Source: Candidatus Hermodarchaeota archaeon (lineage in GTDB: Archaea > Asgardarchaeota > Thorarchaeia > Thorarchaeales > Thorarchaeaceae). From it: a stretch of 15,492 nt of DNA. Made by a program: the position numbers and the translations under genes. Shown one piece after another: positions 1 to 15,492 of the stretch (within the stretch, counting starts at the first letter, position 1; each line of letters begins with the position of its first letter). Where the stretch lies: assembly GCA_048885865.1 (NCBI GenBank), contig JBHLLF010000054.1, forward strand, positions 1-15,492. Reading direction: 5' to 3'. The notes under the pieces were generated by a model, which had not been told where the DNA came from, did not search any database, and worked only from the letters and a program-made list of their open reading frames with translations.

Positions 1-55
1 TTGTTGGATATCGAAGACTGGTGAACGTAGGATGTTCCTCCTAAAGCCACATTTG

Positions 56-1507
56 CTAACCTGTTTTCGGAAATAAATATTCAATTAAGTATAAAAATGA
101 ATCGGTCTTTCGTAAATTCCACGCAGAGCGCGAATTCAAATCTCGCCCGGTCCACCATTTCTCCCTGTGAGTTGAACAGTCCATTAACTCCATCTGGAGC
201 GTTTGGTTTACGGGTCCTATTATTTGATTGCTCACAGTCTGGGATGAGAGAAGCTGCTGTCCGGGAGCAGTGTATTCTATAATTCCTCCAACCATCGTCA
301 TCAGGACCTCTATGTCAGCAAGAGTATCTTCTGGAACGGTCAATGGGTTATCTGAGAGAATAACCAGGTCTGCAAGTTTGCCCACCTTAATGCTCCCCTT
401 CACATCCTCTTGGAATGAGGCATAAGCAGCATCAATTGTAAGGAGTCGGAGCGCTTGTTCTGCAGTGAGAGTCTGATTCAACATTTGAGCTGTGGGAGGG
501 ATTCCCAGCTCGCCAACCCTAGTGACCGCCCTGGAAATTGCTTTCATTGTTGAATGTATAGAACCCCAATTCGAGGGAAAGTCAGTACTTCCGACTGAGG
601 GAACTCCTGCCTGAACAATATCTCGCCATCTTGCAACAGGGAGTTCTCCGTTGTGTAGGTCTGCAAATATCTGCTCATCACCTGATGCCGCTAAGTAGTC
701 TGAATGGTGCCAGGTGAGCTGGAAGGAGGCAATGATTCCAAGGTCACTCATTCTCTGAATCTGGTCGTCTCTGAGAAGGACAAGGTGTTCGATACGATGA
801 CGATATTGTTGGTTCGATTCCCCATCCAAGGTTGATTCTAGAGCATTAAGGGCAATATCTGTCCCATTGTGGATTATACTGTGAATGGCTATCTGGAACC
901 CTGCTTCATGAGCCTCCTGTACTAGTGAATTCAGCTCTGTCTGATTGAAAAAGTGATCATAATTTTGGAACGTGCCTTCATTGAATATCTTCACCCCACC
1001 AATCCGCAACTTCGAACTGAATTCCTGTCTAGGTTGGTAGGCATGATACCAATCGCCAAATCTTTCAAATTGCCAGTTCAATGGGAGATAAGCATTGACT
1101 CGAACACGCAAGCCGACTCGATTCTCATAGCTTATCAGCGAGTCCAGGCACTCTTGATGTGCGTTCAGTTCTGAAACACTTGTCCATCCAGATCTTAACA
1201 CAGTGTCAATTGCTTCTTCTGTTGTTGATATATTCACTCTCCATGACAAATCATGGAACCAATGGCAATGCGAGTCGATGAATCCAGGAACCAGCGTTCG
1301 TCCATCAAGGTCTATGAGTTGTGTGTTTGGCCCCGCCATCGTGAGGGTATCATTCGAATCTCCCATGGCGATGATATACTCACCTTGGATGGCTACTGCC
1401 TCTACTTGTGAAGGGGATTCTTCCATGGTAAGAACTATACCGTTGTGGAAAATAATATCGGGGGAAGTTTCGCTTGGCCTCCAAAATCCCTGTGATCCAA
1501 GATACAA
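56..1507 (-). CDS. Metal-dependent amidohydrolase (YtcJ/Amidohydro_3-like); true start possibly upstream at 1570, adding an N-terminal membrane anchor
   Basis: Motifs IDLDGRTLVPGFIDSHCH (HxH), QIAIHSI, HRIEHL, GSTDFP and KGSIKVGKLADLVILSDNP. The frame stays open upstream of the TTG at 1507 through a hydrophobic stretch. The C-terminal tail reads through repeat R1. Confidence 0.9.
   Translation of the reverse strand: MYLGSQGFWRPSETSPDIIFHNGIVLTMEESPSQVEAVAIQGEYIIAMGDSNDTLTMAGPNTQLIDLDGRTLVPGFIDSHCHWFHDLSWRVNISTTEEAIDTVLRSGWTSVSELNAHQECLDSLISYENRVGLRVRVNAYLPLNWQFERFGDWYHAYQPRQEFSSKLRIGGVKIFNEGTFQNYDHFFNQTELNSLVQEAHEAGFQIAIHSIIHNGTDIALNALESTLDGESNQQYRHRIEHLVLLRDDQIQRMSDLGIIASFQLTWHHSDYLAASGDEQIFADLHNGELPVARWRDIVQAGVPSVGSTDFPSNWGSIHSTMKAISRAVTRVGELGIPPTAQMLNQTLTAEQALRLLTIDAAYASFQEDVKGSIKVGKLADLVILSDNPLTVPEDTLADIEVLMTMVGGIIEYTAPGQQLLSSQTVSNQIIGPVNQTLQMELMDCSTHREKWWTGRDLNSRSAWNLRKTDSFLYLIEYLFPKTG
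135..157 (+). repeat. R1: tRNA-Ala 3'-end repeat, exact consensus
   Basis: ttcaaatctcgcccggtccacca, preceded by gcgaa (partial T-stem complement) and followed by tttctccc. Confidence 0.95.
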
Positions 1508-1635
1508 GAGAAACGCTAGTAGTATTGCGAGTACGAGAGATGTAGCTATAAGCAGTCCGCGTCGTGTCGTTGAATCAGCTCCTTGACCTCAAATAGGAGG
1601 AATTCCAATGTCTGAGGTCAGATAATAATCATCCG

Positions 1636-1658
1636 TTCAAATCTCGCCCGGTCCACCA
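1636..1658 (+). repeat. R2: tRNA-Ala 3'-end repeat, exact consensus
   Basis: (g)ttcaaatctcgcccggtccacca followed by ttcattttct. Confidence 0.95.
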
Positions 1659-1680
1659 TTCATTTTCTCAGTGTGATGTT

Positions 1681-2187
1681 CTATGAGTCTTTAAGAACTG
1701 ATACACGTGCTTTCTTAATCTCGTTGTAAAGGTATTCTATTTCTCCAAAGATATCTGCATTTTCCCAAATCGCCTCGAGTTCCGAAGCTATGGGTATGAA
1801 TCGTTCCCAGAAACTTGTGACCATGATAGCTAATCCGCGCGGCATATACCTGATGTCTGTTAGCTTGTTTCTCACAAGAGAGCCCAAGCTATCAAACTGC
1901 ATTGAAACCCGAACGAAGATATTGTAATCTGTGAGATTTTCTGGATCTCCATACTTGGCTGCAAAATCATTGGCATCAGTCCAAGTCCATTTCCTAATAA
2001 TTTGAAAGAAATCATTGAAGAAATCTACCTTAGATACTTCTGAATGAAAGTTCAGGAAGATTTGAGCTTGTCTCGATCTAGTTGCATTTCTTGTTGAAAC
2101 ATAGATGGACACCATACTAAAGACTACGCCAATTACAACGCTTGAGGCTGCAATCATGATCGAAATGGTCTGAGAGTCCAATTGCAC
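1681..2187 (-). CDS. Hypothetical protein with N-terminal TM helix (DUF4760-like archaeal family)
   Basis: 168 aa with GTG start. An N-terminal hydrophobic helix is followed by RSRQAQIFL...WTWTDANDFAAKYG...FDSLGSLV...FWERF...EIEYLYNE. Family recognised from memory, not searched. It is the only gene between R2 and R3. Confidence 0.75.
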   Translation of the reverse strand: MQLDSQTISIMIAASSVVIGVVFSMVSIYVSTRNATRSRQAQIFLNFHSEVSKVDFFNDFFQIIRKWTWTDANDFAAKYGDPENLTDYNIFVRVSMQFDSLGSLVRNKLTDIRYMPRGLAIMVTSFWERFIPIASELEAIWENADIFGEIEYLYNEIKKARVSVLKDS

Positions 2188-2263
2188 AGTTATTCATCAA
2201 CCTGTAGAGAGTACTGTCATTGACTCCACCAGACCCCGATAAAATCCCTTCGAGGACAAAGAC

Positions 2264-2286
2264 TTCAAATCTCGCCCGTTCCACCA
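2264..2286 (+). repeat. R3: tRNA-Ala 3'-end repeat, 1 mismatch
   Basis: ttcaaatctcgcccgTtccacca followed by tttcttatt. Confidence 0.95.
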
Positions 2287-2307
2287 TTTCTTATTGCTTC
2301 TGATATA

Positions 2308-2796
2308 TCATTCAAGACTTATTTTCTCCCTTGCCTGTTCATAGACCTCTTCGGTGCCTTCAATGAGTTTCACCACAAGTCCATGCAGCTGCTGTATCTC
2401 GCTTGGACTTAGAGACTTGAATAGAGAGAACATGGCCGCACTATGTTCCGGAAATCTGGAATCCCAATACTCCTGATTCCTAGGAGTCAGAATCAAGAGC
2501 CATCTCCTCTTATCCTTCTCATCTCGAATCATTTTGACAAAACCCCTCTTCTCTAGATTATTAGCAATTGCTTTCACATTCTGATGACTGGTGCTTAGTA
2601 GTTCAGCGACTTCACTAACGGAAGGAGGGCTGGTGAATCCGTGGCCAATTGCCATGAGAACCAGAAGTTGTTTGGTAGTAAGTCCATCTCTTCTTAGTAT
2701 CTTATCAGTGATATACTCAAATCTTCGACTTAGAATAAAGAGATAGCCGAAGGAGTCCGCCATAGTCTGAGAAAACTCCTCACTCATTTCCAGCAC
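2308..2796 (-). CDS. MarR-family winged-helix transcriptional regulator
   Basis: GLTTKQLLVL...PSVSEVAELLSTSHQNVKAIANNLEKRGFVKMIRDEKDKRRWLLILT gives the HTH plus the DxDxR wing motif. Start is GTG 2796 or ATG 2787. Confidence 0.92.
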   Translation of the reverse strand: MLEMSEEFSQTMADSFGYLFILSRRFEYITDKILRRDGLTTKQLLVLMAIGHGFTSPPSVSEVAELLSTSHQNVKAIANNLEKRGFVKMIRDEKDKRRWLLILTPRNQEYWDSRFPEHSAAMFSLFKSLSPSEIQQLHGLVVKLIEGTEEVYEQAREKISLE

Positions 2797-2851
2797 CCGT
2801 TGTTCCTAGACTACAGAATCCTTCCGCCATCTTAACTCTAACTCCCATTCC

Positions 2852-3739
2852 TCAAGTCCTTCGGATCTTGCTCTTGATCAAGTACAAGAGCCCTGCGTAA
2901 GATAGGACTCCTAGAATTGGGAATATTACTAGACCAGCCGCTGCAGCGCCTGCGACTTCAGGATCCCCGCTTAAAACTTGGACTATTGCCATGGCATTCA
3001 CGGCAGTTCCCATGGTTATGAAGAAACCAAAGAATAGAAGGATGATGGGATATGCCTTCTTTGGTCTTGTAATAAGTAGGTACAGAGCCATGTAGCCCAA
3101 CGGTATTGTGATGCCCAGATCAAGATACCTTATGACCCAGAATACTGTGGGAGTTGATGCATACGATCCTGAGGAGGTGTTTCCTGTTTCAAGCACCTCA
3201 AAGACTTCTGAGGACCACATCATTGCAAAGAACAAGAGGAAGATGGCCATCAGCCCTACATAGATGTACAAGCTTCTACGATTGAACTCTGAAGCATCCT
3301 CATCACCAAACATGGAGAGGCTACTGGTTCCGAGAATCAATCCACCAATGATCAGCATCAAGAATAATCCAAAGTAGTTCTCGATGTTTCCAGAATATGC
3401 TACGTTACTCCACTCTTGACCAATACCATATGAAAGGCCGGTATAGATCAATGTGATTGGAGTGAGGATTAGAAAGTACTTTGATCCTTCTCGTTGCATG
3501 AGATGAAGAAGGCCACCAATAAACAGGAGCGGTGCCATTAGAAGCAGTCCAACTAAATCCTGGCCCATCGTTTGATATATGGCAGACTGCGAAGTTCGGT
3601 GCTCCATAACACCGAAACCAAGAGGACCAAGAAAGGCTATTGTGATTAGGATTCCTGCACAGACCATTGCCACTATTCCAATAACATATCGTTCGAATTT
3701 CTCATGACCCAACTCTACATGTGATTCGCCTGACATCAC
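2852..3739 (-). CDS. Polytopic membrane protein of unknown function (about 8 TM helices)
   Basis: 295 aa with repeated hydrophobic segments and GQD.V.L and YLDLG...P motifs. It lies 3 bp from the upstream gene, consistent with an operon. Confidence 0.85.
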   Translation of the reverse strand: MMSGESHVELGHEKFERYVIGIVAMVCAGILITIAFLGPLGFGVMEHRTSQSAIYQTMGQDLVGLLLMAPLLFIGGLLHLMQREGSKYFLILTPITLIYTGLSYGIGQEWSNVAYSGNIENYFGLFLMLIIGGLILGTSSLSMFGDEDASEFNRRSLYIYVGLMAIFLLFFAMMWSSEVFEVLETGNTSSGSYASTPTVFWVIRYLDLGITIPLGYMALYLLITRPKKAYPIILLFFGFFITMGTAVNAMAIVQVLSGDPEVAGAAAAGLVIFPILGVLSYAGLLYLIKSKIRRT

Positions 3740-3742
3740 TCA

Positions 3743-4186
3743 TCACCTCATTGAAGCATCCAGGGATGGTCCGCCTATTTGGAAAAACACTGTTCTGTTG
3801 ATGACTAGGTAAATCAAGACCAGTACAGGAACAACAAAACCCATTATGGCTGTATACTGAATGGTCATACCCCAGATGTCAAAGACTATGGTTCCTAGAA
3901 TCACCATCATGGTGCCTAGAAAACCCCATCTCTTCTTCTGCCAGAAGCCAATTGCTACAATGAAACCTGAAACTCCCAAGAATAGGAAGATTGTGACTAG
4001 TATATTCGTGGTGCTCTGGAAAACTGGAATATCAAGCAACTGAACCCCGGTTGCCGCCATACAGCCAAAAAGCAAACGAAGAGCTGCATTTCCAACCCAT
4101 ACCATGAATAGCACGAAGAAGAGAAAGCTCCGACCAAAGATTCGATGCTTCCGTTTTTCTTGATTGTTTTCTGTCATTACATTCAC
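3743..4186 (-). CDS. Small membrane protein (about 4 TM), first gene of the MarR operon
   Basis: 147 aa with four hydrophobic segments and a GFWQKKRWG loop. Start is GTG 4186 or ATG 4177. Confidence 0.8.
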   Translation of the reverse strand: MNVMTENNQEKRKHRIFGRSFLFFVLFMVWVGNAALRLLFGCMAATGVQLLDIPVFQSTTNILVTIFLFLGVSGFIVAIGFWQKKRWGFLGTMMVILGTIVFDIWGMTIQYTAIMGFVVPVLVLIYLVINRTVFFQIGGPSLDASMR

Positions 4187-4192
4187 CCAAAT

Positions 4193-4235
4193 TAGGTATT
4201 ATACTACCTAAATAGGTATCATACTACCTTTTAAA
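4193..4235 (-). promoter_or_regulatory. Tandem palindromic operator (TAGGTA-N6-TACCTA, two copies) overlapping an archaeal TATA-like box; probable MarR site
   Basis: taggtattatactaccta at 4193-4210 and taggtatcatactacctt at 4213-4230 (20-bp period). The minus strand reads TTTAAAAG at 4235-4228, immediately upstream of the 3-gene operon. Confidence 0.75.
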
Positions 4236-4309
4236 TGCTTCGGGAGGGTATAGTGCCACCTAATCTTTCGGTGTCGTTTAGAATAGAGATTCAAAGTAGT
4301 AGATGAAAC

Positions 4310-4332
4310 TTCAAATCTCGTCCGGTCCACCA
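4310..4332 (+). repeat. R4: tRNA-Ala 3'-end repeat, 1 mismatch
   Basis: ttcaaatctcgTccggtccacca followed by cttcttcttt. Confidence 0.95.
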
Positions 4333-4350
4333 CTTCTTCTTTGGCCAACC

Positions 4351-5112
4351 TTATCTAGGTCTACAGATAACAATCTGAACACCCGAGTCTGAATCGAAAG
4401 GTTGACCGTCATAGCCCCCATATTTCTGTTCAATTTCAAAGCCATTATAGTAGAGCAGCGCATCAAGTTCCTGAGGAAAGAACATTCTCATGTTGACAGA
4501 GTGCGTTTCTTCTCTTTCTCCTAGTTTGAAATGCAGCTGTAATTTGTTGATCTGAGTAGCACTATCGTATTTGTTGCTCTCAGTGATGGTGACTGTTCCG
4601 TTTCCATCAGGATCAGGATACTCCGCATGTGGAAACTTTTCTGATGGATTTCTTGTAAGAATTGCAAGGCTAGGATTGAAGAAATCAAAGATGAATCTAC
4701 CATCATCAGTAAGGTGGTGTTTCACGCAAGATAGACAGCCCTCTACATCCTCTCTTGTTTCCAAGTGTGCAAAAGCAATCCCAGTCATCAGGATTAGTTT
4801 GAACTTCTTATTCAATTCGAAGTTGGTCATATCGCCCCGGATGAATTCGATATCCAATCCCCTTTCTTTGACTTTTTGCCTTGCAAGGTCTAACATTGCC
4901 TTTGAAAAATCAAGTCCAGTAATGGAAACCTCCTGAGCAAGTGGTATTGTAAGCCTACCAGTCCCACATGCAAGCTCGAGAACAGGACCTTGATATTTCC
5001 GTGTTTGCTGTAGATAGAATTCCAAACCAGAATCAGTCTGGCCCCTGACATCAAGCATTAGGTCATAATGCCGGCCGTCTGAATATATCCACGGATCCTT
5101 GGTTTCTTTCAT
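4351..5112 (-). CDS. Class I SAM-dependent methyltransferase
   Basis: Motif I VLELACGTGRL, plus ITGLDFSKAML, FIRGDMTNF and HLTDDGRFIFD. It is the only gene between R4 and R5. Confidence 0.93.
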   Translation of the reverse strand: MKETKDPWIYSDGRHYDLMLDVRGQTDSGLEFYLQQTRKYQGPVLELACGTGRLTIPLAQEVSITGLDFSKAMLDLARQKVKERGLDIEFIRGDMTNFELNKKFKLILMTGIAFAHLETREDVEGCLSCVKHHLTDDGRFIFDFFNPSLAILTRNPSEKFPHAEYPDPDGNGTVTITESNKYDSATQINKLQLHFKLGEREETHSVNMRMFFPQELDALLYYNGFEIEQKYGGYDGQPFDSDSGVQIVICRPR

Positions 5113-5181
5113 TATTGTTCAAATGATAACCTGAATACTTCCTTAAGAGATTCACCAGTTTTTGAGCCAACCAAAGAACTT

Positions 5182-5204
5182 GTCAAATCTCGCCCTGTCC
5201 ACCA
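5182..5204 (+). repeat. R5: tRNA-Ala 3'-end repeat, 2 mismatches
   Basis: GtcaaatctcgcccTgtccacca followed by ttctttt. Confidence 0.92.
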
Positions 5205-5262
5205 TTCTTTTGCCATCAACTTAATAGAGGGACACACTTGCAACGAATTGGAGGCTTTACAT

Positions 5263-5832
5263 TTGAAGGTCCTAATTGCCTATTGTACCAGATATGGAGC
5301 CACAGCAAGTACATCCGAGGAGATTGCCAATGGACTTCGGCAAGAGGGCTTTGATGTCCGAGTTGTCAATACGAAGAAGGAGAAAGTCAAGAGCGTTTCT
5401 GAATATGACCTCGTGATTGTTGGAGCAGGATTGCAGATGTTTAGATGGTGCAAAGAATCGGAGAAGTTTCTGAAGAAGTTTCAGAAAGATCTTCAAGCCA
5501 TAAGGACTGCCATCTATGTATCATCCGGAGCGATAGCAGTTATGGAGCATGATGGGCAAACAGAAGAAATGGAAGACCATTGGCAGAAGCATCTTGTTGA
5601 CAAGGCAGAGGAGTACTCCATTGATCCTATAGCAATTGGTAGGTTCGGTGGCATATGGGATTACAACAAGATGAACTTCGTATTCAGGAAGAGCATGGGT
5701 CCTTTTCAAATGAAGCTTGAAGAGGTTGGGATAAAAGAAGTCGAACCTGGAGTCTATGATACACGCGATTGGGATGAGATTCGAGGATGGACAAAGAATC
5801 TTGCACAGAGGGTGAGAGGGAATGAAACGTAA
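5263..5832 (+). CDS. Flavodoxin-domain protein (HemG/Flavodoxin_5-like)
   Basis: KVLIAYCTRYGATASTSEEIA (FMN phosphate loop), YDLVIVGAGL, FGG and DTRDWDEIRGW. The ORF track starts at 5248, but the TTG at 5263 follows a GGAGG at 5250-5254 and matches the usual domain start. Confidence 0.88.
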   Translation: MKVLIAYCTRYGATASTSEEIANGLRQEGFDVRVVNTKKEKVKSVSEYDLVIVGAGLQMFRWCKESEKFLKKFQKDLQAIRTAIYVSSGAIAVMEHDGQTEEMEDHWQKHLVDKAEEYSIDPIAIGRFGGIWDYNKMNFVFRKSMGPFQMKLEEVGIKEVEPGVYDTRDWDEIRGWTKNLAQRVRGNET

Positions 5833-6247
5833 GATAATCGCCTTGCTATTGGTGGTTCACGGGTTAATCACATCGATATTCGTGTTTTACATTGAGGACC
5901 CTATGGGAGAAGGGGTTGGATGGAATGGTAGTTCATGGTTATTGACAGGCGCCCTCGATGCTCAGTTAGTTCAGATATTGGGAATAGCTCTATGGGCAGC
6001 TTCCGTGATTGCGTTTGTGCTAGCAGGCATTGCAGTGTTCACAATGCGAGAACAGTGGCGATGGATTGACATCATTGCTTCAATAGTATCTCTTGTGGCA
6101 TACATTCTCTTCTGGAATGGTCTAAGACCAGTTCCTGAGTACTGGATTCTTGGTCCAGTGATATCAGTTGTTACACTTGTTGCCCTGGTCATTGTCCGCT
6201 GGCCTCCTGACGAATGGATATTTGGCACAGAGGCAGGCTCCTCCTAA
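5822..6247 (+). CDS. Small membrane protein (about 4 TM)
   Basis: 141 aa with hydrophobic helices. It overlaps the flavodoxin stop by 11 bp (translational coupling) and ends 12 bp before R6. Confidence 0.8.
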   Translation: MKRKIIALLLVVHGLITSIFVFYIEDPMGEGVGWNGSSWLLTGALDAQLVQILGIALWAASVIAFVLAGIAVFTMREQWRWIDIIASIVSLVAYILFWNGLRPVPEYWILGPVISVVTLVALVIVRWPPDEWIFGTEAGSS

Positions 6248-6259
6248 GGCGGATCCTAT

Positions 6260-6282
6260 ATCAAATCACGCCCGGTCTATCA
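6260..6282 (+). repeat. R6: tRNA-Ala 3'-end repeat, 4 mismatches
   Basis: AtcaaatcAcgcccggtcTaTca, lying between two convergent stop codons. Confidence 0.85.
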
Positions 6283-7029
6283 CTAAGCTCTATCCAAATT
6301 TCGTTTCCATATTTTCTCTATCTTTCGTTCTCGGTTGTAATGGGCCATTTCCCCGCCTATGTTCTTCGTGGTTCCACTCCAGACTGCTAGACCTTCGCTT
6401 ATGCCAAGAAAAAGGACCGTGATGACTCCGCACAAGTCACCAACCAAGATTTGACCAACAAGTCCCAGAGCAAATGATGTAATGATAGTCCAGATTCCTG
6501 CAAAGAAGAAGAACCATTTACGTCTTGCAGGAGTTGCCATTAGAAAGGTCTCATAGTCGATCTTCAGCGTTGGTTCACCGTACATTCCACGGCTCATTCC
6601 TTCAATTCGTATCCCAGCCCACCGCCCCGCAATAAGACGGCCCCAAGAATAGAAGAAGAAGGTGGCTCCAAGTAAACTACCGAGGCGTCTTAGAAATATC
6701 CACCAGTCGATGTCAGTCCAGGAGAAGAATGTTCTCCAATCCAGAGGCACTTCTAGGAGTCTGATATACCAGATGGTGGGTCCAATGACACCAAGAATGG
6801 TCAGCACGATGACACATGGCCAAAGAGGATAGGTCCTTCCTCTTCTCGCCCTGAACAGCAGATTTCTGATGTGTGCTGCTCGCTTGACTTCTGTTGGGTC
6901 TGGATTGGGCTGCTGCTTGATTTGTCTGACAATCTTCCAGAATTGCTTTCGGATTGCTGGTGGTGTGTCTTTGGGATTCTTTGATACAATCTCCCCAATC
7001 TGATTCAACCTTTCAAGTGTAGCAGACAT
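6283..7029 (-). CDS. Membrane protein of unknown function with a basic N-terminal domain
   Basis: 248 aa, ATG start, about 4 TM segments, motifs GRLIAGRWAGIRI and PTLKIDYETFL. The stop codon abuts R6. Confidence 0.8.
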   Translation of the reverse strand: MSATLERLNQIGEIVSKNPKDTPPAIRKQFWKIVRQIKQQPNPDPTEVKRAAHIRNLLFRARRGRTYPLWPCVIVLTILGVIGPTIWYIRLLEVPLDWRTFFSWTDIDWWIFLRRLGSLLGATFFFYSWGRLIAGRWAGIRIEGMSRGMYGEPTLKIDYETFLMATPARRKWFFFFAGIWTIITSFALGLVGQILVGDLCGVITVLFLGISEGLAVWSGTTKNIGGEMAHYNRERKIEKIWKRNLDRA

Positions 7030-7139
7030 TATGCCTAACCATACTAGAGTATTGGGCGAGAGCCTATGAATCCTGACATTCCACTTGCTTCAAAGCTTCT
7101 CTTTTTATTTCACAACAAGGGAGCGGTTCTAGTGATATC

Positions 7140-8174
7140 ATGATCCAATCTAGAAATCTTCTGGTGTCGGTTGGACTTGTTTTAGCAATTATTTGCGTTG
7201 GGGTTACGCTATCGGTTGTGTACTTCTCACAACCCATGGAAGTGCCAACAACAACGACACCAATGGAGGCTCCATTGAATGTTGAGGTCAATCTGATAGG
7301 AGAGATAGATACTGGGGGTTCTGCATTGAGTGTGCATGTGGATGATGATCTCGCTTTCGTGATTGATTTTGGAGAAGACACATCTCATGGGTTAATTATT
7401 GTCAATGTCAGCAATCCATCTCAACCAGAGATACTAGGCACATATCATGCTGGCGGATTACCTTTCGCAATAGAGTCTGTAGATGAGATTGTGTATATTG
7501 CAGACCAGTTCGAAGGACTCAGAATAATCGATATCTCAGACCCAGCTAATCCTGTTGAGATTGAAGGATATGTTGGCAGTGGGATGGCATTTGACTTGGA
7601 AATTGTAGACGACCTCTTGTTCATGGCAGATTATGAGTATGGAATGGTCGTGCTAGATATTAGCTCTCCTAGCAATCCAGTATTTGTTTCAAATCTTGGC
7701 CCTGACTGTGTTCATCTAGAGATTGAAGGGAATGTTGCATACATCGCAGGTGACGGACGCATAAGAGTAGTGGATGTCAGTGATCCACATCATCCAACGC
7801 TTCTAGGCCAGACCATAGAAAGCAGCAGTACTCTGTGGGATCCATCAGTTTCTAATGGCATAATCTACCTAGCCCATCATAGTGGAGATGATGGCGAACT
7901 TCTGATATTTGATGCAGGCGATCCATCGAATATCGAAGAAATAGGTGAATTTGATTCAGAGGGGACATTCCAATCCTTCTTTGTTCAAGACTTGCTGCTG
8001 TATGCCGTTGACTTCGAGAGTGGATTGTACATTCTGGATGTGACTAATTCCATATCACCTGTTGAGAAAGCGAGATTCTCGGATGGGCAACCTTGGGATG
8101 TAACCATCTGCGATGGTTTAGTGTATCTTGTTGGATCGGAAGGTCTGCAAATTCTACAAGTGACTCTAGGCTAG
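7140..8174 (+). CDS. LVIVD-repeat (beta-propeller-like) membrane-anchored or secreted protein
   Basis: N-terminal signal/TM and a Thr/Pro linker, then repeats such as VYIADQFEGLRIIDISDPANP, LFMADYEYGMVVLDISSPSNP and LYAVDFESGLYILDVTNSISP. Confidence 0.9.
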   Translation: MIQSRNLLVSVGLVLAIICVGVTLSVVYFSQPMEVPTTTTPMEAPLNVEVNLIGEIDTGGSALSVHVDDDLAFVIDFGEDTSHGLIIVNVSNPSQPEILGTYHAGGLPFAIESVDEIVYIADQFEGLRIIDISDPANPVEIEGYVGSGMAFDLEIVDDLLFMADYEYGMVVLDISSPSNPVFVSNLGPDCVHLEIEGNVAYIAGDGRIRVVDVSDPHHPTLLGQTIESSSTLWDPSVSNGIIYLAHHSGDDGELLIFDAGDPSNIEEIGEFDSEGTFQSFFVQDLLLYAVDFESGLYILDVTNSISPVEKARFSDGQPWDVTICDGLVYLVGSEGLQILQVTLG

Positions 8175-8204
8175 TTAATAGAAACATCAATGGGGAAACC
8201 GCGA

Positions 8205-8227
8205 TTCAAATCTCGCCCGGTCCACCA
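8205..8227 (+). repeat. R7: tRNA-Ala 3'-end repeat, exact consensus
   Basis: (gcga)ttcaaatctcgcccggtccacca followed by cttctttcttct. Confidence 0.95.
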
Positions 8228-8391
8228 CTTCTTTCTTCTAATCCATCATCATATGGTTGCCATTCCACTTTCTCAATGATATTTGTCTCAAACCCAATCG
8301 CATAGCCATTCAAAGCAGCAATTGAGGCGTCCTGAAATTCACAATCCTAATATCGGGGGGCAGTAGTCAGATTGGACAGGAGATTGGGCCT

Positions 8392-11016
8392 ATGAGGATT
8401 AGAGTATTCGCTTTCATGATTTTATTATGTGCTTTGATTTCGTTTCCAATTACGGGGTATGCTGATGAGGTGCCTGCTGAATTGAGATTTGATGATGTTG
8501 CGTCAGGACCTTATGTGGACAAGTTGGTCTATAGAACAATTTCATCAGAAAGCAGTCGCGTTCAGGCTCTACTGGATAACGAGATTGACATTCTGGATGG
8601 CCCAATTGATTTCTCCTATATCTCGACTTTGAATTCATCACCTGAGGTCGAGTTGTCTTCTATTCTCAGAAATGGGTATGGGGTATACACAATTAATTGC
8701 GCCAAATACCCGCTGAGTATCTCTTCACTTAGGAGAGCCTTTGCATTAGCGCTTGACAAAGAACGAATTTCTACGGAAGTCTTAGGCGGAAAATCAGTTC
8801 TTCATGACTCCTTAGTACCGCTCGTAAATCCCTTCTGTGCTGAGAATTCGTTGCCAGGCGATTACTATTCGAATTACACAAATGAAGCGAATCAACTCCT
8901 TGATGCTGCGGGATTCTTAGACATCAATGCTGATGGATTCCGAGAAGCACCAGACGGGACGACGTTCCAGATTACCATTGAATATGGTGTCACCCAGCCT
9001 CGGGCCGATTCAATTGCAGTACTTGCAGCAGATGCGTTATCAGCGATAAGCATCAATGTTGATATTTCGCCTGGAGATTCCTATGAGATCCTTTACCGAC
9101 TCTACAGTCATGGGGATTTTGATGTTATTTTCGGGGGTCGCAATTTCTATGACTTTGGCCTTCAGTGGTTGGAGAAGTACTACGATTCCTCCCATAACCA
9201 TCCAGGCGAGAATCCCTCTAACTATATCAACGCCACATTAGATGCCTACATGGATATTTTACTAACTAGCACCAGCTATATGGAAATCTACGATGCTGCG
9301 GAAGAGATACAGAAGATACTCTTCGAGGATAGCCCTGAGATTGTCCTGTATGAGGAATTTTCCTACTCTGCCTATAGAAAGGACCGCTTCGAAGGTCACG
9401 TGGTTGATATTATCAATAATGTCGAAAATGAATGGACAAATCTCAATGTACACCTCACGCCTATAGATGGTGGCCCGTTTACAGGAACTCTTAGAATCGG
9501 CATGAGTGTCTTTCCGAGTACACTCAACCCAATGTTGGCGACCCATTATAGCAACATGGTACTTGACAATCTATTCGCACGTCTTATCAAAATAGGGCCA
9601 GATGGAGAATTCAGGACAGATCTAGCCGGAACCTATCTGGTGGAAACTCATGCAGACAATGCTTCAGTACCAGCAGGCTATATGCGATTTACATTTGATA
9701 TTCTGAGTAATGGATCCTGGAGTGATGGGACTTCTGTAACAGCTGACGATGTAGCCTACTCGTTCAATTATTACATGAATGCTGGTGGAGGGCAATTGGC
9801 TGGGTATCTTGAAGACATGACACTTGCCACTGCTCCAAATTCAAGCCGAGTCATAGTTGAGTTCGACATTGAGTCATACTGGCATCTCTACAGTCTCGCA
9901 AACTTGCCCATCCTTCCACGGTCTATTTTGGAGAGCCTCGGGCCAACAGGATGGAGTTCTTGGGACCCAGTTTTCACCGACCCCTTCCTAACATGCGGTC
10001 CTTTCATTCCAACAGCCTATTCCTTAGACAACTACGTGGAGCTATCTCAAACTACACTCTACCATCATAGAGTCCGAGGCACTGGATCGGCATTACCTTT
10101 TGTGTCAGGGCCTACTGATATGACAGTCATAAACGGGACCACAGGAAGTTCAATTGGCTGGAGCATATCTGATGATAATGCATTGGCTTATTGTATTTCG
10201 AAAAATGGAACTGCAATTGCGGGTGAATATTATGACGCTTCCACCGTTGACCTGGACCTTGATACCTATCTCACTGAATATGGCGTCCACAATTTCACTA
10301 TTCGAGTCCAAGATTGGGATGCTCAGATTAGTATTGATACTGTCCTTGTCGAGTTCTTACCGGACACATTTGCCCCTGATGTGGCAGGACCTGATGACTT
10401 CCTCACCTTTGATGTGTTCACCAGCGGAACTCTGATTAGCTGGACGGTCTTCGATCATAATCCTGCCAGCTATAGTATCCTACTTGATGGCATAGTTGTC
10501 GCGTCTGAAGACTGGACGAGTGCGATGATTTCGATAAGTCATGATATTGGAGTACTAAGTGATGGAGAATATAATTTCACAATCTATCTGGTTGATGACA
10601 AAGGTTACAGCTCAACCGACACTGTGATTGTGACAGTGGTTTCAGATGAAGTTCCACCTGTGATTGACTCGCCGGATGACGTAGTCATGAATTTTGGTGA
10701 ACTGGACCAAACGATACAGTGGAATGCAACTGACTTGTACCCGTATACCTTCACAATATACCTGAACTCTATCGTAAATGTCACAGGTACTTGGGAATCA
10801 GGCGTGTCAATCATCTTCAGTCTTGATGGACTTGAAGCTGGTTCCAACAATGTGACCATTGAGATACGAGATAGTGTGAGCAATGCAGTCACGGATACAG
10901 TGAATGTACTTGTACATCCTCCAGGGTATATACCTCCCGAGGTGCTGTTCTTGACGATTGCAGGGGCCTCAGCGGTTGTTGTGATTGTTGTGATAATACT
11001 CAAGGTTCGGAAATGA
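8392..11016 (+). CDS. ABC transporter substrate-binding protein, family 5 (OppA/DppA-like), with three C-terminal Ig-like repeats and a C-terminal TM anchor
   Basis: Signal peptide; LRRAFALALDKERI, ANQLLDAAGF, GTLRIG...STLNP and WSDGTSVTADDVAYSF; three approximately 93-aa repeats; terminal hydrophobic helix followed by KVRK. A GGAG precedes the ATG. Confidence 0.9.
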   Translation: MRIRVFAFMILLCALISFPITGYADEVPAELRFDDVASGPYVDKLVYRTISSESSRVQALLDNEIDILDGPIDFSYISTLNSSPEVELSSILRNGYGVYTINCAKYPLSISSLRRAFALALDKERISTEVLGGKSVLHDSLVPLVNPFCAENSLPGDYYSNYTNEANQLLDAAGFLDINADGFREAPDGTTFQITIEYGVTQPRADSIAVLAADALSAISINVDISPGDSYEILYRLYSHGDFDVIFGGRNFYDFGLQWLEKYYDSSHNHPGENPSNYINATLDAYMDILLTSTSYMEIYDAAEEIQKILFEDSPEIVLYEEFSYSAYRKDRFEGHVVDIINNVENEWTNLNVHLTPIDGGPFTGTLRIGMSVFPSTLNPMLATHYSNMVLDNLFARLIKIGPDGEFRTDLAGTYLVETHADNASVPAGYMRFTFDILSNGSWSDGTSVTADDVAYSFNYYMNAGGGQLAGYLEDMTLATAPNSSRVIVEFDIESYWHLYSLANLPILPRSILESLGPTGWSSWDPVFTDPFLTCGPFIPTAYSLDNYVELSQTTLYHHRVRGTGSALPFVSGPTDMTVINGTTGSSIGWSISDDNALAYCISKNGTAIAGEYYDASTVDLDLDTYLTEYGVHNFTIRVQDWDAQISIDTVLVEFLPDTFAPDVAGPDDFLTFDVFTSGTLISWTVFDHNPASYSILLDGIVVASEDWTSAMISISHDIGVLSDGEYNFTIYLVDDKGYSSTDTVIVTVVSDEVPPVIDSPDDVVMNFGELDQTIQWNATDLYPYTFTIYLNSIVNVTGTWESGVSIIFSLDGLEAGSNNVTIEIRDSVSNAVTDTVNVLVHPPGYIPPEVLFLTIAGASAVVVIVVIILKVRK

Positions 11017-11052
11017 ACTAGCTAAACAGAGGAATGCTTCCTCGTGGTGGTC

Positions 11053-11075
11053 CCCTGTTCTCGTCAAGTCCACCA
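11053..11075 (+). repeat. R8: decayed tRNA-Ala 3'-end repeat
   Basis: tctcgTcAAgtccacca at 11059-11075 matches 14/17 of the 3' part of the consensus; the T-loop part is lost. The 23-bp-equivalent span begins 36 bp after the SBP stop, where a unit boundary is expected. Confidence 0.6.
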
Positions 11076-11379
11076 TCTCAATTCATTCGAATGGATTGAA
11101 CATGCCATGACTCTTCATCAGAGCCTTGCGCTTGAATGCCATTAACCAAGAATATGACCGGATATCCCTTGTAAGATGCATCCATGGAAGCAGTTTCAGA
11201 TTCCGAATATGTGTTCAAGATGCATCATTTTAGAGGCAAAATCTCAATTCCACACCAAGTTCTTCGGTTTTTGGCTCCATTTGTAGATTTACAGTTGATT
11301 TCGGACCCATTGAGTTTGCGCAGATAGATATTCTATCTGAGTGACTCATGCAATATTGAAGAGACCCTGAGGAAGATAG

Positions 11380-12927
11380 ATGATGAGAACCACGCGACAA
11401 ACGAGAGCAATCCTGGTAATGAGTTTGGCCTTCCTCTTGCCGCTTACAATAATCAGTGTCTTCTATTATCGTCCGCTTTTTGCACCGGTATACTTGGAGC
11501 CATCCGACTCGATTGATGATTTCGTTGAACAATTGGACGCAAAAATCTCTGGATTGCTAGAAACAAATACTGTCCCTGGAGCTGCCATTGCTGTCATTTC
11601 AAATAATCAGACCAATATCATCACAGCTGGTAGGTCAAACCTGTTTGCAAGCGAGCCGCTTACACCGCACCATATTTTTCAAATTGCATCCATGTCCAAG
11701 AGCCAGTGTGCACTTGCGATTATGAAATTGGTGCAAGATGGATTGATTCTACTTGATGCGCCCGTAGAGTGGTATCTGACAAGATGGTCATTTCCGGATT
11801 CTCAATACAACACCTCAGGTGTGACAGTTCGAAGAATACTATGCCATGCAGCTGGTATTTCCTTAGAGGGAGTTTCAGGAGGGTTCAGCCCGGATGATGT
11901 GTATACAATTGAGGACGCATTGACTGAATCAGGAGTGAGTTTGATCTACGAGCCGGGGAGTGTCTTCTCATACTCCGGCGGTGGATATGGAATTCTGCAA
12001 TTGCTCATAGAAGAAGTCAGTGGAATGAGCTACGACGAGTATCTACAATCACAAGTATTTGAACCTCTGAATATGTCAGATACTACAACTGGTTGGGATT
12101 CCTCTATTGAGCATCATCTTGCTGTGGGATACAGTAACATGCTTCTGCCAATTATTCGAACCTATCCTGTAATGAAGGCTGCAGCTGCGCACTACTCAAG
12201 TATCGAAGACATGGCAAAATGGGTGAACCATCTTCTTGTCGGCCAGCCAGTCGTTAATACAACAAATATGCTAGCGATGTACACACCACAATGGGGTGAA
12301 TCGTGGGGTTGGACTCTGGGCTTCAACTACAAGATGCTTAGCAATGGGATACTCACATTAGGTCACGGTGGTGATAATTGGGGGTATCATGGTGCATATC
12401 GTTTCGCACCCGAAGATGGAGAGGCGATTATAGTTCTAACAAATGGTGATCGAGGGGCCGCATTTGTAACAGAGTTGCTGCATCATTGGGAAACTGTTAT
12501 TGAAGGAGGCGATCTGGAAATCCTGTGGGAAGAACAGAATCAAGCCTATGGACAGACATTCCTCTATGAGATCATTACAGTAGTCGGCTTTCTGACTCTG
12601 TTGCTGCTTGCCTGGAAGAGAGGCTTCATTGTTTTCTCTCGAAATGTAGAACAGAAGAGGGTTGGAGAAAGGAGATGGTTCAGAAGAATTGTATCAGTCA
12701 TATGCGTTTTGGCGATTATTATGTTCTTCATTTATTGGGGATATACACCTTTGAGTCCCATATCTTATGGACCCATTAGCTATGTCTGGACTATTATTGC
12801 GCCTCTCACTTGGCTGACTTGGACATCAGTGGCTTTCCAGCAATTCGATTTGGTTTCGGAAAAGACTCCATCTGAAGACATCGTAGAACATCGGATCTCG
12901 CCCGGTCCACCAATTAGAGGAGCATAA
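11380..12927 (+). CDS. Serine hydrolase, beta-lactamase class C/AmpC-like family, membrane-anchored at both ends
   Basis: FQIASMSK (SxxK), TVRRILCHAAG, PGSVFSYSGGGY (catalytic Tyr), VFEPLNMSDT, GHGG and IIVLTNG. One N-terminal TM and about 3 C-terminal TMs. The last codons include R9. Confidence 0.92.
   Translation: MMRTTRQTRAILVMSLAFLLPLTIISVFYYRPLFAPVYLEPSDSIDDFVEQLDAKISGLLETNTVPGAAIAVISNNQTNIITAGRSNLFASEPLTPHHIFQIASMSKSQCALAIMKLVQDGLILLDAPVEWYLTRWSFPDSQYNTSGVTVRRILCHAAGISLEGVSGGFSPDDVYTIEDALTESGVSLIYEPGSVFSYSGGGYGILQLLIEEVSGMSYDEYLQSQVFEPLNMSDTTTGWDSSIEHHLAVGYSNMLLPIIRTYPVMKAAAAHYSSIEDMAKWVNHLLVGQPVVNTTNMLAMYTPQWGESWGWTLGFNYKMLSNGILTLGHGGDNWGYHGAYRFAPEDGEAIIVLTNGDRGAAFVTELLHHWETVIEGGDLEILWEEQNQAYGQTFLYEIITVVGFLTLLLLAWKRGFIVFSRNVEQKRVGERRWFRRIVSVICVLAIIMFFIYWGYTPLSPISYGPISYVWTIIAPLTWLTWTSVAFQQFDLVSEKTPSEDIVEHRISPGPPIRGA
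12890..12912 (+). repeat. R9: tRNA-Ala 3'-end repeat, 3 mismatches, inside the 3' end of a CDS
   Basis: AtcGGatctcgcccggtccacca; the last 18 bp are exact and encode ISPGPP in the serine hydrolase tail. Confidence 0.9.
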
Positions 12928-12985
12928 TACATTGAAGTTGGGTGTTCAGTTTCATCCTATTTCCTTCACAGAGTCATCAGAGCTG

Positions 12986-13465
12986 CTACTCCTCCATCGG
13001 CTCCGAGTTTTGCAAAGCTAGATGTCTGCAAACAATACCGTTAGGAATTGATGTTATCGCAATTGAGAGACCAAGCGTCACAATCAAGGCATCAACGATA
13101 CTAGGAAAGAGTCCACCATAAAGTACGCTAGCAATCAATGCTGTTGATATTGCAACTGGTATTTGAATGAGGCAGAGGACAAAGAAGAGGAGTGCTCCAT
13201 TTCCCAGAAGGACTTGCCAGGTTTGGCCAACGGGCGTGGCCCATAGATGATTGGCAATTGCATGATTGACTGCCCCAATGGCGATGAATATTCCTAGGAA
13301 TATGTAGACAATGACGAACAGAACAATAAGTGGCTCTAGGGTGAGCGGGCGACGGTCATAGCTCAATATCCAGTCAACTAGAAACACAAAGGGGATATAT
13401 CCACCCATCAATAGTGAGTAGAAAACCCCGCCAATGAAGTACTTGTACATAATTTCAAGCTTCAT
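12986..13465 (-). CDS. Hypothetical membrane protein (about 4 TM)
   Basis: 159 aa, ATG preceded by GGAGG on the minus strand, with hydrophobic helices. It is the only complete gene between R9 and R10. Confidence 0.8.
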   Translation of the reverse strand: MKLEIMYKYFIGGVFYSLLMGGYIPFVFLVDWILSYDRRPLTLEPLIVLFVIVYIFLGIFIAIGAVNHAIANHLWATPVGQTWQVLLGNGALLFFVLCLIQIPVAISTALIASVLYGGLFPSIVDALIVTLGLSIAITSIPNGIVCRHLALQNSEPMEE

Positions 13466-13594
13466 TCTGCTTCCTCCTTTGCTTCATTCCTATTCACCAT
13501 AAGGTAGCATGTAAATCGGGTAGTCTTCGCCTCAACTAGGCCAGGTCAATGTGCGTTAAAGAATATCAGATTTTCTGAGCGAGTACTACGCCAG

Positions 13595-13617
13595 TTCAAA
13601 TCTCGCCCGGTCCACCG
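13595..13617 (+). repeat. R10: tRNA-Ala 3'-end repeat, 1 mismatch
   Basis: (g)ttcaaatctcgcccggtccaccG. Confidence 0.95.
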
Positions 13618-13638
13618 CCTATTGTACGATGCTTAAGA

Positions 13639-14631
13639 TCACAATTTCGGAACAATTCGTTCCTTCAGAATCCTGATAGTATCCAATCCATTCTCGCGTA
13701 GGTTTCCAATGAATGGTAGACAGATAGTCACTAACTCAACTTTATCCTTGTATTCTGATAACTTCTCAATCACTACTTCAGGTGGTCCGGCGATTTCTCT
13801 GGTAAGGGCAGCTTCTAGCCACTCTTGCTTCATAGACTCAGTCATTATTTTCTCCAGCCACTCCTGCTTCAAAACAGCCTGCTTCCTCTGTTCATAATCC
13901 TCCTCATCTTCACCGATGACAACCGCAGTTTTACTCACTGACCATCGAATCTCTTGAAAGTCACGCCCTACCTTATCGCACGCAGCTTCAACACGCTTCA
14001 TTTTTTGGGCATATTCAGTTGGCGTTTTACCCTCAAAATCCACTCCATCTCCATATCTAGCTGCAGTTTCTTCCATCATGGGTGCTTCCAAAGTCAAAGT
14101 TCCAATCCAAATTGGGACTCTCGGCCTCTGCATCGGTTTTGGCAGAAACATGGAGTCTTTAATTCTGTAAAACTTGCCATCGAAGCTAGGTCGCTCCTCA
14201 GTCCAAAGGAGTCTGATTATTTGAAGCGCCTCTCTAAGCTGTAGTATTCTTGTCTTAGAAGAAGGAAATGCATAACCATATGCCTCGTACTCCGCTGCTT
14301 TATGTCCGGCCCCAATTCCCAAATCCACTCTTCCGTTGGATGCATTATCTAGATTTGCGACAATTTTCGCAAGAAGTGCTGGATTCCTGTAAGACTGCGA
14401 AGTCACTTGCGTGCCCAGAATAATACGCTCGGTCTGTGGTGTAAGTAATGCAATAGTTGTCCAAGCCTCATAGCAAGGAATCTCTGTCCCTTTTGGATAT
14501 CCAAAGAAATGGTCCGAAATTGAGAATCTGTAGAAGCCTGCATCTTCTGCCGCTTTAGCCAGTACTACAATGTCCTCATAGGAATATCCCGCCTGCGGTT
14601 CAATATGGATACACAGTTTCATTACAGTCAC
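13639..14631 (-). CDS. LLM-class (luciferase-like) oxidoreductase, probably F420-dependent
   Basis: AKAAEDAGF...SDHF, YEAWTT, YRNPALLAKIVANLDNASNGRVDLGIGAG, SFDGKFY and PKPMQRPRVPIWIG. F420 dependence is inferred from the subfamily motifs. Confidence 0.93.
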   Translation of the reverse strand: MTVMKLCIHIEPQAGYSYEDIVVLAKAAEDAGFYRFSISDHFFGYPKGTEIPCYEAWTTIALLTPQTERIILGTQVTSQSYRNPALLAKIVANLDNASNGRVDLGIGAGHKAAEYEAYGYAFPSSKTRILQLREALQIIRLLWTEERPSFDGKFYRIKDSMFLPKPMQRPRVPIWIGTLTLEAPMMEETAARYGDGVDFEGKTPTEYAQKMKRVEAACDKVGRDFQEIRWSVSKTAVVIGEDEEDYEQRKQAVLKQEWLEKIMTESMKQEWLEAALTREIAGPPEVVIEKLSEYKDKVELVTICLPFIGNLRENGLDTIRILKERIVPKL

Positions 14632-14732
14632 CAGACAATTCAGTTCTCATATTGATTGAATCATTTGCATTCATGAGAAACCTTTCTCTCTCCTATTAAC
14701 AGGAAACATCAAAGCAAGCGCCAATTTTCCTG

Positions 14733-15236
14733 TCATTGAGGCCGCTTATATCTAAACCATAAGAGGAGGAGTATTCCAAACGCCAACATTATTGGGATTG
14801 GGATATATAGAGGCACCAAAGGATCACCATCTCCTGGCCAGTCAACCAAGAATACCAAAGGAGCTGATACAAGTACTGGCTGGATTTCTGCTAGGATTCC
14901 TACCAAGAGCGTCCTCCGTGGAGATGTCTTGCCAGCATACAATCTAGCCAGCATTACTGCGAAGATAAGCCTCAGAAGTGTGTAAGGAAGAGTGTCAAGA
15001 GGATTCCAGATTCTGAATCCTGAATACCAGCTGGACTCGATGTAATCCCAAATTATAGCTCTGATGGAATCTGGACCAGGACCCAGATCAACACGATATG
15101 CAAATGGCAGAAGAACGGAAAATGCCAGCATGACTGCAGCCGCAAAAGCAAAGTGCATATTATTCTCGGATTGTGATGAGTCCACCTCTTCCACGCTCAT
15201 TCGGTTGTCTAGGAATTTGTTTTCACTCTTAGTCAT
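14733..15236 (-). CDS. Hypothetical membrane protein
   Basis: 167 aa, ATG start, about 4 hydrophobic segments, ending PIPIMLAFGILLLLWFRYKRPQ. Confidence 0.75.
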   Translation of the reverse strand: MTKSENKFLDNRMSVEEVDSSQSENNMHFAFAAAVMLAFSVLLPFAYRVDLGPGPDSIRAIIWDYIESSWYSGFRIWNPLDTLPYTLLRLIFAVMLARLYAGKTSPRRTLLVGILAEIQPVLVSAPLVFLVDWPGDGDPLVPLYIPIPIMLAFGILLLLWFRYKRPQ

Positions 15237-15298
15237 TATTATTTGAGCAGAGTTTTACCTGGTCCAGCATCCTTTTTGCTCAACCGTAGAACATCAGT

Positions 15299-15321
15299 TT
15301 AAAATCTCGCCCGGACCACCA
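15299..15321 (+). repeat. R11: tRNA-Ala 3'-end repeat, 2 mismatches
   Basis: ttAaaatctcgcccggAccacca followed by gttctatttctt. Confidence 0.92.
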
Positions 15322-15492
15322 GTTCTATTTCTTCGGATAGTACAATCCTTTCATTGACTGTAGTCTTTTATCCATCGACATTATTCTGCATCTTGAGGTG
15401 TTCGGGTGGCAGGTGAAAGGGTGGGCACAAAGCCTGTGAGGACTGGCAGAGATTATACCTATTTTGCCATTGTGATTCTCATAGGATCTCTC

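Follow-up and report, generated by a model that had tools for sequence, protein, structure and literature searches.

The contig analyzed here comes from an uncultured Thorarchaeota archaeon and forms the central part of an array that has accreted behind its tRNA-Ala(GGC) gene. The window (the whole stretch under study, i.e., contig JBHLLF010000054.1 of assembly GCA_048885865.1; 15,492 nt, plus strand) belongs to an 87% complete genome, hereafter G000, and is divided into gene-sized units by repeats equivalent to the last 23 nt of tRNA-Ala, from the T loop to the CCA end. Ten clear copies and one decayed copy of this tail are present, all on the same strand. Young units adjoin the intact tRNA; with age, units come to lie at greater distance from it, and their tails are more decayed.

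Displaced tRNA-Ala tails and the units between them

The preliminary description of this DNA had listed the repeat at 11 positions in one orientation. Nine of these copies match the 23-mer at ≤3 mismatches, all on the plus strand (shuffled sequence yielded 0 in 200 shuffles), the copy at 6260 has 4 mismatches, and that at 11053 is strongly decayed. The measured spacings (1501, 628, 2046, 872, 1078, 1945, 2848, 1837, 705, and 1704 bp) agree with the ten units of 628 to 2848 bp described then. A tRNA origin, also proposed at that time, is borne out by the first copy, a displaced genomic tRNA-Ala(GGC) 3′ end (111 to 157, +) that retains part of a T-arm intron (111 to 134) ahead of the T loop to CCA segment (135 to 157) and is identical at 46/48 nt to the intact intron-bearing tRNA-Ala(GGC) of the related genome G015. 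The right end of the preceding unit (1 to 116, +) is ~100 bp short and is joined to this intron remnant through a 6-of-7-nt microhomology; the longer version of the unit end is present in G004 and G007, and run X4 shows the uncut continuation of this unit at 121. Further along the plus strand, tail copies are exact at 1636 to 1658 and 8205 to 8227, and carry one mismatch at 2264 to 2286, 4310 to 4332, and 13595 to 13617, two at 5182 to 5204 (where homology of the next unit begins in five other genomes) and 15299 to 15321, three at 12890 to 12912, and four at 6260 to 6282. The strongly decayed copy (11053 to 11075, +) sits at the boundary between the solute-binding and beta-lactamase-family genes, scores 2.7 with a matrix built from relatives, and occurs in the same decayed form in G015. 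Scanning G000 with the 23-mer (≤2 mismatches) returned 11 matches, which are clustered: 8 lie on this contig, and the remaining 3 are the intact tRNA-Ala(TGC), the intact tRNA-Ala(CGC), and the start of contig C9, which carries the repeat and continues the array.

Unit 1 encodes an amidohydrolase 3 family protein (56 to 1507, −), with no stop before the repeat in 6/6 copies examined, and unit 2 a DUF4760 protein (1681 to 2187, −). Unit 3 holds three co-oriented genes (2308 to 4186, −) for a DUF2127-like protein (3743 to 4186), a membrane protein (2852 to 3739), and a MarR regulator (2308 to 2796), and unit 4 a class I SAM methyltransferase gene (4351 to 5112, −). Unit 5 (5248 to 6247, +) combines genes for a flavodoxin-domain protein and a small membrane protein, the second of which is cut off in G004 by a very short tail copy. 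In two places, near 7050 to 7200 and at 14719, smaller modules have lost their repeat and now form a single fused unit. The first such unit consists of 6a, a 248-amino-acid membrane protein with no Pfam match (6283 to 7029, −), found in G016 without 6b, and of 6b, an LVIVD-repeat protein (7140 to 8174, +), found in G008 and G004 without 6a. The second consists of 10a, a luciferase-like monooxygenase module (13639 to 14719, −) whose terminal repeat in relatives, 26 nt after 14719, is lost here, and of 10b, a 167-amino-acid membrane protein module (14724 to 15298, −) that is preceded by its own repeat in G014, G007, G009, and G016. In between, unit 7 encodes a family 5 solute-binding protein with a C-terminal extension (8392 to 11016, +), unit 8 a beta-lactamase-family serine hydrolase with C-terminal membrane segments (11380 to 12927, +), whose frame ends just past the repeat, and unit 9 a 159-amino-acid membrane protein with no Pfam match (12986 to 13465, −). 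The earlier statement that repeats never interrupt a domain or operon thus needs qualification: Pfam domains do end before the repeats, but the amidohydrolase and beta-lactamase-family frames run through those at 135 and 12890, respectively.

The moving unit is made up of the tail, a pyrimidine trailer, and one or two genes. Single-gene units account for 84 of 128 (median unit, 1085 bp), and cargo is carried in mixed orientation, as had been noted, with 89 open reading frames (ORFs) on the tRNA strand and 80 on the opposite one. A flank comparison found nothing in common between different repeats beyond the tail.

Polarity of the array and exchange of units

The preliminary description had suggested looking for an intact tRNA-Ala at or near the array end. 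In related Ca. Thorarchaeota the intact tRNA-Ala(GGC) heads the same array, but in G000 it is unassembled, falling in the gap between contig C53 and this one. Consistently with polar entry from the tRNA, tail mismatches climb with rank outward (2.1, 2.7, and 3.6; rho 0.31, n = 79), and the unit adjoining the tRNA in one genome is internal in others. Displaced tails retain intron pieces, some of them missing from the array's own tRNA. Since the tails keep intron sequence, reverse transcription of mature tRNA was rejected as their source. Promoter copies were looked for upstream of tRNA-Ala, and none was found. The tRNAs with very long introns that ARAGORN reported in array loci are artifacts of the repeats.

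Units are gained, lost, and reordered at the repeats, as had been anticipated. Edge-to-edge matches across genomes include 544 versus 543 bp at 97.8% and 960 versus 960 bp at 90%, and alignments end at unit edges in 279/556 cases, against ~28 by a crude uniform expectation. Among 137 flank-sharing repeat pairs, which are not independent of each other, the upstream flank alone is common to 64, the downstream flank alone to 69, and both flanks to 4. Positions 12905 to 15303, a 2.4-kb block with its left break at the 12890 copy and its right break at the 15299 copy, are absent from G015, repeat to repeat; in G000 the unit beginning at the latter copy runs on into C9. An assembly chimera with the repeat at its joints, or deletion alone acting on a single ancestral array, would fit the frequent contig breaks in arrays and the 22/31 concordant order comparisons. 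However, single contig pieces span the repeats, another genome carries 8204 to 12905 and 6261 to 8227 at 95% each, and order conflicts persist after removal of the paralogous amidohydrolase. This explanation is already largely refuted, and we consider it scarcely credible. None of the outcomes by which the preliminary description would have been refuted came up.

The same comparisons bear on two further explanations. Units may be decayed remnants (cis-mobilizable elements, CIMEs) of larger integrase-bearing islands, accreted in tandem and left with one useful gene. This is a known route to tandem arrays (PMC5704250; 10.1101/2020.12.28.424599), and the outward decay of tails and the 10- to 12-kb first units of G018 and G033 fit it. 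Against it, a given gene-sized unit is met again in other genomes and at other positions with both of its edges unchanged, and neither the 169 cargo ORFs nor a six-frame reading of 1.17 Mb of loci yielded an integrase fragment. We deem decay improbable. Alternatively, no circles would be involved, and linear DNA would anchor by homology at the tRNA while its far end is joined illegitimately inside that tRNA gene, leaving a truncated tail each time. Such joining, applicable to any conserved anchor and proposed for displaced arrays in Vibrio (PMC5361080), would account for the microhomology join at 111 to 121, for cargo genes that are cut or lack a stop, and for copies of one unit whose right-hand joins are not alike. 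Yet it predicts scattered edges rather than peaks, many units keep an identical right edge in several genomes, the process is rare where measured (PMC5361080), and a DprA-family search identified no convincing DNA uptake gene, only one weak partial match of 68 residues. Its probability is lower still than that of decay, although not vanishing.

Other anchors, tail edges, and the proposed activity behind the arrays

The layout is not specific to tRNA-Ala. In G000, tail copies also lie behind seven other tRNAs (9 downstream on the same strand, 1 upstream, and 0 opposite) and behind the protein genes ACAD, acs, iscU, mvhD, and others; a mirror-image case is provided by two promoter/start copies ahead of ACAD. 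The notion of tRNA-derived att sites as the defining feature was therefore too narrow, with the layout occurring at protein-gene tails and one promoter/start region as well. Tail edges within tRNAs show a main peak at the T loop/T stem and a second group at the anticodon loop, with none past the anticodon stem and some in the variable loop and inside introns. In protein genes, the starts of 6/9 ACAD tails fall within a 5-nt distance of one another, as do those of 3/4 uS19 tails; the edges in these anchors showed no enrichment of hairpin context. Apart from the one clear microhomology join at 111 to 121, a few weak ones were found.

Clustered edges of this kind are the trace that site-specific integrases leave. 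The T loop and anticodon loop are reportedly the classical integrase sub-locations in tRNA genes, a view attributed to Williams in 2002. In one version of the scheme in the preliminary description, conventional tRNA-specific tyrosine integrases of visiting viruses or integrative elements, one enzyme per anchor, would mobilize tiny satellite cassettes in trans. The edge peaks, the fixed edges at ACAD and uS19, and the occurrence of some tyrosine integrase in 28/81 family genomes agree with this reading. Edges in the variable loop and inside introns do not, and the more than 12 unrelated anchors in G000 would need as many enzymes. Furthermore, none of 20 tyrosine-integrase loci of relatives is beside a tRNA-Ala-type repeat, and no integrase was found beside the anchor tRNA in relatives. 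None of the units encodes a recombinase, as had been stated, and the trans-acting recombinase then postulated was not recovered from G000: PF00589, PF16795, PF07508, PF02371, PF01797, PF04098, and PF04404 had no match, tyrosine, serine, IS110, and Y1 recombinases went undetected (small serine resolvases, DDE enzymes, and Cas1 being outside this search), and tblastn and a profile built from 31 family integrase frames returned only zinc-ribbon matches. With an assembly of 87% completeness and mobile elements that frequently escape binning, these missing integrases prove little. On balance, we regard tRNA-specific integrases as unlikely, albeit a serious contender.

We tentatively favor, at slightly under an even chance, entry of nonautonomous units by one crossover in the tail through an anchor-relaxed activity supplied in trans, which would build the accretion array behind tRNA-Ala(GGC). 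A unit would leave as a small nonreplicating circle by recombination between its two tails, reach another cell by whatever route, and re-enter at the intact gene, where one crossover within the tail would restore the tRNA, in some cases with another set of introns, and push the old tail outward. The activity would prefer tRNA loop positions without being bound to one site, and is more likely to be a general host function or one broad-range enzyme than a dedicated tRNA-Ala integrase. New, fused, and truncated units may arise by imprecise microhomology joins, in line with the 111-to-121 junction and the gene cut by a short tail in G004. The clustered edges count against this favored explanation, and so does tail length, since 16 to 23 bp is short for RadA-type recombination. 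The circular intermediates already proposed did not surface as a circle junction in four runs of assembled contigs. The short sides of candidate circle joints are the repeat itself and thus indicate other neighbors, not circles, and the only go-back joint is accounted for by the repeat that follows on C9. As candidate machinery, an operon on contig C10 (second RadA, two helicases, and a flap nuclease) was also considered. The gene used as query occurs in 55/86 family genomes, which belong both to genera that have arrays at tRNA-Ala(GGC) and to genera that lack them, and this query did not find it in several array-bearing genomes. Its distribution does not follow the arrays, and the operon was therefore rejected.

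A broader proposition, which we hold to be doubtful, is that several Thorarchaeota genera share a genome-wide cassette system in which one undescribed activity attaches at the tail or head of nearly any conserved gene, captures single genes, shuffles them between species, and swaps tRNA intron sets as a by-product. If one anchor-relaxed activity were responsible, genes would be captured by a route different from that of integrons and of integrase-bearing islands. How Asgard archaea acquire accessory genes bears on where the gene content of eukaryotes came from, and in the arrays single-gene gains at fixed sites, common to species and genera, can be counted and put in order. Array entries may each replace the 3′ half of the tRNA, and the introns of tRNA-Ala(GGC) would for this reason be patchily distributed in the family.

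Relation to known arrays

The array is not an integron. Integrons rely on the IntI tyrosine recombinase, on attC sites that act as single-strand hairpins, and on mostly co-oriented cassettes. Gene-sized mobile units, polar accretion at one site, and reshuffling are shared with integrons and integrase-less cassette clusters, and to this extent the integron-like working suggested earlier holds. Here, however, IntI and attC are lacking, cargo lies on either strand, and a tRNA tail serves as the site. When inspected for attC-like hairpins, five repeat regions gave no better folds than shuffled sequence (z 0.48 to −1.87), and no other RNA structure was found at the repeats.

The closest known kind are bacterial additive islands. 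The preliminary description did not recognize a described system, but the array is not without precedent: recurring 20-nt tRNA tails are already published for such islands (PMC10872708, PMC7771536). Examples are fGI-2 at tRNA-Lys of Ca. Methylopumilus, with recurring tRNA 3′-end repeats (PMC10872708), and the tRNA hot spots of Ca. Actinomarinales, a group for which identifiable mobile elements were reported to be missing (PMC7771536); cassette exchange between genera has been noted (PMC10872708, PMC7771536). Those islands and ours have in common a recurring direct repeat that corresponds to roughly the final 20 nt of a tRNA, and small cassettes stacked at a fixed locus, seen here as an intact tRNA (in relatives) followed by same-strand 3′-end copies and variable content. 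Ours differ in their Asgard host, in their mostly single-gene units, in the additional use of protein-gene tails and a promoter, and in that reshuffling at repeats is shown unit by unit. Our search, which left out most subscription literature, found no paper on such arrays in Asgard archaea or on integrons or cassettes in Thorarchaeota; two Asgard mobilome papers deal with integrase-bearing or giant elements rather than with such arrays.

Three other systems bear comparison. Tycheposons of Prochlorococcus stack at tRNAs with partial tRNA copies in between, new ones pushing old ones outward, but carry tRNA-specific tyrosine integrases and leave integrase fragments (10.1101/2020.12.28.424599), neither of which was found here. 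Accretion of integrative elements (ICE/IME) and CIMEs likewise places integrase-less units in tandem between gene 3′-end copies, CIMEs being decay products beside an active ICE/IME (PMC5704250), whereas the units described here recur edge to edge; no helper element of this type and no integrase remnant was found. Finally, T6SS immunity and Rhs orphan arrays grow without an integrase by displacing the old 3′ part downstream, for which homology-facilitated illegitimate joining has been proposed in Vibrio (PMC5361080). In those arrays the 3′ part of the anchor is itself the variable cargo (PMC5361080), whereas in the present arrays the anchor regains its own 3′ end, and the cargo has no relation to it.

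Tail-delimited units behind tRNA-Ala(GGC)

The array is real: a polar series of modular units, set apart by displaced tRNA tails and carrying no linked enzyme. The repeat motif is the T loop-to-CCA end of tRNA-Ala. Throughout the window, which is the entire 15,492-bp contig C54 of a 3.58-Mb assembly (117 contigs, 87% complete), the 23-mer has nine matches at three or fewer mismatches, all on the + strand, versus zero in 200 shuffles; the tenth copy, at 6260, differs at four positions, and the eleventh, at 11053, is badly degraded. Scanning the window for tRNA genes and Rfam families returned none. Its cargo is accessory and comprises an amidohydrolase, a DUF4760 protein, a MarR operon, a methyltransferase, flavodoxin-domain and LVIVD proteins, a solute-binding protein, a beta-lactamase-family hydrolase, a luciferase-like monooxygenase, and small membrane proteins. 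The preliminary description held that the repeat never interrupts a protein domain or an apparent operon; two ORFs do run across a repeat, but their domains stay clear of it. The amidohydrolase unit is present twice in this genome (window 56-1507; locus L109, 125-1576; 70% identical), with no stop codon before the repeat in any copy and a C-terminus that is an antisense reading of the tRNA tail. Elsewhere in the genome, two inverted tRNA-tail-like copies lie 1.2 kb apart on contig C88 (6369-6391 and 7592-7614), breaking the direct-repeat rule.

In relatives, the intact tRNA-Ala(GGC) opens the array downstream of a conserved housekeeping gene block, and one genome (G033) spreads 15 displaced tail copies across 34 kb. 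Such arrays occur in five genera of the family (g1, g3, g5, g7, and g15); the loci examined from the remaining genera had none behind this gene. tRNA-Ala(GGC) is absent from the assembly under study, where its upstream block sits on contig C53. A contig of the relative G015 joins the end of the window to the start of contig C9, which continues with two decayed copies and the second amidohydrolase unit. The first repeat extends further than initially noticed, as 111-134 is part of the T-arm intron of tRNA-Ala(GGC); the tail copies are therefore genomic DNA, and the retained intron sequence rules out copies of mature tRNA. Some displaced tails carry introns missing from the array's own tRNA, which indicates that unit entry can replace the 3′ half of the tRNA. 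Across the family, the intron content of tRNA-Ala(GGC) ranges from none to three, with the D-arm, anticodon, and T-arm introns occurring in many different combinations (L008 1229-1395, L030, L039, L019, and L058-L092), and ARAGORN overlooks the multi-intron forms.

Units as exchangeable modules

Gain, loss, and reordering with breakpoints at the repeats, as anticipated in the preliminary description, were borne out in related genomes. Between-genome alignments begin or end at repeats, and complete units align from first base through last. Four genomes share the exact first base of the unit at 5183, and a fifth starts it no more than 7 nt away; G015 lacks 12905-15303, repeat to repeat. Among complete units, 279 of 556 alignment ends fall at unit edges, where a crude uniform expectation would give ∼28. 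Of the repeat pairs with a flank in common, 64 match on the upstream side only, 69 on the downstream side only, and 4 on both; these pairs are interdependent, and some intact tRNAs are among them. Unit order agreed in 22 comparisons and conflicted in 9, 3 of the latter due to the paralogous amidohydrolase; the other conflicts include LVIVD versus flavodoxin (G004 versus the window) and two inside genus g3. A unit next to the tRNA in one genome is internal elsewhere, and tail mismatches climb with rank from the tRNA (means 2.1, 2.7, and 3.6; rho 0.31, n=79). Median unit length is 1085 bp, 84/128 units hold a single ORF, and cargo strands are evenly split.

Contigs assembled from public sequencing runs, of which X1 may be the source run, cross the repeats, and loose ends appear at 157-162, 1639, 1666, 4341, and 8233, so that the array is neither an assembly chimera, a concern raised at the outset, nor fixed in the population. 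Circle junctions were not seen among these contigs, from which rare forms get lost.

Anchors other than tRNA-Ala

The array layout is not restricted to tRNA-Ala. Seven further tRNA genes of the same genome have same-strand tail copies (nine downstream, one upstream, none on the opposite strand). At least eight tail copies also lie behind an acyl-CoA dehydrogenase gene, others follow acs, iscU, mvhD, and further genes, and uS19 tails set units apart on contig C13; these protein-gene names are putative, read from the sequences. Upstream of the dehydrogenase gene, in mirror image, its promoter and initial codons recur twice. At this locus (L111, contig C14), promoter/start and tail copies occupy 263-359, 1044-1131, 2053-2149, and 3306-17734; arrays flank the gene on both sides, and every copy pair encloses cargo. 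Comparison of the anchors, i.e., the intact genes whose ends are copied, gave no evident common sequence. More same-strand intergenic repeat families stand between single genes (C20 75-3490, C106 1-3451, C42 16492-21955, C21 27818-48569, and C19 7537-11427), and several relatives have parallel arrays behind two tRNA-Val-like genes with their own tail variant (L010, L013, L017, L020, L023, and L029).

Enzyme searches, tail edges, and unit entry

Searches of the 87% complete assembly for tyrosine, large serine, IS110, Y1, and single-strand annealing recombinases detected none, and a family-integrase profile run against this genome, the 169 ORFs carried as cargo, and locus sequence totaling 1.17 Mb matched zinc ribbons only. 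Tyrosine integrases occur in only 28/81 family genomes, in both array-bearing and array-free genera, and none of 20 such loci in relatives lies beside a tRNA-Ala-type repeat. An XerA-like tyrosine recombinase was likewise not found in this genome, and only 28/81 family genomes show a match of any kind, which is unusual if chromosome dimers need resolving. A co-oriented operon on contig C10 (L108 2700-18400) encodes a second RadA, two helicases, a flap nuclease, and membrane proteins; it is common across the family, and its presence does not follow the arrays.

The arrays resemble integrons in unit size and polarity but lack IntI and the attC fold and mix cargo strands. They match additive islands at tRNA genes as previously described, such as the one that recurring 20-nt tRNA-Lys tails mark in Ca. 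Methylopumilus (PMC10872708); small cassettes marked by tRNA-fragment repeats are known from Ca. Actinomarinales (PMC7771536). Tycheposon stacks and cis-mobilizable elements involve integrases; displacement arrays of immunity genes without an integrase have been described in Vibrio (PMC5361080). A literature search yielded no publication describing arrays of this type from Asgard archaea. Their main interest is that many unrelated anchors act alike while the enzyme is missing.

What the tail edges say about that enzyme is mixed. Among copies with a perfect 16-nt core, the left edge lies in the T loop or T stem in 43/64. In mature tRNA coordinates, a second edge group sits at the anticodon loop, with scatter between the groups, a few edges inside introns, and none past the anticodon stem. 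Dehydrogenase tails begin at −65 to −69 in 6/9 copies; those of mvhD and iscU are variable. The edge peaks favor an enzyme that prefers a particular site or loop; the scatter, microhomology joins (111-121), cut cargo (G004), and number of anchors disfavor one specific integrase per site. Our tentative preference, given a little under an even chance, is that the units, themselves non-autonomous, would cycle in the form of small circles, each closed at one tail, and would enter by a single crossover within the intact anchor gene, through an anchor-relaxed activity presumably supplied in trans; entry could thereby exchange the 3′ half of a tRNA. Conventional integrases of visiting elements are a less likely explanation, decay from larger islands an improbable one, and one-sided joining of linear DNA slightly more improbable still. 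A short (A/T)ATC word, spotted post hoc, lies within ∼6 nt of the commonest left edges in four prolific arrays (window 135-157, C14 near 3309, C13 near 31, and C20 near 75).

Follow-up and report, generated by a model that had tools for sequence, protein, structure and literature searches.

Displaced tRNA-Ala 3' ends as boundaries of small gene cassettes in Thorarchaeota

Results

The window studied here, 15,492 bp in length, constitutes the entire contig C54 of G000, a 3.58-Mb, 87%-complete Thorarchaeota MAG; for a gene of the putative neighbouring contig, the best relatives bear the name Thorarchaeota. A 23-mer located at positions 135-157 of the + strand (R1) has nine copies in the window at up to three mismatches, with none found in 200 shuffles, and a profile search adds a copy at 6260 and a decayed one at 11053, which gives a total of 11 copies, all on the + strand and spaced by 628-2848 bp. 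Two further copies are present in contig C9 (C9:170 and C9:1681), making 13 fragments in all. The initial annotation interpreted this repeat as the 3' end of a tRNA-Ala, comprising the T loop, a T-stem strand, the acceptor strand, A73 and CCA, and the comparison of the repeats with the tRNA genes of the genome bears out both the identification and the parse. The 23-mer represents the T54-to-CCA (T54-A76) end of tRNA-Ala and is identical to the last 23 nt of tRNA-Ala(CGC) (C61:3002-3109), the one assembled tRNA that ends in it exactly, which has the GGGCCGG/CCGGTCC acceptor, the G3:U70 pair and the A73 of tRNA-Ala identity. No full-length tRNA occurs within the window. A pyrimidine tract lies directly 3' of every copy (84% C/T over 9 nt across fragments), and each unit of the array consists of a tRNA 3' piece, this pyrimidine tail and one to three accessory cargo genes, which lie on either strand and none of which encodes a recombinase. 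The units are 628-2848 bp long, eight of the ten being shorter than 2 kb.

At the left edge of the window (1-110, - strand), there is the end of a unit with the 5' end and upstream region of a small HTH/Cys-rich gene; this unit extends 84 bp further in G004 and G007. Small HTH and Cys-rich proteins of the same family are also encoded at unit ends elsewhere (L101:15104-15520 and C11:7950-8363), and the family adjoins one integrase locus (L092). The 3' part of the T-arm intron (53/54) of tRNA-Ala(GGC), recognised by alignment with relatives (111-134, + strand), is followed by R1 (135-157), detected by the 23-mer search and the tRNA match. Unit 1 (158-1635, - strand) carries an Amidohydro_3 gene (ORF 56-1507) which meets no stop codon in R1 and continues across it, and whose homologues are found in 14 other loci, with several different joints. 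R2 (1636-1658), the joint of which lies at a GTTCAA microhomology inside the cargo, precedes unit 2 (1659-2263, - strand) with a DUF4760 gene (1681-2187). R3 (2264-2286) and R4 (4310-4332), both detected by the 23-mer search, flank unit 3 (2287-4309, - strand) with a MarR gene (2308-2796) and two membrane-protein ORFs (2852-3739 and 3743-4186). Unit 4 (4333-5181, - strand) encodes a SAM methyltransferase (4351-5112) and is followed by R5 (5182-5204), which begins within the T loop, and by unit 5 (5205-6259, + strand), with a flavodoxin gene (5248-5832) and a membrane ORF (5822-6247); the DNA homologous to unit 5 begins at a repeat in five relatives.

R6 (6260-6282), a decayed copy with four mismatches found by the profile search, is followed by unit 6 (6283-8204), in which a membrane ORF (6283-7029) is on the - strand and the gene of an LVIVD-repeat protein (7140-8174) on the + strand. 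Unit 7 (8228-11052, + strand), with a family-5 solute-binding protein gene (8392-11016), lies between R7 (8205-8227) and the strongly decayed R8 (11053-11075), which has a matching decayed copy at the same place in G015. The gene of a beta-lactamase-family serine hydrolase (11380-12927) in unit 8 (11076-12889, + strand) reads through R9 (12890-12912), the tRNA match of which is limited to positions 59-76. Thus two cargo ORFs, 56-1507 and 11380-12927, cross a repeat before their stop codon. Unit 9 (12913-13594, - strand; membrane ORF 12986-13465), R10 (13595-13617; 23-mer search) and unit 10 (13618-15298, - strand; luciferase-like monooxygenase gene 13639-14631 and membrane ORF 14733-15236) precede R11 (15299-15321), beyond which the array goes on toward C9.

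The exact match of the repeat to Ala(CGC) does not make this gene the parent of the array, as it is unlinked and has no copies behind it, and one copy follows Ala(TGC) in G000. Results of our analysis point to tRNA-Ala(GGC), which is absent from the G000 assembly. In many genomes of relatives, Ala(GGC) heads arrays of the same orientation: at least two fragments within 6 kb follow 12-13 of the 19 GGC genes whose flank is 3 kb or longer (one count being other tRNA genes) and none of the 16 CGC genes. In genus g4, no arrays were seen in the loci examined. The last 33 nt of Ala(GGC) and Ala(CGC) are identical, and yet Ala(CGC) is almost unused. A helicase-PUA-Lsm block precedes GGC, being within 10 kb in 17 of 33 loci, in 13 of them in the expected orientation, and in G000 it sits on contig C53. 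No recognisable recombinase is encoded in the whole conserved block upstream of the tRNA (beta-CASP protein, which we take to be aCPSF1, small ORF, helicase, PUA and Lsm). At the other side, a single stretch of G015 matches both the right end of the window and the beginning of C9, with some 270 bp between them, and the array probably runs on from R11 over a gap of this size into C9, where two copies are followed by tRNA-Phe, a gene that adjoins arrays in relatives too. The order C53 - gap - C54 - C9 matches the order PUA/Lsm - tRNA-Ala(GGC) - array - tRNA-Phe of relatives, and so the predicted parent on the + strand, to the left of position 1, is supported by synteny and not by direct assembly. 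In the single scaffold of G004, which contains N gaps, the head tRNA could not be placed. The alleles of the fragments track the head tRNA weakly (position 57, p=0.04; position 65, p=0.02), and those at positions 62 and 64 do not. The window is best read as the middle part of a variable island behind the Thorarchaeota tRNA-Ala(GGC).

The start points of the tRNA pieces were surveyed in 187 fragments representing 127 cassette-end families; as the loci were chosen by pattern hits and the MAGs are related, the counts are descriptive. The initial annotation placed the start of the repeat exactly at the T loop. The T arm is indeed the commonest joint position (78% of fragments), with 68 starts at about T54, 66 inside the T loop and 11 in the 5' T stem; the remaining 22% start further upstream, namely in the variable loop or 3' anticodon stem (19), in the anticodon loop or its intron (18), and in or beyond the T-arm intron (5). 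The claimed exact start is thus not borne out, as the boundaries are spread between the anticodon arm and position 59. Few shorter pieces turned up when scanning began at the CCA end, and the T-arm peak is therefore no detection artefact. The intact 7-nt loop (TTCRAAT) is kept in 109 of the 187 fragments (58%), and 42% are without it. R5, R6, R9, R11 and the decayed R8 begin inside the loop; some boundaries of this kind may reflect sequence decay.

The Ala(GGC) genes of Thorarchaeota have up to three introns (in the D loop, in the anticodon loop and at G53/T54). The similarity of R1 to the tRNA gene, said earlier to stop at the first T of the loop, extends over a further 24 nt on the upstream side (111-134), which correspond to the 3' part of the 53/54 intron; the extension scores 21 points over 24 nt against locus L007, the null maximum being 5, and positions 111-1660 of the window align as a single block with the head tRNA and first cassette of G020. 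R1 thus stems from the displaced end of an allele that had the intron, and the GCGA preceding it, regarded before as a partial restoration of the T-stem dyad, is consequently half of the intron splice helix. As read from the alignment, 111-134 appears to end in the CGCG-AA half of a relaxed bulge-helix-bulge motif; the folding z-score of the intron region was not significant. The GCGA upstream of R7, to which the same role had been ascribed, is the cargo end (family E3), one base off the T-stem register, and its homologues have CCACGA or CTACGA there. Introns of the 53/54 type are found also in tRNA-Leu (L107, C9:59228-59347), in a multi-intron tRNA (L106, C88:6369-6560) and in one Ala(CGC) (L031). 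The end of such an intron mimics the 5' T-stem strand, and ARAGORN misses or miscalls the three genes in question.

Units pass from one lineage to another and change their order at the repeats. Among the flank pairs, 47 have only the upstream flank in common, 38 only the downstream flank and four both. Identity at positions 46-54 goes with the upstream unit, and that of the tail with the downstream unit. Non-consensus bases at positions 54 and 55 are common to upstream mates in 8/23 and 2/12 cases, respectively, against a background of 9% and 3%, and beyond position 55 almost none are common to mates. One cassette end has A54 in six copies with six different neighbours. Since cassettes with a mismatch at T54 still change neighbours, the exchange is confined to the segment from about position 55 to the CCA, before the tail, and does not require identity at T54; the strand exchange postulated before within a fixed 7-bp TTCAAAT is difficult to reconcile with loop mismatches at 54-55 that are inherited along with the upstream cassette, such cassettes being still mobile. 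The G015 genome, about 95% identical here, is without units 9 and 10 at this position and has other common units in a different order, which indicates that events occur also inside the array. The expected entry of new cassettes at the tRNA end is reflected in a mild polarity (p=0.02 for the window array; p=0.15 for the relatives alone).

As to the origin of unit ends, the longer versions of unit 1 extend 41-42 bp beyond the position of R2 before they reach their own joint, and their cargo reads GTTCAA precisely at that position; thus R2 arose at a T-loop-like microhomology. At an anticodon-loop joint, the microhomology is 7 nt; in about ten independent cases it is 6-8 nt at two joints and 0-3 nt at most others. 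The CCA side is mostly conserved in register, but it can shift, in one case by 29 bp where CCACCA and TCATCA match, and a CCA-side joint cuts the amidohydrolase reading frame. The possibility that circularisation supplies the stop codon of the amidohydrolase was rejected, as it holds for two R2-joint copies and fails for six others tested. Promoter-bearing 5' fragments and inverted heads are also present. The 5' fragments of tRNA-Ala(GGC) with the conserved promoter CTCCACAATTCTTTTAACC (L004, L046, L047, L061, L062, L065, L069) end mostly in the D-loop intron or the anticodon stem, and some are inverted relative to the head. In L106:6369-7614, a tRNA on the - strand has two 3' fragments on the + strand upstream, an inverted layout seen also in L050, L054, L060, L065, L069 and L080. 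A tandem of three full-length tRNA-Ala(TGC) genes, spaced by 849 bp, is present in L056:2379-4077.

A search of G000 for spaced direct repeats revealed cassette rows of the same layout that are bounded by protein-gene tails and have no T loop; the gene names given here rest on our reading of the translations. These tails derive from an acyl-CoA dehydrogenase-like gene (C14, nine copies), mvhD (C56) and an IscU-like gene (C27), and other boundaries include a SECIS-like unit (C19), a tRNA-Tyr tail and a tRNA-Leu tail. The dehydrogenase and mvhD rows are found also in relatives. Differences between tail copies and the parent fall mainly in synonymous codons (128 synonymous vs. 66 other codons for dehydrogenase, 20 vs. 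9 for mvhD, 31 vs. 8 for IscU), on account of which we read the copies as probable once-functional ends from other lineages. The dehydrogenase tails have a preferred yet fuzzy boundary, mostly 60-71 nt before the stop codon, and no motif common to the tRNA and protein-gene array boundaries was seen by eye. In C14:263-17727, the dehydrogenase-like gene is flanked by upstream-region repeats (three copies, 263-2144) and by the nine tail copies with a hairpin, each pair of repeats bracketing cargo genes. Further rows or single duplications (C56:11830-14586, C27:16429-18980, C19:7537-11417, C13:32-9870, C20, C106, C110 and C5:107881-108630) are bounded by gene tails or upstream regions (mvhD, the IscU-like gene, the SECIS-like unit, an acetyl-CoA synthetase-like gene and others). 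Short integrase-free islands lie behind tRNA-Ala(TGC) (L105:5888-11257), tRNA-Tyr (L108:5332-16803; fragments of 50 and 27 nt) and tRNA-Leu (L107, C9:59325-59693). A tRNA-SeC was called by ARAGORN at C4:15723-15813, consistent with selenoprotein use.

The tyrosine integrase expected by the initial annotation was found neither among the window ORFs nor in G000 or the array loci. The 87%-complete G000 has no match to PF00589, PF16795, PF00239, PF01867, PF00078 or PF01797, that is, no detected tyrosine or serine recombinase (IntI included), Cas1, RT or Y1 transposase, and hence the casposase, serine resolvase, SSV-type integrase and Y1 transposase were rejected as the agent. Reverse transcription from a mature tRNA, with an 18-nt primer-binding-site-like copy, was also rejected: there is no sharp 58/59 edge, the fragments carry introns and there is no RVT_1. 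The DprA family has one weak match in G000. An HMM built from thorarchaeal recombinases gave nothing credible in G000 or array loci, and its four top weak matches are zinc-ribbon proteins. No tRNA or tRNA end was detected in the fetched flanks of 20 thorarchaeal recombinases, no integrase remnants in the array loci examined, no tRNA-specific integrase elements downstream of the 28 GGC heads examined, and no exact 23-mer in the viral contigs searched. PF00589 is present in 23 of 61 family genomes and is missing from many array-rich, near-complete ones. The attC core (RYYYAAC ... GTTRRRY) is absent from all 11 sites, with one chance occurrence of an inverse core. As G000 is 87% complete and its head tRNA is missing, the enzyme could lie in a gap or visit on a transient element.

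Discussion

Taken together, these observations make it, in our judgement, slightly better than an even chance that genes are captured throughout this lineage at conserved gene ends by short-homology additive recombination, for which the T arm is a fuzzy hotspot. The T loop is then best read as a part of this hotspot and not as a dedicated att overlap. A unit would arrive as a small DNA molecule, probably a circle released from a relative by excision between two repeats, and would undergo crossover through the 18-25 bp that it has in common with either the tRNA end already in place or a copy within the array; this crossover would restore the tRNA gene and displace the old end downstream. New unit ends would be formed when cargo is joined imprecisely to a tRNA gene; most of these joints would lie in the T arm, some in the anticodon arm or an intron, and many would coincide with short microhomologies. 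The catalyst would not be array-encoded and would most likely be a lineage-wide activity of low specificity, acting also on conserved protein-gene ends. Homology of 18-25 bp is short for RadA-type exchange, which speaks against this reading, and so do the strongly peaked boundaries (the T arm with 78% and, in dehydrogenase tails, a second peak 60-71 nt ahead of the stop), which plain homologous recombination does not explain and which suggest a site preference. More tentatively, and with our expectation leaning somewhat the other way, we propose a general integrase-free gene-capture system of Thorarchaeota, in which conserved gene ends (tRNAs, metabolic genes and promoters) would be reusable recombination sites, integron-like arrays would form genome-wide, and tRNA intron alleles would be carried between lineages incidentally.

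An alternative is a relaxed tyrosine recombinase acting in trans, either divergent or supplied by transient viruses or plasmids, as in tycheposons, and moving integrase-free cassettes. Such an enzyme would cut the T arm or the T/acceptor junction and tolerate mismatches at 54-55, other boundaries being the work of other integrases or of later deletions. We regard it as rather unlikely. The modal boundary at T54-C56 and the anticodon-arm cluster do fit two symmetric sublocations (PMC8371274, PMC4383910), R2 arose at a secondary site resembling TTCAA, PF00589 genes are present in 23 of 61 family genomes, and Prochlorococcus islands retain partial tRNAs after elements leave (10.1101/2020.12.28.424599). 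However, the 20 thorarchaeal recombinases lack tRNA ends in their fetched flanks, the top HMM matches are zinc-ribbon proteins, neither a viral contig with the 23-mer nor integrase remnants were found in the material examined, and the arrays on protein-gene tails and the neglect of Ala(CGC) would be left unexplained.

An integrase of the lambda/Ms6 type exchanging strands across the 7-bp TTCAAAT, so that every fragment would begin at T54, is improbable and already largely refuted by the inherited T54 mismatches. An att site of this type implies an identical 7-bp overlap and a fixed boundary; here, the loop is intact in 109 of 187 fragments, mismatches at 54-55 are inherited, and boundaries reach the anticodon. 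A precedent exists in Ms6, which uses the T loop of tRNA-Ala, and 68 of 187 fragments do start at or near T54, but Ms6 did not integrate at a site with one T-loop base changed (PMC1762012), whereas 42% of the fragments are without an intact loop and mismatched cassettes are mobile. Moreover, 22% of fragments, including R1, start well upstream, and no arrays follow Ala(CGC), although its last 33 nt are identical (at least two fragments in 0 of 16). Repeated breakage of the tRNA gene and its end-joining with foreign DNA that restores the tRNA, the arrays being scars and not a cassette system, would account for the truncation of cargo genes at joints and for heads split into a 5' and a 3' piece with complete, inverted tRNAs in between, but is very improbable, as a given unit end is found repeatedly in different genera beside many other neighbours, which needs repeated precise reuse of the repeats.

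In its operation, the array resembles an integron or a tandem tRNA island, but it does not qualify as either. As in islands formed by tyrosine integrases (PMC4383910, PMC8371274, PMC1762012), an intact tRNA is followed by co-oriented displaced 3' fragments, which is seen directly in relatives and by synteny only in G000, where the head tRNA is unassembled, and joints lie in the T arm and the anticodon arm; T-loop and T/acceptor-junction sites are hard to distinguish (PMC4383910). In contrast to the islands catalogued by Islander, which by definition span 2-200 kb and include only four tandems of three or more among 3919 (PMC4383910), there are 13 fragments here, the units are of 628-2848 bp with eight of ten under 2 kb, none carries an integrase, the boundaries are fuzzy, and protein-gene ends are also used. 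The tycheposon islands of Prochlorococcus (10.1101/2020.12.28.424599) likewise show polarised accretion behind a tRNA (including Ala-GGC), scattered partial tRNAs and frequent absence of the elements themselves; however, tycheposons carry tRNA-specific integrases and leave remnants, whereas none were found beside the tRNAs here, and nearly all units have clean boundaries. Integrons and CALINs, including archaeal ones (PMC9668308), also consist of one-to-three-gene cassettes between recombination sites that are reshuffled across genomes, and small cassettes are reshuffled at sites in the window array as well, but IntI and a proper attC core or inverse core are missing, the sites are tRNA or gene tails, and the cargo lies on either strand. 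Target duplication of the casposon type requires a Cas1-family casposase, and G000 has no PF01867 match.

Foreign DNA can be brought in through a conserved anchor and short-homology joints by homology-facilitated illegitimate recombination, described in a few naturally competent bacteria (PMC6382021), and by the low-specificity recombination of IntpTN3 in Thermococcales (PMC8371274). Intron-variable alleles lie beside tRNA fragments also in Caldiarchaeum, where the insert encodes a recombinase (PMC3293823), and among intron-rich Asgard tRNAs (10.64898/2026.10.13.758758); the portions of the latter preprint considered here describe no fragment arrays and report that no route of intron arrival was found. 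Our search of the literature yielded no description of these cassette arrays of Thorarchaeota. Nor are we aware of a report that homology-facilitated illegitimate recombination or IntpTN3 builds extended arrays in which gene ends are duplicated.

The genomes of Asgard archaea are large and contain many acquired genes, but little is known of the routes by which these arrived. A T-loop att site by itself would be ordinary. If our interpretation is correct, an integrase-free cassette system based on gene ends would account for many accessory genes of Thorarchaeota, and the operation of cassettes without an on-board integrase would point to a new recombination activity. The displaced fragments preserve intron pieces of other alleles, and thereby suggest a specific way, open to testing, in which tRNA introns could spread.
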